A stretch of DNA of 64,000 bases, taken from NCBI GenBank assembly GCA_030668875.1, contig DAOVER010000005.1, forward strand, positions 26,597 to 90,596, in the 5' to 3' direction. Of the stretch, positions 1-64,000 are shown piece by piece (positions within the stretch are counted from its first letter, which is position 1; the number at the start of each line of letters is the position of its first letter). The DNA comes from Candidatus Heimdallarchaeota archaeon (GTDB lineage: Archaea; Asgardarchaeota; Heimdallarchaeia; Heimdallarchaeales; Heimdallarchaeaceae). The notes beneath the pieces were generated by a model, which saw only the letters and a program-made list of their open reading frames with translations, ran no database searches and was not told the origin of the DNA. A program made the position numbers and the translations under genes.

Positions 1-2
1 CT

Positions 3-1268
3 GGACAAAAATTTGGAACTTATAACTCAAAGCGAGAGAGTTTGGAGCAAGCTGGAGTAACAGTAGTTAATCATCAACATGACCTAATTGAAGCTGTCAA
101 AACAAAACTAGAGAGGTCATATTTTGATGTTGGGGGGTATTATAATAAAATGCAGAAGAAATGGGATGAAAAACCACCTGAAAAAACATGGGGTACTTTG
201 ATAACAAATGCCATGCCTAACAACTTGATAATAAGAGGTTACCCACTACAAGATATTATTGCAAAAAAAGGACTGTTAGAAACATCTTATCTTTTACAAG
301 TTGGAGAATTTCCAGATGTATCAACATTAGTTGAGCTAGAAAAAATAGCCATGGATGCAGCAAAACAACCGTTTGTAAACCAGAATGCAGTTCCCTCAAG
401 TCCAGATATCTCAAAGATGTTAGGAACTTATCTCTTGATTGATACTAGCCTATCTAACTACATTAGTTCGACTAGTGATATAGCGAAAATTGCTTCGTTT
501 AGTTTAGGAAGAATGTTACGGTATCTGGCAATACTCTTAGGAACCACAGATATGCTTGAGAATGCAAGTAATGAAAATACTTCTTTCAGAAAAATGATAT
601 ATCTTGGACTTGTTGGAGAAGAACAACCAGATTTATTAAAAGTGAAGTTACTTGAATCCTTGGTAACAGCTTGTGTTGATCACGGCATAACACCCCCATC
701 TGCTCAAGCAACATTGATATTAGCATCTACTCGTGCAAATTTTGAGGTAGCAATGTCTGCTGGTCTTCAAGCGATTACTGATGTTCATGGAGGAGCAGGG
801 CAAAAAGCTGCTGGTTTCTTCTTGTCTATAGCAAAGAAAGCTAAAGAAGAGAATATTGATCTTGATGAAGCAACATTTGAATTAATTCGTAATACAATCA
901 AAGCAGGTAAAAGAATAGAGGGTTTAGGTCACCGTATACATACTCAAGACCCTAGAAGAGATGTTCTTTGGCAACTTGCTGAGGAAGCAGGTTACGCAAA
1001 AGAATGTGTTGCTATTTCAAAAATAGTAAGCGATGTTTTCTACAGAGTAAGAGGTATGAATCTTCCCATCAATGTAGACGGAGTGATAGCTGCAATTGTT
1101 GCGGATATGAAATTAGATCCAAAACTAGCTAAGGCAATTTTCGTGTTTGGAAGAACAGCAGGATTGGCAGCCCATTACTACGAAGAAATTAGTACACAAC
1201 CGCAAATGAGACGACTAGCATTTGATAAAGCTGTATACAAAGGATCTTCTATACGAGAGGTAAAATAA
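3..1268 (+). CDS. ATP-citrate lyase alpha (AclA)-type protein, truncated at its 5' end by the window edge. The tail of a CoA-ligase-alpha-like domain is fused to a citrate-synthase/citryl-CoA-lyase-like domain.
   Basis: The frame is open from nt 3. The first residues GQKFGTYNSKRESLEQAGVTVV look like the C-terminus of succinyl-CoA synthetase alpha-type domains. Downstream, GLGHRIHTQDPRRDVL is the citrate-synthase-family His/DPR motif. Confidence 0.6.
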   Translation, partial: GQKFGTYNSKRESLEQAGVTVVNHQHDLIEAVKTKLERSYFDVGGYYNKMQKKWDEKPPEKTWGTLITNAMPNNLIIRGYPLQDIIAKKGLLETSYLLQVGEFPDVSTLVELEKIAMDAAKQPFVNQNAVPSSPDISKMLGTYLLIDTSLSNYISSTSDIAKIASFSLGRMLRYLAILLGTTDMLENASNENTSFRKMIYLGLVGEEQPDLLKVKLLESLVTACVDHGITPPSAQATLILASTRANFEVAMSAGLQAITDVHGGAGQKAAGFFLSIAKKAKEENIDLDEATFELIRNTIKAGKRIEGLGHRIHTQDPRRDVLWQLAEEAGYAKECVAISKIVSDVFYRVRGMNLPINVDGVIAAIVADMKLDPKLAKAIFVFGRTAGLAAHYYEEISTQPQMRRLAFDKAVYKGSSIREVK

Positions 1269-1283
1269 CAACTCTAAACCTAA

Positions 1284-2129
1284 TTGAAGATGTCATCATC
1301 TTCAATTAAAAACAACTTGTTGGAGATAAGAATGAAAGCTTTAGCATTTGAAATAATCGGGAGTATTTTGATTATAAGAGATTCAGCTAATGATAGAGAT
1401 CTAAAAGAATTTGCGGAAAAAAAGATGAAGAGACATCCATATATCCAGACAGTTATGTTACAAACCTCAAAAATCCAAGGTCAGAAGAGAACTCGAGAGC
1501 TGAAATTTCTTCTTGGGAATAAAAACTTTGAAACAATTCACAGAGAACATGGTAATCAATACATACTCAACCCCCTAGACACCTTTTTTTCACCTAGATT
1601 AAGCTTCGAAAGACAGAGAATAGCTGGTCTAGTCAAAGAAAGCGAAGTAATTCTTAATTTCTTTGCGGGGGTTGGACCCTTCAGTATTGCAATTGCCAAA
1701 AAACAACCAAATTGCTTAATTCACAGTATCGAAATAAATAAAAAATCATGCAATTACATGCGAAAAAATATTGAACTAAATAATTGTGAAGACAATATTA
1801 TTGTCTATTGTGGAGATGTTTTTGATATTGCTCCTCACAGATTTCTAAATTCTTCAAATAGAGTGATACTTCCGCTTCCCCTTGAATCAAAACGTTCCTT
1901 ACCTTTGGCTTTTAAATGCTTAAAAGATGGTAAGGGTACTATTCACTGGCAAATAACAGATCATTTGAGTTCAAAGGTTGTCGACTTGAATGTAGTAGCC
2001 ACAAGTATAGAGGAGATATTTGCAAGAGAGAAAATTTCAACCGAACATAGTATTAGTGAGCATCGTGTTGTTAGATGGATTGCTCCTCATATTGCACACA
2101 TTGCAATAGATATTGAGTTAGGACAATGA
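1284..2129 (+). CDS. Trm5/Tyw2 (Met-10+) family tRNA methyltransferase
   Basis: NFFAGVGPFSIAIAKK is the SAM-binding motif. It is followed by IEINKKSCNYMRKNIELNN and NRVILPLP, the typical Trm5/Taw2 layout. An ATG at 1290 is an alternative start. Confidence 0.65.
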   Translation: MKMSSSSIKNNLLEIRMKALAFEIIGSILIIRDSANDRDLKEFAEKKMKRHPYIQTVMLQTSKIQGQKRTRELKFLLGNKNFETIHREHGNQYILNPLDTFFSPRLSFERQRIAGLVKESEVILNFFAGVGPFSIAIAKKQPNCLIHSIEINKKSCNYMRKNIELNNCEDNIIVYCGDVFDIAPHRFLNSSNRVILPLPLESKRSLPLAFKCLKDGKGTIHWQITDHLSSKVVDLNVVATSIEEIFAREKISTEHSISEHRVVRWIAPHIAHIAIDIELGQ

Positions 2130-2540
2130 AAATTCGCTTACGTAATCAGCAATCTGAACTAGTTCTTCAATAAGCTCTTCACTTGTAAAAATAATTTCAT
2201 TTTTTGATTTTATTTGTTCTATTATTTTGATAAAATCTTTTATTGAAACTTGACTAAAATTCAGAAAAAGATCAATGTTAGCTACTAATATTGTCCAATT
2301 GTTGGTTGAAAACAAGCTCTTCAAGGCAGCTAACCCAAGTTTCATAATTTCTGTTTTATTAATAATCCGGATCTGGAAATGGGTGTGTTCCTCTAGGCTC
2401 TTAATCCAACTGTAACTATCATTGAAAATAATAAGTATGGTTTCAAGAGAGTGCCCTTCTGACCTAATAATTGTACCTAAGCCTGTTTCAAAAGCCTTTA
2501 TCTTATCTCCAAAATAGAAATGAACTAAACCTGGCATCAA
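2118..2540 (-). CDS. hypothetical protein (140 aa)
   Basis: Intact ORF, last gene of a same-strand run with 2559..3911 and 3911..4924. No recognisable motif. Confidence 0.5.
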   Translation of the reverse strand: MMPGLVHFYFGDKIKAFETGLGTIIRSEGHSLETILIIFNDSYSWIKSLEEHTHFQIRIINKTEIMKLGLAALKSLFSTNNWTILVANIDLFLNFSQVSIKDFIKIIEQIKSKNEIIFTSEELIEELVQIADYVSEFSLS

Positions 2541-2558
2541 TCATTCCATCTTAAAAAT

Positions 2559-3911
2559 CTATTTTTTAATTTTCTTAATATATCTCCTATAACCATCTAA
2601 TGTGTCTTCAATTCTTAGAACATGTTTTTCTGCCTTAATTCTGAGTTCTTGCCATTCATCTTCATCAATCTTTTCAGAATTCAACGCTTGTTCGAGTTGT
2701 TGAATGCGTTCCAAGGCTTTTTGTCTCTTCGATTCTAAATGGGTGATAATATTCTGTATATCTTCAGATTGTACAGGAGATTTCTCCGTTTCACCTGATT
2801 CTGCTTCAATCATTTTTGTTAGAGCGGATTTTTCTTCTGGTTCAATATCTTTTTCCTCGGAAACATGAGCTATTGTTCTTTTGATAGATGAAACGAATTG
2901 TGCAGCATCTTCTTCTTCCGGTGCGGAAAGAACGCCACCTAAACGCGACACTGAAGCTCTAAAAGCATGTACTTCTTCCAGTTCTTCGTCTGTAAGTCCT
3001 TCATCAATTATCATTTCTTGTTCTGTCACAGAGGGGGAGTCATCGCCTAAGGTCAGTAATTTTTCAGTCAATGGTGATATTACGGAATCGTCCCCAGGAT
3101 CTAGGGCTGTTAAGAGACTAGCCAGTTTCTTTAGAGATTCTTGCTCAGATTCCAGAGTTTGTATAAATGGTTCTTGTTTGAATTCATACTGGGAAGCCAG
3201 TTCTATTCCTTCAATCAATTCTTTCGCGTCTGATGAAACATCTTCCTTTTCCTTAATTACAATTTCACCCTTCACTTCTGGCTCAGTTTCTATTTCAGTA
3301 GTATCAAGCTCCTCATCCGCATCTTCTTCTTTCATTTCTTCATCGAAAATCTCAATTTCAGATGGGATTACTTTTATTTCTTCTTCCTTTTCTTTATCAT
3401 CAATTTCAGGAATAACTTCAACTTTTTCAACTTCTTTCTCTGTTACTGTTTCCTCTTCGATGACTTCACCTTTTGGCAATTTTGATGTTTTTGACTTGAT
3501 TTTCTTTATTTCTTCATTTAAAGAATGGAAACTCAATTCCAAAGACTCAAGTTTCGCATTCAAATATTGGAGTGCATCATTATCAACAGCTGCAGATCGT
3601 TGATATTCAATCTGCAACATATTAGCATGAGTTATGACATTGTAAACTGTATCTGTCATTTCAGGTAATTCGCGGAACCAAGGCCCTGCACTATCAAATT
3701 TTAGTAATACATCCTTTGCTTTTTGAAAATGTTTCTCATATTCTTCTTGTTGTTCAAGGGGCAGAAATGATTTTGCAAAAGAGGTTAAAGTTGCAAGATT
3801 TGTTATCAAGTGTGCTTTGACGTTTTCTTCCTCATCAGGATTGTATTCCCCCTTCAGGACACCCCAAAACATCTTTTTTATTTCTTCAATGGCTTCTTCA
3901 AGATTCATCAT
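2559..3911 (-). CDS. hypothetical, highly acidic coiled-coil protein (450 aa)
   Basis: Long ORF with E/D/K-rich low-complexity central region and heptad-like termini. Its start overlaps the stop of the upstream gene at 3911. Confidence 0.6.
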   Translation of the reverse strand: MMNLEEAIEEIKKMFWGVLKGEYNPDEEENVKAHLITNLATLTSFAKSFLPLEQQEEYEKHFQKAKDVLLKFDSAGPWFRELPEMTDTVYNVITHANMLQIEYQRSAAVDNDALQYLNAKLESLELSFHSLNEEIKKIKSKTSKLPKGEVIEEETVTEKEVEKVEVIPEIDDKEKEEEIKVIPSEIEIFDEEMKEEDADEELDTTEIETEPEVKGEIVIKEKEDVSSDAKELIEGIELASQYEFKQEPFIQTLESEQESLKKLASLLTALDPGDDSVISPLTEKLLTLGDDSPSVTEQEMIIDEGLTDEELEEVHAFRASVSRLGGVLSAPEEEDAAQFVSSIKRTIAHVSEEKDIEPEEKSALTKMIEAESGETEKSPVQSEDIQNIITHLESKRQKALERIQQLEQALNSEKIDEDEWQELRIKAEKHVLRIEDTLDGYRRYIKKIKK

Positions 3912-4924
3912 TAAAACCCTAAATTAATAGTTCTTCGCTTTGTAAAATCTGGAGGAAGAGATGGTTCTATAAAAACTGCTTCAGCACTTAAGTCCTCTCT
4001 CATTTGATTAACAGATTCTAGTTTGTCAGCTGATGAAACATTCCAGAAATACAAAGAATATTTCATACCAGAACTTGAATAATCCTTGAGAACTTCAAGT
4101 GATGAAAGTATTTGTTGATACTCTGGTGTTCCTCGTGAAGGGAAGGATTCACTCCAAGGGTTAACATGAATAACGAAATTGTTTGTTACTTTAGCCAATT
4201 CAGTAATATTTTGCCCAAAATACTCATCAGCTCCAACAAGAAAACCTGTCTCTTTATCAGTCTTTACTGTAATTGCAATATCAATGTTTTTTAGATTCTT
4301 TATTGAGTCTGTTATTTCCCTTAAAGTTTGATTTATGTAAGTTGCCCGCGATTCCTTCCACTCTGCTAATAAGTCTCTAGATTCAAGGAAATCTGAACTA
4401 AAATCTCGTTCCACATTCCATTTAGCAGCAAAAATTCTGCGACATCGGTCACAAAAACAAGTTTCTTTGCTTGGAAACATTAATCCATCAAGCACAAGAG
4501 ATTCGATTGGATATTGCGCAACTTCTAGAGCAATTGATGCAATATATTTACTGAAATGCTCCTGACTTGGGCATGCATATGATGGCACAACTCCACCCTC
4601 GCTACTAATGATTCGAAAATCTGCATTTTGTGATAGAAAATTATCTTCATGATTGTAAATGAATGCGTTAACTTTGATCCCCATGTTATCTGCTATTGTG
4701 CAGAAGGAGTGGAAGAACACACCATTGAATTTATCTTTAGGAGCACTGTTGCTCTGGTAAAAAGTGAAACCAGACCTTCCTTTTGCAACTAAAGCAATTG
4801 TATCTAAAATATGACCATAATGATCAAGAAAATCATCAGGGTTTGTGTCAATGATAGTAGGATTAACAACCAGTATTGCTCCGCTTTCAAGTATTTCCTG
4901 AATAATGTCTGCCAAAGTAATCAC
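3911..4924 (-). CDS. hypothetical protein, possibly a glycoside-hydrolase-like TIM barrel (GHL/DUF187-like)
   Basis: The LVLDGLMFPSKETCFCDRCRRIF segment resembles the C-x-C-x2-C region I associate with hypothetical glycoside-hydrolase-like families. This is weak recognition only. Confidence 0.3.
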   Translation of the reverse strand: MITLADIIQEILESGAILVVNPTIIDTNPDDFLDHYGHILDTIALVAKGRSGFTFYQSNSAPKDKFNGVFFHSFCTIADNMGIKVNAFIYNHEDNFLSQNADFRIISSEGGVVPSYACPSQEHFSKYIASIALEVAQYPIESLVLDGLMFPSKETCFCDRCRRIFAAKWNVERDFSSDFLESRDLLAEWKESRATYINQTLREITDSIKNLKNIDIAITVKTDKETGFLVGADEYFGQNITELAKVTNNFVIHVNPWSESFPSRGTPEYQQILSSLEVLKDYSSSGMKYSLYFWNVSSADKLESVNQMREDLSAEAVFIEPSLPPDFTKRRTINLGF

Positions 4925-5003
4925 ATTGATATTTTATTTAATATGATAAACGATTTTTCCTTATTAAACGTTTGTTCAAAGGCCTCGATCTTACCTTCAG
5001 TTC

Positions 5004-5441
5004 TTACTGTAGGTTCAAGAGATTAAGATTGAATTCCTCATCTTTTTTTCTAGTTATTGTAGAATTAATTTCGAAGATTGTAAACTCACCTGTGACACTA
5101 ATGATTGTACCAGGAAGTACGTGACCTCCAAATGTATTTCCCTTGATATCGCCTATAATCATATGAATGTGGGGGATATAGTCATTTGTTTCTTCATTTT
5201 TTGAGATATTACCAGTACAGCATAAAACCTCAGCATTGAAATCGAATTTATTTTCTAAATATGTTTTTTTATCCAGATCATAATATCCAAGTGATGCCGT
5301 GCTTACCGCACCTAAGCCATAGATTGCCCCAGAAGTGAGATTTTTTTCTTTGCAATATTCAATAACGCTTTTTAACACATCTTCACCCCTCATTAAACGT
5401 AAGAAGTGAACACCCTTCAATTCATCAAATTTTGATTGCAT
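5004..5441 (-). CDS. PPC/DUF296 domain protein (putative DNA-binding)
   Basis: LRLMRGEDVLKSVIEYCKEKNLTSGAIYGLGAV ... PHIHMIIGD ... GGHVLPG matches the PPC (DUF296) pattern. Confidence 0.6.
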   Translation of the reverse strand: MQSKFDELKGVHFLRLMRGEDVLKSVIEYCKEKNLTSGAIYGLGAVSTASLGYYDLDKKTYLENKFDFNAEVLCCTGNISKNEETNDYIPHIHMIIGDIKGNTFGGHVLPGTIISVTGEFTIFEINSTITRKKDEEFNLNLLNLQ

Positions 5442-5629
5442 AATCTATCACCAGTTTGTCATTAAATGTTTTTAAATTATATATTATTCTTAAGCTACTT
5501 ATACAAAAATGTTCTAGTAAATCAAAAAGAGAAGAAAATATTTGGGAATCTTAACCATTTAACAACAAATATTATATTTGTATGTTTTAATATCCCTCAA
5601 ATAATAATAATTTTAGAGTTATTGATATT

Positions 5630-8368
5630 ATGAATTCCAATCTTACTAAATTTCTATCTGAAAATTCAAAAAAAGACAACCCGAATATTCAGAATCAGAC
5701 TAATAAAGTTAATAATAGTAATTTTCCAGATGATGAAGAGGATAATCATATGTTTATTGCAAATCATGGAAAACAAACTCTTGAGGATAAAGGGAAGGAT
5801 TACATTCAAATTGCCCCTGACAACCTACCACCTTCAATTCTAATAGACGTAAAATATGATGGTAAGAATGAGCAAGCATATGCTAAATTGTTCAATCTTG
5901 AGGATGGAAGAGTTTACCGTTGGTATGACAATACAAACCATCTACCGTATCTATTAACAACTTTAAGCAAAACTCAAGTTGAAGCTCAATTAAAAAATGA
6001 GAAGGAATTCATAGGTTGTGAGATAGTAAAGAGACATAATTTGTTAAATGATAAAACCATAAATTTAACTAAGGTTCTAGCAACTAATCCTTTAGCAATT
6101 GGTGGTAAAAACAACAGTTACAGAGACCAACTGTCTCCCTCTTTTGAGTCCAATATTCGCTACCATCTTAACTATATTTATGACCGCCATTTAGTTCCAG
6201 GTACCTATTATAAAATTCAAAACGGGGAGTTGATAAGTGAGGAACCTACAATTAGTTTAGAAGTACAAGAAGGTATTCTTGAAATTTTTAAGGGACAATC
6301 ACAAGAAATTGCGAGATTAGTTAAACAAAACATGCCTCTATTCTTTGCACCTATTCCTAATATCAAACGTTGTTCTGTTGATATTGAACTTCATAGTGAA
6401 CCAAACAAAATCCCCGACCCAAATGCAGCGATTGAAAAGGTAATCTCAATAGGAATTTCAGATACTGATGGGGATACTTGTGTTTATGTGCTTAATGAAG
6501 AAGGTAAGCAAATTGACAAAATTAAAGCAATTAGTAAGTTCATTGAATTCAAGGACGAAGCTGAATTGCTTAAAGCAGTTTTCAAAAAAATTGGAGAATA
6601 TCCGGTTGTTATTACATTCAATGGAGACAATTTCGACTTTCTATATTTGGATAATAGAGCAAAAAAATTAAAAATAGAAGAAACTCTGATTCCTTTCATC
6701 AGAACAAGGACTCAAGACATCTATCTTTCTCATGCAGTTCATATTGATTTGTATCGATTCTTCAGACAACCAGCCATGAGAATTTACGCATTTGGGGGGG
6801 CTTATGAAAGAGTCACCCTAAACGAGCTAGGAAAATCACTTCTTGACAAAGAAAAAGTGAAACTAGATAAAAACATTTGGGATTTAGATTTAGAAGATTT
6901 AATTACATATAATGCACAAGACGCAGAAATAACTCTTGAATTAACTACATTTAGTAATAATCAAGCAATAGAACTCATATTTATGCTGTCCAGAATCACA
7001 AAGATGCCAATAGATGATTTCACAAGATCAAGTGTAAGCATTTGGATTCAGAACTGGATGTACTTTGAACACAGACTCCTAAATTATCTAATCCCAAGAA
7101 AGCAAGATATTCTACAACTGAAAGGTGATACATCTACGGAAGCAATTATCAAAGGTAAAAAGTATCAAGGAGCGATTGTAATCGAACCGCAAGTGGGTGT
7201 ATGGTGGAATGTCTCTGTTTTAGATTTTGCATCACTTTATCCTTCAATTATTAAAACTCGTAATCTATCATATGAAACAATCAATTGTACCCATGCAGAA
7301 TGTAAAGGGAATAAAATTCCTGAGACAAGTCATTGGGTATGTAGCAAGAAGGCAGGTATAAGTTCCATGCTTGTTGGATTTATAAGAGATATTCGTGTTT
7401 ATTGGTTTAAAGATCGAGCAAAAGACCCAAGTTTAAGTGAAAGTGAGAGAAATCAAAGCAATGTGATTCAATCTTCATTAAAAGTTCTTCTCAACGCCTC
7501 ATATGGCGTATTTGGTTCGGATAATTTCGCCCTTTACTGTCCACCTGTAGCAGAATCAACTGCGGCTATAGCCAGAGAAGCTATTTCAAAAACCAAACAG
7601 TACTGTGAACAGAAATTAGGTTTAAAAGTTCTTTATGGCGATACTGACAGTATCTTTGTGCTTAAACCAACGGAAGATAACATAAAAGAACTAGAAAATT
7701 GGAGTATGAAAACTTTTCAAATTGAATTGGGAACAGATTATGTCTTTAGATACTGTGGTCTTTCAGATAGAAAAAAGAATTATTTTGGCATCACAACTAC
7801 AGGAAAACCCATAGTGAAAGGTTTAATGGGTAAAAAGAAAAATACGCCTATTCTTGCTAAACGCCCCTTTGAAAAGGCTCTAGAGATATTATCTGAGGTT
7901 CAGAATCCTGAGGAATTAGAGGTTGCTAAGAAACAAATCATAAAGATAACTAAGAAAGTTGTTCAAGAGATATCGAAGAGAGAATTTAATCTTGAGGATC
8001 TTGCTATCACTGTAACACTATCAAAAAAACTTGAACAATACGATAGTTGGACTCAACCTTTGCAAACAGCCATTCAGTTAATTGTCGCATTTCCAGAAGG
8101 TGAAAGACCATCAGTTGGGAGTTTTGTTAGTTTCATCAAAACCAAACCATTTAAAATTCAAGCAAATGACGTAAAACTGTCTGATAAAATTAACAAGAGT
8201 AGTGAGTGTTCAGTTAAGCCACTTCAATTAGCTAAGAAAATAGATGTAGATATACCTAAAATTAAAGAACTACTCAAAACAACATTAGTACAATTGTTTG
8301 ACACCATTGGAATTTCATGGGATGAGTCTGTCGAAGGACAAAAATCATTAGATAATTGGTTCAAATAG
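5630..8368 (+). CDS. polB: family B DNA polymerase
   Basis: Exonuclease motifs: VDIEL (ExoI), NGDNFDFLYL (ExoII) and YNAQDAEITLEL (ExoIII). Polymerase motifs: DFASLYPSII (A), KVLLNASYGVFG (B) and YGDTDS (C). Confidence 0.95.
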   Translation: MNSNLTKFLSENSKKDNPNIQNQTNKVNNSNFPDDEEDNHMFIANHGKQTLEDKGKDYIQIAPDNLPPSILIDVKYDGKNEQAYAKLFNLEDGRVYRWYDNTNHLPYLLTTLSKTQVEAQLKNEKEFIGCEIVKRHNLLNDKTINLTKVLATNPLAIGGKNNSYRDQLSPSFESNIRYHLNYIYDRHLVPGTYYKIQNGELISEEPTISLEVQEGILEIFKGQSQEIARLVKQNMPLFFAPIPNIKRCSVDIELHSEPNKIPDPNAAIEKVISIGISDTDGDTCVYVLNEEGKQIDKIKAISKFIEFKDEAELLKAVFKKIGEYPVVITFNGDNFDFLYLDNRAKKLKIEETLIPFIRTRTQDIYLSHAVHIDLYRFFRQPAMRIYAFGGAYERVTLNELGKSLLDKEKVKLDKNIWDLDLEDLITYNAQDAEITLELTTFSNNQAIELIFMLSRITKMPIDDFTRSSVSIWIQNWMYFEHRLLNYLIPRKQDILQLKGDTSTEAIIKGKKYQGAIVIEPQVGVWWNVSVLDFASLYPSIIKTRNLSYETINCTHAECKGNKIPETSHWVCSKKAGISSMLVGFIRDIRVYWFKDRAKDPSLSESERNQSNVIQSSLKVLLNASYGVFGSDNFALYCPPVAESTAAIAREAISKTKQYCEQKLGLKVLYGDTDSIFVLKPTEDNIKELENWSMKTFQIELGTDYVFRYCGLSDRKKNYFGITTTGKPIVKGLMGKKKNTPILAKRPFEKALEILSEVQNPEELEVAKKQIIKITKKVVQEISKREFNLEDLAITVTLSKKLEQYDSWTQPLQTAIQLIVAFPEGERPSVGSFVSFIKTKPFKIQANDVKLSDKINKSSECSVKPLQLAKKIDVDIPKIKELLKTTLVQLFDTIGISWDESVEGQKSLDNWFK

Positions 8369-8380
8369 AAGTTGATGTAG

Positions 8381-9094
8381 ATGTTAAGAACAACTATGAT
8401 AAGAATTTCGCAGAAATCGTTGAACATAGATACCTTAGATGAGTTTTACTCTTCTTTAGATGATGAATCTATAACAATTAAGCGTATTTTTGACCCACGA
8501 TATTCATTTTCAGGAGATGATCTCATCATAGAAGGGGATATCGATAAGGTTCTTACAAAACTTACACATGATTTACCCAAGGTTATTTCAGTTCGTTATA
8601 ATTTCGATGAATTTGAGGACCTCTTTGATCCTATAACAGCTCTCAATATTCAACATGGAGAAACTAAGATATACTTTGGAACAACTATGGTTGATTATGA
8701 AAACCTGTATGATAGATTACGCGTTAATGATAAGAAAAAGATATTTGCATTATTATTTAGAACACAACTTGGAAGCCAATTTATCTCACTTATGCCAGTA
8801 AAGATAAAGGGTGTTGTAGTAACGAATCTGTCAAATGGAAGTATTGAATTTATATTACCAACTCAAAGATTGGAAACTTTGAAAGTCTGGCTACAAAAAC
8901 TTATAGAAGTACGAACTGTGAATTTTGATACACTGGTTGATATTTACCGCGAAACTGACCCAGACATGAGAAGGAAAATGGAAGAAACAATGATTTGGGT
9001 CAACGGTCAATTACCGGATATTGTAGCGAAATCAACTGTTGTGGAAGATATTGACATAGTAAGAGCATACCAAAATACCTTAGCACTCATGTGA
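8381..9094 (+). CDS. hypothetical protein (237 aa), probably co-transcribed with polB
   Basis: Starts 13 nt after the polB stop on the same strand. No recognisable motif. Confidence 0.5.
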   Translation: MLRTTMIRISQKSLNIDTLDEFYSSLDDESITIKRIFDPRYSFSGDDLIIEGDIDKVLTKLTHDLPKVISVRYNFDEFEDLFDPITALNIQHGETKIYFGTTMVDYENLYDRLRVNDKKKIFALLFRTQLGSQFISLMPVKIKGVVVTNLSNGSIEFILPTQRLETLKVWLQKLIEVRTVNFDTLVDIYRETDPDMRRKMEETMIWVNGQLPDIVAKSTVVEDIDIVRAYQNTLALM

Positions 9095-9144
9095 CTTTTT
9101 TTCTTGGTTTCATTAAGACATAAAGAGTTAAAGTTAAAAATAAA

Positions 9145-9864
9145 GTGTTTTTATGCATTCAAGGAGAAAACAAAATGAAAAAGATGAAACTAATAATTCC
9201 ATTAATCTTAGTTGTAGTGTTACCTATTTTTGTCTTACCAACAGATGCTTTCATACCTGAAGATCAAGTTTTGATATTAGATCAACAATACTTCACAAGG
9301 GAAGCTGTTGAAGGAGAAAATATTACTATTGGAATTATTGTTAAGAATTTCTTTAATTACACAATTACAGACGTAAACATCTCATTAGACCTTACTGAAG
9401 AGGTCAACGCACTAAGATTTACTTCTTGTGATTTTGGTTCCCTCTCCAAGGAAAATGTTACTCTTAATTCAACAATGCAATCATCTGATGAAAACGAGTT
9501 CACTTCCACAAACATAACTTATGGTTATATGACAGAAAGTCATCTCACTTTCAATGTTTCACAGATATTGAATGGAACCCAAGCAATTTTTTATTATAAT
9601 GTGACTTCAGATGAAGATAGGTCAGCACAAGTTCCATATGTAAGAATGTCTTATTATGATAATTGGGAAGATCTTCAGGAAATTCAGAGTCAAAACCTAT
9701 TATTACTCAATTTCTTACCAGCTAATCCCCTAAAAGATCCAGTTTTACCCTGTTGGGAGTGTGGTGAATCCTTGCCAAATGTTTGGGGCTGGATTATTAT
9801 AGGGTTAGCACCAATATTATTTGGAGCTATAATTTCCTCTGTTTTATACATACGCAGAAGATAA
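9145..9864 (+). CDS. secreted, C-terminally membrane-anchored protein with many N-glycosylation sequons
   Basis: N-terminal signal-like segment KLIIPLILVVVLPIFVLP. C-terminal TM helix WGWIIIGLAPILFGAIISSVLYI followed by RRR. Multiple N-x-S/T sites. Confidence 0.55.
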   Translation: MFLCIQGENKMKKMKLIIPLILVVVLPIFVLPTDAFIPEDQVLILDQQYFTREAVEGENITIGIIVKNFFNYTITDVNISLDLTEEVNALRFTSCDFGSLSKENVTLNSTMQSSDENEFTSTNITYGYMTESHLTFNVSQILNGTQAIFYYNVTSDEDRSAQVPYVRMSYYDNWEDLQEIQSQNLLLLNFLPANPLKDPVLPCWECGESLPNVWGWIIIGLAPILFGAIISSVLYIRRR

Positions 9865-9893
9865 AGTGATCTTCTGAGTTCCTCTTCTATTTT

Positions 9894-10754
9894 TCATTTA
9901 TCATAGATATAGAAGCCTTCTCTTGTTTTCTTTCCCAGCTTTCCCTCATTCACTAATTTACTGAGAATTTTAGCTGGTTTGTAACTCACACCTAGTTGTT
10001 CTTCCAGATATTGACCAATATCTAAAATAACATCTAAGCCTATGTAGTCAGATAACTCAAATGGCCCCATAGGATGATTAAGCCCAAGTTTAATTGCAGA
10101 GTCGATAAATTCTTTATCAGAAATACCATTTTCAAACAATTTGTAAGCTTCATTCAAGAAGGGCCAAAGTAAACGATTTACTATGAAACCAGGTGCCTCA
10201 TTTGATGGTACTGCAATTTTACCTAACCTGGTACATAAAGCAATTATGTCTTCTACTACTGACTCACTTGTTCTTCTCCCTTTAATAATTTCAACAAGTT
10301 TCATGAGTTGTGGAGGATTAAAGAAATGCATCCCTAGAAACTTGGAAGGTCTGTTAGTTACATCAGCTAAACTGCTAATACTTAAGGCAGAAGTATTACT
10401 AGCAAATATTACTTCATCAGAGCAAATTGAATCCAATTCTATAAACAGGTTCTTTTTGGCACTCTCATTTTCAATAATTGCCTCGATTACTAGTTGAATA
10501 TCTTTGGTAGCTTCTTCTAAATTAGTGCTCAGAATAACACGTTTAAGAATCTCTTTAGATTCATTTGGAGTTATTTTTTCTTTTTCTATACTTCTTTTAA
10601 GAAACTTCTTTATGTGTTCAAGTCCTCTATCAAGATACTTCTGTTCAACATCTACTAAAACAACTTCAATTTTTGCTTGTGCAAAAACAAGAGCTATTCC
10701 ACTCCCCATAGTTCCGGAACCAATAACTGCTATTCGGTTAATATCTGTGATCAT
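9894..10754 (-). CDS. hbd: 3-hydroxyacyl/3-hydroxybutyryl-CoA dehydrogenase
   Basis: Rossmann motif IAVIGSGTMGSGIA, plus NTSALSIS, GMHFFNPP and a C-terminal GKLGKKT..GFY motif. Confidence 0.9.
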   Translation of the reverse strand: MITDINRIAVIGSGTMGSGIALVFAQAKIEVVLVDVEQKYLDRGLEHIKKFLKRSIEKEKITPNESKEILKRVILSTNLEEATKDIQLVIEAIIENESAKKNLFIELDSICSDEVIFASNTSALSISSLADVTNRPSKFLGMHFFNPPQLMKLVEIIKGRRTSESVVEDIIALCTRLGKIAVPSNEAPGFIVNRLLWPFLNEAYKLFENGISDKEFIDSAIKLGLNHPMGPFELSDYIGLDVILDIGQYLEEQLGVSYKPAKILSKLVNEGKLGKKTREGFYIYDK

Positions 10755-10943
10755 ATAACCAATTTATCTCCTTAATATATTTAAGAATTAAGCAACAAAA
10801 GTTTTCTAGTAGTTAACTAAATGTGAGTTTGATATAGTTCTGCTTGATGGAAGTTGTGAATGTAATGTATTTTCTCTCGTAACCTCTTAGTATTACATCG
10901 CCTTTTATTCGTTTTTATGAATTTTTAACTGGGTGCCTTATAG

Positions 10944-11495
10944 ATGAACCCACATGTTGAAGTGAAATTTAGAGATTATGATATCTATAAACTAGTTATT
11001 TGTGGTCCCGGTAAATCAGGTAAAACATCTATTTGTAAAAGATTAACTCAGAATACTTTTCAAAAGAAGTATCAACCAACTTGTGGGGCTGAATTTCACA
11101 GTTATTCATTCAAAACATCTAAAGGTAAAGCAGTGGCTCTTTTCTACGATATGGCAGGACAAAAGCGTTTTGGTGTTGTAAGGAATCTTCTCTATTCAGG
11201 TACTAATGCTGCAGCAATTGTTTTTGACATATCAAACAAAGAATCCTTTCGAGAATGTGCAAAATGGATCAGAGAACTAAGAACTCAAAACAAAGAATTA
11301 GACATCACTATTGTAGGGAATAAAACAGATTCTACGCGAGATGTTGAGAAAATTGATGCTGAGAGAATTAGTCGCAGACTTGGTTGTAGATACGTTGAAA
11401 CTTCAGCTTTAACCGGCGATGGTATAGGAGATTTAGTTAAAACTTTGGTAAGTTCTGCTATTATTAGTTCTAATAAGAAATTTGTAGGGAGATAA
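10944..11495 (+). CDS. Ras-superfamily (Rab/Ras-like) small GTPase
   Basis: G1 GPGKSGKT, switch-I Thr (QPTCGAEF), G3 DMAGQ, G4 GNKTD and G5 ETSAL. There is no C-terminal Cys for prenylation. Confidence 0.85.
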   Translation: MNPHVEVKFRDYDIYKLVICGPGKSGKTSICKRLTQNTFQKKYQPTCGAEFHSYSFKTSKGKAVALFYDMAGQKRFGVVRNLLYSGTNAAAIVFDISNKESFRECAKWIRELRTQNKELDITIVGNKTDSTRDVEKIDAERISRRLGCRYVETSALTGDGIGDLVKTLVSSAIISSNKKFVGR

Positions 11496-11575
11496 TATCT
11501 GACAATTTTCTTCAACACACCGATTATTTTTCACAAAGAAGCGAAATATTTTTCAAAGTTCAAAGTATTTGTAAG

Positions 11576-12007
11576 TTGATGAGTAGTAAAAGTAAACTAA
11601 CCTCCAATATTCGAATATATATCATTCAGTATGCTATATTTATCTTTGGTGGCATACTTGCAATCGCGGGAATATATATGATTAATCTTGAGGGATTAGC
11701 AGCTGCAGGATTTATTCTCCTGAGCTTAGGTTCCGTTTTTATTGTTTTATCTTATATATATGCGAGGTATGGTGCTAGGGTAATTGGTACAAATTGTCCT
11801 TTCTGCTATGGAGTAGGTTATACTGATAAAGGAAAAATGGGAGCAAAAGAACTCTGCCCTGTCTGTGAAGGATCAGGAAAAATGTATTCCAAATCTCAAC
11901 AACATCTCATGGAAGAACAAAGGAGAAAAGAAATAACGAAAAGTGAAACTTCACGCAGAGTAGAACTTACTGAAGAAGAACGTGATGAAAATTCCAAAAA
12001 CCAATAG
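11576..12007 (+). CDS. membrane protein with DnaJ-type CxxCxGxG zinc-finger pair
   Basis: Two N-terminal TM helices, then CPFCYGVGY and CPVCEGSGK, then a charged tail. Confidence 0.5.
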   Translation: MMSSKSKLTSNIRIYIIQYAIFIFGGILAIAGIYMINLEGLAAAGFILLSLGSVFIVLSYIYARYGARVIGTNCPFCYGVGYTDKGKMGAKELCPVCEGSGKMYSKSQQHLMEEQRRKEITKSETSRRVELTEEERDENSKNQ

Positions 12008-12105
12008 AAATTGATCGAAGATATAAAAACACTTGAAAAAATTGAGTGTGAACCTAACTCTGTGAAAACTCTTAAGAACATTGAAAATCATATAGAATCA
12101 ACTAT

Positions 12106-12612
12106 ATGACTTCTTTAACTGTAATATATGGTGATGGAAGAGGAAAAACTAGTTCTGCTATTGGTTACTTATATCGCAAAATTACTGAAGAAAAAAACAT
12201 AATTGTTGCTCAATTTTTGAAAACTGGAAAAAATTGTGGTGAATGCAATTTCTTTGAGTCTTTTCCTAACGTCATGTGGTTTTGTTTTGGAAAAAAAGAA
12301 TTTTATCATGAAAAGAATAAAAAAGAATTTCAGGAAATTATAGAAGTTGGTTTTCAACAATTAAAAGAAACAGTAAATCATGGAAAGGTTGATATCTTAA
12401 TTCTAGATGAAGTTGGTATTGCTTTATTCTTTGATTTAATAGATTGGAGAGAGATAGAATGCCTCTTTCAATTCGTGAAGGAGGAAGTTATAATCACAGG
12501 CAGAAAAATCCCCGATATTGCTCTTCGAGATGCTAGCACTTCCATATATATAAAAGAAATAAAACATCCTTACAAAGCTGGGATTCAAGCAAGAAAAGGT
12601 ATCGACTATTAA
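12106..12612 (+). CDS. cobO: cob(I)alamin/cob(I)yrinic acid a,c-diamide adenosyltransferase (CobA/CobO/BtuR family)
   Basis: P-loop-like GDGRGKTSSAIG, then AQFLK, ILILDEVGIAL, ITGRKIP and KHPYKAGIQARKGIDY at the C-terminus. Confidence 0.75.
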   Translation: MTSLTVIYGDGRGKTSSAIGYLYRKITEEKNIIVAQFLKTGKNCGECNFFESFPNVMWFCFGKKEFYHEKNKKEFQEIIEVGFQQLKETVNHGKVDILILDEVGIALFFDLIDWREIECLFQFVKEEVIITGRKIPDIALRDASTSIYIKEIKHPYKAGIQARKGIDY

Positions 12613-12794
12613 TTGTAATAACTAACAAGAATTATACAATTATCACTCATCACCTTAATAAAGAACAAGGCTAGATTTCAGTTGAATTACTTTTGAAGAA
12701 GGGTCTCCCTACGAAGAAGTTAAATTGACTTAGAGTATAGCTTAAACTGAGTATTGTCTTTATATACTCTAACCTCTTCGGTCAAGTAGCAAAG

Positions 12795-14111
12795 GTGTAT
12801 AGTATGAGCAAAAATAAGCAGGAGAAGACGGTTGAGCCTGAAATAAAGGAAGTTGAGGAACAATATGAAGAGCTCCTTATAGAAGAAGCTAGAAAAGAGA
12901 TGGTTGAATCAGATGAGATAGTCTCAATTTTAGAAATAAAGGATGTTCCTGGTTTAGGCAAAAAAAGTCAAGATGTCTTAGCTGATAATAATATATTAAC
13001 GATTGATCAATTGATGACAACAAGATTAATTGAATTGCAAGCAATGGGATTACAACGTGCTACGATCAAAAAAGCCCGTGCTGTAATCTCCAAATCAGTT
13101 GCAAAATACAAATATTTTAAGGAAGAATTGGGACTCGAGGATCTTCCAGGAGTTGGAAAATCAACTGCGGACATGTTACGCGAAAAGGGTTTGAATGTCT
13201 ACCTTCTTGAAACAACTCCTATTCGTGAACTAGAAGATAAGTATGGAATTACAGAAACTGCTTCAAAGAAGTATAAGGAAGGGTTAAGCGAGTTAAGAGG
13301 AGGGATTGACTTTGTTAGTGCTTTTGAAATAATGGAAAAACAAACGGACGCTCCCTCTTTCACCTATGGAATAAAGGCTTTAGATGCATTAACTACCATT
13401 GAGGAACTTGATGTATCGGGTGTGAGGCTAGGAGAAACATTAGAACTTTTTGGCCCGTTTAGATCTGGCAAATCACAGATCTGCCATCAACTTTGTGTAA
13501 CAGTACAATTGCCAACTGAATTAGGGGGGGTAGGAAAGAAAGCAGTTTTTATTGATACTGAAGGAACTTTCTCACCTAGTAGAATTAAGGCTGTTCATGC
13601 TAGATTACAGAGTGAACTCGGTTGGGAAAAGAGCTTTGAAGATGTCCTTAAGGACATAACTTATGCAAGAGCTTACAACTCAGACCATCAAATGAGTTTA
13701 GTAGAAAGACTACTTGAATTGTTCTACAATCATAAGGATGAGTATGGTTTTGTAGCTGTAGATTCAGCAACCGCACATTTCAGAGCTGAATATGCAGGCA
13801 GAGGAACGTTAGCTGAAAGACAACAAACAATCAATCATCATTTAGGCATATTAGGTAGACTAGCTGACACATACACTGTTGCTGTTGCAATAACGAATCA
13901 AGTTCAGTCAAATCCTGCAGCCTTCTTCGGTGATCCGACACAAGCTATTGGCGGGAATATTTTAGGTCATTGGGCAGTAACAAGATTTTATTTGAGAAAA
14001 TCAAAAGGTGAAAAACGAATAATAAGAATATATGATTCGCCGTATTTACCTGAATCAGAAGCAGTTTTCGCAATTACTCCAGAAGGCTGCATCGATGTAG
14101 AAGGCGGTTAA
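12795..14111 (+). CDS. radA: RadA/Rad51-family recombinase with an extended N-terminus carrying two HhH-type segments
   Basis: Walker A GPFRSGKSQ, Walker B FVAVDSATAHFRAEY, and ITNQV...GGNILGH. The N-terminus has DVPGLGKKSQDVL and DLPGVGKSTADML. An ATG at 12801 is an alternative start. Confidence 0.9.
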   Translation: MYSMSKNKQEKTVEPEIKEVEEQYEELLIEEARKEMVESDEIVSILEIKDVPGLGKKSQDVLADNNILTIDQLMTTRLIELQAMGLQRATIKKARAVISKSVAKYKYFKEELGLEDLPGVGKSTADMLREKGLNVYLLETTPIRELEDKYGITETASKKYKEGLSELRGGIDFVSAFEIMEKQTDAPSFTYGIKALDALTTIEELDVSGVRLGETLELFGPFRSGKSQICHQLCVTVQLPTELGGVGKKAVFIDTEGTFSPSRIKAVHARLQSELGWEKSFEDVLKDITYARAYNSDHQMSLVERLLELFYNHKDEYGFVAVDSATAHFRAEYAGRGTLAERQQTINHHLGILGRLADTYTVAVAITNQVQSNPAAFFGDPTQAIGGNILGHWAVTRFYLRKSKGEKRIIRIYDSPYLPESEAVFAITPEGCIDVEGG

Positions 14112-14117
14112 CTTTTT

Positions 14118-14768
14118 TTATTGAGTGTTGCCACAATTACCACAAAACTTCCAATTGATATTAATTGTTGAACCGCAATTCGGACACTTACCGAGATATT
14201 TACGAGGAATAGAGGTAAGATTCATTTTAGAGGGACCATATTTTGTTAAAGGAGACACACCTATCATTTCAGTTGGTTCGGAGACATAATCCTGTAATAC
14301 ATCTAAATCACTTCCTTCGGATGAAGAAACATCATTAAAGTGATACGATTTATGTGGGGGAGATTGTGATATGGAACTACCAAATAAGTTCGTTATATCG
14401 ATGTCGTCATTATCAATATCAACTCTCTCTACATATGCTTTGTTCGGTTCAGGTTGAAAATTAACTGAAAGTTGGTTTAAAGCATCAAACTGTGTCTCCA
14501 GAGTCGAGGGTGATGTGTTTGATTCAATCTCACAAGCAGGATTAGAATGGAGTTTATCGTAAATTTTACAATAGGCTGACATTGAACAAGTTTTTTCCCC
14601 AACTTTAATATTTGGAGACTGGTCAATAAATGATCTTCCAATCAATAGTGTACCATTAAGAGAATGAACTTTAAGACCTTGTTCAATAAGAGCTCGAAGG
14701 ATGTCCTTTGGATCGAATTTCAATCCATTGATCTCAACAATCCCCTTAACTTCATTAAGATTCATCAT
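14118..14768 (-). CDS. hypothetical protein with a C-terminal zinc ribbon; the N-terminus is weakly ThiS/MoaD (beta-grasp)-like
   Basis: C-terminal CPNCGSTININWKFCGNCGN. The N-terminal EINGLKFDPKDILRALIEQGLKVHSLNGTLLIGR...IKVGEK resembles the ThiS pattern (weak). Confidence 0.45.
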   Translation of the reverse strand: MMNLNEVKGIVEINGLKFDPKDILRALIEQGLKVHSLNGTLLIGRSFIDQSPNIKVGEKTCSMSAYCKIYDKLHSNPACEIESNTSPSTLETQFDALNQLSVNFQPEPNKAYVERVDIDNDDIDITNLFGSSISQSPPHKSYHFNDVSSSEGSDLDVLQDYVSEPTEMIGVSPLTKYGPSKMNLTSIPRKYLGKCPNCGSTININWKFCGNCGNTQ

Positions 14769-14854
14769 TTATCAAGATGACATTAACTTTGATAGGTTAA
14801 AAAATAAGTATCATATCAATATGGATGAGGGTATTACTTTTATATTTTTCAAAC

Positions 14855-15538
14855 TTATTGATATTTTAAGTGAATAGCTTTGGTAACCCTCTCTAACCAA
14901 TCATCTAATTTAGAAATAAGCTCGCTGTGAATATCTGGTAGAAGAATGTCCCCTTCTGGCATTTTTCCAACTCTCTTAACCCAAGAATTGAGTTCATAAA
15001 GCATTGGAGACATGCCCACTTGAGTTTCTACTTCAGCTCTTAAATCTTCAAGCATCTTTCCAATGTTACCACAACTAGATTGTGGGGTTATCATTTGACT
15101 TATATGTTTGAATTTACTTGAGACAGCATTAAAAGCTGCATCGGCTCCATTTGATGCATCAAATGAAGGATCCTTCTCTTCAAGAGCTGGTGAAACATAT
15201 TCTTCCTTAGGTTTTTCAGGCTCTTTAACCTCCGCAGGAGCAGCATATTCTTTTTTCTTTCCTGACTTCTTTGCTGGAGCAGCAACTACTGAGTTTGATA
15301 ATCCATCTATTTTTGAAGCTAAATCGGCGATCATACCTTTCATATTTGGAATATCACCTACTTTTAGACCAACTTCAGAAACCTGTGATTCGACATTTGA
15401 AAAACCGATCATCTTTGTATCTAATTGAGTGATCTGGGTCGACAATTTAGTAATGGCTTCATTCACATTTTGAACTAAGTTAGACAATTTATTTATTGAG
15501 TTGATTAGTTGAACTAACATTTCCTCTGGATTACTCAT
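14855..15538 (-). CDS. hypothetical coiled-coil protein (227 aa)
   Basis: Intact ORF with an N-terminal heptad-like region and a K/E/P-rich linker. No motif recognised. Confidence 0.5.
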   Translation of the reverse strand: MSNPEEMLVQLINSINKLSNLVQNVNEAITKLSTQITQLDTKMIGFSNVESQVSEVGLKVGDIPNMKGMIADLASKIDGLSNSVVAAPAKKSGKKKEYAAPAEVKEPEKPKEEYVSPALEEKDPSFDASNGADAAFNAVSSKFKHISQMITPQSSCGNIGKMLEDLRAEVETQVGMSPMLYELNSWVKRVGKMPEGDILLPDIHSELISKLDDWLERVTKAIHLKYQ

Positions 15539-15690
15539 ATAATCTCACAGTTGTAAAGAATACATCGAATTTAAAAAGAGTTTTGGAAGAGGTTATCAAT
15601 TTTCATAATAGAAACTATATAAAACATTCTAAGTCACTAGAGCATTAGTAATGTTAATAAATCTAACTCGCTTTTCTTAAATGACAGCTA

Positions 15691-15855
15691 ATGAGTGAAA
15701 GAGACATTGTCGAATTACTAGTAAGGTGGCGTTCGCTAGCAATGATGCTTGAAAGAGAGGAATTCAAAAGAATAGCAGGGGATCAAAAGGGTCTAATTGC
15801 AGCCGTTCTTATGATATTACTAGAGATGCAACAAAACTCGTCTGGAGGATACTAA
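15691..15855 (+). CDS. small ORF (54 aa) upstream of the E2 gene, absent from the ORF track
   Basis: My translation is MSERDIVELLVRWRSLAMMLEREEFKRIAGDQKGLIAAVLMILLEMQQNSSGGY. It ends 43 nt before the E2 start. There is no homology support. Confidence 0.25.
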   Translation: MSERDIVELLVRWRSLAMMLEREEFKRIAGDQKGLIAAVLMILLEMQQNSSGGY

Positions 15856-15898
15856 ACTTAATCTCAATTAGTCAAATCTAAAGGAAGGATTTGAACAA

Positions 15899-16366
15899 AT
15901 GTTAGCAGAAGAAGAGTTCTGGCCAAGGATAGCAATTGAAGCTAATGAATTGAAAAAAGAGCTTCCAACATTTAAACCAGTGGACAATAATACTTTGTTT
16001 TGGAGAGGATTCATTTTTGGAGCTGGGTTATATGAAGAAGGAGTATTTGTTCTTGAAATTGAAATTCCCAGAGAATATCCCTTCAAACCACCAAAAGTCA
16101 AAATGTTAACAAAAGTATTCCACGCAAATGTTTTCGATACAAGAATATGCGTAGGAGTATTAGGAGTAGATTGGACACCTGCTAATAACCTAGTAGATGT
16201 AATTGAATCAATAAGGTTCATACTTAGCAATCCAAATCCAGATGATCCTTTGAACTCTACGGCTGCTAATTTGATGAAACGTGATCCAAAGGAATATTCC
16301 CGCAAAGTAAGAGAATATGTTGAGAAGTATGCTACTTTTGAGCAGATAGGCAAATATTCGTTGTAG
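15899..16366 (+). CDS. ubiquitin-conjugating enzyme E2 (UBC fold)
   Basis: YPFKPPKVKMLTKVFHANV...RICVGVLGVDWTPANNL matches the UBC core: an HPN-like HAN triad, a catalytic Cys, and W-x-P-A. Confidence 0.85.
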   Translation: MLAEEEFWPRIAIEANELKKELPTFKPVDNNTLFWRGFIFGAGLYEEGVFVLEIEIPREYPFKPPKVKMLTKVFHANVFDTRICVGVLGVDWTPANNLVDVIESIRFILSNPNPDDPLNSTAANLMKRDPKEYSRKVREYVEKYATFEQIGKYSL

Positions 16367-16432
16367 AAAAGTGTTTATGCTAAAATATCAACAGAGGGAA
16401 TTTTTATTTATCTACAGGCTTAAGATAAATTA

Positions 16433-17242
16433 ATGCCACCAGGTTATATTCAAGAAATATTCTCCAGTTTTCAAGGTGAAGGAGCTTCTATTGAAGGAAG
16501 TTGCTATGGTTTAAGACAAATTTTCGTTCGGTTTTCAGGATGTCCTCTTGCTCTAGGAGTACATGGAACCAAAGGATGCATTTGGTGTGATTCTCCCAAA
16601 GCTAAAATAGCAAAACAAGAAACATGTTACATTGAAACAGATGCGGGAAATCAAGAATTTAGAGAAGAGAAAAATCCAATAAGCCCAGAAAACATCATAA
16701 AAATTATTCAGAACTTGACAACCAAAGACTTACACACCATTAGTTTGACAGGAGGAGAACCACTTTATCAACCTCAATTTCTTGAAGAGCTTCTCAATCA
16801 ACTCAAAACTGAAAGTTATAAAATATTCCTGGAAACAGCTTTCACTGATGATTTCAAGTTTCTTGAAAAAATTGCAAGTAAGATAGATTATGCTTGCGTA
16901 GATTTAAAGGATAGAACTGCAGGTGCATCAACCAATTGGGAACAGCTCATTGAGGAGGAAAGCAAAATGGTGAAAATTTTGAAAAATGCTGGGACTAAGG
17001 TTTTTGCAAAAACTGTAATAACTAAATCCTCAAAAAAAGAAGATTTTGAAGTAATCACAAAGAAATGCTCAGAAAATGATGTTCCAATTGTAATCCAGAT
17101 TGTAACGCCCATTAGGGGAACAAAAATATTACAACCAACGTGGAATCAAATCAAAGAATTCTCTGAATTAGCCGGAAAATATTTACCTCCCGAAAAGATT
17201 GGTATTTCTGTCCAGATGCACAAAAGTATAAACATACTATAG
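16433..17242 (+). CDS. queE: 7-carboxy-7-deazaguanine synthase (radical SAM)
   Basis: N-terminal IFSSFQGEGASIEG, then RFSGCPLA...CIWCDS (cluster Cys residues) and LTGGEPL. Confidence 0.8.
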   Translation: MPPGYIQEIFSSFQGEGASIEGSCYGLRQIFVRFSGCPLALGVHGTKGCIWCDSPKAKIAKQETCYIETDAGNQEFREEKNPISPENIIKIIQNLTTKDLHTISLTGGEPLYQPQFLEELLNQLKTESYKIFLETAFTDDFKFLEKIASKIDYACVDLKDRTAGASTNWEQLIEEESKMVKILKNAGTKVFAKTVITKSSKKEDFEVITKKCSENDVPIVIQIVTPIRGTKILQPTWNQIKEFSELAGKYLPPEKIGISVQMHKSINIL

Positions 17243-17254
17243 AGGCCCATAAAA

Positions 17255-18226
17255 ATGAAAGTTAAAAATGACAAACTATCTGATGTTCAATCCGATCCAT
17301 CAAGGATACAAATAGGAATTCGAAGAGTAGGAATCAGCGATATTCCTAAAATTATAAGACGAAAAAGATTCGGAGTATATAATGAATTATCAGCTAAAAT
17401 AGATGTTTATGTGGATCTTTTGCCCTCAAAAAGAGGTATTCACATGTCAAGGAATATTGAAGCAATAAATGAAGTTATTGCAACACTTACTGGAGAAGTA
17501 ATAACAGATTGTGAAGAGCTCTGTGCAAAAATTGCTGAGAAGGTAATTACAATTCAACCTGGAGCACGTTATGCAGAAGTTAGTTTAATAGCGGATTATG
17601 AGATGGAAACATTTTCAAATGCTATTTCTAGGAAAAAATCCAGCGTTCACAAGCTACGTGCTGGTGCATATGCCAAAAAAAAGGAGAATAAAATTACAAT
17701 AACAAAAGTTATTGGTGCAGAAGTTGAAGGTACAACTGTATGTCCATGCTCACAAGAACTTTCAAGAGATATATCTAAAGAGAGATTATTAAAAGAAGGA
17801 TTTTCCGAAGAACAAATCAAGAAAGTTATTGAAAATGTTCCAATGGCAGCTCATAATCAACGATCAAAATCTATACTTTTGTTCGAGCAACCTAGAGATG
17901 CAAAAAGAATAGAACTTGAAGATATCATTGAAATACTTGAAACATCAATGAGCGCTCCAATCCATGAAGTATTGAAAAGGAGAGATGAACTCGCAGTAGT
18001 ACTGTACGCCCATCAACATCCAGTTTTTGTTGAAGATGTTGTTCGAATCATATTGCGTAAAGTAAGTAAAAAATTTGTAAAGCAACCCCAAAATACTATT
18101 GTATCAGTAAAGCAGATAAATTATGAAAGCATACATCAACATAATGCAGTTGCTGAGGTTAAAACAACACTTGAAAGCCTAGATAAGCAATTAAACGGAT
18201 ATGAAAAGAATGAAAATACAGAATAA
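17255..18226 (+). CDS. folE2: GTP cyclohydrolase IB (FolE2/MptA family)
   Basis: LPSKRGIHMSRN and TVCPCSQELS motifs. Sits within the queE/queD/queC context. Confidence 0.75.
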   Translation: MKVKNDKLSDVQSDPSRIQIGIRRVGISDIPKIIRRKRFGVYNELSAKIDVYVDLLPSKRGIHMSRNIEAINEVIATLTGEVITDCEELCAKIAEKVITIQPGARYAEVSLIADYEMETFSNAISRKKSSVHKLRAGAYAKKKENKITITKVIGAEVEGTTVCPCSQELSRDISKERLLKEGFSEEQIKKVIENVPMAAHNQRSKSILLFEQPRDAKRIELEDIIEILETSMSAPIHEVLKRRDELAVVLYAHQHPVFVEDVVRIILRKVSKKFVKQPQNTIVSVKQINYESIHQHNAVAEVKTTLESLDKQLNGYEKNENTE

Positions 18227-18830
18227 AGGCAATTATTCTATTATAATTGAAGACTTGAAAAAATCAACAACTTATGATGGATCTCAGCTTTCAAGTCAGT
18301 TTACATCACAAAATTACAATGTAATAGGAAACTCAATCCTGGTTTTCAGAGGAGGGATGAAATTATCTCCAAAAGAGATGGTAGATATAAAAGATATTCA
18401 AAGAGAATCACACTTGAGTGATATTTTAATTAGTTCAGATGACAGTATACACTTTATCATAGAAGAATTTGACATTCAACCTCCAAACATGGAAATTGAA
18501 TATTATAGATTAAGAGTACTTACACAGCTAGTTATAGAATTTCTAAGGTCTAGAGGGATATCAACAACAAGAAAAGGTACAGACATATACATTCATGATA
18601 GGAAACTAAATGTAGGAATTGCAAGTATTAGTGTATCTAGTAGCAAAATACACTTTGGAATAAATCTGAGTTGTACAGGTTTTCCACAACATGTTAAAGC
18701 AACTTGTTTATTTGATTTGGACGTAAAAGAAGAGGAAATAGAAGGAATTGTTGTTCAAATAATAGAGAGATATGTGGAGGAAATACAACGAATAAAGGAA
18801 GATGTTGCAAAAACACGTTACATACATTAG
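18201..18830 (+). CDS. hypothetical protein embedded in the preQ0 operon (209 aa)
   Basis: Overlaps the folE2 3' end by 26 nt and ends 8 nt before queD. KGTDIYIHDRKLNVGIASISVSSSKIHFGINL is faintly reminiscent of the lipoate/biotin-ligase fold. Confidence 0.5.
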   Translation: MKRMKIQNKGNYSIIIEDLKKSTTYDGSQLSSQFTSQNYNVIGNSILVFRGGMKLSPKEMVDIKDIQRESHLSDILISSDDSIHFIIEEFDIQPPNMEIEYYRLRVLTQLVIEFLRSRGISTTRKGTDIYIHDRKLNVGIASISVSSSKIHFGINLSCTGFPQHVKATCLFDLDVKEEEIEGIVVQIIERYVEEIQRIKEDVAKTRYIH

Positions 18831-18838
18831 GTGATTAA

Positions 18839-19294
18839 ATGAAATTGAGGATTTCTGGAGACAAACTTACAATCGCGTGTGCCCATATGCTTTCGAAACA
18901 CGATAAATGCGCTCGTGTGCATGGTCACAATTATCAAATTGAAGTTGAAATAGAAGGAGAGATTAATGAGAGTAATATGATTATTGATTTTGGCCTCTTC
19001 AAAAAAGGTGTGAGCGAGATCCTTAAAGAATTGGATCATAAAACTTTACTACCGGAAAATAGCAAAGATTTTAACATTAAAACTAACAAAAAAGAAGTAA
19101 TAATTTCAACATGTGATGATAAAAGATATAGATTCCCTAGAGAAGATGTCAAGTTACTACCAATAGAAGCAACTACTGCTGAACTTATGTCCGTGTATTT
19201 TCATGATTTAATCAAAAAACAATTTCCAGAATTTAAAATCACAGTAATTATGTCGGAAACTCCTACGAGTAAGGTCATCTATACAGGTGATTGA
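18839..19294 (+). CDS. queD: 6-carboxy-5,6,7,8-tetrahydropterin synthase
   Basis: CAHMLSKHDKCARVHGHNYQIEVEIEG carries the Cys and His-x-His zinc/catalytic motif. Size is typical. Confidence 0.85.
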   Translation: MKLRISGDKLTIACAHMLSKHDKCARVHGHNYQIEVEIEGEINESNMIIDFGLFKKGVSEILKELDHKTLLPENSKDFNIKTNKKEVIISTCDDKRYRFPREDVKLLPIEATTAELMSVYFHDLIKKQFPEFKITVIMSETPTSKVIYTGD

Positions 19295-19355
19295 TTTTCG
19301 ATAATACGAAAATAATATGTTGAACCTACATGTCATTAAGCGAAGAGGATTAAAA

Positions 19356-20075
19356 ATGGTTATAGCAATAATATTATTCTCTGGAGGATTAGATTCTTCT
19401 GCCTGTCTTTATTGGGCTATTGAACGATATGATAGGATAATACTATTAAGTTTCAAATATGGTAGCAAAGAAGATGAAGTTATCAAAAGATTAAATCTGA
19501 AATTTGCAAATTTTTACAATTTGGAAAGCAAAATTATCTCTCTAGATTTCCTTGAAGAACTCTCCTTAAAAAGAGGTTCAAAACTCGCATCGGTTGAATC
19601 GGAACCTCCTGAATTTTCTAGTTTTAAGCAACTTGATGAGAGTAAATTGACAAAAGAGACAGCAAATCAAGTATGGGTTCCAGCAAGAAACATACTATTC
19701 ATATCCGCAGCTTCAGCTGTTGCGGATAGTTACAAGGAACCGGTTCATATCTTATTTGGTGCAAACAAAGAAGAAGCAACAACATTTCCAGATAATACTC
19801 CTGAGTTTGTAGAACGGATGAATGGTGCTATTAGTTTAGGTTGCTTAAACGAGGTTTCTGTTCTCGCACCTTTCAATACACAAATTAAAAGTGAGATCAT
19901 TGAATTTTTGATTGAAAAGAAGGCAAAATTTGAGTATATGTCTTCTTGTTATCAGGTCAAAGAATGGACAAAGGAAGGATATCCGATCCATTGTGGAATT
20001 TGTGAGTCATGCCAAAGAAAAAAGAGAGCTTTTCAAGAATCGGGGGTTTCGGATCCAACATTTTATAAGAAATAA
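19356..20075 (+). CDS. queC: 7-cyano-7-deazaguanine (preQ0) synthase
   Basis: PP-loop ILFSGGLDSS and a C-terminal zinc cluster CYQ...CGICESCQRKKRAF. The start is moved to the ATG at 19356, which follows a GAGGA-like Shine-Dalgarno (SD) sequence. Confidence 0.85.
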   Translation: MVIAIILFSGGLDSSACLYWAIERYDRIILLSFKYGSKEDEVIKRLNLKFANFYNLESKIISLDFLEELSLKRGSKLASVESEPPEFSSFKQLDESKLTKETANQVWVPARNILFISAASAVADSYKEPVHILFGANKEEATTFPDNTPEFVERMNGAISLGCLNEVSVLAPFNTQIKSEIIEFLIEKKAKFEYMSSCYQVKEWTKEGYPIHCGICESCQRKKRAFQESGVSDPTFYKK

Positions 20076-20129
20076 GGTAATTTGAAAGCAAATAGTTTTT
20101 ATTTGTAGTTCACCTTCGTATACAATGGG

Positions 20130-20783
20130 GTGAAATGTATGGGTCTACGTATCTTTTCAGTTAATAAAGATGGTAGTTTTTTCGAGGTTCCATCAGAGAA
20201 AGAGAGTTTTCTTCGCGGTGATGGAGCTTATTTGATTGTAGATAGAAAAGAAAAGAAGATATTCATCTATCGAAAAATGGGCATATCAAGTGCTTTAGCA
20301 TATTCAGCCGCTAGAGCAGCAACCAACCTTAATACACATAAGGGTTCTAGATACAAAATCATTAACATAGAGGAGGAAGAGAAGGATCGTATACTTCCAT
20401 CACTTTATCAGAGGCTAGATGTTTCGATTCCAAGTGAGATTAAAGAAAGTAAAGAAACTGCGATTGCCTCGAGAAATATTGTTTATGGTGAAACAACCAT
20501 TCCAGTTTTTGAAACAAAAAACTATTCTTCAAGCGTCCAAACTAAGAAAGAAGAGAGAGAAATACAACCTGTAAGAAAAATTCTTCAAATAGAGAAAGAG
20601 AAGGAGAGTTACAAAACTCAAAATATTGATGAGTTAGTTAAAACTTTGGCAAATCAGATTCTTTTTGAAACTAAATTAGACAAAGCCAAAAAAATGAATA
20701 AGCCAGCAAGACATATTCTGAAAGCTGAAATGGTTAAAAAGATAGATTCGTTATTAGATAATATCTATGAAGAGGACAACTAA
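20130..20783 (+). CDS. gelsolin/cofilin-like domain protein with a K/E-rich tail
   Basis: LRIFSVNKDGSFFEVPSEKESFLRGDGAYLIVDRKEKKIFIYRKMGISSALAYSAARAATNL...IEEEEK aligns by eye with the gelsolin repeat pattern (L.IWRV...VP...F..GD.Y.I......Y.W.G..S......A...A..L....E). Confidence 0.45.
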   Translation: MKCMGLRIFSVNKDGSFFEVPSEKESFLRGDGAYLIVDRKEKKIFIYRKMGISSALAYSAARAATNLNTHKGSRYKIINIEEEEKDRILPSLYQRLDVSIPSEIKESKETAIASRNIVYGETTIPVFETKNYSSSVQTKKEEREIQPVRKILQIEKEKESYKTQNIDELVKTLANQILFETKLDKAKKMNKPARHILKAEMVKKIDSLLDNIYEEDN

Positions 20784-22150
20784 TTACCCTCTTTCTGTAT
20801 TTTCGCAATGAAAAAACCTTCAGTTTCATGAAGGTGAGGATATAATTCTTGAGCTTTATTTTCCAATAGATTAGATTCTATGCCAATCATTGGTGAGGCT
20901 AGCATTAATGAAAAGTTTGAGTTGTTCTTGAGAAACTGTGAAATAATCTCATGATTTTCGTCTTCAAAGAGTGAACAAGTTGAATAAACAATACACCCAC
21001 CCACTTCAAGAAGCTTGGAGGCTTCATCAAGCAAAGCATTCTGTAGTTTAATATACCAATTAAGATCTCTCTGTTTCATTCTCCATTTAATATCAGGTCT
21101 TGAAGAATAAGTTCCTGATCCAGAGCATGGGGGATCAAGTAGAATTTTGTCAAAAGTTGATTTAACAGTTTTTTTTAGAGTTCTCGCGTCTGCTGATAAA
21201 ATTTTAACTTCTTCAGCACCTAACAATTTTAATCGATCAGTTAATATTTTCACTCTTTCCTTGTTTAAATCAACAGCCAAGATATTTTTTGCTGTACCAG
21301 CTTGAGCTACAATATGTGAAGTTTTTCCCCCTGGTGATGCGCACATATCGAGTATTTCCTCGCCTAGTTGTGGATTCAGAACTAGTGAAACCAAGGCAGA
21401 AGCTTTTTGCTGTATAACAAGCTTGCCTTCCTTAAATTCATCTAAACGTGGAATTGGTACAGGTGTTTCATCAATGCGTATAAGATTTGGTATAATTTCA
21501 ACAGGGGTGTACTTTATCTCATAGGTTGCAAGATTGTCAACAATCTCATCAAAAGATGCTTTTAGGGTATTAATTCTTACATACATCGGGATACTTTCAA
21601 GTAAGGATTGCAAAACTTTCTCTGTGAAATCTACTCCCCATTGTTTGATGAATTTCCTAATTATCCAAGTATAAGTAAAATACTTCAGAGAATATTTTGA
21701 GGGTAAATCTTCGCGATTCTCAAAGAGATTTTCTTCAGTTACTGATTGGATTAATTCTAACAAAGTGTCAAAAGACATTTGAGCAACGGAGCGATAGTAG
21801 GGTTCAAGCATAGTAACTACTTCGTCAACTGGTTTATTATTTACTTTCAACATGTGTGTAGCTATGCGTAATAGTGCTCTCATATCACTCTTTATTTTTT
21901 TCAGAGAGAAATTTGATGAGCTTGTTTTTATAAAAAGATCAATCCAGTTAAGTTTTCTATAAATCTCATTAGTATAATAATATAGAGTAGATTCTTCTTC
22001 TCTATCTAAATTATATTGATTAACGTGAAAACGTAAAACATTACGTAAAGATTTCCCATTATCTATATCTTCTAATGCAGACATAACTATAGGAATAATA
22101 GAATCCATCACATCCCAACTCTCTCTTCTGGAGTCATTGTCTCTTTTCAC
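20780..22150 (-). CDS. NOL1/NOP2/Sun (RsmB-like) RNA cytosine-C5 methyltransferase
   Basis: DMCASPGGKT, LLDPPCSGSGT and YSTCS motifs. Confidence 0.9.
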   Translation of the reverse strand: MKRDNDSRRESWDVMDSIIPIVMSALEDIDNGKSLRNVLRFHVNQYNLDREEESTLYYYTNEIYRKLNWIDLFIKTSSSNFSLKKIKSDMRALLRIATHMLKVNNKPVDEVVTMLEPYYRSVAQMSFDTLLELIQSVTEENLFENREDLPSKYSLKYFTYTWIIRKFIKQWGVDFTEKVLQSLLESIPMYVRINTLKASFDEIVDNLATYEIKYTPVEIIPNLIRIDETPVPIPRLDEFKEGKLVIQQKASALVSLVLNPQLGEEILDMCASPGGKTSHIVAQAGTAKNILAVDLNKERVKILTDRLKLLGAEEVKILSADARTLKKTVKSTFDKILLDPPCSGSGTYSSRPDIKWRMKQRDLNWYIKLQNALLDEASKLLEVGGCIVYSTCSLFEDENHEIISQFLKNNSNFSLMLASPMIGIESNLLENKAQELYPHLHETEGFFIAKIQKEGN

Positions 22151-22161
22151 TATATATTGGT

Positions 22162-22968
22162 TTAGTTGGTTAAATCATTAACAGAAATCCAGTTTACTAT
22201 CTCTTGCGGATAGAAAATTACTTTCTGCTCTACTTTCATTTGTAATAACTGTGAAAACTTTCTAAGAGCGACATTACAGAAATCTTGAATAGGGATAAAT
22301 AGGAAATTCATTTTGTTTTGTTTGTATTCCTTTAATCGTTTTGAATCTAAATTGAAACTAACCACTGTAGTTACTCCTTCCTTCTTGAGTTTCTTTAGTT
22401 CTTCTGACGATAATTCTTGCTTTTCCAGTACAAAACATTCAGGTTTATCATCGGATGTGTTGTTAAAAGCTATCCATTTCTTTGTGAGATGTGAAAGATT
22501 TGCTAGGAAATCTTTGAAAGAAATTTCGCTAGCATTCCAGCGAGAAATGTTGTTACCTGGAGATACGGAAACTTTGTCTTGTTTAAATCGATTGACACCA
22601 AGTGTTTGTAGAAAGTATGCAAAAGCACCATTTTTTGAGTATAACCAGTTATTTGATAGGCTCATTGTTTTGATATTATTGGTAGTTAAAGAGCGTAATA
22701 ATTCAAAATCTCGCTCAGATAATGGAAAACCATTTTCGATAATAGATAATGGCAGAATAGTGATAACCAGATTAGATTTGTTATCATTCATCGAGTGTGT
22801 AAGTCTAAGATTAGCAAATGTGGAAACGAAGATCGTTTTTACTATAGTAGATTTTGTAACCTTTTCTGCATAAGTTCCAAATTCAAGCCCAAAATCCTTA
22901 TTTCGTATGACATCTTTATCACACATTGAGCTAAGTAATTTCAATATCTCGTCTAAAGTTTTTGTCAT
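22162..22968 (-). CDS. hypothetical protein (268 aa)
   Basis: Intact ORF 11 nt downstream of the NSUN gene on the same strand. No motif recognised. Confidence 0.5.
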   Translation of the reverse strand: MTKTLDEILKLLSSMCDKDVIRNKDFGLEFGTYAEKVTKSTIVKTIFVSTFANLRLTHSMNDNKSNLVITILPLSIIENGFPLSERDFELLRSLTTNNIKTMSLSNNWLYSKNGAFAYFLQTLGVNRFKQDKVSVSPGNNISRWNASEISFKDFLANLSHLTKKWIAFNNTSDDKPECFVLEKQELSSEELKKLKKEGVTTVVSFNLDSKRLKEYKQNKMNFLFIPIQDFCNVALRKFSQLLQMKVEQKVIFYPQEIVNWISVNDLTN

Positions 22969-23183
22969 TCTAACGACGTTTGTGATTACAACTTAAAAAA
23001 GGATTTGGGGGCTTTGCTGAAAGTAAAATACCTCAAAAATGAAGAAAAGAAAAAATAGTTCTTACTTCTTTAGGAACAATGGTATTAGTGTATATCATCG
23101 GTTGGAATAAAGCTAAAAGAAAAGTTTAAAACAAAAGTAAGGAAGGAAAGACGTAAGCTTGATTTGTAAGATTTACAGAGAAT

Positions 23184-23268
23184 GCCAGGATATCCAAGCG
23201 GCTACGGAGATGCATTGGAAATGCATTGCCCTTGTGGCGCCGGGGTTCGAATCCCCGTCCTGGCTCCA
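23184..23268 (+). tRNA. tRNA-Ser(GGA), class II with a long variable arm and encoded CCA
   Basis: Acceptor GCCAGGA/TCCTGGC. Anticodon stem ATGCA/TGCAT with loop TTGGAAA. T arm CGGGG-TTCGAAT-CCCCG. Variable arm TGCCCTTGTGGCGC. Confidence 0.9.
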
Positions 23269-23389
23269 TATTTTCTTAAACATGTTTATTTGACTAATGA
23301 ATATGTTTTTCTCTATTAAGCAAATACTTAAAAAAATCTTATCTGCATCCTTCTTGAAGTCATTGGTATCTTCTACATATAGATGCTAG

Positions 23390-23465
23390 GCGAAGCTCGC
23401 TGGAGATAGATGTCTCCCTTTCTACAAACTTGTAGAACGATGAGCTCCACAACTCCGGGTTGTGG
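23390..23465 (+). promoter_or_regulatory. candidate structured 5' leader of the uS13-uS4-uS11 operon (four consecutive hairpins)
   Basis: The hairpins are GCGA-agc-TCGC, GGAGA-tagatg-TCTCC, CTACAA-ac-TTGTAG and CCACAAC-tccgg-GTTGTGG. They are locally GC-richer than the flanks and end 27 nt before the uS13 ATG. Confidence 0.35.
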
Positions 23466-23491
23466 AAGAAAAAACGAACAAAAGTGATAAT

Positions 23492-23938
23492 ATGTCATTT
23501 CGCCATTTAGTTAGGATAAAGTCTACCGATTTAGAGGGTCATTTACCTGTTTCTTTAGGACTTTCTAAAATCGGAGGTGTTAACAGAAGGTTAGCACAGA
23601 CAATTGTAAAAACATTGAATATTCCTTATACTGAACGTATCGGTACTCTTACCGATGTTAAAGTTAAGGAAATAGAAAGCGTTATTTCTGATCCCGTTGC
23701 TGCAGGTATCCCTGTGTGGATGATTAATCGAAGAAAAGATCGTCAAACTGGTGATAATTTACACATAACAGAGGCCAAACTCATTCTTCAGACAAAACAA
23801 GATATTGAAAGATATATCAAGATTCGATGCCGTCGAGGAATTCGCCATCAGTTCAAATTAAAAGTCAGAGGTCAAAAGACCCGAACTCATGGTGGTACTG
23901 GTACGACTGTAGGCGTATCTAAGAGAAGACAAAGGTAA
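23492..23938 (+). CDS. rps13: 30S ribosomal protein uS13
   Basis: FRHLVRIKSTDLEGHLPV..L..IGGV and a basic C-terminus. The start is set to the ATG at 23492, which gives 148 aa. Confidence 0.9.
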   Translation: MSFRHLVRIKSTDLEGHLPVSLGLSKIGGVNRRLAQTIVKTLNIPYTERIGTLTDVKVKEIESVISDPVAAGIPVWMINRRKDRQTGDNLHITEAKLILQTKQDIERYIKIRCRRGIRHQFKLKVRGQKTRTHGGTGTTVGVSKRRQR

Positions 23939-23943
23939 TTATT

Positions 23944-25221
23944 ATGGGTGGAATTAAGAGAAAAAGAAAGAAAATCGAAACGCCAGGTCATCCTTATGAT
24001 AAAGCTCGCTTAGAGAGAGAACTCCCTCTTGTTGGTGCTTATGGTTTAAGAAACAAGCGCGAATTATGGAAAGCAAGAACTATTCTTTCTACAGCTAGAC
24101 AACAAGCTAGAGGCTTACTAGCTCTTGACCCTGAAATTAGAAAAGTTAGAGAACAAGAACTTCTTTCAAGACTCTCTCGTTTTGGTATGTTATCTCAGAA
24201 TAGCAATCTTGACTCTGTTTTAGCACTTGAAATTAAAGTCATTCTTGAAAGAAGACTTCAAACAATTGTATTCAGAAAAGGTTTAGCATCCTCTCCGTAC
24301 CAAGCTCGTCAATTTATTGCTCACAGACACATAGCTATTGGAACTGGTGTTGCAACATCTCCTAGCAGATTAATCACAATAGCTGAAGAGGAGATAGTCA
24401 ACTACGCTCCCCGTTCTCCACTGAATGATCAAACTCATCCTTCGCGACCTCAAGCACCTCCTGCTTTTGATGCGGGGCAACCTGAGAAAAGGGAAGAACA
24501 TAAGCGTGAAAGAACTGGAAGAGATGGCAAACCTAGAAGGAAAGAAGCTCCAAAGAAGGAAACTAAACCAGGAGTTAAACCAAAACCAGAGGTAAAGAAG
24601 GAAACTCCAAAGAAAGAAGCTCCAAAGAAGGAAACTAAACCAGGAGTTAAACCAAAACCAGAGGTAAAGAAGGAAACTCCAAAGAAAGAAGTTCCAAAGA
24701 AGGAAACTCCAAAACCAGAGGTAAAGAAGGAAACTCCAAAGAAAGAAGTTCCAAAGAAGGAAACTCCAAAACCAGAGGTAAAGAAGGAAACTCCAAAACC
24801 AGAGGTAAAAAAGGAAACTCCAAAACCAGAGGTTAAAACAAAGCCAGAAGTGAAGAAAGAGGTTCCAAAGAAGGAAACTAAACCAGAAGTTAAAACAAAG
24901 CCAGAGGTAAAGAAGGAAACTCCAAAACCAGAGGTAAAGAAGGAAACTCCAAAACCAGAGGTTAAAACAAAGCCAGAAGTAAAGAAAGAAGCTCCAAAGA
25001 AGGAAACTAAAATCTCTGACCTTGACATCTCTTTGATAAAAGGTATTGGTGCAAAAACTGCCATGCTTCTCAAAGAAAATGGCTTTGATACTGTTGGTAA
25101 GATTGCTAAGGCAACTACTGAAGAACTTTCCAAAGTTCCAGGTGTTGGTCCCGCTACTGCATCAGCTATGAATAGTGAAGCTAAAGTTTTGCTTTCAAAG
25201 AAAGCTGAGGATAAGAAGTAG
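23944..25221 (+). CDS. rps4: 30S ribosomal protein uS4 with a C-terminal extension of about 260 aa (K/P/E tandem repeats plus an HhH module)
   Basis: The N-terminal ~165 aa is a normal archaeal S4 (PGHPYDKARLERE...S4 RNA-binding domain). Then come KPEVKKETPKKE repeats and ISDLDISLIKGIGAKTAMLLKENGFDTVGKIAKATTEELSKVPGVGPATA. Confidence 0.9.
   Translation: MGGIKRKRKKIETPGHPYDKARLERELPLVGAYGLRNKRELWKARTILSTARQQARGLLALDPEIRKVREQELLSRLSRFGMLSQNSNLDSVLALEIKVILERRLQTIVFRKGLASSPYQARQFIAHRHIAIGTGVATSPSRLITIAEEEIVNYAPRSPLNDQTHPSRPQAPPAFDAGQPEKREEHKRERTGRDGKPRRKEAPKKETKPGVKPKPEVKKETPKKEAPKKETKPGVKPKPEVKKETPKKEVPKKETPKPEVKKETPKKEVPKKETPKPEVKKETPKPEVKKETPKPEVKTKPEVKKEVPKKETKPEVKTKPEVKKETPKPEVKKETPKPEVKTKPEVKKEAPKKETKISDLDISLIKGIGAKTAMLLKENGFDTVGKIAKATTEELSKVPGVGPATASAMNSEAKVLLSKKAEDKK
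24544..25008 (+). repeat. in-frame coding tandem repeats inside uS4 (72-nt unit x2, 57-nt unit x2, then shorter KPEVKKETP variants)
   Basis: gaagctccaaagaaggaaactaaaccaggagttaaaccaaaaccagaggtaaagaaggaaactccaaagaaa recurs with a 72-nt period at 24544 and 24616. Related units continue to about 25008. Confidence 0.9.
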
Positions 25222-25228
25222 GTGAAGT

Positions 25229-25714
25229 ATGATGAGTAAAAAAGAAGAAACTAAAGTTAAATCTGAAGAAAAGTCTGAAGAAAAAACTGAAACAACAGAA
25301 TCTTCGCGACCTGAGCGACCAAGAAGAAGAGAATCTAAACACGGGATAGCACATATCTTTTCAAGCTATAATGACACAATCATCCACATAACAGACATCT
25401 CTGGAGCTGAAACATTCAGCCGTAAAAGTGGAGGAATGTTTGTGAAAGCAGACAGAAATGAATCAAGTCCTTATGCAGCAATGAAAGCAGCAAACGCAGC
25501 AGCACAAGAATCGCAAGCAAAAGGAATATATCAACTGTATGTAAGATATAGGGCACCAGGAGGACATAAAAATAGAACTCCAGGACCAGGAACACAAGCA
25601 GCATTACGTGCACTGAAAAGATCAGGAATGAGAATAATAAGACTAGAAGATGTAACTCCATTGCCACACAATGGTTGTAGGAGAAAGGGTGGCCGTAGAG
25701 GCCGTAGAATGTAG
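25229..25714 (+). CDS. rps11: 30S ribosomal protein uS11 with a K/E-rich N-terminal extension
   Basis: [18 protein letters not shown] ... [23 protein letters not shown]. Confidence 0.9.
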
Positions 25715-25765
25715 TTTTCATCTTTTTCCATTTCCTTATTTTTACTTTCATTTTTGTAATGTTTG
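25715..25765 (+). terminator. possible oligo-T archaeal terminator after uS11
   Basis: Several T tracts (ctttttcc, tatttttac, catttttg) immediately follow the stop codon. Confidence 0.3.
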
Positions 25766-25805
25766 GGTTTATATCCCATTTTCTTTATTATAATTTGAAG
25801 AGTTT

Positions 25806-26252
25806 ATGACAATTACTAAAGCTAAAATATTTGCATGTGAAATCTGTGGGAAAGAGTTTGGAAGAAAGGACAATCTAGGAAGGCACAAAATAACAGTTCA
25901 TTCCAAATCACAGAAGCATAAATGTCCAAAGTGCAATTTTTCTTCAACAAGAAAAGATAGTCTTGATAAACATATCAAAGAAGTTCACAGTGAAGTAAAG
26001 CAATATTCTTGTAAAATGTGTGGAGAAAGGTTCACACAAAAAGGGAGTATGGAAAGGCATATAGATTCCTCTCATAAAGACGTTTTTTCTTTTGCATGTC
26101 CCAAATGCAATTCAATTTTCTCAAGAAAAGATAGCTTGTTACGACATATCAGAAGTGTGCACGAAGGTATAAGACCTCACAAATGTTCAGAATGTGGTAA
26201 AAGCTTTCAACATAAACATCATCTGAAGGATCACCTAATTTTAGGTCATTGA
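25806..26252 (+). CDS. C2H2 zinc-finger protein, 5 tandem fingers
   Basis: There are five C-x2-C-x12-H-x4-H units, for example CEICGKEFGRKDNLGRHKITVH and CSECGKSFQHKHHLKDHLILGH. The period is about 28-29 aa with linkers such as EGIRPHKC. Confidence 0.9.
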   Translation: MTITKAKIFACEICGKEFGRKDNLGRHKITVHSKSQKHKCPKCNFSSTRKDSLDKHIKEVHSEVKQYSCKMCGERFTQKGSMERHIDSSHKDVFSFACPKCNSIFSRKDSLLRHIRSVHEGIRPHKCSECGKSFQHKHHLKDHLILGH

Positions 26253-26261
26253 GGGAAGGAA

Positions 26262-27425
26262 ATGAGTAACTCGGAAAAAATAATAATGCGACCAACTTGT
26301 GAAATCTGCGGTCTTAGTTTTTCAAGAAAAGACAGTTTGTATAGACACAAACGATCAGTTCATTCAGAGTCAAAGAAATATAGCTGTACAGAATGCAATC
26401 TCACATTTTCTCGTAAAGATACACTGGATCGTCACATCAATGATGTCCACAAACAAATAAGGAAATATATTTGTACCATATGTGACGAGAAGTTCAAACA
26501 AGCGGGTGCTCTAAAAAGACATATCCAAACAATGCATGAGAAGAATATTAGTTATGAATGTCCAAACTGTGATGCAGCATTCCCGCGTAAAGACAACCTA
26601 GACAGACACATAAATGCCGTTCATTTAAACCTCCGACCCCACATTTGCCAGGAATGTGGTGCAGCTTTCAAACTACCTGATCACCTTAAGCAGCACATTA
26701 TTTCCATACATACTGACCGGCGTCAATATGTTTGTGATGAATGTGGTTTTGCTTTCAAACTTCGTCAACATCTAAATGATCATGTCAAAGTTGTTCACCT
26801 AGGTCTTCGTTCTTATGCTTGTGAGGAATGTGATTCTTCTTTTGCTCATGCTCGTGCTCTTAAGCAACACATTATTTCTGTTCATACCGATGAACTTCCT
26901 TATGTTTGCGAGAAATGTAAGAGAGGATTTGCAGATCCTAGTCATCTATATAGGCATGAAAAAGCTGAAGCTTGTTGGTTTACAACTACTACTGCCTACA
27001 AATGGGAAGAGCTTTGTAAAGAGATAGCTGAGATTCTTTTAGAGGAAAAGAATTGGGAGTGGAAACCTACTATAGAAACACCTGAGTTGGTTGAACAGAC
27101 TAGAGTGCAGCCTGAGATTGTTATCTATAATGATGATGGTACGATGGATTTTATCGATGCTAAGAGGTCTACTTATGCTATTTTCAAGGAGAAGGATCTG
27201 GTAGTTTATCCTAAGGTGGCTAGGAGGGTGGAGTTCTGGTGCCTCTACGGTAAAACCAAGGGGATATTTGAAGAGGAGGAAGGGGTGGAAGCGAAATCAA
27301 GTGAAGAAATCATTGGCAAACTAGAAAAGGAAGATTCGCATGATGGACAGAGAGTAAGGAATCTAATAATGAAGATTAGTTTATTGAAAAAGGGAATAAG
27401 ATTTGAAGGACAACAGACACTGTAG
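26262..27425 (+). CDS. C2H2 zinc-finger protein with 8 tandem fingers and a C-terminal domain of about 150 aa carrying a PD-(D/E)XK-like motif
   Basis: Seven C-x2-C-x12-H-x4-H fingers plus a terminal C2HC-like finger (CEKCKRGFADPSHLYRHEKAEAC). The C-terminal region has KWEELCKEIAEILLEE ... VQPEIVIYNDDGTMDFIDAKRS. Confidence 0.85.
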   Translation: MSNSEKIIMRPTCEICGLSFSRKDSLYRHKRSVHSESKKYSCTECNLTFSRKDTLDRHINDVHKQIRKYICTICDEKFKQAGALKRHIQTMHEKNISYECPNCDAAFPRKDNLDRHINAVHLNLRPHICQECGAAFKLPDHLKQHIISIHTDRRQYVCDECGFAFKLRQHLNDHVKVVHLGLRSYACEECDSSFAHARALKQHIISVHTDELPYVCEKCKRGFADPSHLYRHEKAEACWFTTTTAYKWEELCKEIAEILLEEKNWEWKPTIETPELVEQTRVQPEIVIYNDDGTMDFIDAKRSTYAIFKEKDLVVYPKVARRVEFWCLYGKTKGIFEEEEGVEAKSSEEIIGKLEKEDSHDGQRVRNLIMKISLLKKGIRFEGQQTL

Positions 27426-27464
27426 TCATAGAAAAACAGATTGTACAATAAAGTCTTAAAGAAC

Positions 27465-28283
27465 TCAATACCCATACCTTGAGGGTAAGCTTGATCTGTA
27501 ATCATAACTTCTAAACAAGTTTTCAATTAACCGAGGGATAGATTCGCCCCTAAAATCTCTAACTGTGTCTATTATATCGTCATCTTTACCCTCTAACAGC
27601 TTCAACCAAAGCTGAGGTTTGTATCTTACAATGTTGGAAAGCATCCAAGAACCTACAAATGCATCAAATGGGTTATAACTTCCTATCACATCAACAAATG
27701 AAGGAACAGATCTCTTTTCCAAATAATCAGAAATATTTGGAAAGCCCTTGAGATTGTCTTCAGCTAAAAGAAGTAGTAAGCTGTAAAAAACACCTTTATC
27801 ATAGACTTTAGCATGCATATACGGTCTGTTTTCTACATATTTGCCTTTTTTCGAAAGACCATGATGAGTGAAGAAAAACACCTCGTCTTTCATTTCATAT
27901 TCAAGACAGAACACTCCTTTGACACATTGTAATAATGCATAGTATTCAACAAGTGGGCTAGAGTTTTCATCCATTTTTAAGGCAGTTTTAAACATCTCAT
28001 AGATCTGTTGAAAATAGATACTAGAATAAATAGCTATTTCAGTATAATCGATTTCAAAATCCCTAGTTTTCACTAGATTTGCTTTCTTATGGATATTTTC
28101 TAGAAGATTAATTTTTGCATCTTTACGCTCTCTTTCAGTCTTATGGATTCTTCTAGATTTCATTTGCTCTTCTTTTGAATCACAGGTTGGATTGAACCTG
28201 GTAATCAATTTTTTCTTAAGATAATATGGAATAGAGTATTTCTCAAGATTATAGAGAACGATTTGGTGATACTTGTCAATCAT
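27465..28283 (-). CDS. hypothetical protein, YaaC-like (weak), partner of the PLD nuclease gene
   Basis: Starts 3 nt after the upstream PLD gene stop. The C-terminal SWMLSNIVRYKPQLWLKLLEG resembles the YaaC-family ...RY.P..W... region. Confidence 0.35.
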   Translation of the reverse strand: MIDKYHQIVLYNLEKYSIPYYLKKKLITRFNPTCDSKEEQMKSRRIHKTERERKDAKINLLENIHKKANLVKTRDFEIDYTEIAIYSSIYFQQIYEMFKTALKMDENSSPLVEYYALLQCVKGVFCLEYEMKDEVFFFTHHGLSKKGKYVENRPYMHAKVYDKGVFYSLLLLLAEDNLKGFPNISDYLEKRSVPSFVDVIGSYNPFDAFVGSWMLSNIVRYKPQLWLKLLEGKDDDIIDTVRDFRGESIPRLIENLFRSYDYRSSLPSRYGY

Positions 28284-28285
28284 TA

Positions 28286-29068
28286 TTAAACCTCAGTTTT
28301 ATTAATTTTCAATCGGATTGGTTTCAGTTGTCTATAGCAAGAACGGCAGGCAGGTTTATTTGTTGAAATACTTACCTCAGCTCCACATATGTGACAATAA
28401 TTTCCCTTAACAAAACCTCTTCTCTTATCTTTCCAACAATCCTTACACCTTATAACGTGGGTCTCTATTGCATCAAGAGCTATTTTTTTCTTGCAAACTA
28501 TGCAAAAACCCAGTTCTTCTTGATTTTCAGCATAAACAGTAAAGTGTTCTCCTTCTTGTTTGAATTGTAGCTCAATCGCCTGTTTACCATTATCAATAGC
28601 TCTAATTTCTTCTCCATTTCTAACAAGAACTGAGATATATTTATCAATCAATTCTAAGTTAGGCAAATCGTCTTCACCTTCGAAATCGACTCCAATCTCA
28701 AAGTTATCCTTTAGTGAATGGTAATAAAGATTCATTGAAGTAGTTAATGCTCTATCTCCATTATAATAACACTTTGCATGAAGATTAGGTACAAGCCAAA
28801 TTTCATCAGAATAATCGTATAGCTTATCTCTTATAGCTTGTGTTTTCGTCAACCTTTTCTCAGCTGATTTATCATCTGGTTTTCTTGTAATAAAGACAAT
28901 TTGCAGATCTTTGTTTTGTTCTATTAAACTATCCATTAACCTAGACCACTGACCATCTTTTTTTTCAAGTTGAATATAGGGGCTAACTATATGTATGTGT
29001 TTAGTAGCCCTTTCAACTATTTCCTCTATAGCCCCAAATATAGAGCCAGTGCTTGTTAGAATTTTCAC
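28286..29068 (-). CDS. PLD-superfamily (single HKD, Nuc-like) nuclease with a C-terminal four-CxxC zinc ribbon
   Basis: NLHAKCYYNGDRALTTSMNL is an HxK...D...SxN motif. The C-terminus has CIVC...CKDC...CHIC...CRSC. Confidence 0.6.
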   Translation of the reverse strand: MKILTSTGSIFGAIEEIVERATKHIHIVSPYIQLEKKDGQWSRLMDSLIEQNKDLQIVFITRKPDDKSAEKRLTKTQAIRDKLYDYSDEIWLVPNLHAKCYYNGDRALTTSMNLYYHSLKDNFEIGVDFEGEDDLPNLELIDKYISVLVRNGEEIRAIDNGKQAIELQFKQEGEHFTVYAENQEELGFCIVCKKKIALDAIETHVIRCKDCWKDKRRGFVKGNYCHICGAEVSISTNKPACRSCYRQLKPIRLKINKTEV

Positions 29069-29122
29069 TTCTTTTCACTTCCCATCCAAGCAAATAATTA
29101 AATAAACTATAAAAGTTTTTAG

Positions 29123-29139
29123 GGGATTTATTGTTTGAT
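29123..29139. repeat. left copy of the 17-bp direct repeat flanking the IS (gggatttattgtttgat)
   Basis: An identical 17-mer occurs at 30142..30158. Confidence 0.9.
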
Positions 29140-30141
29140 GTTAACTCAACTAAGATCGGTTACACTTTTGGGCAGGATATCTTTGGGAGGTTGGTTCATA
29201 AATCTTTCACCTGGAGTTTGGAGGTTGATTCCTTGATGAGGGCGGAAGAAGTTGTAATAGTCCCTATAGCGCCGGAGGTCAGCGTTACAATAAGCTAATC
29301 CCAGCCGCTTCAGCTCTCTGACGGTTGTACCATGCTGGCGCTCTACTTTCCCACAAGTCTCAGGGTGGAAGAAACGGCTGCGGATATGCTTTATTCCTTC
29401 CTGAGCGAGCACGCGGGTGAAGGTACTTGTCCCTCCTCGCATAGAGTGGAACTGTGCTCCATTGTCTGTTAGTACTTGCTGGGGACGCCTATAAAGCTGG
29501 AAGCAGTGGTGTAACCTTGTCAAGATCTCTTGCTGGCTAATAGGATGGGTGTAGAGTCTACTCTCCAGGAGGAAGCGGGAGTGGTCATCAATGATGGTTA
29601 AAAGATAAAGGTGTTGTCCTTGCTCTTCCACCCAGAAGGGACCTTTGATATCCAGTTGCCAGAGGTCATTGGGTTTGGGTCGTTCGAATCTCTTTCTCGC
29701 CTTCTTCTTGTACGGTTTCTTTCTCCAAGGAGGTTCTCCTTCTCGTTGGAGAGTCTTCCAGATGGTGGTGTGGGAGAGCACCAAGCCTTTCCTCTTGAAC
29801 CATTGCTCAGTCTGCATGATGTTCAAGCCATAGGCTCGTCTCAAGGTGAGGATCTTCTTCTTTATCTGTGGTGTTACCTTTCTCCTTATGCATCTTGGTC
29901 GTCGAGAGCGTTCTTCCCACCATTTTCCCTTGGGGTTCTCACGATAACGTCTTAACCAGGTGTAGACGAATTTTCTTGAGACCATGTACTGTCGAGCAAG
30001 GTGGGTGATAGGTGTTCTTTTCAAAGCCTTTTTAACTACGCGTTTCCTTATAAGTGTCGGGTTACTGTTCGGGTTCATTTAACTCATTTACCCACGGTAA
30101 CCCCTCTTATTTAACTGTCACCAATGTGGGTGGAGTTAACA
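29140..30141 (-). mobile_element. IS481-like insertion sequence (about 1.0 kb, single transposase ORF)
   Basis: Imperfect terminal inverted repeats: (T)GTTAACTCAACTAAGATCGG versus the reverse complement TGTTAACTCCACCCACATTGG. It is flanked by a 16-17 bp direct repeat. GC content is clearly higher (about 50% in lines I counted) than the flanks (about 30-35%). Confidence 0.85.
29146..30078 (-). CDS. DDE transposase (HTH plus integrase-core rve domain), IS481-family-like
   Basis: LWQLDIKGPF (first D), IIDDHSRF, LTDNGAQF (second D), HPETCGKVERQH (E) and YNFFRPHQGI. Confidence 0.9.
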   Translation of the reverse strand: MNPNSNPTLIRKRVVKKALKRTPITHLARQYMVSRKFVYTWLRRYRENPKGKWWEERSRRPRCIRRKVTPQIKKKILTLRRAYGLNIMQTEQWFKRKGLVLSHTTIWKTLQREGEPPWRKKPYKKKARKRFERPKPNDLWQLDIKGPFWVEEQGQHLYLLTIIDDHSRFLLESRLYTHPISQQEILTRLHHCFQLYRRPQQVLTDNGAQFHSMRGGTSTFTRVLAQEGIKHIRSRFFHPETCGKVERQHGTTVRELKRLGLAYCNADLRRYRDYYNFFRPHQGINLQTPGERFMNQPPKDILPKSVTDLS

Positions 30142-30158
30142 GGGATTTATTGTTTGAT
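30142..30158. repeat. right copy of the 17-bp direct repeat flanking the IS
   Basis: Identical to 29123..29139. Confidence 0.9.
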
Positions 30159-30175
30159 TAATGAAAAGTTCTGTA

Positions 30176-31246
30176 TCATCGTTGTCTTATAACATAATTT
30201 ACAATTGTTTCAACCTCTTTTGAAGAAAATGTTTCTTCGAAATAAGAGATATAATTCACTATTTCTTTAAGTGAAAGAACTTTCACAAACTGAAATTGCT
30301 CTTTAGGTTTAGCATTAGTCATTAGAAGCACACTACGAATAGCGATTTTCTTTTTTCCCCAATGATGAGAACTAAGACGAAGAGAACCACTAGAAACAGA
30401 GCTATTTAGAAGAGTGAAAAGAGCAAAATTTGCACGTCTAATTTGTTTAACTGGTGAAAACAGGTTCAGATTTTGTAGAGATTTCTCGCTCCAGTTTTTA
30501 GTTTCAAGTAAAAACACTCCTGAAGGACCAACAACAAGATGGTCAACTTGTATAGATAATATTTTATCATTTTCTTTTCTATTGCAAATTGGACGATTAA
30601 AAGACATCTGAAGATCATTGATAACAGTGAATGTATCTGGAAGTTTCTTTAGTTCTTCAGTAACTTGTTGTTCTCCTATGGTTCCAGAAATTAGGGTGTA
30701 GTTATCATCTAAAATTCTATTTATGAGATTGATTCGGTTAGTATAATTTTGAGATCGTTTTGATATTAAGGTTTCAAAGTTGGTTTCACGATAGGTTACA
30801 TCGCGTTCTAGATTCTTAATTTTCTTGGAAAGATGACGAAAGGGTTTTTCAACTTCATCTATAAAATAGTGTGTCAACTTGTCAAGTCTTTTAGAAAGTT
30901 GATTGAGTTTAATTTTGTAAAATAGGAGCTTGAAAGGATTCTTAGTCGATGAGGAATATTGAATGATCTTAGAAGGGATTAGTTCTTTTTCTTCATTAAG
31001 TAATTTTGTTTGATTAGATATCATCTCTTGATATTGATTTGTGAGTAGAGTATAATCGGATTTAAGTTGACTAATTTCAGCAAGAAGTTTCTCTTTTTGC
31101 TGTTCTTGATGCTGTGAAATAGAATTTTTCCAAGTTTTCTTAAAAGTCTGTATTGATTCAAGAGTTGAAAACTCTCTGATGTTATTTTGTTTTAAGACAT
31201 ATAGAAGATGATTAAGAGAACTAGAATTACCATATATGCGAGCCAA
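30176..31246 (-). CDS. NERD (nuclease-related domain) protein with a long N-terminal coiled coil
   Basis: GTIGEQQVTEELKKLPDTFTVINDL...ILSIQVDHLVVGPSGVFLLETKNW is the NERD signature. The N-terminal ~190 aa is heptad-rich. Confidence 0.8.
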   Translation of the reverse strand: MARIYGNSSSLNHLLYVLKQNNIREFSTLESIQTFKKTWKNSISQHQEQQKEKLLAEISQLKSDYTLLTNQYQEMISNQTKLLNEEKELIPSKIIQYSSSTKNPFKLLFYKIKLNQLSKRLDKLTHYFIDEVEKPFRHLSKKIKNLERDVTYRETNFETLISKRSQNYTNRINLINRILDDNYTLISGTIGEQQVTEELKKLPDTFTVINDLQMSFNRPICNRKENDKILSIQVDHLVVGPSGVFLLETKNWSEKSLQNLNLFSPVKQIRRANFALFTLLNSSVSSGSLRLSSHHWGKKKIAIRSVLLMTNAKPKEQFQFVKVLSLKEIVNYISYFEETFSSKEVETIVNYVIRQR

Positions 31247-31400
31247 AGAAATACCTCCATTCCAACGGAATATTCAATCAAACAATCTTAATAAAACTTG
31301 TTATGAACAGGTATTCGTCCATTTTATAATTTAGACCGTAGAATGTAGTTTTACTCATTCACATTTTTCTTTTATTTTTGTAATATTCTTATATACTGAA

Positions 31401-31859
31401 ATGTTAGACTGTTTCTCAATGGGTCTCAACATCGATTTATCCAAACTTGATTACGCCTTTCATCGTAAACCTTTGCTTATAGGTGGGAAAGTTATGGAAT
31501 ATTATAATCTACGTAAAGCAGGTGATGATGTAGACTTTGTTGTAGCTTTAGAAGACTATGAAGGCTTAAAAGAAGCCTATCCAGAACCAGAATACCAGAG
31601 GGGCTTATTTGGTGATCTTGGAGTAACAGTTGATGAATCAGAGGTTTGGAAATGTATATGTCTTTTCGAATATAAATTCTTATCAGAAAAAGCATTAGAA
31701 ATGGAAGAATATCTAATCATATCATTAGAGAAATTGCTCTTTTTGAAAGTTTTAGCAATGCACAAAAGAAAATATCGAAAAGATGTAAAACTGATAAGGC
31801 AAAAGATTCTGGACAATAAATATGATGACGAAGAGTGGAAGGAGAAATATATGAAATAA
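31401..31859 (+). CDS. hypothetical protein, possible minimal nucleotidyltransferase fold
   Basis: LLIGGKVMEYYNLRKAGDDVDFVV resembles the GG...R...D.D motif of small nucleotidyltransferases (weak). Confidence 0.3.
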   Translation: MLDCFSMGLNIDLSKLDYAFHRKPLLIGGKVMEYYNLRKAGDDVDFVVALEDYEGLKEAYPEPEYQRGLFGDLGVTVDESEVWKCICLFEYKFLSEKALEMEEYLIISLEKLLFLKVLAMHKRKYRKDVKLIRQKILDNKYDDEEWKEKYMK

Positions 31860-31885
31860 CATTGTAGAAAGGAGCTTACTTCTTC

Positions 31886-32335
31886 TCAATTCTCCTTTAT
31901 CGTACCGGTCAATTCGAGTAATTGTTCATATTGCCAAACGCGTTCCTTAGTATCAACTTTAGCAGCATAATTTGCTGCATGAACAGCGTGCCCTGCAACA
32001 TGGACAGTAGCAGTTGCATGACCAGCTGCACGTGCAACTGTACAAGCTACAGCGTTATCAACTTCTCTAGCCGCGGCATGAGCAGCAAATGCTGCAGAGC
32101 GTACCTTACCTACAGAGATCTCCCCATATGTCCATGAATGTGCTGCTTCTATCGCTTTCCTCGGTCGGTCATCATTGGGAAATTTATCTTCAAAATAGGA
32201 TAACACATGTTCCACACAATAAATCGCCCAGATCACCAATGATCTTTTTTCCATTTTGCTTGTAATCTCTGCAATCTTCTTCTTAAGGTCGCTCTCGGAA
32301 TTAAGGGCAGAACTATCCTCACTCATACTTACCAT
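31886..32335 (-). CDS. Ala/His-rich helical protein of the family usually annotated as putative immunity protein (Imm-5-like)
   Basis: WAIYCVEHVLSYFE...DDRPRKAIEAAHSWTYGEISVGKVRSAAFAAHAAAREV...ARAAGHATATVHVAGHAVHAANYAAKV matches the W..CAEHVL/D.RPR.AIEAA/AAHAAAR/AAGHA pattern I recall for that family. Confidence 0.45.
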   Translation of the reverse strand: MVSMSEDSSALNSESDLKKKIAEITSKMEKRSLVIWAIYCVEHVLSYFEDKFPNDDRPRKAIEAAHSWTYGEISVGKVRSAAFAAHAAAREVDNAVACTVARAAGHATATVHVAGHAVHAANYAAKVDTKERVWQYEQLLELTGTIKEN

Positions 32336-32502
32336 CTGAATGGTTGTTTAAAGCAGATAAATAAACGATGTATTTAGTTCATTTAAATCTAAGCAAAATG
32401 CAAGAAAATGATAAGCTTGTCTGATAAAGATAAATCCATCTTACCAAATTTAGCCATAAGTTTTTTCTAATAGCAACATTTTTGTCAACTTAGGTACAAT
32501 CG

Positions 32503-33333
32503 ATGTCTATTGAGAAAGTTAAGGATAATGTTTATGCAATTACTGATGGTAGCACACGCGGGAATGTAGCTGCTTATGTTTTACCTACACAGATTGTCTT
32601 TGTTGATTCAGGTATGCACATTCCTTTAATAAAGAAATTTAGGGAGTATATTGAAAAAGAAACTGGAAAAAAGGCTTCTACTCTTTTTATAACACATGAG
32701 CATGGAGATCATGTTTTCGGCAATCAAATTTTTGAAGACTGTGAGATAATTACATCAGAATTAGCAAATGAAGCCATGATAAAATCAAAACAAAATGATT
32801 GGACACCAATAAATATAGAAGAATGGAAGAAAAATGCAGAAGATCCAACTGCATTAGAAGGGTTACAAATTGTTTTCCCCAATAAAACCTTTGCAGATGA
32901 GTATGAGATGGTAGATGGGGATGTAAAAATCATAGTTAAAAGAACAGGCGGTCATACTGAAGGTTCAAGTTATGTTTATTGTCCAAACTACAAAGTAATG
33001 TTCGGTGGTGACAATTTATTCAACCACAGTTTTCCTTGGGGTGGAACACCTACTGCCGACCCTTTAAAATGGATTAAAGCCTTAGAAGAATACCTCTCAC
33101 TTGACGTGGAGCATTATATTCCCGGACATGGTTCAACATCTGACAAGAAACCTTTAGAGGAATTTCGTGCATATCTGAACAAGGTTGTTACTCTTATGCA
33201 AGATATGTTTGTTGAAGGAAAGAGTGAAGAAGAAATTCTTGAAGCAGCAGATAAAATAGGATATTACCCACCTAGAAGGGAGCAATGGAAGGCTCTAACG
33301 TTAAAGAGATGGTATGATGTTGTGTTAAATTAA
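32503..33333 (+). CDS. metallo-beta-lactamase fold hydrolase
   Basis: THEHGDHVFG (HxHxDH), plus a later GGHTEGS and PGHG. Confidence 0.85.
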   Translation: MSIEKVKDNVYAITDGSTRGNVAAYVLPTQIVFVDSGMHIPLIKKFREYIEKETGKKASTLFITHEHGDHVFGNQIFEDCEIITSELANEAMIKSKQNDWTPINIEEWKKNAEDPTALEGLQIVFPNKTFADEYEMVDGDVKIIVKRTGGHTEGSSYVYCPNYKVMFGGDNLFNHSFPWGGTPTADPLKWIKALEEYLSLDVEHYIPGHGSTSDKKPLEEFRAYLNKVVTLMQDMFVEGKSEEEILEAADKIGYYPPRREQWKALTLKRWYDVVLN

Positions 33334-33610
33334 TCTGATTTGTCTCCTTTTATTCTTTATAATTATTTTTTCGCGGAGATAATTCTTAGAAAAAAACTCT
33401 TTTTGTCAGAATATTCTTTGTTGTCTTTTAGTATTAGTTTTCATAGAAACTATGCTTAGTTAAAAGTGATGCAAAAGAATGACCCTAAAGAAGAGGACCA
33501 ATGAAGCATCCTTTCCCTTCAGCAACCCATAATGGGGGTCCTCTTCCTTCTTCCACTTTAACAAAATCTTAAATAATTGTAAGATAGGTCGATTTTATTC
33601 GTGGTAATCT

Positions 33611-34360
33611 ATGTATAATATAACATTTGTACCTAAAATTAACGAAATCGGTCTCGATGAGAAAATCAAATTCTCTTCGCTTATTGATTATATGCAACAT
33701 GCAGCATATATGCATGCAGATCAATTGGGGGTGGGGCACCATCAGATTTTTCATAAAAATTTAACTTGGTTGCTTCTAAGATATGCAGTAGAAGTTCTTC
33801 GTCATCCCACATTAGATGAAAAACTTAGGGTAGTCACATGGGTAGCTGAATCTGAAAGCCCGAAATTCACCTTAAGAGATTTTGAAATCTATGATGAGAG
33901 GGATAATATCATTTGCAAAGCAACAACAAGCTGGTTGCTATATAATTACAGAAAAAGACAAATTGTGAATTTCGTAGATTATTGGTCAAATTACGATGCA
34001 AGAGAAAAAAGAGCTTTAGATTATGATTTTCCAAAACTAGGATTACCTGAAAAAGTTTCTACAAAGAGAACCATAAAGGTCAGACTACATGATTTAGATA
34101 TTAATCAGCATGTAAATCATCGAATGTATATAGAGTGGATAATAGAGGGATTACCACAGAAAATATTCAAAAAATATGAATTGGAAAAACTGGAAATTAG
34201 TTTTAAGGATCAAGCGCTCTATGAAGATGAAGTTCTGGTGGAAACCGAAGCAGAAAAAATAAAGGGCACAGGACAAATTAAAGCGATTCATCAAATCACA
34301 AAAGGAAAGAAAAAGAGCCTTGTTTCCAAAGCTGTTACCTATTGGGGAGCGCAGAAATGA
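33611..34360 (+). CDS. acyl-ACP thioesterase family (double hotdog) protein
   Basis: IDYMQHAAYMHADQLGVG, NLTWLLLRYAVEV, VVTWV..., RDFEIYDE and DLDINQHVNHRMYIEWI match the FatA/FatB-type thioesterase layout. Confidence 0.7.
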   Translation: MYNITFVPKINEIGLDEKIKFSSLIDYMQHAAYMHADQLGVGHHQIFHKNLTWLLLRYAVEVLRHPTLDEKLRVVTWVAESESPKFTLRDFEIYDERDNIICKATTSWLLYNYRKRQIVNFVDYWSNYDAREKRALDYDFPKLGLPEKVSTKRTIKVRLHDLDINQHVNHRMYIEWIIEGLPQKIFKKYELEKLEISFKDQALYEDEVLVETEAEKIKGTGQIKAIHQITKGKKKSLVSKAVTYWGAQK

Positions 34361-34421
34361 AGAGAAAAGACTCCTAACTAGTTTGAAGTAGATTTATATT
34401 ATAGATTGTCATAAACAAGTT

Positions 34422-36215
34422 ATGGGGTACGAAGCAGTCACTTTTCTATTATTTGCCGCTTATTTGCCGCTTGTTTGGATTCCAATCCGTTTAGCAATCA
34501 AGAAACAAACAGGATACAAAATCGCTCCTGTAGTTCTTGCTCTCTTTCTGATGAGTGTATGGATAGTCGGTTTTATCGGTCGAACAATATTAGTTACAGC
34601 TGTTGAGCATTTAATTTTCGCAGGATCGCTCTCTATTATAGCAGTAATTGTCTTCGAGATAGTTCGAGGTAAAACTAGGTTTCTTAGGAAATTCAAGACA
34701 AGAAGACGTTTGACAGGACTTATCATAATTGTTCTTATCATTGTTGTTGGTGGGAATTCATTATTGGGTATAAACAAAACCATGCAAAGTGCAAGATATT
34801 TTGAGAATATGGTAACCTATGATTCTACCAATTTGCCATTTATTGTTCTTGATGAAGTAAATGAGATAGATAAGAATATGCGACTTGTTACTAAAGAATT
34901 TGCAATAAGCAAAGCAGAACAAAACAAGGCAGTTTTTGGTTCTAACGCTGAATTAATGGAAGCTAATGTCATACTGGTTAACGATTCTATTTACTGGTGT
35001 ATGATTTACGCACCTAAAAGTTCAGCACAATTCTGGACTCCAGGACAATTTAACCATGCTTGGGGATTGATATTGGTTGAAGTTAACAACCCAAACGCTG
35101 AACCTGTAACAATTAATTTTCCAGAAGGAGAGTTTAATTATGCTGATGGTTTATGGCGCAACCACGATATTGTTCTTAAGAATTACCGCCGGGACCAAGG
35201 AGCAAAATACTGGCGTTCATATCCAGCTTGGACAGGTACTGAATGGGTTTACGTTGTTACTCGAACTACAAGAGATGTTTATGGAGCATGGTATTCCGAT
35301 GGGATAGACATTCTTGATATTAAAACAGGCGGTTTAATCACGCATTATACAGCTGAGGAATTAGACACAACCCCCAACTATATCATGCAGATTTATTCTG
35401 AAAGATTGGTTGAAGAAAAATGGATCTGGAACTGGGGTGATAAGAGAGATACGACAGCAGAAGGCAACATACGTTTCTTTAGTGGTTTTCCATATTATAG
35501 TTCAGATAGGATTGGTTTTTATGGAGACGGAGTTGAAGATATCCGTTATGTGAAATATCAAAATTCTACAATAGCTTTCTTTGCCACACATCCTTTTGAT
35601 TCTTCAGAGACTCTCGCAGGTATTGGTGTAATGACAAAAAATGATGTTACGTTTTATGACCTTAGAAAACGAGGATTCATTTCAGCTAATACAGCAGCTA
35701 CGCTAGCTGAGGGGCAGCTTACTGCACCAAATGAAGGTGGTTACATTGTTCAAATGCCAGTACCATATACACTTAACACTTCTATCGGATTGAGATTATC
35801 TTGGTTCATACCCATCTATTGGCAAAGTGGCGCCATACAAAGATTATCTCACGTCTGTGTTATTGATGCCTTAGACTCAAGTTATGTAGCTATAGCTGAA
35901 GCAGAGGGACTATCGGGTTCTCAAGTAGTAAAAGAAGCACGCTTACAATTCAAGTCCTTTTTCACAAGTGAAATTGTCGAAGACCAATATGAAATTGCAC
36001 AAATAGAAGATGTTGGAAGCTACGTAGAAAATGGCGATAGTATTTTTGTTTATCAATTGAATGATAGTCGAACAATACGTTGTTCACAAGATTATCTGAA
36101 TGCAACTCATTGGAATCAAGTTGTTCTAGCGGATATAGGAGACGATATACGATATACATTCACTGAAGATGACGAAGGAATATTTTGGGCAACAGAGTTC
36201 TTTATTTTAACTTAA
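34422..36215 (+). CDS. membrane-anchored protein with a large extracytoplasmic domain (597 aa), function unknown
   Basis: About four N-terminal hydrophobic helices, then a W/Y/G-rich soluble region. No motif recognised. Confidence 0.55.
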   Translation: MGYEAVTFLLFAAYLPLVWIPIRLAIKKQTGYKIAPVVLALFLMSVWIVGFIGRTILVTAVEHLIFAGSLSIIAVIVFEIVRGKTRFLRKFKTRRRLTGLIIIVLIIVVGGNSLLGINKTMQSARYFENMVTYDSTNLPFIVLDEVNEIDKNMRLVTKEFAISKAEQNKAVFGSNAELMEANVILVNDSIYWCMIYAPKSSAQFWTPGQFNHAWGLILVEVNNPNAEPVTINFPEGEFNYADGLWRNHDIVLKNYRRDQGAKYWRSYPAWTGTEWVYVVTRTTRDVYGAWYSDGIDILDIKTGGLITHYTAEELDTTPNYIMQIYSERLVEEKWIWNWGDKRDTTAEGNIRFFSGFPYYSSDRIGFYGDGVEDIRYVKYQNSTIAFFATHPFDSSETLAGIGVMTKNDVTFYDLRKRGFISANTAATLAEGQLTAPNEGGYIVQMPVPYTLNTSIGLRLSWFIPIYWQSGAIQRLSHVCVIDALDSSYVAIAEAEGLSGSQVVKEARLQFKSFFTSEIVEDQYEIAQIEDVGSYVENGDSIFVYQLNDSRTIRCSQDYLNATHWNQVVLADIGDDIRYTFTEDDEGIFWATEFFILT

Positions 36216-36327
36216 TCGTTTGAGAGTAACGATTATTTTTTCTTTTTTCTTATCACTTAACTCTTTTATATTTCTAATTTAAATTAAACCATAGAAAGCA
36301 TTAACAAAGTAGGGTGTTTGAAAATCG

Positions 36328-37350
36328 ATGAACAAGGAAAAAAAGACGTTTGATTTAGTAAGTCTTGGTTCTTGCACTATGGATATGATTGTTTCCGTTG
36401 AAGACGTATTGAGAATGGAACTTGTAGATAAGAACCTAATTGATAAAAAATATTTAGCAATCGAGCATTCTTCAAAATTGAATGTTAGCAACATCAAATT
36501 TCATCCTGGTGGTTCAGCAGCAAATATCTCCTGTGATCTATCCAGCATTGGTTTTAATACGGCATATATAGGGGGAGTTGGAGAAGACTTCAATGGTAAA
36601 GCATGTTTAGAAGATATGCAAAACCATGGAGTAGATACTTCAGGTGTTAAAATATTTGGTGAGGATGTAACAGCTATTTCTGTGATTATACTAACGCCTT
36701 GGGGTAGAGATAGTTCAATATTAGCATACAAAGGAGCAAACAACCTCTTCTCTGAAGAACACATACTAGATGAGATGTTATTATCTACAAGGTGTTTTGT
36801 TTGGACATCATTAACTTCTAACAACGGCATTAAAGCAATAGAAAAATGCATAAAACTAGCTAAATCAATTAATGGTTTAATTGTTGGGGCACCATCGATT
36901 TCAATCATAAAAAATCGTTCAGAGGAAGTAATTAACTTGCTTCGACAAAGCGATATTACAAGTTTAAATGAAGAAGAACTTATTGCTCTCACTAATGAAA
37001 CTGATATAAAAAAAGGAATGGAGAAATTATTTGATTTAGGCATTAATATTGTTAATGTCACATTTGGAAAAGAAGGTCAGTGGTTGAGCGATGGAAAGAC
37101 AATTATAAAGACCAAGCCTCCAAAGGTCTTTGCAGCTGATACAACAGGTGCTGGTGACGCAACTATCAGCGGCATCATTTATGGTATATTAGAGGAAAAG
37201 AGTATTGTAGAAACAGCTAGAATAGCTGCTTCATTAAGCGCAATGGAAATTGAATCTCCAGGTGTGAGAGTAGGAACACCAGTAAAATATACAGAATTAG
37301 AGGAATTCATGAAAAAGCATCCAATCACTCAGACAATAGTTGATTTCTGA
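36328..37350 (+). CDS. PfkB-family carbohydrate/nucleoside kinase
   Basis: GGSAANISCDLSSIG near the N-terminus and DTTGAGDA near the C-terminus. Confidence 0.85.
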   Translation: MNKEKKTFDLVSLGSCTMDMIVSVEDVLRMELVDKNLIDKKYLAIEHSSKLNVSNIKFHPGGSAANISCDLSSIGFNTAYIGGVGEDFNGKACLEDMQNHGVDTSGVKIFGEDVTAISVIILTPWGRDSSILAYKGANNLFSEEHILDEMLLSTRCFVWTSLTSNNGIKAIEKCIKLAKSINGLIVGAPSISIIKNRSEEVINLLRQSDITSLNEEELIALTNETDIKKGMEKLFDLGINIVNVTFGKEGQWLSDGKTIIKTKPPKVFAADTTGAGDATISGIIYGILEEKSIVETARIAASLSAMEIESPGVRVGTPVKYTELEEFMKKHPITQTIVDF

Positions 37351-37392
37351 ATGAAGAATATTTGTGTGAATCCTATTGCATTTTCAATGCAT

Positions 37393-38121
37393 TCAGCTTC
37401 CAGGGAACAGATTCATTAAATCTACAAGTGATGAAATTATAAAATCAGGACTTTCTAGCTCAAGTCTAGATCGAGTGAAATCTCCTAGATCCCCTAAGAT
37501 CCCCACAGTTTTTGTTCCTCCAGCTTTACCAGCTCTGATATCTTGAGGAAAATCCCCAATCATAGCACACATTGAGGGATCCTTACCTAGTTCCATACAC
37601 GCTAGCAATAAAGATTCTGGATAAGGTTTGATTTTCTTAACTTTATTTCGTGTAATTATGACATCAAAGTTATTTAAGAATTCAATATGTTTCTTAACTT
37701 TGTTAACAGTCTTGTCACCAGCATTTGTAACAATGGCTAAATCGTAACCTCGGGAATGAAGAACTTCCAAAATATCATTTACACCATCAAGTGGAACTAT
37801 GTTTCTAAAAGCCATTGGATCAGATTTAACATTTCTTAACACCTTAACAACATCAATAAGAGATAGTTTCAATGCTCGGGCTGACTTCCACACCATTTGT
37901 AGTTTTAATAGTTTTGAACTACCTTGTGAGGTTTCCATTACTTGAGTTATCATGTCTTCTAGAACCTCTTGCCGTTTTTGTTTATCATAATCTGGTTTAA
38001 CCTTGTCAAAAGCTCTTATGAATGGATACCACCATCTTTCACCAAGATCAATAAGTGTACCATCCATATCAAAAAGCAGAGCATCCACTTCATCTATTGG
38101 AATCATATCTAACTGCACCAA
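37393..38121 (-). CDS. HAD-superfamily phosphatase
   Basis: Motif I LLFDMDGTLID, motif II VTNAGDK, and motifs III/IV K...MIGDFPQDIRAGKAGG. Confidence 0.85.
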   Translation of the reverse strand: MVQLDMIPIDEVDALLFDMDGTLIDLGERWWYPFIRAFDKVKPDYDKQKRQEVLEDMITQVMETSQGSSKLLKLQMVWKSARALKLSLIDVVKVLRNVKSDPMAFRNIVPLDGVNDILEVLHSRGYDLAIVTNAGDKTVNKVKKHIEFLNNFDVIITRNKVKKIKPYPESLLLACMELGKDPSMCAMIGDFPQDIRAGKAGGTKTVGILGDLGDFTRSRLELESPDFIISSLVDLMNLFPGS

Positions 38122-38212
38122 AAGTATGATTATAATAATGTTATTAATCTATCAAAATCATCTGATTTGTTAACCAGAAGTCTTTTTAGATAACGCTATT
38201 TGTGTTGTAACA

Positions 38213-38833
38213 ATGAAAGTCTTTATTCTAATAGGGTTGCAAATAAGTGGCAAATCATCTCATGGCTATAGATTAAGAGAAGAAGAAGGAATACCAATGG
38301 TAGAGACCGGGCACGCGGTTTATCATGAGCTGAAACGATTGAATTTAGAAGTTAATCATGAGAATAGTAGCAAAGTTATAATTGGTTTGTTAGCCCAAGA
38401 CCCTACAGCTTTTACTCGTACAATACTAGATTATGAAAAAAAAACCTATGAGGGAGCTAAGTGTCTTATTTTAAATGGCGTAAAATCACCAGCAGAAGTT
38501 GAGTATACACAGAGTCGATTCGGTAAAGAGAACGTAACAGTCTTTGGATTTCATTGCAGTCAACAGACACGTTTTAGCAGAGTAACTAACCCTGATAGGT
38601 TCGAGGTATCGGGTCAATTTCACGAAAAAACACAAGAAGATCAAGATTTGGCAAAATGGGAGAACTTCAAGAGTAGAGATTTAAGAGAGATTGGCTTAGG
38701 GATAGGAAATGCTCTCGCTTTTGCGAATGAAATAATCTGTACAGAGGATAATTTTTGGCCATATAATTCATTTGAGAGTTCATATAAACAGTTTCATAAG
38801 CATATTTTTGATAGACTAACAAAGTCTACTTAG
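38213..38833 (+). CDS. P-loop kinase-like protein (UPF0200/dephospho-CoA-kinase-like)
   Basis: N-terminal ILIGLQISGKSS P-loop variant. Size and layout resemble archaeal UPF0200 proteins (weak). Confidence 0.35.
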   Translation: MKVFILIGLQISGKSSHGYRLREEEGIPMVETGHAVYHELKRLNLEVNHENSSKVIIGLLAQDPTAFTRTILDYEKKTYEGAKCLILNGVKSPAEVEYTQSRFGKENVTVFGFHCSQQTRFSRVTNPDRFEVSGQFHEKTQEDQDLAKWENFKSRDLREIGLGIGNALAFANEIICTEDNFWPYNSFESSYKQFHKHIFDRLTKST

Positions 38834-38854
38834 CGCTTTCATTATCTGCAATTG

Positions 38855-41389
38855 CTATTTTTTTGGAGAGCTTGGATAAGTTCCGATTGGCATTAGCACT
38901 CGCTTTACACTAGAGACTATACCGTGTTCCTTTTCAGGAAGAGTTATTGCATCAATCTGTGCTTCACCTAATGCAACCAATTCATTCTTCAAGGTATAAA
39001 TCGCTACCATGTCGCCTGCTTTGAATTCTTCTGAATACCTTGAAACACCTGGTAAAGCTAATGGGGCACCATGACAGATAGTATTAACCGCACTGTCTTT
39101 GATAATAACTTGTGGTATATGTCTCACCCCATATTCCATAGGTAGAATAATGTTTCGTAAGGGATTTTCATCTTTTTCTTCTCTATACCATGCAAAAGCA
39201 TCATATAAATCATGGAGAGTGGATAAGAAATCATTTTCCGAAAATGGTCCAGAGCGCGTTCGTCTAAGTTCCTTCATATGAGCGCCACACGATAAACTTT
39301 GTCCAATATCATGGCAATTAGAAGACACAAAACCTGTTTCAATGAGAAAATTATGAGTTTTTGGTACAGTCATATCATAAACATAACCAGTACTTTGGAC
39401 ATTCTCAATTGATTCTATTTTTTCAATAATGAAATCATCCAGTTCTGGTAACATTATGTGTGTAGAAGCAGTTTTGTAGAACCCTCGCGTCATAGGGATA
39501 TTTTCTTTTAAAATTCTATCCAAATTTCCACCCATTATTTTTTTCAATTCTGTTTTATGGGAAATTAAATAATTCGCAAAATGAAAACCAATATGATATT
39601 TATCTCCATATTCATGATCAGAATTCAGTTCTTCGAACTCAGTGAATTTTCTGATTTTCTCTGGATGGTTAGAACCAATTTCATTGATGAATTTCAACTC
39701 TGCACCTATCGTACCAACAGACACTATATACATTGTAGTGATATAATTCTTAAAATTAACTTCTCTTGAAAAAATAGTATTTTCAATTTCTAATTTAAGT
39801 AGTAATTTATGAAGTATTATTGCTTCACTTCTGTTAACCGTGTATAAAGAAATACGAGATTTAACACTATGAGAATATGTTTTTATTTGTACAGACCCAT
39901 CCCCATCAAAATAACCTCGTAAGTAGGAACAAATCAATTTAGGTTCAAGTTGGAGCAAAGGAGAAAAATCAGCATTCTTTTTTGGGCTTCTTATTCCTAA
40001 AGATGCTGCTATAGTAGCAAGAAGAGAGTTTGTAAGAGATACACCCCAAACACCATTTTTATCTTGATTAACCGAATAATGTGAATTTGGGAATAATTCT
40101 TTGTAAATTTCAACATACTTATCAATTAGTTCCTTATTTGTATTATTAAAAATTAATCTTGTATAACGTACTGTATTTTTCTCTTTTGAATTATTTCCAT
40201 CTGAAGCAATTAATCCTAAAAGATAAAATAAAGATTCATTTAGCTCTCTTAGCTTAATGATTTGACCTTTTACTTGCTTAAATCTATAAATTTGTTCTTT
40301 AACATCTTCATATATTCCAGCTAGTTTAAGATGTTTTATTTTTATCGAGTAAGAAGAGTTTGAAACAAATGGCTGCCTACTAACATCTAGTTTTCTGCTC
40401 ATTTCTCTAATACTACCATATTTTTTAATGAAGGCGTTTTTACATTTTTCCTTTATTTCATCTTGTTCTATAAGGTACTCATCATCCAAAAGATCTGACA
40501 CAATTAGTTTTTTACTAGTTAAGTTTGGTTTAAAACTTTTAACTAAAAAATCACCAACTCTTAATTTTCTAGCTTCAGTCATATTATAACCAACATCTGT
40601 AGATTTCAACATTTCATGGTCTGGTGTAATAATTATTGAAATACCAGTTTTCATTTTTAGTTTAATTAAAACTGGAGGGGAAGGGATGGTTTGAACTGCA
40701 GATGGATCTTTTTGATCTATTTTTCCATCAACAAAAGAAAAGATTGTTTTTGGACTTTCAACGAAATCTTTAGCTGAAACTGATCCTTCAGCTGTAAGAA
40801 TCTGAGTATTAGGATGTAAACAATATTTTCTAACATAAAATCCTGCTTGAGAGCTTATCCTAAAAAGAACTTCTCTTTCCCTTATATCAAGAATCTCTGA
40901 ATTATAGATGGTTCGAATTCTTAATACTCTTTTTACACTTGCCCTTAATGGGGGTCTTTGATACAAATCACCAACATAATCACCAACAATAGATCTTATT
41001 CTTTCTTCATCAATATCGGCGTGTAATCGCATATTTCCAACGTATTCCTTTCCAGCGAGGAGAAGTGTATCCAATATTCGAGTTGCTTTTCCTAAAGCCG
41101 TAGGAAGAACACCGGTTACCTGTGGGTCCAAGGTTCCAGAATGACCCGCTTTTGGAATGCCAAGAATCTTTTTTACATAACTAACTACTTCATGGCTAGT
41201 TGGATTAGGAGGTTTGTCCAAGTTGATGATACCATAATTCAATAATTCTGCAATTGTTCGATTTGAAGGCTTTTTTCCCCATTTAAAATCAGTTGTATCT
41301 CTGGAAAGTATCTTTAAGGGGTACTTATTGTCATCAAATGATAACTTTGGGGTGGAAAAAACTAATGTCATGATATCATCACGGAGCAC
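38855..41389 (-). CDS. cbf5: H/ACA RNP pseudouridine synthase Cbf5 (TruB family) interrupted by an intein
   Basis: The exteins carry GHSGTLDPQVTGVLP (catalytic Asp motif), YQRPPLRASVKR, AGFYVRKY|CHDIG..GAHMKELRRTRSG and a PUA-like C-terminus. The exteins sum to 342 aa. Confidence 0.9.
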   Translation of the reverse strand: MLRDDIMTLVFSTPKLSFDDNKYPLKILSRDTTDFKWGKKPSNRTIAELLNYGIINLDKPPNPTSHEVVSYVKKILGIPKAGHSGTLDPQVTGVLPTALGKATRILDTLLLAGKEYVGNMRLHADIDEERIRSIVGDYVGDLYQRPPLRASVKRVLRIRTIYNSEILDIREREVLFRISSQAGFYVRKYCLHPNTQILTAEGSVSAKDFVESPKTIFSFVDGKIDQKDPSAVQTIPSPPVLIKLKMKTGISIIITPDHEMLKSTDVGYNMTEARKLRVGDFLVKSFKPNLTSKKLIVSDLLDDEYLIEQDEIKEKCKNAFIKKYGSIREMSRKLDVSRQPFVSNSSYSIKIKHLKLAGIYEDVKEQIYRFKQVKGQIIKLRELNESLFYLLGLIASDGNNSKEKNTVRYTRLIFNNTNKELIDKYVEIYKELFPNSHYSVNQDKNGVWGVSLTNSLLATIAASLGIRSPKKNADFSPLLQLEPKLICSYLRGYFDGDGSVQIKTYSHSVKSRISLYTVNRSEAIILHKLLLKLEIENTIFSREVNFKNYITTMYIVSVGTIGAELKFINEIGSNHPEKIRKFTEFEELNSDHEYGDKYHIGFHFANYLISHKTELKKIMGGNLDRILKENIPMTRGFYKTASTHIMLPELDDFIIEKIESIENVQSTGYVYDMTVPKTHNFLIETGFVSSNCHDIGQSLSCGAHMKELRRTRSGPFSENDFLSTLHDLYDAFAWYREEKDENPLRNIILPMEYGVRHIPQVIIKDSAVNTICHGAPLALPGVSRYSEEFKAGDMVAIYTLKNELVALGEAQIDAITLPEKEHGIVSSVKRVLMPIGTYPSSPKK
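39317..40822 (-). mobile_element. 502-aa intein with a LAGLIDADG homing endonuclease domain inside cbf5
   Basis: Starts at Cys (CLHPNTQILTAEG). Block B is IITPDHEML. The LAGLIDADG motifs are LLGLIASDGN and YLRGYFDGDGSV. Ends ...NFLIETGFVSSN, followed by the +1 Cys of CHDIG. Confidence 0.85.
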
Positions 41390-41421
41390 TAAGAAAAATA
41401 GAGATATAAGGTTTGAGGAAA

Positions 41422-41703
41422 TTAAATCTGTGGAACTACGACTTCTTCCATGAATTCCTTAAAACCCGCTTCATTGATAGCAGCAGAAACATCGTCATCA
41501 TTAGCATCTCGTTTTACTGAAACTAGTTTATCGGTTGGTTCTAAATGCATAACATTGCATTTTCTTCTTCTAACTGATGTTAGTTCTTTTGGACCTGTAA
41601 CTAAAACATAATTTTGATTAATTAAATCCACGATCACAGCTTTCTTTCCTGCTTCTCTTCCGTTTGTTTTTACTATAATTCTTCCAATTTGAATTGCAGT
41701 CAC
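41422..41703 (-). CDS. rpl14e: 50S ribosomal protein eL14
   Basis: GRIIVKTNGREAGKKAVIVDLINQNYVLVTGP (KOW-like). Position is the conserved one between cmk and cbf5. Confidence 0.8.
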   Translation of the reverse strand: MTAIQIGRIIVKTNGREAGKKAVIVDLINQNYVLVTGPKELTSVRRRKCNVMHLEPTDKLVSVKRDANDDDVSAAINEAGFKEFMEEVVVPQI

Positions 41704-41705
41704 TT

Positions 41706-42245
41706 TTATTCACCTTTTGTTATTTTCTTAACTGATGCCATTATTATATCAACACACTCAGCTGCATCATATTTTTTTGTGTTGATTATTACATCATAGA
41801 TGGACAAATCAGAGATGTCAATATTATAGAGTTTTTGATATCTGTCTCTTTCTGATTCTTCTCTCATCAACGTCTCTTTTTTGATTTCTTCTATAGATCT
41901 GTTTTCTCTTTCAGCAATGCGTTGAATTCTTGTCTTTACAGGTGCTGTAATGTAGATTATCAAATCAGCAACCTTTCTTAGAACCCATCCACCTAATTGA
42001 GCGTCAACTATAATGCCATTTTCTACTTTTGCAAGTTCTACAGTTTTATTGTCTATGTATGTATCAATTTCATTGTTGGTTTCTGCAAGCTTGCTAAATT
42101 CTTCAATGGTCATGCCTTTTTCTTTAGCCATTTCTCTAAACAGTTGTCCAGCTGATACGTATGTATAATTCAACAACTCTGCTACAGTTTTTGCAGCTGT
42201 GCTTTTCCCTGAACCATGTGGACCAGAAATAGCTATTATAGGCAA
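41706..42245 (-). CDS. cmk: cytidylate kinase (archaeal type)
   Basis: P-loop IAISGPHGSGKST. Size and the conserved eL34-cmk-eL14 context fit. Confidence 0.8.
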   Translation of the reverse strand: MPIIAISGPHGSGKSTAAKTVAELLNYTYVSAGQLFREMAKEKGMTIEEFSKLAETNNEIDTYIDNKTVELAKVENGIIVDAQLGGWVLRKVADLIIYITAPVKTRIQRIAERENRSIEEIKKETLMREESERDRYQKLYNIDISDLSIYDVIINTKKYDAAECVDIIMASVKKITKGE

Positions 42246-42259
42246 AATCGTTACTTCCC

Positions 42260-42517
42260 TTAGCTTCGAACATCCGCTTTAATTGCACTTTTTAAACATC
42301 GAGAGCATAAATGACCCGCATGTTGTCTACTAGGGAGATGTTCAGAACGGGACATTTTTCTTACTTTATTCTGAGATCCAAATGCAACACCATGGAGGAT
42401 AGCCCCACATTGTGAGCAATGAGGTTTTTTAGTTCGCTTGGAAATTTTCTTTAATCTAGTTTCAGATGGGGTTCGTACTAGTCTTGTTTTTGAAACACGT
42501 AATGATGGTCTAACCAT
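42260..42517 (-). CDS. rpl34e: 50S ribosomal protein eL34
   Basis: RTPSETRLKKISKRTKKPHCSQCGAILHGV. The start is moved to the ATG at 42517, which is preceded by GAGGAG. This removes the overlap with the upstream gene. Confidence 0.85.
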   Translation of the reverse strand: MVRPSLRVSKTRLVRTPSETRLKKISKRTKKPHCSQCGAILHGVAFGSQNKVRKMSRSEHLPSRQHAGHLCSRCLKSAIKADVRS

Positions 42518-42527
42518 AAATATCTCC

Positions 42528-43247
42528 TCATTTGTTTGTCTTAGATTGAGGTTTGTTCTTTGCAAGTTGTTCTTTTTTAGAAACAGTTGCTGTCTTTAAA
42601 GGTTCAATTTTTTTGCTCTTTTTCTTTGTATGAGTTGCTCCAGAGGGAGTTGCTCCAAATATTCTACTAAGCAATGAACCAAAAGCAAAAGATACCATAA
42701 AATACCAGAGAGTAAAAGGCGCTTTTGAGTATCCATGATATTTTAGGGGTAAAGTTGTATCCACTACACCAGATGGGTATGATATACCAGATACTTGGAA
42801 CCATGGATTTCCTATCCAGGGAAAATCACCCAGATTAAAGGGTAACCATGCATAGTTATGATCAGTTGTAAAAGCGGTTCTAAGTATAGCAAATAAAATC
42901 AAGAAGGGAATGGTTGTGATAAGCATTGGTTTCATTCTTTTGAACATCATGGAGGATTGTAATTTCTTTACTCTTTCTTCATCTCTTTTGACACTCAACC
43001 ATAATTTCTTATCAGCGGTTTGCATTGCTGTTTTTCTCTTTTGATTCCAATCGTTAACTTTCTGCATACTTTCTTTTAATGCATCAGTATCAAGTATCAA
43101 TCGAGTAGCCAGTGTAGATATGCTTGCAAGCATGATTGAAGTTAGGGCTATAAATAGTGCAGAGTTAGGAAGTTGATTCCATCCCATACTAGTTATCCAT
43201 TCTGCAATTCCTGTAAACCATGGGTCCCAAAATGCCATATAAATCAC
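42528..43247 (-). CDS. DUF106/EMC3/TMCO1-like (Oxa1-superfamily) membrane protein
   Basis: TM helix, then coiled coil (KVNDWNQKRK...ERVKKLQSSMMFKRMKPM), then TM helices. Sits at the conserved position next to eL34 and cmk. Confidence 0.6.
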   Translation of the reverse strand: MIYMAFWDPWFTGIAEWITSMGWNQLPNSALFIALTSIMLASISTLATRLILDTDALKESMQKVNDWNQKRKTAMQTADKKLWLSVKRDEERVKKLQSSMMFKRMKPMLITTIPFLILFAILRTAFTTDHNYAWLPFNLGDFPWIGNPWFQVSGISYPSGVVDTTLPLKYHGYSKAPFTLWYFMVSFAFGSLLSRIFGATPSGATHTKKKSKKIEPLKTATVSKKEQLAKNKPQSKTNK

Positions 43248-43323
43248 TTCTTTTGCTTACTTACTCCACAAATAACTCACTTTTAAAAGCTTTTGTAACT
43301 AGAGTTTTTAATAATCTAATTCT

Positions 43324-44124
43324 TTAGATGTTGGGGAGAGAATCTTTTTTCAGTAAAACAAAGAAGTTATCTTTTCCACCTTTCCCACCGCATATTGAGA
43401 GATCAATTATGTTCAGATTAGTTTTCTCTAATATAGAAACAAGTTCTCTTTTGGTGAAAAGATGGTAAAATCTCTTTGCAATGATATTTCTATTTTCATC
43501 GCGCCAGGGGAGATAAATATCACCATGTCGCCAATCCTTATTTTTCAATTTCATAATAGGGTAGATTAAGAAATCGCCAATCAATTTTTTTCTAGTATCT
43601 GGCTTCCATCTTCTCCAGCAAGATAAAATAAGATATCCATCTTCTTTTAGCAAGGTTGACAGATGTTTAAGACATGAAACTGTTTCTTCCTTCACTCGTA
43701 GATGATGTATAGTCGCAATAGATAAAACTAAGTTGGCAAAATTGCTACGCAAACTTAAAGATTTCATATCGTTATTTATTGTGAAATGATTCCCTGCTTG
43801 AATATCAACTGAAGCTTGTAATAATTCTAAGGATATATCAGTGGCAATGAATTGTAAACTAGAACTATCAAAATGAAGAAGGTTTCTGCTGTTACCTGCA
43901 CCAATATCAACAAGGATACCTGAGGAAGGCAAAGAATGTATTTTGGAAATCTTATTCATGTACGTTTGAAAATCTTTCCAAGGCTTTCTTTTTACTCGTG
44001 CATACTTTGGAGAGATTTTCTTATAAGCTTCTATTAGCTCCTTATCACTATTCTTGTTACTAGTAAACAATGCATAGAATTTAGATATACAAAGTATATC
44101 AATTTTCTTCTTATTTCTGAACAT
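43324..44124 (-). CDS. Trm9/ALKBH8-like class I SAM-dependent methyltransferase
   Basis: YKKISPKYARVKRKPW, VDIGAGNSRN, SIATIHHL, GYLILSCW, DIYLPW and RFYHLFTKREL parallel the Trm9 motif order. Confidence 0.55.
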   Translation of the reverse strand: MFRNKKKIDILCISKFYALFTSNKNSDKELIEAYKKISPKYARVKRKPWKDFQTYMNKISKIHSLPSSGILVDIGAGNSRNLLHFDSSSLQFIATDISLELLQASVDIQAGNHFTINNDMKSLSLRSNFANLVLSIATIHHLRVKEETVSCLKHLSTLLKEDGYLILSCWRRWKPDTRKKLIGDFLIYPIMKLKNKDWRHGDIYLPWRDENRNIIAKRFYHLFTKRELVSILEKTNLNIIDLSICGGKGGKDNFFVLLKKDSLPNI

Positions 44125-44240
44125 TAAACAATGATTTTTATACTCTATAAAAAATCAAAATTTGTGTTTATGTTTGTGTTTATGTTGAAGGCAAAAATGC
44201 TTATAAATAGAAGCACACCTATCACATTAAAGCCACACCG

Positions 44241-45695
44241 GTGAATTACATGGTTTCAAAGTTCTTGATGCTATTCAAACCGTTTCAACGTTTTACCTTT
44301 GAGGTAAAGAAGCCAGCAAGAAAACCTTCTTTTAAAAGAAAGTTAGCTTGGACCTTCGGAATCCTAGCCCTCTATTTAGCTATGCTAAATATTCCTATTT
44401 TCGGTATACCTGAATCAGGTGGAACCGATCCCTTCTTCGCCATGAGGGCAATATTAGCTTCACAAAGAGGAAGCTTAGCAGAATTAGGTATAGGACCTAT
44501 TGTAACTGCTGGTTTGATTATGCAGTTACTTGTGGGATCACAAATTATCAAAGTTGATTTTACTAATCCTGAAGAACGTGCTCTATACACCGGAACACAA
44601 AAAATACTTGCTATATTGATGACCCTATTCGAAGCTTTAGCATATATTCTTGGTGGAGCTTATGGAGAGTTAGGTTTCCAAGCACAAATGATTGTATTAT
44701 TGCAATTAATTGTTGCAGGTTTTACCATTCTTCTTATGGATGAAGTTATCCAGAAAGGTTATGGACTTGGAAGCGGTATTAGTTTATTCATTGCTGCAAG
44801 TGTTTCATATACTATCTTTGATGGCATGTTCAGTTTAACGCAAGAAAGAATTGGAGGTTTTGATTGGTACAGAGGTTGCGTTCTCGCATTCTTTCAAGGT
44901 ATCTTCAAAGAAAATCCAGACATACTAACACCACTCAGTAGACCTGGTAGAACCCCCGATGTAATTGGTTTACTGGCAACAATAGTTGTTTTTGCAATGG
45001 TTATCTATGTAGACTCTATGAAAATTGAGATACCTGTCCAACACAGCCAATATAAGATGCCAGCCAGATATCCAATAAAATTCTTATATACGTCAAATAT
45101 CCCTGTAATCCTTGTAAGCGCCTTATTTGCAAACATCTACTTCGTTTCAAACCTAATGCACAACTCTTGGAGTGATATAACAACGGGTTATCAAGGATTC
45201 TTGGTCGACTTTTTCGGTAGATGGGATACGATAGAAGGCACGGAACAACTAACTCCAGTTTCGGGGCTAGCAGCTTTTACAACGGCACCGTATGGACCTG
45301 AACAAATTGCGGAGCAACCGTGGCATGCCCTAGTGTATTTACTATTAATGGTTGCACTTTGTGGTATCTTCTCGCGTATTTGGATAGATACGGCTGGGAT
45401 GAGTTCAAAAAATGTTGCGAAACAACTGTTAGATGCAAATATGCAAATACCTGGTTTTAGGCGTAATCCAAGGATTGTAGAAAGATATCTAGAAAGATAC
45501 ATTCCTACAGCAGCCTGGCTCGGAGGTTTCTTTATAGGTGTTCTAGCAGCAGTAGCGGACTTTCTGGGAGCTCTTGGTACGGGTACTGGTATTCTGTTAA
45601 CAACGGGTATTCTCCGTCAGTACTATGAAATCTTCGCTAGTGAACAAATTAGTGAAACTGTTCCAGCTTTAGCTGGAATGTTAGGAATAAAATAA
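44241..45695 (+). CDS. secY: protein translocase subunit SecY/Sec61-alpha (canonical copy)
   Basis: RGSLAELGIGPIVTAGLIMQLL, YPIKFLYTSNIPVIL, the L8/9 loop IPGFRRNPRIVERYLERYIP, and GTGILLTTGI. Confidence 0.9.
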   Translation: MNYMVSKFLMLFKPFQRFTFEVKKPARKPSFKRKLAWTFGILALYLAMLNIPIFGIPESGGTDPFFAMRAILASQRGSLAELGIGPIVTAGLIMQLLVGSQIIKVDFTNPEERALYTGTQKILAILMTLFEALAYILGGAYGELGFQAQMIVLLQLIVAGFTILLMDEVIQKGYGLGSGISLFIAASVSYTIFDGMFSLTQERIGGFDWYRGCVLAFFQGIFKENPDILTPLSRPGRTPDVIGLLATIVVFAMVIYVDSMKIEIPVQHSQYKMPARYPIKFLYTSNIPVILVSALFANIYFVSNLMHNSWSDITTGYQGFLVDFFGRWDTIEGTEQLTPVSGLAAFTTAPYGPEQIAEQPWHALVYLLLMVALCGIFSRIWIDTAGMSSKNVAKQLLDANMQIPGFRRNPRIVERYLERYIPTAAWLGGFFIGVLAAVADFLGALGTGTGILLTTGILRQYYEIFASEQISETVPALAGMLGIK

Positions 45696-45735
45696 AATTC
45701 CTCCCCCTTTTTTTACTTTTATTTTAGTATCCCTA

Positions 45736-46686
45736 CTAAAGATGTAGGTCTATCACTTTGTTTGTCTCGATACTTTCGATAGATGCGAGAGCAATCTTTA
45801 AAGCTTTAAGCCCATCGACCGAAGTTACAACAGGTTGTTTATTTTCTAAACATGCTTCCGCGAAAGAATTCATTTCTCTGCTTAATGGTTCTTGCCAAGT
45901 TGATTTTGTATTTCGTAACCACTCATCGTCTTCAATGATATATTCTTGTGTGATGTAATCAGCTTCTACTATCCCTTGCTCACAAGTAAGCATCAATTTT
46001 CTATATCTGTGAGGTGTTAAATAATTAGATTCAATGAAACCAGTCAACCCATTATCAAAATCAAGTAATATTTCAGCATAATCAATATAGCTATGACGTA
46101 ATTTTCCTCCACGAGCATACACGGAAATAGGATCTTTTGAAGTTAAATATCTGAAAGCATCAATATCATGGATACTCACATCACGAATAACATCAACATC
46201 TTTTAACCTATCAGGCCAAAATGGGCCTAGCCTTCTTGCACTCAACAATACAAGTTCACCTAGTTCCCCACTCCCTATGAGAGTTAGTGATTTGCCAATT
46301 ATTGGATTGAAACGTTCGATAAAACCTACAGACACAATAACGTTTGAGCTTTTAGCTGCATCAATAATTTTCTCTGCTTCTTCTAAGGTACTTGTCATAG
46401 GCTTCTCTATCATAACATGTTTTCCATGCTCTATAGCTTTGAGCGCTATTTCCCCGTGAGTAGAAGTAGGAGAAGCTATACTAACCGCATCTATTTCATT
46501 TAGACTCAATAGCTCATCTAAATCTGAAAAAGCTCTAGCACGATGTATCACTGCCAACTCTTTAGCCTTTTCAAGCTGAATATCATAAATACCAATAAGG
46601 TTTGTTTTTTCCATTTCTTTAAAAGCTCTTGCGTGGTTTTTACCCCAGCTTCCTACTCCGATAACTGCCATATTGAGTTTTTTCAT
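45736..46686 (-). CDS. Gfo/Idh/MocA-family NAD(P)-dependent oxidoreductase
   Basis: MAVIGVGSWGKNHARAF, the IASPTSTH...EKP motif, and a C-terminal alpha/beta domain. Confidence 0.85.
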   Translation of the reverse strand: MKKLNMAVIGVGSWGKNHARAFKEMEKTNLIGIYDIQLEKAKELAVIHRARAFSDLDELLSLNEIDAVSIASPTSTHGEIALKAIEHGKHVMIEKPMTSTLEEAEKIIDAAKSSNVIVSVGFIERFNPIIGKSLTLIGSGELGELVLLSARRLGPFWPDRLKDVDVIRDVSIHDIDAFRYLTSKDPISVYARGGKLRHSYIDYAEILLDFDNGLTGFIESNYLTPHRYRKLMLTCEQGIVEADYITQEYIIEDDEWLRNTKSTWQEPLSREMNSFAEACLENKQPVVTSVDGLKALKIALASIESIETNKVIDLHL

Positions 46687-46808
46687 CGAATCACTACCAA
46701 CTACATAAATTAATTTTACTCGCTTTGAGTAAACATAAGTGAATATTTAAAATTTTTTGTATGATTATTCTAAAAAATGAATTAGAGTAAATAAAAAGAA
46801 AAGAAAAA

Positions 46809-47267
46809 TTAGTTAGAGCTGCTTAGTTGAACTTTGCCACCAGCAGACTCTATTTTCTTAATTGCTCTTTTACTAGCTTCAGCAACTACAATATTCATCG
46901 CAGTGTTGACTTCGCCTTGAGCAAGAAGTTTAGTATAACCAAGCTCTGTCAAATTGACTTCGTATTTAGCACCCTTCTTTGTGACTTTTCCTTCACGTTC
47001 GAGGGTTGTGACCATTGAGTCTAAATGAGAGACATTGATTACAGTGTTGTCTTTTATGGATTCTCGAGGGCGGATGAAACCATGTTTTCCAATTGGAGGA
47101 CGCAAACCTTTAATCGTTTGAATCCAGTGATGTGACTTAGGAGCAGCTTTACCTACTCCCCCGCGCATACCACTTTTTCTGTGGGTTCGTACAACTCCCC
47201 AACCATGGGTTCTGTATCCGCGACGTTTTCCGGTTTTCTTCTTAGTTCTAACTGTCATTTTGATCAC
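46809..47267 (-). CDS. rpl15: 50S ribosomal protein uL15
   Basis: GKRRGYRTHGWG...HRKSGMRGGVGKA. Confidence 0.85.
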   Translation of the reverse strand: MIKMTVRTKKKTGKRRGYRTHGWGVVRTHRKSGMRGGVGKAAPKSHHWIQTIKGLRPPIGKHGFIRPRESIKDNTVINVSHLDSMVTTLEREGKVTKKGAKYEVNLTELGYTKLLAQGEVNTAMNIVVAEASKRAIKKIESAGGKVQLSSSN

Positions 47268-47752
47268 GCCATCCTTACAATAAGCTCGTTTATAGCTGAG
47301 CCTCTATAACCTAAATCTCCGCCATCTGCAAAGCTTCTTTTAACAGATTTGTAACCTTTTCTTGCAGGATGTAATCTGAAAAATTTCTTTAGCTTAGGAA
47401 CCTTTTGAATTATAGTTTCTCCTGTCATTAGAGCTTTTGAAAGTGACTTTATGGTTGGATATTCAGTATTTTCCTTAACAAACTTATCAGTCAATCTAAT
47501 TTTTCCTTCAGACTCTCCTCTTTTCCTTAGGACATGTTCTAAAGCTTCTTGGTTTATTTCACCCCAAGTTACATGATCTTTTGCACGCTTTAGCATACCA
47601 AGGGTTGAAGGAGTATTAAGAAATAATGACATATAGTTTGTCTTACGAATGTTTAACATATCCAAATTTTGTTGAACCTTATAGAAGACGTTAATTCTTC
47701 CTCTAATTCTAATAACTGCCAACAATTTTAGAGTATCTTGTTTTTCACTCAT
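47264..47752 (-). CDS. rpl30: 50S ribosomal protein uL30
   Basis: LLAVIRIRGRINV...LDMLNIRKTN. The start is set to the ATG at 47752; the ORF track extends it to 47782. Confidence 0.85.
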   Translation of the reverse strand: MSEKQDTLKLLAVIRIRGRINVFYKVQQNLDMLNIRKTNYMSLFLNTPSTLGMLKRAKDHVTWGEINQEALEHVLRKRGESEGKIRLTDKFVKENTEYPTIKSLSKALMTGETIIQKVPKLKKFFRLHPARKGYKSVKRSFADGGDLGYRGSAINELIVRMA

Positions 47753-47766
47753 GTTAATCACTTTCT

Positions 47767-48408
47767 TTATCTTCGTGTCCAATCGTATGGAGCCATGATT
47801 GAATAGGTGTTTTTCAAAGCTTCAAAAGTTGCTTTTGCAAAATTTGAAGTAGTTCGTGTTTCACCAAATGTTTTGCTCCAAACATCAGATATTCCTGCTA
47901 ATTCTAGAACAGTTTTAGCAGTGTTTCCAACGACTAATCCTAAACCTCTGGGTGCTGGATAAAGAATAACCTTTGTAGACCCTACCTTACCTGTTGATTT
48001 GAAAGGAACAGTGTGTGGCCCTCCACAGTTGCATTCCCACGAACCGCATCCTCTACGAACAGGTCTGATGTTCAATTTGGCATTAACCATCGCTTTCTTA
48101 ATAGCTGGACCTATTTCTTTGAGTTTTGCTTCACCTACACCAACATAACCGTTTTTGTTTCCAACAACAACAGTTGCACGGAATTTACGTTTTCGACCCG
48201 CGTCTGTTTGTCTTTGAACAAGGCTTATATCAATCACATCGTCCTCTAGGGTGTCACCAAGCAGAATATCAATTATTTCAGGTTCTGCTAAAGGAAGACC
48301 TTGTTGGAATAGTTCATCGATAGTTGTAATTCTACCATCTTTTACTAATCTTCCAACACGAGTTCGAGGTTCCCATTCTTCTAAATCTAAAAACATTTTA
48401 TTGCTCAT
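47767..48408 (-). CDS. rps5: 30S ribosomal protein uS5
   Basis: [24 protein letters not shown] ... [10 protein letters not shown]. Confidence 0.9.
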
Positions 48409-48418
48409 CTTTTATACC

Positions 48419-49066
48419 TCATTCCATTGAATCAATTTTTGATTTTGTCTCTTCAAAATACTCGGTTATCTTTTCAGGTTTCTTACTTGCTGCTAAGTAT
48501 TTGGCAAAGTATCTGTTATACTTGTTTTGATCTTCTTTAGCTAAGAGTTTTGCATATGATTGAATATGATCCCCTCTAATTCTATCTTCAGAAGGCAACA
48601 TAGTTTCATTGCAAGGAACATCAACACCTGCGTCAACAACGCCTTTGAGGGTTGCAAAGATTTTTGTTCCAGAGTATGCGGTGTGTGTTCCGATATCCAG
48701 AATAGCATCCTTGATTTTAGCTTTCAAAGCTCTTTTTCCAGCAAGATAGCCTGTAAGGTACGATGCAGGCAAATTGGATGTTGCGATATCCCAACCATAT
48801 TTTTTGAGATCACCTGATGTTATCTGAATGTAAGTTTGATCTCCACCAATTTTTGACATAACAAATTGTATCAATACTTGTTTATTGGATGCTCTTGTTA
48901 CAACCCTTATTTTACCTGATTTCAATAATCTTTTACGCTGACCATAATCAGTTTTAAGCTCTCTTCGTCTTCTAAAAGGCACTCTATACAGAGGTCCTTG
49001 CCTTTTCATCTTTTGTTGTAATTTTCTTCTCTTCTTTGGTCCTCTTTTACTTCTTCGACTTGACAT
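48419..49066 (-). CDS. rpl18: 50S ribosomal protein uL18
   Basis: PFRRRRELKTDYGQRKRLLKSGKIRVVTRASNKQVLIQ. Confidence 0.85.
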   Translation of the reverse strand: MSSRRSKRGPKKRRKLQQKMKRQGPLYRVPFRRRRELKTDYGQRKRLLKSGKIRVVTRASNKQVLIQFVMSKIGGDQTYIQITSGDLKKYGWDIATSNLPASYLTGYLAGKRALKAKIKDAILDIGTHTAYSGTKIFATLKGVVDAGVDVPCNETMLPSEDRIRGDHIQSYAKLLAKEDQNKYNRYFAKYLAASKKPEKITEYFEETKSKIDSME

Positions 49067-49079
49067 AACTTAACACCTC

Positions 49080-49544
49080 TTATAATTCAGGAAGTCTCTT
49101 CTTAGAGAGACCGTGTTCGGCTATATAATTTCGGAGATATCTCACAGAACGGAATAAACCACCTTTTGACTGTAAATACAGTTTTCGGTAGGTTGTAGTA
49201 TCAATGTATCCTTCGTCCCTTAATTTCTTCAAGAACTTTCTCTGGGCACGGATTTTCCCAATCCATCTATCTTTCTTTGAAAGTCTGGAATATTTTGGAC
49301 CTTTACGGCTACCAGTACCAATTCTTTGACCTCTCCTTTTCTTTGCTGCTACAGCTCGAGCTCGTCCTCTACTAACACCTTGAATTTTCCTTTTCCTAAT
49401 ATCGCCATCATCAATATGACGTTTTACATCTTCTCTAGTAATAGCTAGAGAAAGATCGTATAGGCTATCAGGATCAATTTTAACTCTATTGGATCCAACT
49501 TTGAGGATTTTTGCTGCTAATCTTCTTTGTGTTTTAACGTCCAT
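49080..49544 (-). CDS. rpl19e: 50S ribosomal protein eL19
   Basis: MDVKTQRRLAAKILKVGSNRVKIDP. Confidence 0.9.
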   Translation of the reverse strand: MDVKTQRRLAAKILKVGSNRVKIDPDSLYDLSLAITREDVKRHIDDGDIRKRKIQGVSRGRARAVAAKKRRGQRIGTGSRKGPKYSRLSKKDRWIGKIRAQRKFLKKLRDEGYIDTTTYRKLYLQSKGGLFRSVRYLRNYIAEHGLSKKRLPEL

Positions 49545-49559
49545 AATTCTAACCTCACA

Positions 49560-50105
49560 TTAATTTTCTGCTTTGTCAGAATCTGCTAATTCATCGAGAT
49601 CAAGATCCTCATCTAATTCGAAATCGTCTTCGAAATCGTCACCAATATCATCTTCAAGTAATTCGTATTCTTCCTCAAGCGATGTTGCGTCAAGCATATC
49701 ACCAATTTCATCTATAGTTGCAGGTGGGTTCAAAACCTTAAGTCCCAAATCAGCTGCATTGTCTAGAATCATTTGCCTCTTACGAGCACCAACGGTGTGC
49801 TTAATCATAACTGCTTCAGTTTCTTTATCTATTTCTTCAAGTTCATAGATATTAGCAACATGAACTACTTGATAACCCGAAGGATGCAGACCTCTGACAG
49901 CTTTTGGTCCCCGGTATCCTATGCTGACCATAGCAGGATAACCTTTGCGTTTTTCTTTCATTTTATTATCAATACCCTTAGGTTTACGCCAGCTTTTTTT
50001 TACTCTCTTGTAACGCCAGCTTTCTTGCCTAACAAAGTTAGGTCTACGAGCACTGATTTCTTTACGCTTTTTTAGTAAACGTTTCTTATCGACTGTCATA
50101 GGCAC
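49560..50105 (-). CDS. rpl32e: 50S ribosomal protein eL32 with an acidic C-terminal tail
   Basis: RPNFVRQESWRYKRVKKSWRKPKGIDNKMK...GLHPSGY. The tail is EEEYELLEDDIGDDFEDDFELDEDLDLDELADSD. Confidence 0.9.
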   Translation of the reverse strand: MPMTVDKKRLLKKRKEISARRPNFVRQESWRYKRVKKSWRKPKGIDNKMKEKRKGYPAMVSIGYRGPKAVRGLHPSGYQVVHVANIYELEEIDKETEAVMIKHTVGARKRQMILDNAADLGLKVLNPPATIDEIGDMLDATSLEEEYELLEDDIGDDFEDDFELDEDLDLDELADSDKAEN

Positions 50106-50271
50106 TCACAGTAGAATGTTACCTTATTTTGGTTAACCTATCATCTGGCTGTAGTTTTTAATACTTTTTATTGGTAAGAAAAAATGAAGTGAAAAGTTAT
50201 ACTAAACACAAATTTGGGGAAAAAATTAAAAAATTTGCAAAGGTTTAAAATGTTTTAAGAGGAAATCAATA

Positions 50272-51651
50272 ATGGAATCGAAGAAATTGGACTTATTTGA
50301 TTCAATGTCTTCAAGAGTAAGTATCCCATTTAATCTTAAGGTAATTTATACTTCTTTGTTTGCTATTCTTTATCTCATATTTCTAAATATACCCATTTTC
50401 GGCGTGCCTAGTTCAGGAGGAACTGATCCTTTTTTTGCTTTCAGAGTCATTATGGCATCTCAGAGAGGAAGTTTGGCAGAGTTTGGTATTTTTCCGCTTG
50501 TATACGCATCTTTCATTATGCATGTATTGGTGGGGTTAGGAATTTACAAAATGGATTTCACACAAGCAGAGAAGAGAAAGAAGTTTTCGATTATAGTTAC
50601 TATTCTGGGGTTGTTTTTCTCTCTCACATCATCTTTATGTTATGTAATTTTTGGTGCTTATGGAGAGATAAGTGTTGATCAAGGTTTTATAATCATTCCT
50701 CAATTATTGCTTGCTAGTACTCTTATAATAATAATTGACTATTTCATGAGAAAAGGGTACGGATTGAGCTCTGGTGTAAGCTTGTTTATAGTAGTCAGTG
50801 TTTCACGAACTATCTTTGATGGTATGTTCAGTTTAAGTCAATTAAGAGTTGGAGGTTTTGATTGGTACAGAGGTTGTATTCTCGCATTCATTCAAGGTAT
50901 CTTTAAAGAAGACCCAGATATACTGACACCACTCATCAGACCGGGTTTAACACCTGATTTTCTGGGATTCATTTTAGCAATTATAGTGTTTGGAATGACG
51001 ATATTCTTTGTATCCTTTACCATAAAGAGACCATTCTATCAGAGAGATCAAATTACAAAATCATCGATGACAGCTCAATCATTATACAACTATTCTAATT
51101 CCGTAGTAATAACCAGTTCATTTTTTGCAAATATTTCCTTCGTTTCAAATATGATGTTTAATACATGGAGCTCATTTTCAACGGGATTTAGAAGTTTGTT
51201 GGTTAGTTTCTTCGGTAGATGGGAGACGATAGAAGGCACGAATCAGCTAGCTCCAGTTTCGGGGCTAGCGGCTTTTACAACCCCTCCATATGGGGTTGAA
51301 CAAATTACACAACATCCGTGGAATACTTCGGTGTATTTTCTATTTATGATTGTATATAGTATCCTTATGTCTAGATTATTAGTAAAAACATCAGGAAAGG
51401 AAAATGTAAGTATTCTAAAAGGAACAGACATATTTAATCAAGAAAAATATGAAGTCACTAATTTCCCTTTAGCATTATTAGCTGGTTTTTTCATGGGGTT
51501 TTTAGCAGGGTTTTTTAACATCATTTCTCCATTGGGAACAGGAGTAGGTATTCTAATAACAACGTGCATACTGAAACAACTCTTGGACATCATTTCCCAT
51601 GAAAAATCCAAATGGAATGAATCAAGAAAAAATACGGAAATTAATAAATAA
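50272..51651 (+). CDS. divergent SecY/Sec61-alpha paralog
   Basis: Shares RGSLAEFGIFPLV, GGFDWYRGCILAFIQGIFKEDPDILTPL and FFGRWETIEGTNQLAPVSGLAAFTTPPYG with the copy at 44241. It has degraded TM7 (AQSLYNYSNSVVIT) and L8/9 regions. Confidence 0.8.
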   Translation: MESKKLDLFDSMSSRVSIPFNLKVIYTSLFAILYLIFLNIPIFGVPSSGGTDPFFAFRVIMASQRGSLAEFGIFPLVYASFIMHVLVGLGIYKMDFTQAEKRKKFSIIVTILGLFFSLTSSLCYVIFGAYGEISVDQGFIIIPQLLLASTLIIIIDYFMRKGYGLSSGVSLFIVVSVSRTIFDGMFSLSQLRVGGFDWYRGCILAFIQGIFKEDPDILTPLIRPGLTPDFLGFILAIIVFGMTIFFVSFTIKRPFYQRDQITKSSMTAQSLYNYSNSVVITSSFFANISFVSNMMFNTWSSFSTGFRSLLVSFFGRWETIEGTNQLAPVSGLAAFTTPPYGVEQITQHPWNTSVYFLFMIVYSILMSRLLVKTSGKENVSILKGTDIFNQEKYEVTNFPLALLAGFFMGFLAGFFNIISPLGTGVGILITTCILKQLLDIISHEKSKWNESRKNTEINK

Positions 51652-51697
51652 AAAATCAAGAAACATTAAGAAAAATAAAAAAAGAAGAATTGGAAAC

Positions 51698-52258
51698 TTA
51701 TTCGCTTGCCCACTTCCAGATTCCATCCATAAATGTTTCAGGATCTTTCTTTCTCTTACCCCTTAATCTACAGATTTCTTTCATGTTGGTAGTGGTTTGT
51801 CCTACAGCTTCTTTATCGATACCTTCTATGATAACATCATCTTTGTCAACCTTAACAGTTGTATCATCTCCTACAATAGGAACAATCAAAGGTTTTCTTC
51901 CTCCATAGAGGTTCTTGATTGTTATTAGACGTTTCTTGTTATCAGGTTCAACTGTAATTGGAAAATGGCTGAAGATTATTTTTGATCTATAGACATAACC
52001 TTCTGTTACACCTATCATCATGTTTTTGAGATGACCTACAACGGCAAGCATTTTTGCCTTTTTCTTTTTGTCAACGAAATAGGATTTGACATTGATTTTA
52101 TCTTTTGACTTCTTTAGTTCTACCTTGAAACCCTCGAAGTTTTTGATAAGTTTACCTCTTTTACCTTCCATGGTAACTATAGTTCCGTCAATAGTTATCT
52201 TCAAATCCTCAAGTAATTCAACATCTCGTTCAATATATACTTGTTTCATTATCATCAC
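51698..52258 (-). CDS. rpl6: 50S ribosomal protein uL6
   Basis: Two-domain L6 pattern, with position between uS8 and eL32. Confidence 0.9.
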   Translation of the reverse strand: MMIMKQVYIERDVELLEDLKITIDGTIVTMEGKRGKLIKNFEGFKVELKKSKDKINVKSYFVDKKKKAKMLAVVGHLKNMMIGVTEGYVYRSKIIFSHFPITVEPDNKKRLITIKNLYGGRKPLIVPIVGDDTTVKVDKDDVIIEGIDKEAVGQTTTNMKEICRLRGKRKKDPETFMDGIWKWASE

Positions 52259-52648
52259 CTAATATATGTAAGCTAATAGCCTTCCACCTATTCCACGTTC
52301 TTTTGCATCCTCGTGGGTTATTACACCTTCAGATGTTGTCATTACAAGGATACCAAAACCTCTTGCAGGTAGGTACTTTCTTTCTTCATCTTCTAGTTTA
52401 TCATGTTTAACTGGAAATCGAGGTTTGATAACACCACATTTGTTAATCCTGCCCATCAATTGTATTTCGAACATTCCTCCACGATGATCTTCTATATATT
52501 CAAGTTCACCGAGATATCCTGCTCTTTGAACAGTTCTGAAAACGTTCGCAATTATTTTACTAGCGGGTTTAACAGTGACGGTTTTCTTACCTTTTTTTTC
52601 AGCGTTAAGTATTGCAACTAAAGCGTCTGCTAATGGATCCATTTGCAT
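52259..52648 (-). CDS. rps8: 30S ribosomal protein uS8
   Basis: DPLADALVAILNAEKKGKKTV ... GGRLLAYIY. Confidence 0.9.
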   Translation of the reverse strand: MQMDPLADALVAILNAEKKGKKTVTVKPASKIIANVFRTVQRAGYLGELEYIEDHRGGMFEIQLMGRINKCGVIKPRFPVKHDKLEDEERKYLPARGFGILVMTTSEGVITHEDAKERGIGGRLLAYIY

Positions 52649-52662
52649 TTTTCTTTACCTCC

Positions 52663-52830
52663 TTAGCCTCCTCGACTTCCTGTTTTCTTGAAGCCGATTT
52701 TGGAATATATTTCTCTAATACAGCGTCTGCAAACATACAAACCACCACGTCTAATGATTGCCTGATGTGTTCCACAGCGTCTGCATTTTCTTGAGCCTTT
52801 TCCATATTTAATTTCTCTTCGTTCTTGCAT
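52663..52830 (-). CDS. rps14: 30S ribosomal protein uS14 (zinc-ribbon type, 55 aa), missing from the ORF track
   Basis: My translation of the minus strand is MQERREIKYGKGSRKCRRCGTHQAIIRRGGLYVCRRCIREIYSKIGFKKTGSRGG. It has CxxC...CxxC and sits at the expected position between uL5 and uS8. Confidence 0.85.
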   Translation of the reverse strand: MQERREIKYGKGSRKCRRCGTHQAIIRRGGLYVCRRCIREIYSKIGFKKTGSRGG

Positions 52831-52839
52831 ATCCGTCAC

Positions 52840-53406
52840 CTAAATTATTTGTACCTCAAACTCTGTTCTAACAAATTCCATAGTTTCAGATGGGGTTAGT
52901 AAGTGCTTCTTTGGTATTTTCTTTCGTTTGTGTTGCCTGTACTTTAACCTATAACCTGGTCTTTCTAACTTAACAACGACATTGAAACCGATTGTTCCTA
53001 GCATTGGATCAAAAGGAGCATTTTCAATATCAACGTGCTCAGTTATACCAAAAGCAAAATTGCCTTGTTGGTCAAAGGAAGATTCCTTCACTTGATAATC
53101 ATGAGCATAAAGAAGACGCTTCAACATTATCTTGGCTTCTTCTCCACGTAATGTTACTAAAGCTGCGATAGACTCTCCTTCTCTTATACCAAAACCTCTT
53201 TCAGATCTTTTAGCTACACGTTCAACTGGTTCGCATTTGGTAATTTGACGAAGAATCTCTTTTGTTCTTTCAAATCTAGGACCTGATTCACCAACACAAC
53301 TATTGATGATTAAAGCCTTCAATCGAGGTTTTCGCATTGGATTCTTTTTCCATTCATCAGCAAATTGCAAAGGAATTGGTTCTTGCTCGATTACTTCGTC
53401 ACTCAT
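52840..53406 (-). CDS. rpl5: 50S ribosomal protein uL5
   Basis: NPMRKPRLKALIINSCVGESG ... GFGIREGE. Confidence 0.9.
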   Translation of the reverse strand: MSDEVIEQEPIPLQFADEWKKNPMRKPRLKALIINSCVGESGPRFERTKEILRQITKCEPVERVAKRSERGFGIREGESIAALVTLRGEEAKIMLKRLLYAHDYQVKESSFDQQGNFAFGITEHVDIENAPFDPMLGTIGFNVVVKLERPGYRLKYRQHKRKKIPKKHLLTPSETMEFVRTEFEVQII

Positions 53407-54161
53407 TTCTTATCACCTTCGTTACCAGCAATTGTTACACTTGGAGTATCATTGCCCACAATGAAAATATATCTGAACAGTGTAACGAAAATCTCACCAT
53501 CAGGTGTCTTTATGGTCGCTGTTTTAGTTTTTTGTGTTCCATGAGAACTGATTTCTTCAATAGTTCCATGCTTACCCATCCACCTTCCACTAGTTACAAT
53601 ACCATAATTACCTATTTTCAATTCGTATTTTTCTAAAATCTTTTGATCTGGTAAAGATATCTTAACTGTGTCATGTGTATGGTAAGGAACACTATCGCTT
53701 TCAGATTTCTGTAAGATGATGTTTCTACCATCATGGAGATTTAGTTGTGTTAGACCTCCTTTGAGTGTAGTCTTATTCTTAATTTGGCAGAGTTTAACTT
53801 TTGTTTCATCTTCCTTAATTGGAATTGTCCTTAGACCTTTCTTCGGAGTATATACTAATCTATAATGTTCTTTTATTTTTGGGAAGGAAATAACATCCAT
53901 GAAACCTAGTGGGTATTTTCTGTTTGTTTTTATTTTTCCATCTATGAGAACATTTCTTTCAACCAATATACGTTTAACTTCACTCATGTTTCGAGCTACT
54001 CGGAACATATCACGGAGCATAATGGCCATTGGAATACATTCATGTGCAGCATGAGGACCAGGAGAGGGTTTAACCGTATAAGTATTAGCTTTCTTTTCAA
54101 TAGGTATATGTTTTGAAACAACGAATCTCTTCAGATGTCGTTTTCCACCGCCTTTTGTCAT
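53403..54161 (-). CDS. rps4e: 30S ribosomal protein eS4
   Basis: GGKRHLKRFVVSKHIPIEKK...YTVKPSPGPH, followed by a KOW region. Confidence 0.9.
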   Translation of the reverse strand: MTKGGGKRHLKRFVVSKHIPIEKKANTYTVKPSPGPHAAHECIPMAIMLRDMFRVARNMSEVKRILVERNVLIDGKIKTNRKYPLGFMDVISFPKIKEHYRLVYTPKKGLRTIPIKEDETKVKLCQIKNKTTLKGGLTQLNLHDGRNIILQKSESDSVPYHTHDTVKISLPDQKILEKYELKIGNYGIVTSGRWMGKHGTIEEISSHGTQKTKTATIKTPDGEIFVTLFRYIFIVGNDTPSVTIAGNEGDKK

Positions 54162-54934
54162 ACTAATTCCTCCTTTTTATCTGTTTTCTCAGAAAGCAAA
54201 TCTTCTGCGTTAGCACTCATAGTTTTTGCTGTACCAGGACCAATACCAGGTACTTTTGAAAGCTCTTCTGAGGTTGCTTTGGCAATCTTATCAACAGTAT
54301 CAAAACCATTTTCTTTGAGAAGCATTGCGGTTTTAGCACCTATGCCCTTAATCATAGATATGTCAAGGTCAGAAACTTTGGTCTCCTCCTTGGGAGCTGC
54401 TTCTACAACATCTTTAGGAGCATCAGTTTCGTCAAGATCTTCGAATTCTTCAAAAATATCCTCTTCAAGATCTTCATCTTCTTCTTCGACATCAGATTCT
54501 TCTAAAGGCTCATCGAATTCATCAAATAGATCTTCAGTTAATTCTTCTTCAGTAAGTTCTTTTCTAGAACGTCTCTTAATGATCTCCCTTCTCTTTTTAT
54601 CACGTAAATTCAGAGAAGTAATTATGATGTTGCTTGGATGAACAGGAAAACTAGAGACTGTACCATCAGCTTTTTCCTTACTATATCCTTCGATATGAAC
54701 TGAATATTTCTGAGGTAAAACACGGATTACTTTACCTTTAATCTCTTGGTCTTCAGATTTAGCTCTGAAAACCAGTACTTTGTCATCTTTATGTACAGGA
54801 AGACGTCGAATACCATATTTATTTCTCAATTCACGTGAGAGAAGAGCAGTCATTTGACGATTGCGAAGATGTAAAGGAGCAGTATAATACCTCTTACGTT
54901 GTTTACGAGGTTGTTTTGTTTTTGTATATCTCAT
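54158..54934 (-). CDS. rpl24: 50S ribosomal protein uL24 with a C-terminal extension of about 135 aa (acidic linker plus an HhH module)
   Basis: The N-terminal ~120 aa is L24 (KOW: HKDDKVLVFRAKSEDQEIKGKVIRV). Then come the EEELTEDLFDEFDE... linker and VSDLDISMIKGIGAKTAMLLKENGFDTVDKIAKATSEELSKVPGIGPGTA. Confidence 0.9.
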   Translation of the reverse strand: MRYTKTKQPRKQRKRYYTAPLHLRNRQMTALLSRELRNKYGIRRLPVHKDDKVLVFRAKSEDQEIKGKVIRVLPQKYSVHIEGYSKEKADGTVSSFPVHPSNIIITSLNLRDKKRREIIKRRSRKELTEEELTEDLFDEFDEPLEESDVEEEDEDLEEDIFEEFEDLDETDAPKDVVEAAPKEETKVSDLDISMIKGIGAKTAMLLKENGFDTVDKIAKATSEELSKVPGIGPGTAKTMSANAEDLLSEKTDKKEELV

Positions 54935-54945
54935 TTATATTTCAC

Positions 54946-55362
54946 CTATACTATTATTGAAGCTTGATGTGCAATCTTTGGCCACTTTTCGGCTGCCTCT
55001 TTAGCAATTGGTCCTCGAATTTCGCTTCCGAGAGGATCTCCTACTTCGTTGGTAAGAACAACAGCATTCTCTTCAAATTGTATCCAATCACCAGATCGTC
55101 TACGGTATGGAGAACGTTGTCGAACAACTACTGCTGGAAAAATTTGTTTTCTCCTTTGTGGAGTGCCTTGTTTAACAGAAACGACAACCATGTCAGAAAC
55201 AGAGGCTTTTGGTACTCTGTTTAGTCTTCCTCTATAATTCTTTACGGCAATTATTTGAACTATTCTAGCACCAGAATTATCTGCGCTACGAAGTCTTGTC
55301 CCTACAATTAAGCCCTTTGTAATATGAACTTGTGTTCGTCCTACGGATTTTCTTTTTGCCAT
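54946..55362 (-). CDS. rpl14: 50S ribosomal protein uL14
   Basis: LRSADNSGARIVQIIAVKNYRG ... conserved L14 core. Confidence 0.9.
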   Translation of the reverse strand: MAKRKSVGRTQVHITKGLIVGTRLRSADNSGARIVQIIAVKNYRGRLNRVPKASVSDMVVVSVKQGTPQRRKQIFPAVVVRQRSPYRRRSGDWIQFEENAVVLTNEVGDPLGSEIRGPIAKEAAEKWPKIAHQASIIV

Positions 55363-55371
55363 GATACCACC

Positions 55372-55740
55372 CTAATTTAGTTTTTGAACCACAACAAAAC
55401 TTACTGTTTTTGCAAGTGGTCTGCATTCTGCTGCTAAAACCATATCGCCTTCTTTGACATTAAGGCAAGGGGGGTTGTGTGCAGAAATCTTTCCGTGAGC
55501 ACGTTCATATCTACGAAACTTTTTCACATACTTCAAGAAATCTCTTCTAATTACCACGGTACGTCTCATTTTATCGGAAATAACTTTTCCAGTAAAAATA
55601 CGACCCCTTGTTGGAAGTTGACCATGAAACGGACATCTTGGGTCATCGCACTCAGTAGCGGGAGGTTCGACTCCTTGAATACCTACATTACGTACTTTAC
55701 TCATTTGTTCTTTCACCTCGGTAATGCGTCTTGCACCCAT
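55372..55740 (-). CDS. rps17: 30S ribosomal protein uS17
   Basis: CDDPRCPFHGQLPTRGRIFTGKVISDKMRRTVVIRRD. Confidence 0.9.
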   Translation of the reverse strand: MGARRITEVKEQMSKVRNVGIQGVEPPATECDDPRCPFHGQLPTRGRIFTGKVISDKMRRTVVIRRDFLKYVKKFRRYERAHGKISAHNPPCLNVKEGDMVLAAECRPLAKTVSFVVVQKLN

Positions 55741-55958
55741 GTTTCCCCATCGTTTAGAAAGGATAGAGGAACAATCTTGGCTCCTTAATCAAGGAGTAAG
55801 ACGTCAATCACCTATAACTGATTCACAGTTATTTTTGTGATATTAGCAATCCTTTCCCCGTTATAATCTTTTTAATACTTTTCATTGTTAAGAGAAAAAT
55901 ATCGCAAGCGAGAAAAAGGGAAATTGTGGAAATGAAGTATCCTAAAGTATTGGTTAGG

Positions 55959-56714
55959 TTAACCAAAAAAGGTAACCATACCCGCTTGAATAAGGAGAAA
56001 TGTAACTAGATAAAGCAGTGCAAGGAAACAAATGTAACCGATAATAACAAGAGGATATCGAACCCAATATCTTATTTTTTTATAATCTTCAACTTTCCTA
56101 TGGGTACTAAACAACTTTGGAAAAAACATTCCGGTATTTAGACGATATTCAACATAATCATCACCAAGTTTCTTTATTAGTTTCCATTCTTCATAGTCTG
56201 ACCAAAAAAATAAGATAATACTAAAAACAGACCAAGAGAGTATGTCGCCAAACCTGATGCCAAGATCAGTTGACCAAGGAACAAAGAGCGAAAGAGACAA
56301 GGAAATGAGAATTAGACCGAGATGTTGGGGGTGACGGATTAATCGATAAGGTCCTTTTTTAACAAGACTCTCTTTTTTAAGGATAGAATTTGCTAAAGAA
56401 ACAATACCATAAACAATGAGAACAAGACCAATTAGAAAAAGTAAGAATTCAAAAACGATTAACACGATGACCCCAGGAGTGTATTCAGTACCCTGTAAAA
56501 CAATCCATGACCAACCCCAGTTTTCGGTATTAAAGAAGAAAACGACTTTCCAAGAAAGTAGAGCAAATGGATAAAGAAAGAACATAGGAGCAAGTATAAT
56601 GATGATGGTACGAAAATAGGACCAAACTATTGTTAACATATACAAAAATCTAGTTATGATATCACTGACTTGCTTCTTAATTGGTTCTGCCATGATGTGA
56701 TTCAATGATATCAC
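55959..56714 (-). CDS. ICMT/PEMT-like membrane methyltransferase family protein
   Basis: Multi-TM protein with LVKKGPYRLIRHPQHLGLIL, matching the G.Y...RHP.Y motif of the isoprenylcysteine carboxyl methyltransferase family. Confidence 0.55.
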   Translation of the reverse strand: MISLNHIMAEPIKKQVSDIITRFLYMLTIVWSYFRTIIIILAPMFFLYPFALLSWKVVFFFNTENWGWSWIVLQGTEYTPGVIVLIVFEFLLFLIGLVLIVYGIVSLANSILKKESLVKKGPYRLIRHPQHLGLILISLSLSLFVPWSTDLGIRFGDILSWSVFSIILFFWSDYEEWKLIKKLGDDYVEYRLNTGMFFPKLFSTHRKVEDYKKIRYWVRYPLVIIGYICFLALLYLVTFLLIQAGMVTFFG

Positions 56715-56833
56715 ATATTTATATTATTTTATAATAACTATAGTATCTATAAAGTGGCGTAAATAACACCTTGTATGATAGCTGCAATATACAGATGAGG
56801 AGAGTGCCTGAAAAGAGAAGCGTAAGAAAAAAC

Positions 56834-56843
56834 TTTTAAAATA
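56834..56843 (+). promoter_or_regulatory. probable TATA box (with upstream A-rich BRE) for tRNA-Ile
   Basis: ttttaaaata is centred about 32 nt upstream of the mature tRNA 5' end and is preceded by agaaaaaac. Confidence 0.4.
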
Positions 56844-56870
56844 AAGATGCAACGGAACAAATGCTAATAA

Positions 56871-56979
56871 GGGCCATTAGCTCAGTTTGGTTAGAGCGTT
56901 CGGCTGATAGTTTAACCGCTAGAGAGCGTGTAATTTCGAAACCGAAAGGTCCGTGGTTCGAATCCGCGATGGCCCACCA
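56871..56979 (+). tRNA. tRNA-Ile(GAU) with a ~31-nt intron at the canonical 37/38 position and encoded CCA
   Basis: Acceptor GGGCCAT/ATGGCCC. D arm GCTC-AGTTTGGTTA-GAGC. Anticodon stem TTCGG...CCGAA with loop CTGATA|intron (56910..56940)|A. T arm CGTGG-TTCGAAT-CCGCG. Confidence 0.85.
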
Positions 56980-57097
56980 TTCTTCTACTTTTAAGATTTA
57001 TCACCACGAGATAGGATATTCAAACTGCTAGCGCGCAGAAGATTTTTATTCCCAAGAGGCATATTATCTATGAATAGATTATTAGTGAGGGAAATTA

Positions 57098-57661
57098 ATG
57101 AAAAAACCACTTTCCTTTGAAGAATTTGAAAAAACCAAAAGTAAAGATATGGCCAACGAATACAATAGATATAGTTGGGTTATCAATAAAGAAGAGGAAT
57201 ATTCTATCAGAGAGATATCAACTCACACAATAACTATGAATCTTTATCATCAAGCTTCTTTGTGCTATATCGAAGGCCTATATCTATCATGTATTTTATC
57301 TATAGGGGCAACCATTGACCAATTTATTAGGCAATTAGTTGACCCGACATACAAACAAAGAAACTGGATAGAAAAAAGTAATCTAGATAATGCTGTAGAA
57401 CAGAAATTTATTGCTCAAGAGCATGAAAAGGAAATTCATGAATTTAAATACTCTATAAGAGATCCTGTTGCACATCCTAAAGTTCCTGTATTTGGAATGC
57501 TAGGTTTACCTTATGACAAGAAAAAAGGTTACTGGGGAGGTGAACATGTTAAACCAGTTTTAACAGGACCTAAACCAAGTGCCGAAAGAGGACTTGAGCT
57601 ATTTTGGAAAGTAGTAAATTATTATTTTTACATATACAAAAAAGGAGCACCATCACAATAG
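57098..57661 (+). CDS. hypothetical helical protein with an Rx4H (HEPN-like) motif
   Basis: YSIRDPVAHPK contains R-D-x3-H, the Rx4-6H pattern with a polar residue after the Arg. The protein is all-helical by eye, 187 aa. Confidence 0.35.
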   Translation: MKKPLSFEEFEKTKSKDMANEYNRYSWVINKEEEYSIREISTHTITMNLYHQASLCYIEGLYLSCILSIGATIDQFIRQLVDPTYKQRNWIEKSNLDNAVEQKFIAQEHEKEIHEFKYSIRDPVAHPKVPVFGMLGLPYDKKKGYWGGEHVKPVLTGPKPSAERGLELFWKVVNYYFYIYKKGAPSQ

Positions 57662-57711
57662 TATATGTAAAATATCTAGAACTAGGAAAATAATTTGATT
57701 GAGAGAATATA

Positions 57712-58389
57712 ATGGAAATAAGCAAAGTAATAGAAGAAATTAATACCCTTTTGACAGTGTTATGCAAATATAACAAAGAAACAGATAAAGAACTTGCAAA
57801 AATTCAGTTCCCAAAAGGAGTTATCACATCTGTATACCAATATAAAATAGGAATGCCTTTCATAACAGATGAAGTTCTTCAAAGAAATTTAGCGTATCAT
57901 TGTATGTTAGATGATGTTTTTACTTGGTTACTAAGACATTTTGCATTTTATGCTGTAGTTAAGGAAATGGTAATTAAAATAGCAATTGCAAATATAGGAA
58001 ATATGATGGAAGCAATTACTCAACATATAGTAAAACAATTTCAAAGTGATAAACCAGTGGTTTTGTTTTCAAATATAATAGCGATACTATCAAAACGAAT
58101 CAACTGTTTAAGGAAAAGGAAAAAGGATAGGATAGGCACTCGTAAAGGACTCAGCAAACTAGTTAGTAATAAAATAATTACTAACAATTTAAAGAAGGAA
58201 GTTATGGGGGTATGGGGGGTAAGATGTAAACAGCATCTTGAATCTCTTAAGAAGAGAGAATTCAATATATACAATACAGATGATTATCGTGAAGCTATTA
58301 AAATATGGATAAATTTTAACAAACAGCTTTTTGAATCATGTGAAAAGGATTTGATAAAAGGCTCAGAAAATATTCTTCGAGGTTTTTAA
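57712..58389 (+). CDS. hypothetical protein (225 aa), downstream partner of the HEPN-like gene
   Basis: Same strand, 50-nt gap. No motif recognised. Confidence 0.45.
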   Translation: MEISKVIEEINTLLTVLCKYNKETDKELAKIQFPKGVITSVYQYKIGMPFITDEVLQRNLAYHCMLDDVFTWLLRHFAFYAVVKEMVIKIAIANIGNMMEAITQHIVKQFQSDKPVVLFSNIIAILSKRINCLRKRKKDRIGTRKGLSKLVSNKIITNNLKKEVMGVWGVRCKQHLESLKKREFNIYNTDDYREAIKIWINFNKQLFESCEKDLIKGSENILRGF

Positions 58390-58474
58390 GTCCTTTATAA
58401 AATAGTTTTTCCATCTCTATTTATGTTACTTACATCTTAGTGTAAGATAGAGCAAATAAGATACAAATAATCTA

Positions 58475-58696
58475 TTACTTGCTAGAGCTATTCTTTGATT
58501 TGTATGTGTATCTTTTTTTATTATCAATCATTTTGATTAATCGATGAGTACCATCTATTTCTTTTACACTAGCTCTAGGTTTTTCCGTCATTAAATCCTC
58601 AAGATTCAATATTGCCATTCCCTTATCTTGTTTTGAAGCTTGTTTTGTTGCTATCTTTGGTATTGAATCTATTGCTCTTTCTATTTCATCTACCAT
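58475..58696 (-). CDS. small hypothetical protein (73 aa)
   Basis: ORF only. Confidence 0.3.
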   Translation of the reverse strand: MVDEIERAIDSIPKIATKQASKQDKGMAILNLEDLMTEKPRASVKEIDGTHRLIKMIDNKKRYTYKSKNSSSK

Positions 58697-58823
58697 ATTC
58701 TCACAAACCCAATCTATACTAGTAGAACTTGTTTCTCTTTTGATTCATTGTATTACTTGGATATTCAATTTGAGATGCAGCAAGGGACAAAAATTTATTA
58801 TAATTGTCTTTCCCTTTTTACTC

Positions 58824-59261
58824 ATGCCTCCTTCCAATGATTCTGAAGAACAAGTTAAAATTGGTGCAGATTTGTTATTGAAGGGTTGGGTGATGCTCAA
58901 TCGCGCATGTCCTACCTGTTATTTACCACTTTACAAAAAACAAGATAGAGTAGTTTGTGTGAAATGTAAGCAAGATTATGTTTTAGTTGATTCACCCTCG
59001 GAAATACCACAACAACAGAGAAATAATGCTCAACAGAAAGTGATCTCAGCTCCATATAGTAATTCTTCACCCCAATCCAATCTATCTTCACTTGACTTTT
59101 CGTCACTCCCTCCAGCATTGGTTGATACAGCTAAAATCTTACTTGAGAAAATAGAAATGCTCAATGTCCAATTAAAGGAAACAACTGATCCTAAAGAAAT
59201 CACGGATATTTCTAACTCTATTCGTTCTCTTGTTGATTCTATTCGTTCTCTGACTTCTTAG
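58824..59261 (+). CDS. zinc-ribbon protein of the SSSCA1/autoantigen-p27 (archaeal UPF0148) family
   Basis: GADLLLKGWVMLNRACPTCYLPLYKKQDRVVCVKCKQDY. The start is set to the ATG at 58824; the ORF track starts at 58740. Confidence 0.55.
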   Translation: MPPSNDSEEQVKIGADLLLKGWVMLNRACPTCYLPLYKKQDRVVCVKCKQDYVLVDSPSEIPQQQRNNAQQKVISAPYSNSSPQSNLSSLDFSSLPPALVDTAKILLEKIEMLNVQLKETTDPKEITDISNSIRSLVDSIRSLTS

Positions 59262-61719
59262 AATCTTGTTGAGGTTCAGGCCTTAGACTATCCAACTCCT
59301 CTTTTATTCCACTTAATTCTTTCTCTGCAGTTAGTTCATTATAATCAGCATAGATAAAATCGATAATGTCAGAAGCAATTTTTTCTCCTACTCCTCTTAT
59401 CTCAAAGAAATCTTCTCTGTTTGCAGTTACAATTCCTCTGAACGACCCAAAGTGTTTCAGTAATCGTCGAGAGATTTTATGCTCAATGTGAGGTAGTGCA
59501 GAAACTGCTTCTTCTAGTTGGATTTGTAATCCCAAGCCCTTTCTTTTACCGATAGATAATCTTCTTTTTCTTTCAACTTGTTCTCTTTTTGCAAAAGCAT
59601 ATAGCATTTCAGCTGTTTCTCTTTGATTCTTCGTATGGATTATAGGAATTCGAAAATCAGTAATCAAAGAGGTTAGTGCTCCAGATAAAGCATGAGGATG
59701 CAAGGTTGAACCATGAAGATTAAACTCTCCTTCAATTAATATAACTGGTTTAGCACAATTTTCTACAAGGATTTTTGTTTGAGAGAATAAACGTTTATCC
59801 ATAATAGATTTAACAAAATCATCTTGTGTCTTTCGCTCTACTATAACTTGGTCTGAACAGATATAATCGCCAATTTCTAATCTTTCGAAACCAAGGACAA
59901 CATCTTTTCTCATTAATTCTTTAATAACTGTAGAGTTCCTTTCCCTACTATCACAAATTATTTTTATTTCCCCTTCATCTGCTAATTCTTTGCTCTCATC
60001 AACGTTCTCGTCTTCAATAACTGACAGTGCTTCTACCGCTTCCTCTTTTTCTTCAATTTCTGTTTTTTTGGATGATTCTGTTTCCGCTTCTTTCAGAAAA
60101 TCAAGAATGCCTTTTTGTTGCTCCTTTTTCTTCATGGCTTTTACTGAGGGTGATTTTTCTAATTGTTTCACAATTTTCTTCATTTTCTGAGCCTGTCTCT
60201 TCGACGCCCACATATAAGCTACATCCCTAGTTCCTTCAGCTATCAACATTATTACCTTGCCCTCCTTTCTTCTACCTGTACGACCTTTTCTCTGAATCAA
60301 TCGTATAGCACTAGGAACGGCATCATAAAAAATAACAAGCTCACATTCACCAATATCTAATCCTTCTTCGGCAACACTTGTTGAAACAAGAACATTGTAT
60401 GTTCCATCACGGAATTCTTGCATAATTTCGATCTGTTTTTTCTGAGATAGCCCTTTTTCACCTTTCATTGATGATTGACCCACAAACCAGTGCGCATTTA
60501 TTCCTTCAATTTTATTTATTTCTTTACTGATTATTTTGGCAGCGACTCTGAAATGGGAGAAGATGAGTATTCTATTGTTAGCATTGTTTTCTACTTCTTC
60601 TTGGACTATTTCTTTCAATCGCTCTACTTTGGGATGAATTACCTTTTCCTCTTGTAATATGTGAACAGCTTCAACAACTTTTCTCATTTCATCAGAAAAC
60701 ATCATGTTCTTTAGAGCTCGACTCCCTCTTCCAAACTTAATTTCATTAATATGACCTTCTAGATATTTATTAAGGGAAGGAACACCTTGAGTCTCTATTA
60801 ATTCAATGGCGTGAGATATCCTAATCGAGTTCCCAACAAGAGCCATTGCTTTAAAAAAATCTGTTCTATCTTCATCAGGAGAACTAGAAAATTTCTCATT
60901 TACTCTTCCCCGTAATTTCAATAATTCTCGTCTAGGATTATTTCTAGGAACTGCTGAGTTAATAATGCCGAGCTCCTTTAATCCTTCTAAGATAATTTTA
61001 AAGAAGTCATTTAGTGTCGAGATTATCACACTAAATGCTTCAGAAAGAGGGATGATTTCCCAATTTTCTTGAATCTCGTGGATATATTGTTTAACATCAT
61101 CAGAGCTTTCATCTCTCATTTCCACATTGAAAGCCTTCAAATTTTCTTGTACCTCTTCAATCCTTTCAATATTAGCTCCTGGACTTGCAGTGATGCCAAG
61201 CAGAAGAGGATTTTTTGCCTTCAAGTTATATTGTTCAGCAATGAAAACGTAACTATGGTCACCAACAGCCTTATGAGCTTCATCTAGGCACATAAAAACG
61301 AAATCTTCAAGTTTTACTCTACGTTGGATGATATCGTTTTGAATAGTTTGAGGTGTACAGATGAATACTTGTCCCTCTTCCCAGATTTGTTTTCTTGTAC
61401 TGGGATCAGTTTGACCAGAGATTTGTATGATTTTATCTGAATCAATATTTAAAGAAGATCTAGTAGTTTGTTCATGTTGTTCAAGTAGTGGTTTAGTTGG
61501 AGCGCAAAATACAATTTTTCCCTCGGGAAATTTCTGAATGCGATGTGCAGCAATCATGATAAAAAGGATTGTTTTACCCAAACCCGTTGGTAAAATAACC
61601 AAAGAATTTTCCTTAACGCATGAAGCAAATAATGTCTGCTGGTACAATCTCGCTTCAATTTTATCAGGTTTAATCAGAGGATGGTTAATATATTCTGCTT
61701 GATCCATTGGAAACCACAA
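59239..61719 (-). CDS. hef: Hef (FANCM/XPF-family) helicase-nuclease
   Basis: Helicase motifs PTGLGKT, CLDEAHKAVG, ITASPG and RKGRTGR. ERCC4 nuclease motifs DSRE...GDY...VERKTQDDF. C-terminal (HhH)2 with RGVGEKIA. Confidence 0.9.
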   Translation of the reverse strand: MWFPMDQAEYINHPLIKPDKIEARLYQQTLFASCVKENSLVILPTGLGKTILFIMIAAHRIQKFPEGKIVFCAPTKPLLEQHEQTTRSSLNIDSDKIIQISGQTDPSTRKQIWEEGQVFICTPQTIQNDIIQRRVKLEDFVFMCLDEAHKAVGDHSYVFIAEQYNLKAKNPLLLGITASPGANIERIEEVQENLKAFNVEMRDESSDDVKQYIHEIQENWEIIPLSEAFSVIISTLNDFFKIILEGLKELGIINSAVPRNNPRRELLKLRGRVNEKFSSSPDEDRTDFFKAMALVGNSIRISHAIELIETQGVPSLNKYLEGHINEIKFGRGSRALKNMMFSDEMRKVVEAVHILQEEKVIHPKVERLKEIVQEEVENNANNRILIFSHFRVAAKIISKEINKIEGINAHWFVGQSSMKGEKGLSQKKQIEIMQEFRDGTYNVLVSTSVAEEGLDIGECELVIFYDAVPSAIRLIQRKGRTGRRKEGKVIMLIAEGTRDVAYMWASKRQAQKMKKIVKQLEKSPSVKAMKKKEQQKGILDFLKEAETESSKKTEIEEKEEAVEALSVIEDENVDESKELADEGEIKIICDSRERNSTVIKELMRKDVVLGFERLEIGDYICSDQVIVERKTQDDFVKSIMDKRLFSQTKILVENCAKPVILIEGEFNLHGSTLHPHALSGALTSLITDFRIPIIHTKNQRETAEMLYAFAKREQVERKRRLSIGKRKGLGLQIQLEEAVSALPHIEHKISRRLLKHFGSFRGIVTANREDFFEIRGVGEKIASDIIDFIYADYNELTAEKELSGIKEELDSLRPEPQQDSKKSENE

Positions 61720-61853
61720 TCATGTCATCGTACAATGATGGTTTTTTTACTATTTAAATTTTAATTGTTCTTTGTAATATATTCTCTTTTCTTAATTATT
61801 TTGCACAATTCTTATTAGGGGGGTACATTGAGAAGGATTGTGATTGCTTAGAA

Positions 61854-63350
61854 ATGGACAATGTTACTAACTCTTTGGCTTCATCAGATGCGTCTCTGAA
61901 GGTTCCAATTGTTCAACTTGTTAGTTCAATAGGAATAGGCACTTTCATGGCAACATTAGATGCTTCGATTGTTTTTATTATCACTAATCGGATAAAAGAG
62001 TTCTATGTCGTAACTCCAAACATCGTTCAATGGATAGTGTTAGCTTATCTGTTAGTGATGATGGCCTTTACTGTTATTGCAGGGGACTTAGGAGACAAGT
62101 ATAGTAATAAATTAGTCTTTCAGATTGGCATGGTAATTTTTGCTTTGGGGTCGCTGTTCTGTTACCTTGCTTTGAAATTTCTTGTTAATTCTATTCTTTG
62201 GTTGATTTTTGCTAGAATCATCCAAGCTTTTGGGGCAACAGGTATGGTTAGCAACAGCATGGCTTTAATTACTATGTTCACCACTAAAAAGAATCGAGGA
62301 ACAGCCGTAGGATTCAATAATCTACTCATATCAATTTCCGTAATATTAGGTCCCGTGCTTGGAGCAGTTATTGGTCAATACTGGGAAGTAGGGGGGGTTT
62401 TTCTTATCAATGTTCCAATTGGAATTGTGGGTTTCATAATGGTACATAGGAATATACCTAAAACAAAACCTTTAGAGAAAGGCAGAAAAGCAGATTACAT
62501 AGGATCTATACTGCTCGCAGCAGCTCTATCATCCTTAATATTGAGCGCCAGTTTATTTGTAGATATGGAATTATCAAGCTCAAATATCTGGGCAGCAGTT
62601 TGCCTAGGGATAGGTATTCTGCTTGTTCCTGTATTTCTTGTTTGGGAGAAAAGAGCTCCAAACCCATTAATTGATTTTAAATTGATTAAGAACAGGAAAA
62701 TTTCAATCGGATTATTTACAGCTATAACAAATCATCAAGGGTATATTGTTATTATATATCAGGTTAATCTTTTTCTATTATCATTAACTATTGTTCAAAA
62801 TGAAATCCAAGCTGGTTTGATAATTGCAGGATTACCAGTAGGGATGGCTATATTTGCAGCAATTTCAGGTAAACTGTCTAACACGATTGATGCTAGATAT
62901 CTTTGTACTGTAGCCATGTTTTGTGTTGCTGTGTGTTTAGGGATATTAGCTATATTCATTTCAGCAAGCGCCCCCACTTGGTTGTATGGGGTGATTTCCA
63001 CAATAATTGGAGTTTGTATTGGGTTGTTCCAGTCTCCTAATGCTAACTCTATTATGTCAGCAACGCCAAAAGAAAAACTAGGGATATCAAGTGGTCTTTT
63101 AGGGTTGACAACAAGCATAGCTATAAACTTAGGAATTGCTCTTTCAACCGCAATTTTAACATTTGTAACAACCTATCTTTCCAATTCAAATGGTTTGGAT
63201 CCTTTTGCTTCAAGCAATTATGCAATAGGGTTGAAATGGGTTTTTGCAATATTTGCGGTAGTCACAGCTGCAGGAGCAATCTTATCCTATTTCAGAGGTC
63301 CAGAAGACAGAAAAGAAGAAACACTAACTTTGCGGATGGATACAATATAG
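61854..63350 (+). CDS. MFS transporter (DHA2/EmrB-like, about 14 TM)
   Basis: GDLGDKYSNK (motif A-like), many TM helices, 498 aa. Confidence 0.8.
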   Translation: MDNVTNSLASSDASLKVPIVQLVSSIGIGTFMATLDASIVFIITNRIKEFYVVTPNIVQWIVLAYLLVMMAFTVIAGDLGDKYSNKLVFQIGMVIFALGSLFCYLALKFLVNSILWLIFARIIQAFGATGMVSNSMALITMFTTKKNRGTAVGFNNLLISISVILGPVLGAVIGQYWEVGGVFLINVPIGIVGFIMVHRNIPKTKPLEKGRKADYIGSILLAAALSSLILSASLFVDMELSSSNIWAAVCLGIGILLVPVFLVWEKRAPNPLIDFKLIKNRKISIGLFTAITNHQGYIVIIYQVNLFLLSLTIVQNEIQAGLIIAGLPVGMAIFAAISGKLSNTIDARYLCTVAMFCVAVCLGILAIFISASAPTWLYGVISTIIGVCIGLFQSPNANSIMSATPKEKLGISSGLLGLTTSIAINLGIALSTAILTFVTTYLSNSNGLDPFASSNYAIGLKWVFAIFAVVTAAGAILSYFRGPEDRKEETLTLRMDTI

Positions 63351-63502
63351 GCTTTATATTATTGTTCTAACTAAAGAAACTTAGCGAACTTCTTAATATT
63401 CGTGTAAATAAACCGTTATAAGAAGACGACAAATAATTTTGAGTTAGTAACCACTCAATTTTTAAATTAAGAACAATCGTCCATTACGTCAAGGTGACTT
63501 AA

Positions 63503-64000
63503 TTGAGTAAACGTGACCCTAAATTACCAGAGCGAACATATGACCCGCAGAAACAAGATATTAATCTATTTAATTCTTGGCAAAAAGAGAAGTTATTTCA
63601 TTTCAATAAAGAATCGGGTAAGCCAATTTATAGCATTGATACTCCACCCCCTTATGCAAATGCCCCGTGGCATATGGGAGGAGCGATTCATTATAGTGGC
63701 ATCGATATGATTGCTCGTTATATGAGAATGAAAGGTCATGAAATTTTGTTTCCCATGTGCTTAGATCGCAATGGTTTGCCTATTGAAGTTCAAGCTGAAA
63801 AAGAATTCAGAGTTTCTATGCACGATATTTCACGTGAAGAGTTTCTAAGTATGTGCAAACAAATTCTAGACAGAGTAGGTGACATGATTTTGAACATCTG
63901 TAGGATTCTTGGATTTAGCAATAACTCATTTGAATGGGATGATGTGTATAAAACTGATCAGGAACAATATAGGGCACTCACACAGTCCACTTTCATTAAA
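63503..64000 (+). CDS. valS: class Ia aminoacyl-tRNA synthetase, most like archaeal-type valyl-tRNA synthetase; truncated at its 3' end by the window edge
   Basis: From the TTG at 63503 (stop codon immediately upstream) the frame is open to nt 64000. Sequence: SIDTPPPYANAPWHMGGAIHYSGIDMIARYMRMKGHEILFPMCLDRNGLPIEVQAE. The frame is not listed in the ORF track because it runs off the window. Confidence 0.6.
   Translation, partial: MSKRDPKLPERTYDPQKQDINLFNSWQKEKLFHFNKESGKPIYSIDTPPPYANAPWHMGGAIHYSGIDMIARYMRMKGHEILFPMCLDRNGLPIEVQAEKEFRVSMHDISREEFLSMCKQILDRVGDMILNICRILGFSNNSFEWDDVYKTDQEQYRALTQSTFIK

Follow-up and report, generated by a model that had tools for sequence, protein, structure and literature searches.

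On the minus strand of the window (the whole 64-kb stretch of DNA that was analysed) lies a cbf5 gene interrupted in frame by a predicted intein. The maximal ORF (38855..41389, GTG at 41389) encodes 844 aa, but translation probably begins at the ATG at 41371 (Met7 of this ORF). The resulting 838 aa (336 + 502) agree with a database copy of the gene (P0001, 838 aa, 100% identical to the window precursor) and with 336-aa intein-free homologues. The 844-aa ORF given in the initial annotation therefore exists as the maximal ORF, but the gene is likely shorter, with a host protein of 336 rather than 342 aa. The 502-aa insert that it placed in this ORF corresponds to residues 190-691, and the coordinates that it gave, 39317..40822, hold to the nucleotide. 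The features of the locus are as follows.

38855..41371, minus strand: cbf5 precursor CDS, 838 aa plus stop (P0001 match, Cbf5 equivalogs)
40823..41371, minus strand: N-extein, Cbf5 residues 1-183 (DKCLD, TruB_N, catalytic Asp82 in GTLDP)
41126..41128, minus strand: catalytic Asp82 of Cbf5
40829..40843, minus strand: active-site motif G177-F-Y179-V-R181, aligned with E. coli TruB G177/Y179/R181
39317..40822, minus strand: predicted intein, Cys1 to Asn502 (1506 nt, 502 aa)
40784..40822, minus strand: Block A, N-terminal splice junction CLHPNTQILTAEG, with the Cys1 nucleophile (intein_Nterm begins here)
40616..40627, minus strand: Block B TPDH, intein residues 66-69 (Thr66, His69; conserved in 80/80)
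40247..40507, minus strand: helical linker domain, intein residues 106-192, with the HTH-like stretch GSIREMSRKLDVSRQPF
39608..40246, minus strand: LAGLIDADG endonuclease domain, intein residues ~193-405 (Pfam, fold, pN/pS)
40193..40222, minus strand: LAGLIDADG motif 1, LLGLIASDGN (Asp208), intein residues 201-210
39890..39925, minus strand: LAGLIDADG motif 2, YLRGYFDGDGSV (YLRGYFDGD308G), intein residues 300-311
39317..39388, minus strand: Blocks F and G, GYVYDMTVPKTHNFLIETGFVSSN, with Asp483, His490, Ser501 and Asn502 (all 80/80; intein_Cterm)
38855..39316, minus strand: C-extein, spliced Cbf5 residues 184-336, stop codon included (TruB_C_2, PUA)
39314..39316, minus strand: +1 Cys, first residue of the C-extein

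By its sequence, the host is Cbf5, the subunit responsible for catalysis in the archaeal H/ACA pseudouridylation complex. The ORF contains the Pfam domains DKCLD, TruB_N, TruB_C_2 and PUA, and matches the NCBIfam Cbf5 equivalogs NF003280 (399.5 bits, cut-off 242) and TIGR00425 (398.3 bits, cut-off 238). The spliced sequence aligns without gaps to the Cbf5 proteins of P. furiosus and P. abyssi over residues 26-332 (E~1e-103). D82, Y179 and R181 are invariant; R181 has an active-site role (PMC3973310). The insert (CLHPNTQ...GFVSSN) splits this conserved motif, as initially proposed, with the flanks AGFYVRKY / C...SSN / CHDIGQSL. It enters between Tyr183 and Cys184, so that K182-Y183 separate the active-site Arg181 from the intein. 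The extein is 68-72% identical to that of named Heimdallarchaeota MAGs and is strongly constrained (dN/dS about 0.06), and tblastn found no second Cbf5 copy in the 64-kb window. Behind the names that automatic pipelines give to such genes ('LAGLIDADG family homing endonuclease', 'PUA domain-containing protein'), a core gene of ribosome biogenesis stays hidden.

Architecture of the insert

The resemblance to inteins is not fortuitous. Comparison with intein HMMs gave matches above cut-off for both splicing regions and for the endonuclease: Pfam Intein_splicing (E=5.9e-16) and LAGLIDADG_3 (E=2.3e-13, 50.7 bits, cut-off 22.5), NCBIfam intein_Nterm (TIGR01445, 34.1 bits, cut-off 24.5), which begins exactly at Cys1, and intein_Cterm (TIGR01443, 26.9 bits, cut-off 15.6), which ends at the +1 Cys. 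The AlphaFold model of the intein (pLDDT 85.7, pTM 0.87) has the HINT fold, and its top Foldseek matches in the PDB are solved inteins, with E from 1.9e-20 (TliVMA 7QSS, the best) to 1e-9; PI-PkoII, PI-PfuI, PI-SceI and I-DmoI are also matched. The endonuclease part of the model matches the endonuclease domains of I-DmoI, I-Tsp061I and PI-PfuI (pseudo-dimeric alpha/beta fold). With these profiles above their cut-offs and a model matching solved intein endonucleases, the insert is, as far as sequence and predicted structure define it, a canonical class-1 intein with a two-motif LAGLIDADG endonuclease.

Cys1, the TPDH block B, the two LAGLIDADG motifs and the SSN followed by Cys, all listed in the initial annotation, were located in the translation. 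Both LAGLIDADG motifs end in an acidic residue followed by Gly, and the block-F Asp and His are identified by motif only, without exact Perler numbering. The linker domain, with helices at intein residues 108-177 in the AlphaFold model and weak Pfam HTH/NUMOD1 matches (E~0.1), is probably an accessory DNA-binding module. Class 3 inteins lack Cys or Ser at position 1 and are also marked by an internal WCT signature; this class was considered for the atypical C-terminus and rejected on the first of these features, since Cys1 is present and invariant in the family, which makes the element class 1. Pfam searches of the other large ORFs revealed no second intein in the 64-kb window, and an Rfam scan of the window gave no match, so nothing RNA-based is involved.

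Empty sites, the intein family and its penultimate serine

A relative (L083, GCA_018238545.1) encodes an uninterrupted 336-aa Cbf5 in the same gene order as the window. Its cbf5 (1011 nt, equal in length to the spliced window gene) shares ~88-88.9% nucleotide identity with that of the window, the sole difference between the two genes being an insertion of exactly 1506 bp (502 aa). They encode the same 30 aa about the junction, blastn interrupts their alignment at window 40820/39318, and the intein-free junction reads GCAGGATTTTATGTGAGAAAGTAT/TGTCACGATATTGGACAAAG. Other intein-free Cbf5 homologues are likewise contiguous across the insertion point, placing the edges of the intein exactly at Cys1 and Asn/Cys.

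The same intein occupies the same site (GTYxRKx/C...SN/CxDxG) in about 110 public protein clusters at the 90% identity level, with members in Asgard, DPANN, Bathyarchaeia and Hadarchaeota; the site is shared by ~108 homologues. The allele is found in about 19 GTDB species representatives from several archaeal phyla. The intein of Ca. Heimdallarchaeum endolithica is 61% identical to that of the window. All 80 complete family members retain Cys1, Thr66, His69, Asp483, His490, Ser501, Asn502 and the +1 Cys, and a check of the essential splicing blocks revealed no disabling substitution. Both refuting conditions named in the initial annotation, misplaced boundaries and defective splicing blocks, thus turned out negative.

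The penultimate residue is Ser501 instead of the usual His (block G position 6), as already read in the initial annotation. Its invariance across the 80 members marks it as a trait of the lineage rather than a lesion. A Ser before the terminal Asn is a minority state among inteins, but non-His penultimate residues occur in ~5% of functional inteins (Chen, Benner & Perler 2000; Ssp DnaE intein; PMC4031507), so Ser501 does not exclude intein membership. The block-F His490 is a candidate stand-in for the missing His. As in the functional non-His inteins of PMC4031507, the other catalytic residues are kept; unlike in those, the substitute is Ser and is family-wide, and several relatives in other hosts share it. 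With a penultimate residue that is fixed and is not His, the ~110 sequences provide a natural test set for how Asn cyclisation is catalysed in the absence of that His.

Mobility, predicted mechanism and alternatives

Four indirect lines of evidence (patchy presence among close relatives, intein identity exceeding extein identity across phyla, purifying selection on the endonuclease, and low GC) suggest that the element is mobile or was so recently. Intein-bearing and intein-free alleles are intermingled in the Heimdall-like clade, and the exteins of intein-free alleles are 92-93% identical to that of the window, versus 88% for the nearest intein-bearing allele. Towards DPANN, Hod and Loki sequences, intein identity (50-55%) exceeds extein identity (45-50%), as it does for a DPANN TruB-like group (45-48% versus 33-37%), a comparison that saturation could blur. 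In the endonuclease domain, pN is 0.128 versus a pS of 0.619, and the dN/dS of about 0.11 indicates purifying selection, being a rough value since dS is saturated (>1) between the two alleles compared. The GC content is 29.2% in the intein versus 37.5% in the extein. This is the lowest GC in the 64-kb window, within the bottom 0.3% of all 1.5-kb segments, and could reflect relaxed constraint instead of foreign origin. A 41-nt junction tract common to the window and another intein-bearing allele is suggestive of co-conversion and goes no further, since only 4 informative sites lie by the junction. A scan of viral contigs with the intein alignment yielded distant matches to the endonuclease domain only, with no viral carrier, and no plasmid carrier was found. 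The initial view of a still-mobile element is borne out as far as the two intact endonuclease motifs are concerned; mobility itself is plausible, with indirect support from the patchy presence, cross-phylum similarity and purifying selection.

The element is very probably an ordinary class-1 intein with a homing endonuclease, self-splicing in cbf5 and homing now or until recently. We infer its splicing, DNA cleavage and target site as follows. Translation would yield the 838-aa precursor, in which the intein splits the catalytic cleft. Cys1 would form a thioester, which would be attacked by Cys+1; cyclisation of Asn502, with the conserved Ser in the usual place of His, and an S-N shift would then produce a normal 336-aa Cbf5. 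The excised intein would act, at present or until recently, as a site-specific DNA endonuclease, with intein-free cbf5 at ...GGATTTTATGTGAGAAAGTAT/TGTCACGATATTGG... as its predicted target, and repair of the break would copy the intein in (homing).

It is possible, though doubtful, that splicing is intact while the endonuclease is dead or homing has ceased, the intein being inherited vertically and heading to decay or loss late in the homing cycle. One or both catalytic Asp residues of the LAGLIDADG motifs are lost in 6/80 members, including one from the window's own clade (P0007), with all splicing residues kept, which demonstrates that endonuclease decay does occur in this family. The inteins of the window and of the intein-bearing relative L086 are 25% different, suggesting that the window copy is not a very recent arrival, and filled and empty cbf5 alleles were not seen together in any one of the samples examined. 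Set against this are the window intein's intact motifs and acidic residues (it retains both catalytic Asp, as do 74/80 members) and the low pN relative to pS of its endonuclease domain. A decaying domain would be expected to drift, as in P0007, whose intein is 45% identical to that of the window versus 69% for its extein.

Co-option of the intein as a conditional switch on splicing, and hence on H/ACA pseudouridylation, is improbable. Here a signal (for example, reducing conditions breaking a Cys1-Cys+1 disulfide) would release the enzyme, and the penultimate Ser would tune the last step. The invariant Cys at positions 1 and +1, the invariant Ser and an insertion position that splits the catalytic motif are compatible with such a role, and conditional splicing has been discussed for other archaeal inteins (PMC4031507). 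These features are not specific, however, Cys1 and Cys+1 being common in ordinary inteins, and close relatives live without the intein, which argues that no essential regulatory role is fixed. A dead, non-splicing remnant inactivating Cbf5 (a pseudogene) and an assembly chimera, both supported solely by the absent penultimate His, are rejected as exceedingly improbable, since no stop codon interrupts the 2.5-kb reading frame, the essential splicing residues are all kept, the extein is constrained, more than 100 family members have the same Ser, and the gene recurs in independent assemblies, from two sequencing runs and in an NCBI contig.

The self-splicing, homing intein is the preferred reading. 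The filled and empty alleles in near-identical neighbourhoods, together with the cross-phylum similarity, offer a usable case for intein flow among uncultured Asgard and DPANN archaea.

Comparison with known inteins

The element type is well known, but cbf5 seems to be a previously unreported intein host and site. A search of the full-text literature found no paper on a Cbf5/TruB intein (an entry in a survey supplement or in InBase is possible). Cbf5/TruB is absent from the main text of the intein survey PMC4760082, whose supplementary table may contain an entry. Among the NCBIfam matches listed, dedicated 'intein-containing' models exist for RtcB and Tes, with none for Cbf5. The suggestion in the initial annotation that the site may be rare needs to be qualified: no paper on it was found, but it is spread over about 110 clusters in several phyla. 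An RNA-modifying enzyme (the H/ACA catalytic subunit) is thus added to the intein hosts, among which replication and repair proteins dominate in published surveys. The RtcB and aIF2 inteins listed in PMC4760082 are similar to the Cbf5 intein in having hosts that act on RNA instead of in DNA replication, and conserved insertion sites.

The nearest relatives in other hosts are found in MCM, NuoD-like and NuoB-like subunits, TPP/pyruvate-ferredoxin oxidoreductases, HdrA-like flavoproteins and a V/A-ATPase alpha/beta-family subunit. These share 28-35% identity with the Cbf5 intein over most of its length and have the same architecture, differing in host protein and insertion site. Several end in x-S-N/C like the Cbf5 intein, whereas the MCM inteins end in His-Asn. 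A more speculative and rather unlikely proposal is that the Cbf5 intein belongs to an undescribed LAGLIDADG clade with an obligatory Ser-Asn/Cys end, non-replication hosts and repeated moves from one archaeal phylum to another, as between Asgard archaea and DPANN episymbionts. The hosts of this putative clade would comprise an RNA-modification enzyme, V/A-ATPase, NuoD-like subunits, HdrA-like flavoproteins and TPP enzymes. If it is real, the element could mark physical contact between lineages, or could control rRNA/tRNA pseudouridylation as a tunable switch whose splicing is slow or conditional.

The organisation of the Cbf5 intein, a HINT domain split by a two-motif LAGLIDADG endonuclease, is that of TliVMA/PhoVMA (7QSS, 7QST), PI-PkoII (2CW7), PI-PfuI (1DQ3) and PI-SceI (yeast), with which it also shares extra helical modules, Cys1, TxxH, a C-terminal Asn and a +1 Cys/Ser/Thr. 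It differs from these in sequence (12-17% identity only; phmmer E at best 7e-5) and in host, theirs being V-ATPase A, PolB and RNR. To our knowledge, the solved intein-endonucleases end in His-Asn. The Cbf5 intein leaves the understanding of how inteins work unchanged.

The cbf5 gene and its insert

The pseudouridine synthase gene cbf5, on the minus strand of the window, is interrupted by a LAGLIDADG intein, and retranslation confirmed the 844-aa ORF and gave the same coordinates as the initial annotation for the 502-aa insert.

38855..41389, minus strand: maximal ORF, 844 aa (ORF call on the window)
39317..40822, minus strand: intein insert, 502 aa, ORF residues 190-691 (translation and location of the junctions)
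41371, minus strand: likely ATG start codon, Met7 of the maximal ORF, giving 838 aa (lengths of P0001 and of intein-free homologues)

The ATG at 41371 is the preferred start because the identical database protein (P0001) has 838 aa and intein-free homologues have 336 aa. Host residues are numbered on the 838-aa model, which coincides with Pyrococcus Cbf5 numbering. The precursor reads ...AGFYVRKY / CLHPNTQ...TPDH...LLGLIASDGN...YLRGYFDGDGSV...THNFLIETGFVSSN / CHDIGQSL... The ORF contains four Cbf5 domains (Pfam DKCLD, TruB_N, TruB_C_2 and PUA), with Intein_splicing (59 bits, E=5.9e-16) and LAGLIDADG_3 (51 bits, E=2.3e-13) located between TruB_N and TruB_C_2. The NCBIfam Cbf5 equivalog models score ~399 bits (cut-offs ~240), and intein_Nterm and intein_Cterm exceed their cut-offs with edges exactly at Cys1 and the +1 Cys. 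These matches bear out the assignment as an intein in a Cbf5 host, originally made by reading the sequence, and that the insert is an intein is nearly certain. An AlphaFold model based on eight sequences of the family (mean pLDDT 85.7, pTM 0.87) divides it as follows.

Intein residues 1-96: beta-rich N-lobe
Intein residues 108-177: helical module with an HTH-like stretch (Pfam hints weak)
Intein residues ~196-400: two alpha/beta half-domains, the first helix of each being the LAGLIDADG motif
Intein residues 414-453: second helical module
Intein residues 464-502: C-terminal splicing strands

The spliced Cbf5 aligns without gaps to the solved Cbf5 of P. abyssi and of P. furiosus (E ~1e-103). G177, Y179 and R181 are invariant in the alignment with E. 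coli TruB, where they correspond to G177, Y179 and R181; R181 is the active-site base forming a salt bridge to the catalytic Asp (PMC3973310), which in the window protein is D82, within GTLDP. Because the intein lies directly after K182-Y183, the catalytic cleft would be split in the unspliced precursor, which should be inactive before splicing. The +1 Cys belongs to the host itself: proteins without the intein have the motif GTYxRKLC.

An empty site in a close relative

Searches with the spliced extein returned P0266-P0269, Cbf5 proteins of 336 aa that have no insert and are 92-93% identical to it; one of them is encoded on GCA_018238545.1 contig JABCTC010000042.1 (locus L083). Gene order there is the same as around the window gene: SecY, methyltransferase, EMC3/TMCO1-like, L34e, cytidylate kinase, a 93-aa ORF and Cbf5, followed by a 206-aa ORF, HAD hydrolase, PfkB and a 597-aa ORF. 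At 1011 nt, the L083 gene is exactly as long as the window gene minus 39317..40822, is 88.9% identical in nucleotides to the spliced window gene and encodes 30 identical residues round the junction, while blastn of the two loci (87-90% identity) breaks precisely at window 40820/39318. The intein is therefore a clean 1506-bp insertion, the sole difference in the gene, and the boundary check against intein-free relatives proposed in the initial annotation is settled by this empty site. A second indel separates the two genomes: an extra 237-aa Cys-rich ORF, apparently membrane-bound, separates the 206-aa ORF from the HAD hydrolase gene at L083 5671-6419 and is absent from the window (~38198-38225).

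Three window ORFs have no Pfam match.

34422-36215, plus strand: ORF, 597 aa
2559-3911, minus strand: ORF, 450 aa
38213-38833, plus strand: ORF, 206 aa

The 597-aa and 206-aa ORFs are real conserved genes, because they keep their place beside cbf5 in L083, in the intein-bearing relative L086 and in a further locus, L001. Rfam returned no family at gathering score over window 1-64000, and no tRNA, rRNA or known small RNA; a ribosomal-protein/SecY cluster is nevertheless present. Polymerases are the commonest intein hosts. The two genes listed here are intein-free, and the Cbf5 intein is the only one found in the 64 kb.

5630-8368, plus strand: family-B DNA polymerase
59239-61719, minus strand: Hef-like helicase-nuclease (DEAD/Helicase_C/ERCC4/HhH)

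Family, splicing and mobility

A full-length search recovered ~110 clusters of Cbf5 proteins of 800-870 aa with both additional domains, and in the MAFFT alignment the insertion point is identical in all. The inteins of 108 begin with Cys; wherever the C-terminal junction is present, they end in x-Ser-Asn followed by Cys (SSN in 98, VSN in 5, ISN in 4, TSN in 1). Among 80 complete inteins, C1, T66, H69, D483, H490, S501 and N502 are 100% conserved. The penultimate Ser in place of His, singled out at first reading, is thus no lesion but a trait fixed throughout a large family that is under selection. The penultimate His is lacking in ~5% of functional inteins (PMC4031507). In sequence and modelled fold, the element has every defining feature of a class-1 intein and of a double-motif LAGLIDADG endonuclease save that optional His.

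Named sources and GTDB representatives of the family include Asgard archaea (Ca. Heimdallarchaeum endolithica, Hodarchaeota, Promethearchaeota), DPANN (Woesearchaeota, Nanoarchaeota), Bathyarchaeia and Hadarchaeota. The window extein shares 68-72% identity with proteins of named Heimdallarchaeota, and the intein 61% with its counterpart in Ca. H. endolithica; a Heimdallarchaeia-type Asgard archaeon is therefore the most likely source. A DPANN TruB-type group (P0087-P0093, P0090; locus L012), with no detectable DKCLD or PUA, carries the intein at the same site and is where intein and host divergence disagree most clearly (intein 45-48%, extein only 33-37%).

Evidence for mobility is indirect throughout. 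The suggested comparison of related genomes found both states among close relatives, and however deep one looks in the Heimdall-like clade, the intein is patchily distributed: it is absent from the four closest exteins (92-93%) and present in the one after them (P0002, 88%), and at ~70% extein identity the states are mixed. Inside this clade the intein evolves faster than its host (75% vs 88%, 60% vs 70%), and toward DPANN, Hod and Loki sequences the order is reversed (intein 50-55% vs extein 45-50%); inter-phylum transfer after divergence would give this pattern, subject to saturation. Bathyarchaeia/Hadarchaeota-type inteins are only 23-35% identical at equal host distance. The intein (GC 29.2%, GC3 17%; extein 37.5%, 26%) has the highest AT content of any 1.5-kb stretch in the window, with equally low GC in only 0.3% of sliding windows. 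Across the junction the window and L086 are identical over 41 nt (27 nt upstream and 14 nt downstream in gene orientation; window 40796-40836), sharing four synonymous states (GTT, AAA, TGC, CAT) in which L083, intein-free but closer overall, differs. Such sites make up 46/214 informative sites gene-wide, so that four in succession, chosen post hoc, have a probability of ~0.002; the identity hints at a short co-conversion tract, from only four sites. No sample with both filled and empty cbf5 alleles and no viral carrier was found.

The best-supported reading, and a highly probable one, is the textbook one. The gene would be translated as an intein-containing precursor and spliced by the class-1 pathway, in which Cys1 forms a thioester, Cys+1 attacks it, and Asn502 cyclises before an S-N shift, yielding active Cbf5 and a free endonuclease that would target empty cbf5 alleles. 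That the intein splices is, on its own, very likely. The foremost rival is that homing has ceased. Degenerate LAGLIDADG motifs with intact splicing residues occur in 6/80 members (P0007, P0015, P0019, P0057, P0108, P0110), which are without one or both catalytic Asp and include a member of the window's own clade (P0007); they look like stages of endonuclease decay. Both Asp are present in the window intein and in 74/80 members, and comparison of the window with P0002 gives pN 0.128 and pS 0.619 for the endonuclease domain, with dN/dS ~0.11 (extein 0.06) at saturated dS. Inteins pass through a cycle of invasion, fixation, endonuclease decay and loss, which the kept and degenerate motifs fit, and the window endonuclease is rather likely to be active today. 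A co-opted conditional switch, the second rival, is unlikely, close relatives being intein-free; a dead insert or artefact is very unlikely, with splicing residues invariant across the family. Homing with class-1 splicing remains preferred.

Novelty and comparison with known inteins

No published mention of an intein in Cbf5, TruB, dyskerin or any pseudouridine synthase was found. The main text of a large survey does not name Cbf5, TruB or pseudouridine; it reports few inteins in core transcription and translation components, and its archaeal host table runs at least from RFC-S to RadA (PMC4760082). The NCBIfam matches listed include intein-containing models for RtcB and Tes but no such model for Cbf5. 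The early impression of a possibly rare site fits the literature searched but not the databases, where ~110 clusters carry an intein at this position: the Cbf5 intein is already in many public MAGs, unremarked.

The nearest relatives in other hosts (V/A-ATPase alpha/beta-family subunit, HdrA/FlpD-like flavoprotein, NuoD-like subunits and TPP enzymes) likewise end in x-S-N/C. The ATPase intein (site ILTDMTNY/C...SN/CEALREI; loci L022-L028, e.g. L022 2269-5223 and L026 2179-5214) is 25-29% identical over the full length and is carried by bacteria (Acetothermia, Armatimonadetes, Rubrobacteraceae) and archaea (Woesearchaeota, unclassified MAGs); its insertion motif presumably belongs to subunit B rather than to subunit A, which holds the classical VMA site. 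The closest non-Cbf5 relatives (L021 2821-7590; P0128, P0129, P0131, P0133, P0135, P0140, P0141, P0149) lie in energy-metabolism enzymes, not replication proteins: an HdrA/FlpD-like flavoprotein, subunits resembling NuoD and NuoB, and TPP/pyruvate-ferredoxin oxidoreductases. Several of them have the penultimate Ser. The more distant MCM inteins, in contrast, end in His-Asn.

The top Foldseek matches in the PDB are solved intein-endonucleases (TliVMA 7QSS, E=1.9e-20; PI-PkoII 2CW7; PI-PfuI 1DQ3; PI-SceI), with free-standing LAGLIDADG enzymes such as I-DmoI ranking after them. In sequence, no solved intein is closely similar (best E=7e-5). The Cbf5 host, the invariant penultimate Ser and the spread over several phyla are noteworthy to the specialist without being surprising: the element is of a familiar kind, and Cbf5 appears to be a new host for it, with a new insertion site.

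Follow-up and report, generated by a model that had tools for sequence, protein, structure and literature searches.

A divergent second SecY/Sec61-alpha gene in Heimdallarchaeaceae, apparently overwritten in two surface loops by the canonical copy and possibly encoding an accessory channel subunit

The window (the whole stretch of DNA that was analysed, 64,000 nt) contains, besides the canonical secY gene (SecY-A), an intact gene for a second, strongly diverged SecY/Sec61-alpha protein (SecY-B), a member of an old family of paralogs in which the same two exoplasmic loops appear to have been replaced repeatedly by the corresponding segments of canonical secY. From the evidence as a whole we infer, with slightly better than even confidence, that SecY-B is an alternative, accessory subunit of the channel that has been changed on its cytosolic side. 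Second copies of SecY or Sec61 are known from bacteria (SecY2), plastids and fungi (Ssh1), and eukaryotes have no closer known relatives than the Heimdall-group archaea. The full-text library that was searched describes neither an archaeal second SecY/Sec61 channel nor this Heimdallarchaeaceae family, and overwriting of the loops of a dispensable second SecY is unreported in the papers that were searchable. The features of the locus are as follows.

50272..51651, + strand: SecY-B, intact 459-aa divergent SecY/Sec61-alpha paralog (ORF call, homology, AF2)
44241..45695, + strand: SecY-A, canonical SecY/Sec61-alpha and donor of the converted tracts (Pfam, NCBIfam; homologues start at the ATG at 44250)
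49560..50105, - strand: eL32 gene, flanking SecY-B on the upstream side (Pfam Ribosomal_L32e, 141 bits; synteny)
51698..52258, - strand: uL6 gene, convergent (tail-to-tail) with SecY-B (same arrangement in L002, L004/L005, L038 and L041)
50106..50190, - strand: conserved region upstream of eL32, probably the promoter and leader of the eL32-uL15 operon
50244..50263, + strand: putative SecY-B expression signals found by inspection, TATA-like TTTAAAAT (50244-50251) and purine-rich AGAGGA (50258-50263)
51568..51651, + strand: 3′ end of SecY-B, the part that a sister species without the gene retains as a scar of the deletion (L010 alignment)

Both SecY genes are on the + strand and every ribosomal protein gene is on the - strand, so that SecY-B is antisense to its neighbours. 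The original prediction of a second SecY/Sec61-alpha paralog, encoded by an intact SecY-derived orf on the opposite strand between eL32 and uL6, is borne out by the orf call and by 49% sequence identity to SecY-A (BLASTP, E=1e-147). The site is an operon boundary marked by the eL32 upstream region, of which L007 and L010 have a near-identical version and which can also be recognised in L014 and L024. The TATA-like sequence lies 28 nt upstream of the SecY-B ATG, and an A/T-rich box and a GGAGG-like motif are also located upstream of other intact paralogs (L002, L004, L041). With regard to a second Sec61-beta or Sec61-gamma, a Pfam scan of the neighbours within the 64-kb window gave only an EMC3/TMCO1-like gene near SecY-A.

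SecY-A serves as the reference. It matches Pfam SecY with 231 bits and NCBIfam NF006341 with 424 bits (cut-off 300), is 77-95% identical to the SecY of 23 Heimdall GTDB genomes, and has mammalian Sec61-alpha as its best PDB match (385 bits). By this measure, the SecY of the Heimdall group resembles Sec61 more closely than does the SecY of other archaea.

The sequence comes from a MAG, and the exact SecY-B protein was found in one genome only (one cluster) in a database of 5.8 billion proteins, as might be expected of an assembly chimera or of contamination from a second organism in the bin. The probability of such an artefact is practically negligible, however: SRR26080963 was assembled independently (Logan), with 100% identity across 11,702 nt that include both junctions, composition is uniform, four further metagenome assemblies, unrelated to this one, have the genes in the same order, and a remnant of the 3′ end of SecY-B is present at the same site in a sister species.

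The original prediction had described SecY-B as inserted in the ribosomal cluster; the insertion is not private, and the gene belongs to an old paralog family fixed at the eL32/uL6 junction in several Heimdallarchaeaceae lineages. Paralogs occupy this site in at least three lineages other than that of the window, in L002/L039 (P0014), L004/L005 (P0015), L038 and L041 (P0057), and P0047 and P0050 are further members of the family, which is apparently restricted to Heimdallarchaeaceae. The 23 loci of GTDB species representatives carry canonical SecY only, with no second copy within 10 kb, and the paralog is absent from 13/13 representatives in which the eL32-uL6 junction is visible. In a neighbor-joining tree of 318 unconverted columns (Kimura distances), the paralogs are monophyletic with 91.5% bootstrap support, a value that long-branch attraction could inflate. 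They form the sister group of canonical SecY, and SecY-B falls inside the SecY of Heimdallarchaeaceae, apart from the eukaryotic sequences P0019 and P0024. The paralog branches are about 10-20 times longer than those of canonical SecY (judged by eye). Derived residues common to the paralogs include A444P (7/7) and G85I/F (6/6). Synteny and a test of lineage-diagnostic sites (below) are independent of the tree.

The suggestion that SecY-B is a mosaic produced by gene conversion was confirmed, and the converted segments were delimited.

50809..50935, + strand: conversion tract 1, exoplasmic hinge loop L5/6, donor SecY-A 44811-44937 (permutation, dS)
51211..51281, + strand: conversion tract 2, core of exoplasmic loop L7/8, donor SecY-A 45213-45283 (permutation, dS)

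Tract 1 is 127 nt at 89% identity with a score of 71, against a permutation maximum of 41, and tract 2 is 71 nt at 91.5% with a score of 47, which exceeds every permutation. The identical run originally noticed within tract 1 is real, but its length is 28 nt rather than 26 (50849-50876 in SecY-B, 44851-44878 in SecY-A; codon-shuffle p=0.002); likewise, the second near-identical block, thought to span about 110 nt, exists but is limited to the 71 nt of tract 2. Divergence between the two genes is not uniform: dS is 0.37 in tract 1 and 0.18 in tract 2, whereas outside the tracts it ranges from 1.2 to not computable (high to saturated). Tract 1 bears the genus-specific canonical residues IFKE.PDILTPL. 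Tract 2 matches the canonical SecY of L006 and L010 at sites where SecY-A of the window differs, and its donor is thus taken to be an ancestral genus-level allele.

Conversion has affected these two loops elsewhere as well: the paralog of L041 shares two 59-nt stretches, at 98% and 95%, with the canonical gene of L034, that of L004 shares 107 nt at 92% with the canonical gene of L009, and conversion was also found in L002 relative to L037. Inside the loops, lineage-diagnostic sites favour the canonical SecY of the paralog's own lineage over that of another lineage by 46:10, 39:5 and 29:7, compared to 13:10, 17:11 and 15:21 outside the loops. The segments are accordingly incongruent, the loops (including their indels, in at least three lineages) tracking own-lineage SecY and the remainder grouping with other paralogs. 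These patterns indicate recurrent conversion of L5/6 and L7/8 by the canonical gene in at least three lineages, and the placement of the converted blocks, always in the same two exoplasmic loops, is not random. Conversion in the opposite direction was rejected, since the shared loop features are also present in the canonical SecY of genomes that lack SecY-B. An embedded nucleotide-level element behind the identical blocks was considered and rejected as well: synonymous conservation is flat across the tracts in 25 canonical SecY genes, and there are no Rfam matches in the window.

An account without conversion would have secY duplicated independently and recently in each lineage, with very fast divergence outside the loops. 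The agreement of the loops and their indels with own-lineage SecY would follow from it, as would the fact that every paralog is closer to canonical SecY than to other paralogs. It is contradicted by the heterogeneity of dS, which differs more than five-fold between the tracts and the rest of the same gene, and by the diagnostic-site test, in which the paralogs are not nearer to own-lineage SecY outside the loops. It would also require secY to have been inserted several times between the same two genes and always facing the same way, and is at odds with the monophyly and shared derived residues of the paralogs and with the plug-TM2 segment described below, where third positions are saturated in spite of 85% protein identity; overall, we regard it as highly improbable.

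The paralog has been lost repeatedly. Two sister species, L010 and L007, have deletion scars at the paralog site; in L010, positions 15877-16150 are 86.5% identical to 51568-51840 of the window although the SecY-B gene is missing. The ortholog in L038 is a pseudogene with two in-frame stops and a frameshift, and P0050 is truncated at the N-terminus. Repeated loss in relatives implies that the gene is dispensable, and its deletion in the closest species implies that any function of SecY-B is non-essential.

Such losses raise the question of whether SecY-B is a decaying duplicate, a functionless relic heading for loss whose resemblance to SecY is partly refreshed by conversion. The scars, the pseudogene, the truncated copy and the empty junctions of all 13 GTDB representatives are what this reading predicts, and so are the disappearance of the TM7 motif, of the L8/9 loop and of one in two universally conserved residues, and the scores of SecY-B below curated SecY cut-offs (below). 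However, the tracts cover only about 200 of the 1,380 nt of SecY-B; the rest has high to saturated dS, but at least five lineages have an uninterrupted orf. Once 0.05 substitutions per site had accumulated, a neutral orf of SecY-B composition would still be open with P<0.05 (disrupted with P>0.95), while the tracts themselves are 0.18-0.37 old in dS. By this estimate the SecY-B orf cannot have been neutral for longer than about 0.05 substitutions per site. Omega is 0.25 for another pair of paralogs (L004_B and L038); the corresponding values are 0.03-0.10 for flanking ribosomal proteins and 0.03-0.08 for canonical SecY. SecY-B of the window has no close ortholog, and its synonymous sites are saturated relative to SecY-A outside the tracts. 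Along the gene, measurable omega is about 0.2-0.45 rather than near 1, the value that the original prediction had linked, along with absent expression, to a pseudogene in the making. With an omega of about 0.25 and orfs that have stayed intact although dS is saturated, SecY-B is apparently not neutral. The retention of TM helices, plug and pore ring, with an omega of 0.13 in plug-TM2, also speaks against decay, which we consider unlikely; a variant in which function was lost very recently, within about 0.05 substitutions per site, is possible.

The history that we consider very likely is one of old duplication, fast divergence, repeated loss and loop-restricted conversion. One duplication near the base of the family would have placed a copy antisense at the eL32/uL6 operon boundary, where it would have evolved much faster than canonical SecY under purifying selection that was relaxed but real, and most lineages would have deleted or truncated it or turned it into a pseudogene. 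Non-crossover conversion from canonical secY would again and again have overwritten L5/6 (the hinge) and L7/8, which are the sole large loops at the cell surface.

The protein features that bear on function are located in three further segments.

50383..50502, + strand: plug-TM2 segment, best conserved protein region outside the converted loops (compared to SecY-A)
51067..51114, + strand: degenerate L6/7-TM7 segment, with MTAQSLYNYSNSVVIT instead of RYPIKFLYTSNIPVIL (alignments)
51424..51468, + strand: shortened cytosolic loop L8/9 without the IPGFR motif (alignment, AF2)

SecY-B matches the Pfam plug domain (Plug_translocon PF10559) with 40.5 bits against a cut-off of 22.1, but falls below the cut-offs for NCBIfam archaeal SecY (NF006341, 190 bits of 300) and TIGR00967 (92 bits of 253.6); Pfam PF00344.25 gives no match at E<=0.01, and precomputed PF00344.26 matches are on record. 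Annotation pipelines label such genes 'SecY' or 'SEC61 alpha', which may mislead marker-gene phylogenies and copy-number contamination checks.

The AF2 model of SecY-B (pLDDT 78, pTM 0.80) has helices at all 10 TM positions and a plug helix (TM2a) at residues 55-61, which answers the question of whether the 10-TM fold and plug are retained. Its top Foldseek matches are Sec61-alpha structures (7tm3, TM-score 0.82, E=1e-25). The hydrophobic pore ring is kept: relative to yeast V82, I86, I181, T185, M294 and M450, SecY-B has I, V, V, I and V at five positions and I at the sixth (M450; the alignment column of SecY-A L453, matched by motif), with yeast Sec61 positions taken from a sequence that agreed at 11/11 checkpoints. 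In these respects, SecY-B has the fold of canonical archaeal SecY/Sec61-alpha (PF00344, NF006341), two halves that together comprise 10 TMs, a plug helix and a pore ring of hydrophobic residues, and it is clearly derived from Heimdallarchaeaceae SecY. It differs in its sub-threshold scores, in the loss of the C-terminal tail, the L8/9 GFR motif and the TM7 motif YTSNIPVIL, in being non-essential and lost in sister species, and in keeping only 52/104 of the universally conserved SecY positions.

The near-identity originally noticed around TM1-TM2 holds at the protein level (80-85% amino-acid identity to SecY-A in TM1-plug-TM2), yet third codon positions are only 25-30% identical. Within plug-TM2 (50383-50502), dN is 0.23, dS 1.8 and omega 0.13, indicating old divergence with purifying selection rather than conversion.

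Other regions have degenerated, as the original prediction stated for TM7 and the L8/9 ribosome-contact loop. In TM7, YPIKFLYTSNIPVIL of SecY-A aligns with MTAQSLYNYSNSVVIT of SecY-B (51067-51114), and L6/7 has an AF2 pLDDT of 43-48 compared to 67-73 in the SecY-A control. Loop L8/9 has 29 residues in SecY-B and 42 in SecY-A, lacks IPGFRRNPRIV, and has a net charge of 0 instead of +3 and a pLDDT of 41-57 instead of 75-78; the cytosolic loops are of low confidence in SecY-B only. The GFR arginine of IPGFR, aligned with yeast GKRETS, is at the position of yeast Sec61 R406, which serves in ribosome docking. The GFR motif is deleted in SecY-B of the window and in the paralog of L041, and kept in P0014, P0015, P0047 and P0050. 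The conserved C-terminal tail ASEQISETVPALAG.LG.K is absent from all paralogs, which have short basic tails instead.

The claim of a degraded lateral gate stands only in part. The polar cluster of the gate, T80/E122/N268 in M. jannaschii and T87/Q129/N302 in yeast (PMC3518225), is T/E/N in SecY-A and altered to Y/S/N in SecY-B of the window, but not abolished; in other paralogs it is L/F/V, S/L/I, L/L/V or L/F/L. Mutation of yeast Q129 and N302 to hydrophobic residues stabilises the closed channel and raises the threshold of signal hydrophobicity (PMC3518225).

The family may thus be regarded as a mutational scan that nature has made of a Sec61-like channel from Asgard archaea: the C-tail, the L8/9 loop and the polar cluster of the gate would be losable, and the pore ring, the surface loops and the plug with TM2 would be held. 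Retention of the channel core combined with loss of the C-tail, gate cluster and GFR loop leads us to infer a dispensable alternative alpha-subunit with the same exoplasmic face as SecY and non-canonical ribosome docking, a functional account that we offer tentatively, at somewhat less than even confidence. SecY-B would keep 10 TMs, plug and hydrophobic pore ring; the whole family would have dispensed with the conserved cytosolic tail, most paralogs would have exchanged the gate's polar cluster for hydrophobic residues, and SecY-B and, independently, the paralog of L041 would have lost the ribosome-docking loop. Such a subunit could share outside partners with SecY, and might have no canonical ribosome docking, a different gating threshold, and a minor or specialised set of clients. 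In eukaryotes the hinge loop is the binding site of TRAP-alpha, as has also been predicted for the SecY of a Heimdall archaeon (PMC11186639). Counting against this account are the occurrence of the exact paralog in one genome only, its deletion in the closest species, the 52/104 conserved positions and the sub-threshold scores.

Whether selection maintains the loop-restricted conversion is a separate matter. SecY-B might have to match the cell-surface face of the essential SecY, either to engage the same exoplasmic partners (TRAP-alpha-like or OST-like, in a eukaryote-like Heimdall translocon) within another translocon that works independently of ribosomes, or to serve as a decoy, drawing off some agent by which the exposed SecY loops are recognised; we consider selection of this kind doubtful. 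If it does operate, L5/6 and L7/8 would be marked as a partner-binding surface of the Asgard Sec61-like channel, and the family would be a rare case of conversion keeping a mimic in step with its model. Alternatively, the pattern could be a neutral by-product: because conversion needs stretches of identity, 'islands' of identity may maintain themselves without selection for partner binding.

The decoy idea can be taken further, to a SecY-like protein that translocates nothing and either titrates or shares the partners of SecY (Sec61-gamma/beta, TRAP-alpha-like, OST) or diverts a virus or toxin, conversion holding its loops identical to those of the essential target. Consistent with this are the restriction of conversion to two surface-exposed loops in at least three lineages, a patchy, often-lost distribution like that of accessory or defence genes, and the closed-state stabilisation seen in yeast (PMC3518225). 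On the other hand, arms-race (positive) selection was not seen on the canonical surface loops, omega there being 0.05-0.13, as under purifying selection; a mobile-element or viral origin was rejected, as there are no terminal or direct repeats around the gene, no IMG/VR relatives, and no integrase-like or defence neighbours; and a pure decoy would not need the conserved plug and pore ring. A non-conducting role is unlikely, slightly more so than decay.

An accessory channel subunit, the reading that we prefer, invites comparison with known second channels. Like fungal Ssh1, a non-essential, fast-evolving Sec61 paralog that pairs with shared or paralogous small subunits, SecY-B is a dispensable, strongly diverged duplicate beside an essential channel copy. 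Its origin is independent, inside Heimdallarchaeaceae SecY and not from a duplication of eukaryotic Sec61, and we know of no loop-restricted concerted evolution in Ssh1. Whereas Ssh1 binds ribosomes and acts co-translationally (PDB 2ww9), SecY-B lacks the L8/9 docking motif. It is also a second divergent SecY in the manner of accessory SecY2 (aSec, NF009082), but it is of archaeal origin, does not match NF009082, and has ribosomal protein genes (eL32, uL6) for neighbours instead of secA2, asp or glycosyltransferase genes. Bacterial SecY2 handles a few special substrates post-translationally.

Concerted evolution by conversion between prokaryotic paralogs is exemplified by tufA/tufB. The SecY pair resembles such cases in its non-crossover exchange between direct repeats a few kb apart and in the low-dS tracts within a diverged pair. 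Unlike tufA/tufB, the SecY genes are not homogenised: two short exoplasmic-loop segments only are affected, the same places recur in several lineages, and the rest of the gene diverges rapidly, so that the family is a clear archaeal case of concerted evolution limited to particular segments.

Two genes of the SecY/Sec61-alpha family are encoded on the + strand within the ribosomal-protein cluster of the window, all of whose ribosomal-protein genes are on the - strand.

44241-45695, +, SecY-A, canonical SecY, 484 aa
50272-51651, +, SecY-B, divergent paralog, 459 aa, between eL32 and uL6
49560-50105, -, eL32, on one flank of SecY-B
51698-52258, -, uL6, on the other flank of SecY-B

SecY-A (Pfam SecY, 231 bits; NCBIfam NF006341, 424 bits with a cut-off of 300) is 77-95% identical to SecY of 23 Heimdallarchaeota/Heimdallarchaeaceae genomes, and its closest solved structure is mammalian Sec61-alpha (385 bits). 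The listed start of the gene is a GTG at 44241; database orthologs begin three codons further on, at ATG 44250 (MVSKF...), which is more likely to be the true start. SecY-B has 49% sequence identity to SecY-A, matches the Plug domain model and scores only 190 bits against the NF006341 cut-off of 300; its fold places it in the SecY superfamily, but it falls below curated equivalog thresholds. The PF00344.25 copy of Pfam-A gives no SecY match for SecY-B at E<=0.01 whereas the precomputed PF00344.26 annotation lists SecY, a version or filter discrepancy that matters for automated annotation. Upstream of the SecY-B ATG are a TATA-like box and a purine-rich motif, and the same holds for the other intact paralogs. 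The rival explanation of an assembly chimera is rejected: a separate Logan assembly agrees at 100% identity across 11.7 kb, both SecY-B junctions included.

Third-codon-position identity between the two genes is 0.25-0.35 over most of SecY-B, including the plug-TM2 region (85% identical in protein), and climbs to 0.90-0.95 at 50809-50900 and 0.70 at 51199-51290. The maximum-scoring segments, tract 1 (127 nt at 89%, 50809-50935 of SecY-B) and tract 2 (71 nt at 91.5%, 51211-51281), both exceeded all of 5,000 codon-column permutations, and dS is 0.37 and 0.18 in the respective tracts versus 1.2 to not computable (at or near saturation) in the rest of SecY-B. The mosaic proposed in the original prediction is therefore real and was made by gene conversion. 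All of the features named there for SecY-B were found in the sequence, with two corrections of length: the identical run measures 28 nt instead of 26, and the second near-identical block is the 71 nt of tract 2 rather than about 110 nt. An embedded nucleotide-level element does not explain the identity, because synonymous conservation is flat across both tracts in 25 canonical SecY genes and an Rfam scan of the window gave no match. The tracts have about the same dS as SecY-A shows to its nearest-species orthologs (0.32-0.38), and tract 2 carries the allele of the related loci L006 and L010, not the derived allele of the window SecY-A; the conversions are thus approximately as old as the radiation of the source genus, with the canonical gene as donor.

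The exact SecY-B protein is a single entry in the protein database; other Heimdallarchaeaceae contigs nevertheless carry divergent SecY genes at this site, oriented the same way. An exhaustive HMM search added P0047 and P0050.

P0014, contigs L002/L039, between eL32 and uL6
P0057, contig L041, between eL32 and uL6
P0015, contigs L004/L005, adjoins uL6
P0015 ortholog, contig L038, adjoins uL6
P0047, protein only, relocated elsewhere in the genome
P0050, contig L045, N-terminally truncated, relocated

In the AF2 model, tract 1 covers the entire exoplasmic hinge loop L5/6 and tract 2 the central part of exoplasmic loop L7/8. Canonical SecY varies most in these two loops (amino-acid identity 0.5-0.7), and purifying selection still acts on them there (omega 0.05-0.13). 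The same two loops have been converted in other paralog lineages: L041_B (the paralog of L041) is matched by L034_A, a canonical gene of the same metagenome, in both L7/8 (59 nt, 98% identity) and L5/6 (59 nt, 95%); L004_B and canonical L009_A match in L5/6 (107 nt, 92%); and the best-matching nucleotide sequence for L002_B is L5/6 of L037, which shares one metagenome with L039, the identical copy of L002. The paralogs also copy lineage-specific canonical indels, such as a deletion of 3 residues and the insertion 'ADPGQ' in the L024/L034 clade. Sharing of outside partners is a plausible reason for these loops staying in step, since the hinge loop is the TRAP-alpha binding site on Sec61 in eukaryotes and the same contact is predicted for a Heimdall TRAP-alpha/SecY pair (PMC11186639). 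A neutral explanation may also apply, in which conversion islands are self-maintaining because conversion requires stretches of identity.

Paralogs are 32-40% identical to each other, versus at least 77% among canonical SecY proteins. In a neighbor-joining (NJ) tree of 318 columns outside the converted loops, they form one clade (91.5% bootstrap) that is sister to the canonical clade, with branches roughly 10-20 times longer as judged by eye from the drawn tree. Derived residues common to the paralogs are A444P (7/7), G85 to I/F and L72 to T/M, and the conserved C-tail is gone. A tree-independent test, in which each paralog was scored for its own or another lineage's state at sites separating canonical SecY lineages, agrees with this clade.

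Diagnostic sites with the state of the paralog's own versus another canonical lineage (own:other)
SecY-B (window_B): inside the two loops 46:10, outside 13:10
L041_B: inside the two loops 39:5, outside 17:11
L004_B: inside the two loops 29:7, outside 15:21

Independent recent duplications in each lineage do not fit these counts, in which the loops follow their own lineage but the rest of the paralog does not; the pattern points to a single old duplication, with recurrent conversion afterwards.

The AF2 model of SecY-B (pLDDT 78, pTM 0.80) has 10/10 TM helices and the plug, its top Foldseek matches are Sec61-alpha (TM-score 0.82), and its pore-ring positions are still hydrophobic. Confidence drops only in the N-terminus and in cytosolic loops L6/7 (pLDDT 43-48) and L8/9 (41-57), for which a control model of SecY-A from the same alignment gave 67-73 and 75-78, respectively. 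L8/9 of SecY-B has 29 residues versus 42, lacks the IPGFR motif, whose arginine aligns with R406 of yeast Sec61, and has gone from a net charge of +3 to 0. L041_B has also lost part of L8/9; the two losses are probably independent, because the deletion in L041_B is larger and different and the paralogs that group with it retain the loop. SecY-B keeps 52 of 104 universally conserved positions. The lateral-gate polar cluster, T/E/N in SecY-A and Y/S/N in SecY-B, is hydrophobic in the other paralogs (L/F/V, S/L/I, L/L/V, L/F/L); the yeast substitutions Q129L and N302L stabilise the closed state and make the channel demand more hydrophobic signals (PMC3518225).

SecY-B is dispensable. In the nearest two species (L007 and L010, SecY-A 95% identical), eL32 is directly beside uL6: L010 has a scar (15877-15960) of about 85 nt homologous to the SecY-B 3′ end (window 51568-51651, the last ~28 codons), and L007 has a clean deletion of the entire gene (scar at 15855-15929). 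The P0015 ortholog (L038 325-1715) is a pseudogene: two stops interrupt its frame, one at codon 16 and one following '...IPHTD', and a small duplication (FCGIF) shifts the frame; database protein P0018 is just the fragment called between these lesions. The paralog is absent from 13/13 GTDB species representatives with a visible eL32-uL6 junction. One rival reading of SecY-B is a relic that lost its function very recently. At least five lineages keep the paralog ORF open although dS is saturated, and a simulated neutral ORF of the SecY-B sequence stays open with P=0.03 at 0.05 and P=0.002 at 0.1 substitutions per site. A dN/dS near 1 over the whole gene, which the original prediction had associated, together with absent expression, with an incipient pseudogene, was not seen: omega is 0.25 for L004_B versus L038, compared to 0.03-0.10 for flanking ribosomal proteins and 0.03-0.08 for canonical SecY, and 0.13 for plug-TM2 of SecY-B. 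These values argue that SecY-B is not neutral.

The most economical reading is that SecY-B may be a non-essential alternative alpha-subunit with intact pore and plug; a rival is a non-conducting mimic or decoy. As an alternative alpha-subunit, SecY-B would have the same exoplasmic face as SecY and an altered cytosolic face, without the C-tail and, in the source genome, also without the L8/9 docking loop, and with these changes canonical engagement of ribosomes would be lost and the gating threshold would differ. The accessory channel paralogs Ssh1 and SecY2 have dispensability and divergence in common with SecY-B, but SecY-B is a member of neither and arises within Heimdallarchaeaceae SecY; it lacks the SecY2 signature and SecY2-type neighbours and, unlike Ssh1, has no ribosome-docking motif. 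The searchable literature yielded no account of a SecY paralog in archaea, Asgard archaea included; what stands out most as new is that concerted evolution recurs and is restricted to the loops.

In a survey of Asgard ribosomal clusters, Heimdall genomes were noted in which the cluster is split exactly at the uL6/L32e junction (PMC10833476). Upstream of eL32, 50106-50190 (-) is near-invariant across species and can still be recognised across genera (CATAGGCACTCACAGTAGAATGTTACCTT ... TTTTTAATACTTTTTAT); it probably serves as promoter and leader for the eL32-uL15 operon, which would make the uL6/eL32 junction, also the cluster split point in other Heimdall genomes, an operon boundary. Within 41706-47267, the canonical secY lies inverted with respect to the ribosomal operon and has these neighbours:

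42528-43247, EMC3/TMCO1-like gene (YidC/Oxa1 superfamily)
43324-44124, methyltransferase gene, between secY and the EMC3/TMCO1-like gene
45736-46686, Gfo/Idh/MocA oxidoreductase gene, between secY and uL15

The uL15-secY order is colinear in L011, with an additional inversion in most other genera. A Cbf5/dyskerin-type pseudouridine synthase (38855-41389, -; DKCLD, TruB_N, TruB_C_2, PUA) owes its length of 844 aa to an intein that contains a LAGLIDADG homing-endonuclease domain; its L004 ortholog has 338 aa, and the precomputed Pfam matches for that protein include no intein domain. The 181-aa eL32 has its Pfam L32e domain at residues 22-126 and an extremely acidic D/E-rich tail of ~55 C-terminal residues. 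The 258-aa uL24 (54158-54934, -; Ribosomal_L26 domain) has a fused C-terminal helix-hairpin-helix domain (HHH_5, 51 bits); the same fusion is found in L004, together with an S4-HhH protein. The listed and gene-called 66-aa ORF at 52605-52805 (-) is spurious; the real uS14 of this interval, 55 aa and of the zinc-ribbon type, is in another frame (MQERREIKYGKGSRKCRRCG...).

What the first reader, a model, noticed from the sequence alone, without database searches (positions are those of the whole stretch)
54158..54562. uL24 with an acidic linker plus the same HhH module as uS4: evidence of recent domain shuffling between ribosomal protein genes 29 kb apart
uL24 here is 258 aa against a usual ~120. 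The linker is strongly acidic (EEELTEDLFDEFDEPLEESDVEEEDEDLEEDIFEEFEDLDETD), whereas the uS4 linker is strongly basic. Both end in the near-identical HhH block. The nucleotide-level similarity of the block, on opposite strands, indicates a recent copy or ongoing gene conversion rather than ancient convergence.
Basis: seen in the sequence. Interest (0 to 1): 0.55.

Follow-up and report, generated by a model that had tools for sequence, protein, structure and literature searches.

The report
Shared DNA-binding head on two ribosomal proteins
In this Heimdall-group (Asgard) archaeon, ribosomal proteins uL24 and uS4 each carry the same small helix-hairpin-helix nucleic-acid-binding domain on a long floppy tether; the copy was passed from uS4 to uL24 long ago, not recently, and related lineages occasionally re-homogenise the two copies by gene conversion.

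Summary
uL24 (54158-54934, minus strand, 258 aa) consists of a normal uL24 core, a 52-aa acidic disordered linker, and an 80-aa segment homologous to the C-terminus of uS4 (23944-25221, plus strand, 425 aa). That segment is 73% identical at the protein level (E=3e-35) and about 80% at the nucleotide level. It is a globular RadA/Rad51-N-terminal-like (HhH)2 domain, not low complexity.

The similarity does come from a DNA-level copy, from uS4 to uL24. It is not recent in this genome:
- Paralog dS is 0.80, against 0.05-0.44 between orthologues of sister species.
- dN/dS is 0.15.
- Both copies form separate orthologous groups within the window's clade.
- uL24-HhH is present in about 25 protein clusters, down to 57% identity.

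Across three Heimdall clades, each uL24 module groups with the uS4 module of its own clade (uL24-module monophyly in 0/300 bootstraps). One relative (MAG QM1B.68) shows a 77-nt perfect conversion tract (p=0.0004). DNA exchange between the two genes is therefore recurrent in the family.

The function is inferred only: a tethered, non-specific nucleic-acid-binding head. The closest precedent is the N-terminal HhH domain of haloarchaeal eL32. I found no paper describing these two fusions.

The parts
54158..54934 (-). uL24 gene (258 aa), in the operon order uS17-uL14-uL24-eS4-uL5
   Evidence: ORF. TIGR01080 scores 124.8 bits. Neighbouring genes. The identical protein occurs on 4 contigs from independent samples.
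54569..54934 (-). uL24 core (aa 1-122, KOW fold)
   Evidence: Pfam Ribosomal_L26 at aa 6-122. AF2 pLDDT is 83-94 over aa 21-130.
54413..54568 (-). Acidic disordered linker (aa 123-174), ancestral to Heimdall uL24
   Evidence: Net charge about -26 to -29. AF2 pLDDT is below 50 for aa 141-188. The same acidic tail, with a conserved EED.FEEFEDLDE motif, is present in HhH-less relatives. It is not a DNA tandem repeat.
54173..54412 (-). Segment homologous to the uS4 C-terminus (aa 175-254): the last uS4-type linker unit (APKEETK) plus the (HhH)2 domain
   Evidence: BLASTP gives 73% identity over 80 aa, E=3e-35. Nucleotide alignments. Coordinates checked.
54218..54364 (-). HHH_5 domain of uL24 (aa 191-239), with two canonical GIG hairpins
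   Evidence: Pfam HHH_5 scores 51.2 bits. The AF2 module superposes on the RadA N-terminal domain (1xu4) at 0.7 A rmsd over 56 residues.
54158..54172 (-). Native uL24 3' end (EELV*), which carries the GGAGG Shine-Dalgarno-like motif and the overlapping ATGA start of eS4
   Evidence: The sequence reads AAGGAGGAATTAGTATGA. The eS4 ORF is 53403..54161. Similar KEE-type C-ends occur in HhH-less uL24.
23944..25221 (+). uS4 gene (425 aa), in the order uS13-uS4-uS11; the inferred donor of the module
   Evidence: ORF. NF003139 scores 213.5 bits. Neighbours.
24457..24975 (+). Basic K/P/E/V repeat linker of uS4 (nested tandem repeats, 27-nt unit)
   Evidence: TRF finds 72-nt copies 98% identical and 27-nt units in 11.7 copies. 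Net charge is about +29/+30. Linker length varies from 73 to 194 aa among relatives.
24976..25215 (+). uS4 segment homologous to the uL24 tail (aa 345-424)
25036..25182 (+). HHH_5 domain of uS4 (aa 365-413)
   Evidence: Pfam HHH_5 scores 50.0 bits.

Best explanation
What it is. This is a RadA/Rad51-N-terminal-like (HhH)2 domain of about 60 aa, attached by intrinsically disordered tethers to the C-termini of two ribosomal proteins of a Heimdallarchaeaceae-type Asgard archaeon. The uS4 fusion is the older and more widespread one. The uL24 copy derives from it by an intragenomic DNA transfer that carried along the last unit of the uS4 linker. The transferred piece was inserted at the end of uL24's pre-existing acidic tail, just upstream of the few 3' codons that hold the ribosome-binding site and start codon of the next gene, eS4.

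Timing. In the window's lineage this happened before the radiation of its genus-level clade. Since then both copies have evolved separately under purifying selection.

Family-wide pattern. Across the family the two genes keep exchanging this segment. In each of three clades the uL24 module is most similar to that clade's uS4 module, and one lineage shows a fresh gene-conversion tract. Whether this reflects one old fusion plus repeated conversion or several independent re-acquisitions cannot be settled here.

How it probably works (inferred, not shown). Both HhH hairpins keep the canonical G-h-G motif. The heads are therefore most likely non-sequence-specific nucleic-acid backbone binders. One hangs from the small subunit near the mRNA entry (uS4) and one from the large subunit near the peptide exit (uL24). 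They would keep ribosomes in contact with DNA, mRNA or structured RNA. I put about 0.35 on nucleic-acid tethering as the function. The stated confidence refers to the structural and evolutionary account.
For: Domain identity:
- Pfam and NCBIfam assignments.
- PDB profile search: best hits are the RadA/Rad51 N-terminal domain (1pzn, 1e-8) and haloarchaeal eL32 (9l94_Q, 3e-8; 1jj2_X).
- AF2 plus Foldseek: rmsd 0.7 A over 56 residues to M. voltae RadA, 38% identity.

Disordered tether: pLDDT is below 50 for aa 141-188 of uL24.

Conservation and selection:
- uL24-HhH is found in about 25 clusters down to 57% identity.
- dN/dS is 0.10-0.21 in six same-genome pairs.

Direction uS4 to uL24:
- All 28 archaeal module loci found in GTDB representative genomes are in uS4 (22) or uL24 (6), and none is a stand-alone gene.
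- Genomes with uS4-HhH but HhH-less uL24 exist, for example P0086/P0047 on one 701-kb contig.
- The uL24 copies carry uS4-type linker units, expanded to PKKETKVV repeats in P0008 and P0010.

Age:
- Paralog dS is 0.80, against orthologue dS of 0.05-0.44.
- In clade A, uL24 modules are monophyletic at 91% and uS4 modules at 87%.
- The same 28.8-kb spacing and opposite-strand arrangement occurs in MAG 7H_bin003.

Recurrent exchange:
- uL24 modules are monophyletic in 0/300 bootstraps, while per-clade groups get 63%, 91% and 94%.
- Quartet sites support clade grouping over host grouping by 7-11 vs 0 (aa) and 13-28 vs 0-4 (nt).
- Homology extends into clade-specific linker sequence.
- QM1B.68 has a 77-nt perfect tract, p=0.0004.

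Insertion upstream of the eS4 start; KEE-type C-ends are shared with HhH-less uL24.
Against: - No experimental or structural evidence bears on what the head binds. The module's net charge is about neutral (+1 / -1), which is not typical of a strong nucleic-acid binder. HhH2 domains can also be protein-protein modules (NusA AR domains and the RNAP alpha-CTD appear among the PDB hits).
- Trees are NJ on only 60 aa. Clade A (uL24 and uS4 modules together) has only 63% bootstrap support.
- The single-origin versus multiple-origin question is unresolved.
- Most data are from MAGs, so same-genome assignment of separate contigs (QM1B.68, YT1 bins) relies on binning.
- The length of the uS4 repeat linker may be mis-assembled.
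Confidence: 0.7

Rival explanations
1. One reading: the uL24 module is a recent copy of the uS4 module in this genome, or is currently being homogenised with it by gene conversion.
For: Nucleotide identity is about 80% over 218 nt. Gene conversion does occur between these two genes in a related lineage.
Against: - Paralog pS is 0.49 and dS 0.80, near the saturation level seen between clades (pS 0.52-0.76). It is 2-10 times the orthologue dS within the clade.
- The two copies are reciprocally monophyletic in clade A.
- The window pair has no significant tract (best run is 14 nt, uncorrected p about 0.02).
- The same architecture is fixed in many relatives.
Confidence: 0.07
2. One ancient uS4-to-uL24 transfer in the ancestor of clades A, B and C, followed by concerted evolution (episodic gene conversion between the inverted copies) and several losses of the module from uL24.
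For: - Conversion is directly seen in QM1B.68. Clade B modules from the two hosts are intermixed: clade B uL24 modules are monophyletic in only 6% of bootstraps.
- The insertion point is similar in all clades, after the FEEFE(D/E)L(D/E)E motif and before the KEE-type C-end.
- P0034 looks like a loss: it has the same C-end (EEVSS) with the module replaced by PTAKK repeats.
Against: It requires many independent losses. HhH-less uL24 with 80-82% core identity to the window (P0024, P0025, P0027, P0036) are closer to it than the HhH-bearing clade B and C proteins (76-79%). Lineages with uS4-HhH but no uL24-HhH separate clade A from clades B and C in the module tree.
Confidence: 0.45
3. Three or more independent acquisitions of the resident uS4 module by uL24, one in each clade, with no common fused ancestor.
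For: - HhH-positive uL24 is patchily distributed on the core tree.
- Each uL24 module groups with its own clade's uS4 module and shares clade-specific linker sequence upstream.
Against: The same rare event would have to hit the same protein at about the same position three times. Demonstrated gene conversion can produce the same tree without it.
Confidence: 0.4
4. Functional rival: the heads are protein-protein interaction modules. They recruit one common partner to both subunits, or pair with each other, with the acidic and basic linkers attracting each other. This would link subunits or neighbouring ribosomes rather than bind nucleic acid.
For: - (HhH)2 domains serve as protein-binding modules in NusA AR1/AR2 and the RNAP alpha-CTD, both among the hits.
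- The module is near-neutral in charge.
- The linkers have opposite net charge (+29 / -29 in the window).
- Keeping the two heads alike (concerted evolution) would suit a shared partner.
Against: - Both hairpins keep the canonical GIG motifs that contact phosphate backbones.
- The charge match is a coincidence of this genome: uS4 linker charge ranges from +3 to +30 in relatives, while uL24 stays at about -22 to -31.
- Most genomes with uS4-HhH lack uL24-HhH, so head-to-head pairing cannot be the general role.
Confidence: 0.25
5. Artefact: the fusion or the similarity results from chimeric assembly or binning of metagenomic contigs.
For: Assemblies often break or gap inside the uS4 repeat linker: many truncated or 'partial' calls, N-gaps in L015 and L024, and one obvious chimera, P0085.
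Against: - Both genes are intact on one contiguous window and again on one contig of 7H_bin003.
- The identical uL24 protein occurs on 4 contigs from different runs.
- The architecture recurs in dozens of independent assemblies, with divergence patterns typical of real genes (dN/dS 0.1-0.2).
Confidence: 0.02

Closest known systems
Haloarchaeal ribosomal protein eL32 (L32e) with an N-terminal HhH domain (e.g. Haloarcula marismortui 50S, PDB 1JJ2 chain X; 9L94 chain Q)
   Same: A HHH_5-type (HhH)2 domain is fused to a ribosomal protein. It is the second-best PDB sequence hit to the module profile (3e-8 and 2e-6). NCBIfam PRK12766 (L32e) also hits the module. A relative with two HhH units on eL32 (P0188) is among the closest modules in the global search.
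   Different: The host protein differs (eL32, not uL24 or uS4), as do the terminus (N, not C) and the lineage (Haloarchaea, not Asgard). There is no long charged tether of the kind seen here, and no paired copies on both subunits. The window's own eL32 has no HhH; it has an acidic C-tail instead.
RadA/Rad51 N-terminal (HhH)2 domain
   Same: It is the best sequence and structure match: 1pzn at 1e-8, and 1xu4 at rmsd 0.7 A over 56 residues with 38% identity. It has the same five-helix (HhH)2 layout with two G-h-G hairpins. This domain is known to contact DNA (established knowledge, not tested here).
   Different: There is no recombinase ATPase core. The window's own RadA (12795-14111) is only 29% identical to the module, so it is not the recent source.
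Other HHH_5 fusions to the archaeal gene-expression machinery (Rpo6-HhH, NusA-KH-HhH)
   Same: Closely scoring modules in the 1.84-billion-protein search sit on Rpo6 (P0201) and on NusA KH proteins (P0221, P0250). The HhH head is thus a recurrent add-on to transcription and translation proteins.
   Different: The hosts differ. Their modules are not the same sub-family as the uS4/uL24 one. Nothing is known here about tethers or exchange between their genes.
Concerted evolution / ectopic gene conversion between dispersed paralogous segments (e.g. tuf genes, rRNA operons in prokaryotes)
   Same: It shows a paralog tree that follows species clades rather than gene identity, plus an identity tract bounded by diverged flanks.
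   Different: Here only a roughly 200-nt accessory module is exchanged, embedded in two otherwise unrelated essential genes. Exchange is episodic rather than continuous.

Membership tests
Archaeal/eukaryotic uL24 (TIGR01080 rplX_A_E; Pfam PF16906) | Sequence match above the curated cutoff over the whole model | tested here: met
   TIGR01080 scores 124.8 bits (cutoff 47.65) over aa 7-122, model positions 2-115 of 116. PF16906 scores 103.4 bits.
Archaeal/eukaryotic uL24 (TIGR01080 rplX_A_E; Pfam PF16906) | Conserved operon position uS17-uL14-uL24-eS4-uL5 | tested here: met
   Neighbouring ORFs and Pfam calls.
Archaeal uS4 (NF003139 / TIGR01018) | Sequence match above the curated cutoff; position uS13-uS4-uS11 | tested here: met
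   NF003139 scores 213.5 bits (cutoff 138) and TIGR01018 scores 187.3 bits. uS13 and uS11 flank the gene.
HHH_5 / (HhH)2 domain (PF14520) | Match above the gathering score in both proteins | tested here: met
   51.2 and 50.0 bits, against a cutoff of 27.
HHH_5 / (HhH)2 domain (PF14520) | Two helix-hairpin-helix motifs with G-h-G hairpins joined by a connector helix | tested here: met
   GIGAKTA and PGIGPGTA / PGVGPATA are invariant or nearly so across 40 modules. The AF2 model has helices at 25-33, 39-44, 47-50 and 58-81 and superposes on the RadA N-terminal domain at 0.7 A.
HHH_5 / (HhH)2 domain (PF14520) | Non-sequence-specific nucleic-acid binding | not testable with these tools
   Requires EMSA or a structure. 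Only inferred from motif conservation.
RadA/Rad51 recombinase | RecA-type ATPase core following the N-terminal HhH domain | tested here: not met
   Only the N-terminal part of the RadA models matches (TIGR02236 positions 2-57 of 311, 34 bits against a cutoff of 361).
Haloarchaeal-type eL32-HhH fusion | HhH domain on the N-terminus of an eL32 core | tested here: not met
   The hosts here are uL24 and uS4, and the HhH is C-terminal. The window's eL32 has no HhH. It is the same kind of fusion but not a member.
Ectopic gene conversion between the two modules | Significant identity tract between paralogs flanked by diverged sequence | tested here: not met
   For the window pair: maximum run of 9 polymorphic sites (14 nt), p about 0.02 uncorrected, and dS 0.80. 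It is met in the relative QM1B.68: 77 nt, p=0.0004.
Ectopic gene conversion between the two modules | Paralogs cluster by lineage rather than by host gene | tested here: met
   Module tree and quartet counts across clades A, B and C. Independent re-acquisition gives the same pattern, so this feature alone is not decisive.

The most novel reading that the evidence does not exclude
The two fusions may form one functional system. Identical, selection-maintained HhH heads would sit on an acidic tether at the large-subunit exit side and on a long basic PEVK-like tether at the small-subunit mRNA-entry side. Together they would attach Heimdall ribosomes to a common nucleic acid or partner, for example the transcribed DNA or RNA polymerase (a physical transcription-translation coupling device), or bridge neighbouring ribosomes. 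Gene conversion would then be favoured because both heads must keep the same specificity.
Probability: 0.1. Interest if true: 0.8.

Novelty: new variant of a known kind. Interest (0 to 1): 0.45.

Why it matters
Heimdallarchaeia are among the closest known archaeal relatives of eukaryotes, and eukaryotic ribosomal proteins are characterised by added tails and extensions. Here an accessory domain is seen being added to, moved between, homogenised between and lost from two essential ribosomal protein genes. It shows how ribosomal proteins accrete modules: the insertion preserved the translational coupling signals of the operon.

If the heads bind DNA or mRNA, they would be a lineage-specific way of anchoring ribosomes. 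That is relevant to how transcription and translation are coupled in Asgard archaea.

In practical terms, these are real, selected domains, yet the genes carrying them are annotated simply as L24 and S4. The uS4 repeat linker is also a frequent cause of assembly breaks and truncated gene calls.

Tried and rejected
- **Third or stand-alone copy.** tblastn and blastn of the window found none; the only other hit is the distant RadA N-terminal domain. A module-profile search of 5.8 billion proteins returned short 'stand-alone' hits. All proved to be fragments at contig ends, gene calls after N-gaps, or internal-Met calls of uS4 or uL24 tails. One (P0085) is a likely chimera of a bacterial outer-membrane protein with a uS4 tail.
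- **Charge-matched linkers** (+29 / -29). Rejected as a designed feature, because uS4 linker charge ranges from +3 to +30 in relatives.
- **Origin from the resident RadA.** Rejected: 29% identity.
- **RNA elements.** Rfam found nothing in the window.
- **Literature.** Six searches and two papers read gave no description of uL24-HhH or uS4-HhH. I also found no accessible paper discussing the eL32 HhH domain.
- **Internal Met.** An internal Met before the uL24 module (SMIKG) was considered as a separate start for a free HhH protein. Rejected: there is no suitably spaced SD, and the Met is absent in clades B and C.
Full report
**1.
The flagged interval, 54158-54562, is the 3' half of a 258-aa ORF on the minus strand (54158..54934).
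- Residues 6-122 are a standard archaeal/eukaryotic uL24 (PF16906 103 bits; TIGR01080 124.8 bits against a cutoff of 47.65).
- The gene sits in the canonical order uS17-uL14-uL24-eS4-uL5.
- A 52-aa acidic stretch follows, then a HHH_5 domain at residues 191-239 (51.2 bits, cutoff 27).

About 28.9 kb away on the plus strand lies a 425-aa uS4 (23944..25221). It has the archaeal uS4 body (NF003139 213.5 bits), a K/P/E/V-rich repeat linker of about 175-190 aa, and another HHH_5 domain at residues 365-413 (50.0 bits).

The two tails align without gaps over 80 aa at 73% identity (E=3e-35 with composition correction). At the DNA level they are 79.8% identical over 218 nt (E=1.5e-52; alignment). Net linker charges are -29 (uL24, 63 aa) and +29 (uS4, 187 aa).

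The similarity is not low complexity. AlphaFold models give pLDDT 83-89 over the module, both alone and in full-length uL24. The acidic linker (aa 141-188) is below 50, meaning disordered. No third copy exists in the window.

**2. Organism and context.**
Homologues are named Heimdallarchaeaceae / Heimdallarchaeota (Asgard). The window is about 35% GC. The identical uL24 protein occurs on four contigs from independent sequencing runs. It is therefore not an assembly accident.

**3. What the module is.**
A profile of the module finds its best solved relatives in three groups:
- the N-terminal domain of RadA/Rad51 (1pzn, 1e-8);
- the N-terminal HhH domain of haloarchaeal ribosomal protein eL32 (9l94_Q at 3e-8; H. 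marismortui 1jj2_X at 2e-6);
- PolX and NusA AR domains.

The AF2 model superposes on the M. voltae RadA N-terminal domain at 0.7 A over 56 residues, with 38% identity. Both hairpins keep the G-h-G signature (GIGAKTA, PGIGPGTA), which is invariant across about 40 modules. The window's own RadA is only 29% identical to the module and is not the recent source.

An exhaustive search of 1.84 billion representative proteins shows similar HHH_5 heads fused to eL32, Rpo6 and NusA-KH proteins elsewhere. An HhH head on the expression machinery is therefore a known theme. uL24 and uS4 as hosts are not described in any paper I could find.

**4. Distribution and direction of transfer.**
*uL24.* HhH-bearing uL24 occurs in about 25 protein clusters down to 57% overall identity. 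About 48 other Heimdall uL24 clusters are 170-193 aa with the acidic tail only. The acidic tail is therefore ancestral and the HhH head is the addition.

*Genome scan.* A scan of one genome per GTDB species with the module profile found 28 archaeal loci, all in Heimdall-type MAGs. Of these, 22 are uS4 C-termini and 6 are uL24 C-termini; none is a stand-alone gene. Close relatives have exactly two loci each (7H_bin4, 7H_bin003). In 7H_bin003 both lie on one contig, on opposite strands, about 28.8 kb apart, as in the window.

*uS4.* uS4-HhH occurs in genomes whose uL24 lacks the head, for example P0086 and P0047 on one 701-kb contig. It reaches down to about 68% core identity. Deeper Heimdall uS4 and those of other Asgard lineages are 177-240 aa without it, and some carry a long basic tail but no head.

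*Linker evidence.* The uL24 copies carry uS4-type linker units ahead of the domain (APKEETK in the window). These are expanded to 5-8 PKKETKVV repeats in P0008 and P0010. Taken together, uS4 is the donor and uL24 the recipient.

**5. The copy is not recent in this genome.**
Nei-Gojobori estimates over the 60-codon core give pS 0.49, dS 0.80, dN 0.12 and dN/dS 0.15 for the window pair. Five other same-genome pairs give dS 0.41-1.43 and dN/dS 0.10-0.21. Orthologous modules among the window's near relatives differ by dS 0.05-0.44. Between clades, pS is 0.52-0.76, which is saturation.

In a neighbour-joining tree of 40 modules, the clade A uL24 modules and clade A uS4 modules are separate groups (91% and 87% bootstrap). 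A GENECONV-style permutation test finds no convincing tract in the window pair. The last exchange in this lineage therefore predates the radiation of its clade, and both copies are kept by purifying selection. The 80% nucleotide identity is what a conserved protein gives in an AT-rich, codon-biased genome.

**6. Exchange between the two genes is recurrent in the family.**
- All uL24 modules together are never monophyletic (0/300 bootstraps). Modules group by species clade regardless of host: A 63%, B 91%, C 94%.
- Quartet counts give 7-11 amino-acid sites and 13-28 nucleotide sites for clade grouping, against 0 and 0-4 for host grouping.
- In each clade the homology runs 8-25 aa upstream of the domain into linker sequence that differs between clades. 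An example from clade C is PKEKKPP.KP.EE.SKV...DLSQ. This argues for DNA transfer rather than protein-level convergence.
- In MAG QM1B.68 the two modules share a 77-nt perfect tract (92 nt with one mismatch), flanked on both sides by diverged sequence, and orthologues differ at many of these sites (p=0.0004). That is a fresh gene-conversion tract.
- On the uL24 core tree, HhH-positive proteins fall in three clusters interleaved with HhH-less ones. Several HhH-less proteins (80-82% core identity to the window) are closer to it than the HhH-positive clade B and C proteins (76-79%). P0034 looks like a loss.

I cannot decide between one old fusion with conversions and losses, and several re-acquisitions. 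I rate them about equal.

**7. How the insertion fits the operon.**
The homology with uS4 ends five codons before the uL24 stop. The remaining sequence, AAG GAG GAA TTA GTA TGA, contains a GGAGG Shine-Dalgarno-like motif and the ATGA stop/start overlap with eS4. HhH-less uL24 proteins end in similar KEE/EEE-type residues. The module was thus inserted upstream of the native 3' end, preserving translational coupling to eS4.

**8. Likely mechanism (inference).**
From established ribosome structures, which I did not test here, uS4 lies at the mRNA entry on the small-subunit solvent side. The uL24 C-terminus lies beside the polypeptide exit on the large subunit. Disordered tethers of about 60 aa (acidic) and 73-194 aa (basic, PEVK-like, repeat-length variable) would let the heads sweep tens of nanometres.

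With canonical hairpins and a RadA-N-terminal-like fold, the most likely activity is non-specific binding of nucleic-acid backbones: DNA, mRNA or structured RNA such as expansion segments. I give this about 0.35. A protein-interaction role gets about 0.25. The near-neutral module charge and the NusA-AR and alpha-CTD precedents keep that second option open. The exact +29 / -29 charge match is a coincidence of this genome.

**9. Verdict.**
This is a new variant of a known kind, namely HhH heads fused to ribosomal and expression-machinery proteins, with haloarchaeal eL32 as the closest precedent. It comes with an unusually clear record of module transfer and concerted evolution between two unrelated essential genes. 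Interest is moderate.

Noticed in passing
window 49560-50105 (-): eL32 is 181 aa. After the Ribosomal_L32e domain (aa 22-126) it carries an acidic/aromatic C-terminal tail of about 50 aa (EEEYELLEDDIGDDFEDDFELDEDLDLDELADSDKAEN). The tail resembles the acidic linker of uL24, so acidic tails on large-subunit proteins seem to be a lineage trait.
   Followed up: partly
window 12795-14111 (+): RadA is 438 aa, against a usual length of about 320. It has two tandem HhH-type N-terminal domains (about aa 40-100 and 112-170) ahead of the Rad51 core (aa 202-434). It is only 29% identical to the ribosomal module.
   Followed up: partly
window 50272-51651 (+) and 44241-45695 (+): There are two SecY-like genes. 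One is a canonical SecY (484 aa, PF00344). The other is a 459-aa ORF that hits only the Sec61 plug domain. It lies on the opposite strand inside the ribosomal protein operon, between uL6 and eL32.
   Followed up: no
window 25806-26252 and 26262-27425 (+): Two multi-C2H2 zinc-finger proteins (148 and 387 aa, eukaryote-like zf-C2H2 arrays) lie directly downstream of uS13-uS4-uS11, where archaea usually have rpoD.
   Followed up: no
window 24540-25011 (+): The uS4 linker is a nested tandem-repeat array: a 27-nt unit in 11.7 copies and 72-nt copies that are 98% identical. Its length varies from 73 to 194 aa among relatives, and it is where many public assemblies break or contain N-gaps. This produces 'partial' uS4 calls and spurious short HhH genes.
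   Followed up: yes
window 25229-25714 (+): uS11 (161 aa) has a K/E/S-rich N-terminal extension of about 38 aa before the S11 domain.
   Followed up: no
window 54158-54175 (-): The last codons of uL24 (AAGGAGGAATTAGTATGA) contain a GGAGG Shine-Dalgarno-like motif and an ATGA stop/start overlap with eS4. This probably explains the conserved KEE-type C-termini of Heimdall uL24.
   Followed up: partly
P0085 (public protein, 249 aa, ENA contig of 153,843 bp): A bacterial outer-membrane-efflux-like N-terminus is joined to a Heimdall uS4 HhH tail, exactly at the linker/module boundary. It is most likely a chimeric metagenome assembly.
   Followed up: partly
P0313, P0319 (public Heimdall uS4, about 300 aa): These uS4 variants have a long basic K/P/A-rich tail but no HhH head, and end in ...SSKKEESK. 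The tether can therefore exist without the head.
   Followed up: no
P0201, P0221, P0250, P0188 (public proteins): Closely scoring HHH_5 heads are also fused to RNA polymerase subunit Rpo6, to NusA-type KH proteins and (doubled) to eL32 in other organisms. I did not determine which organisms.
   Followed up: partly
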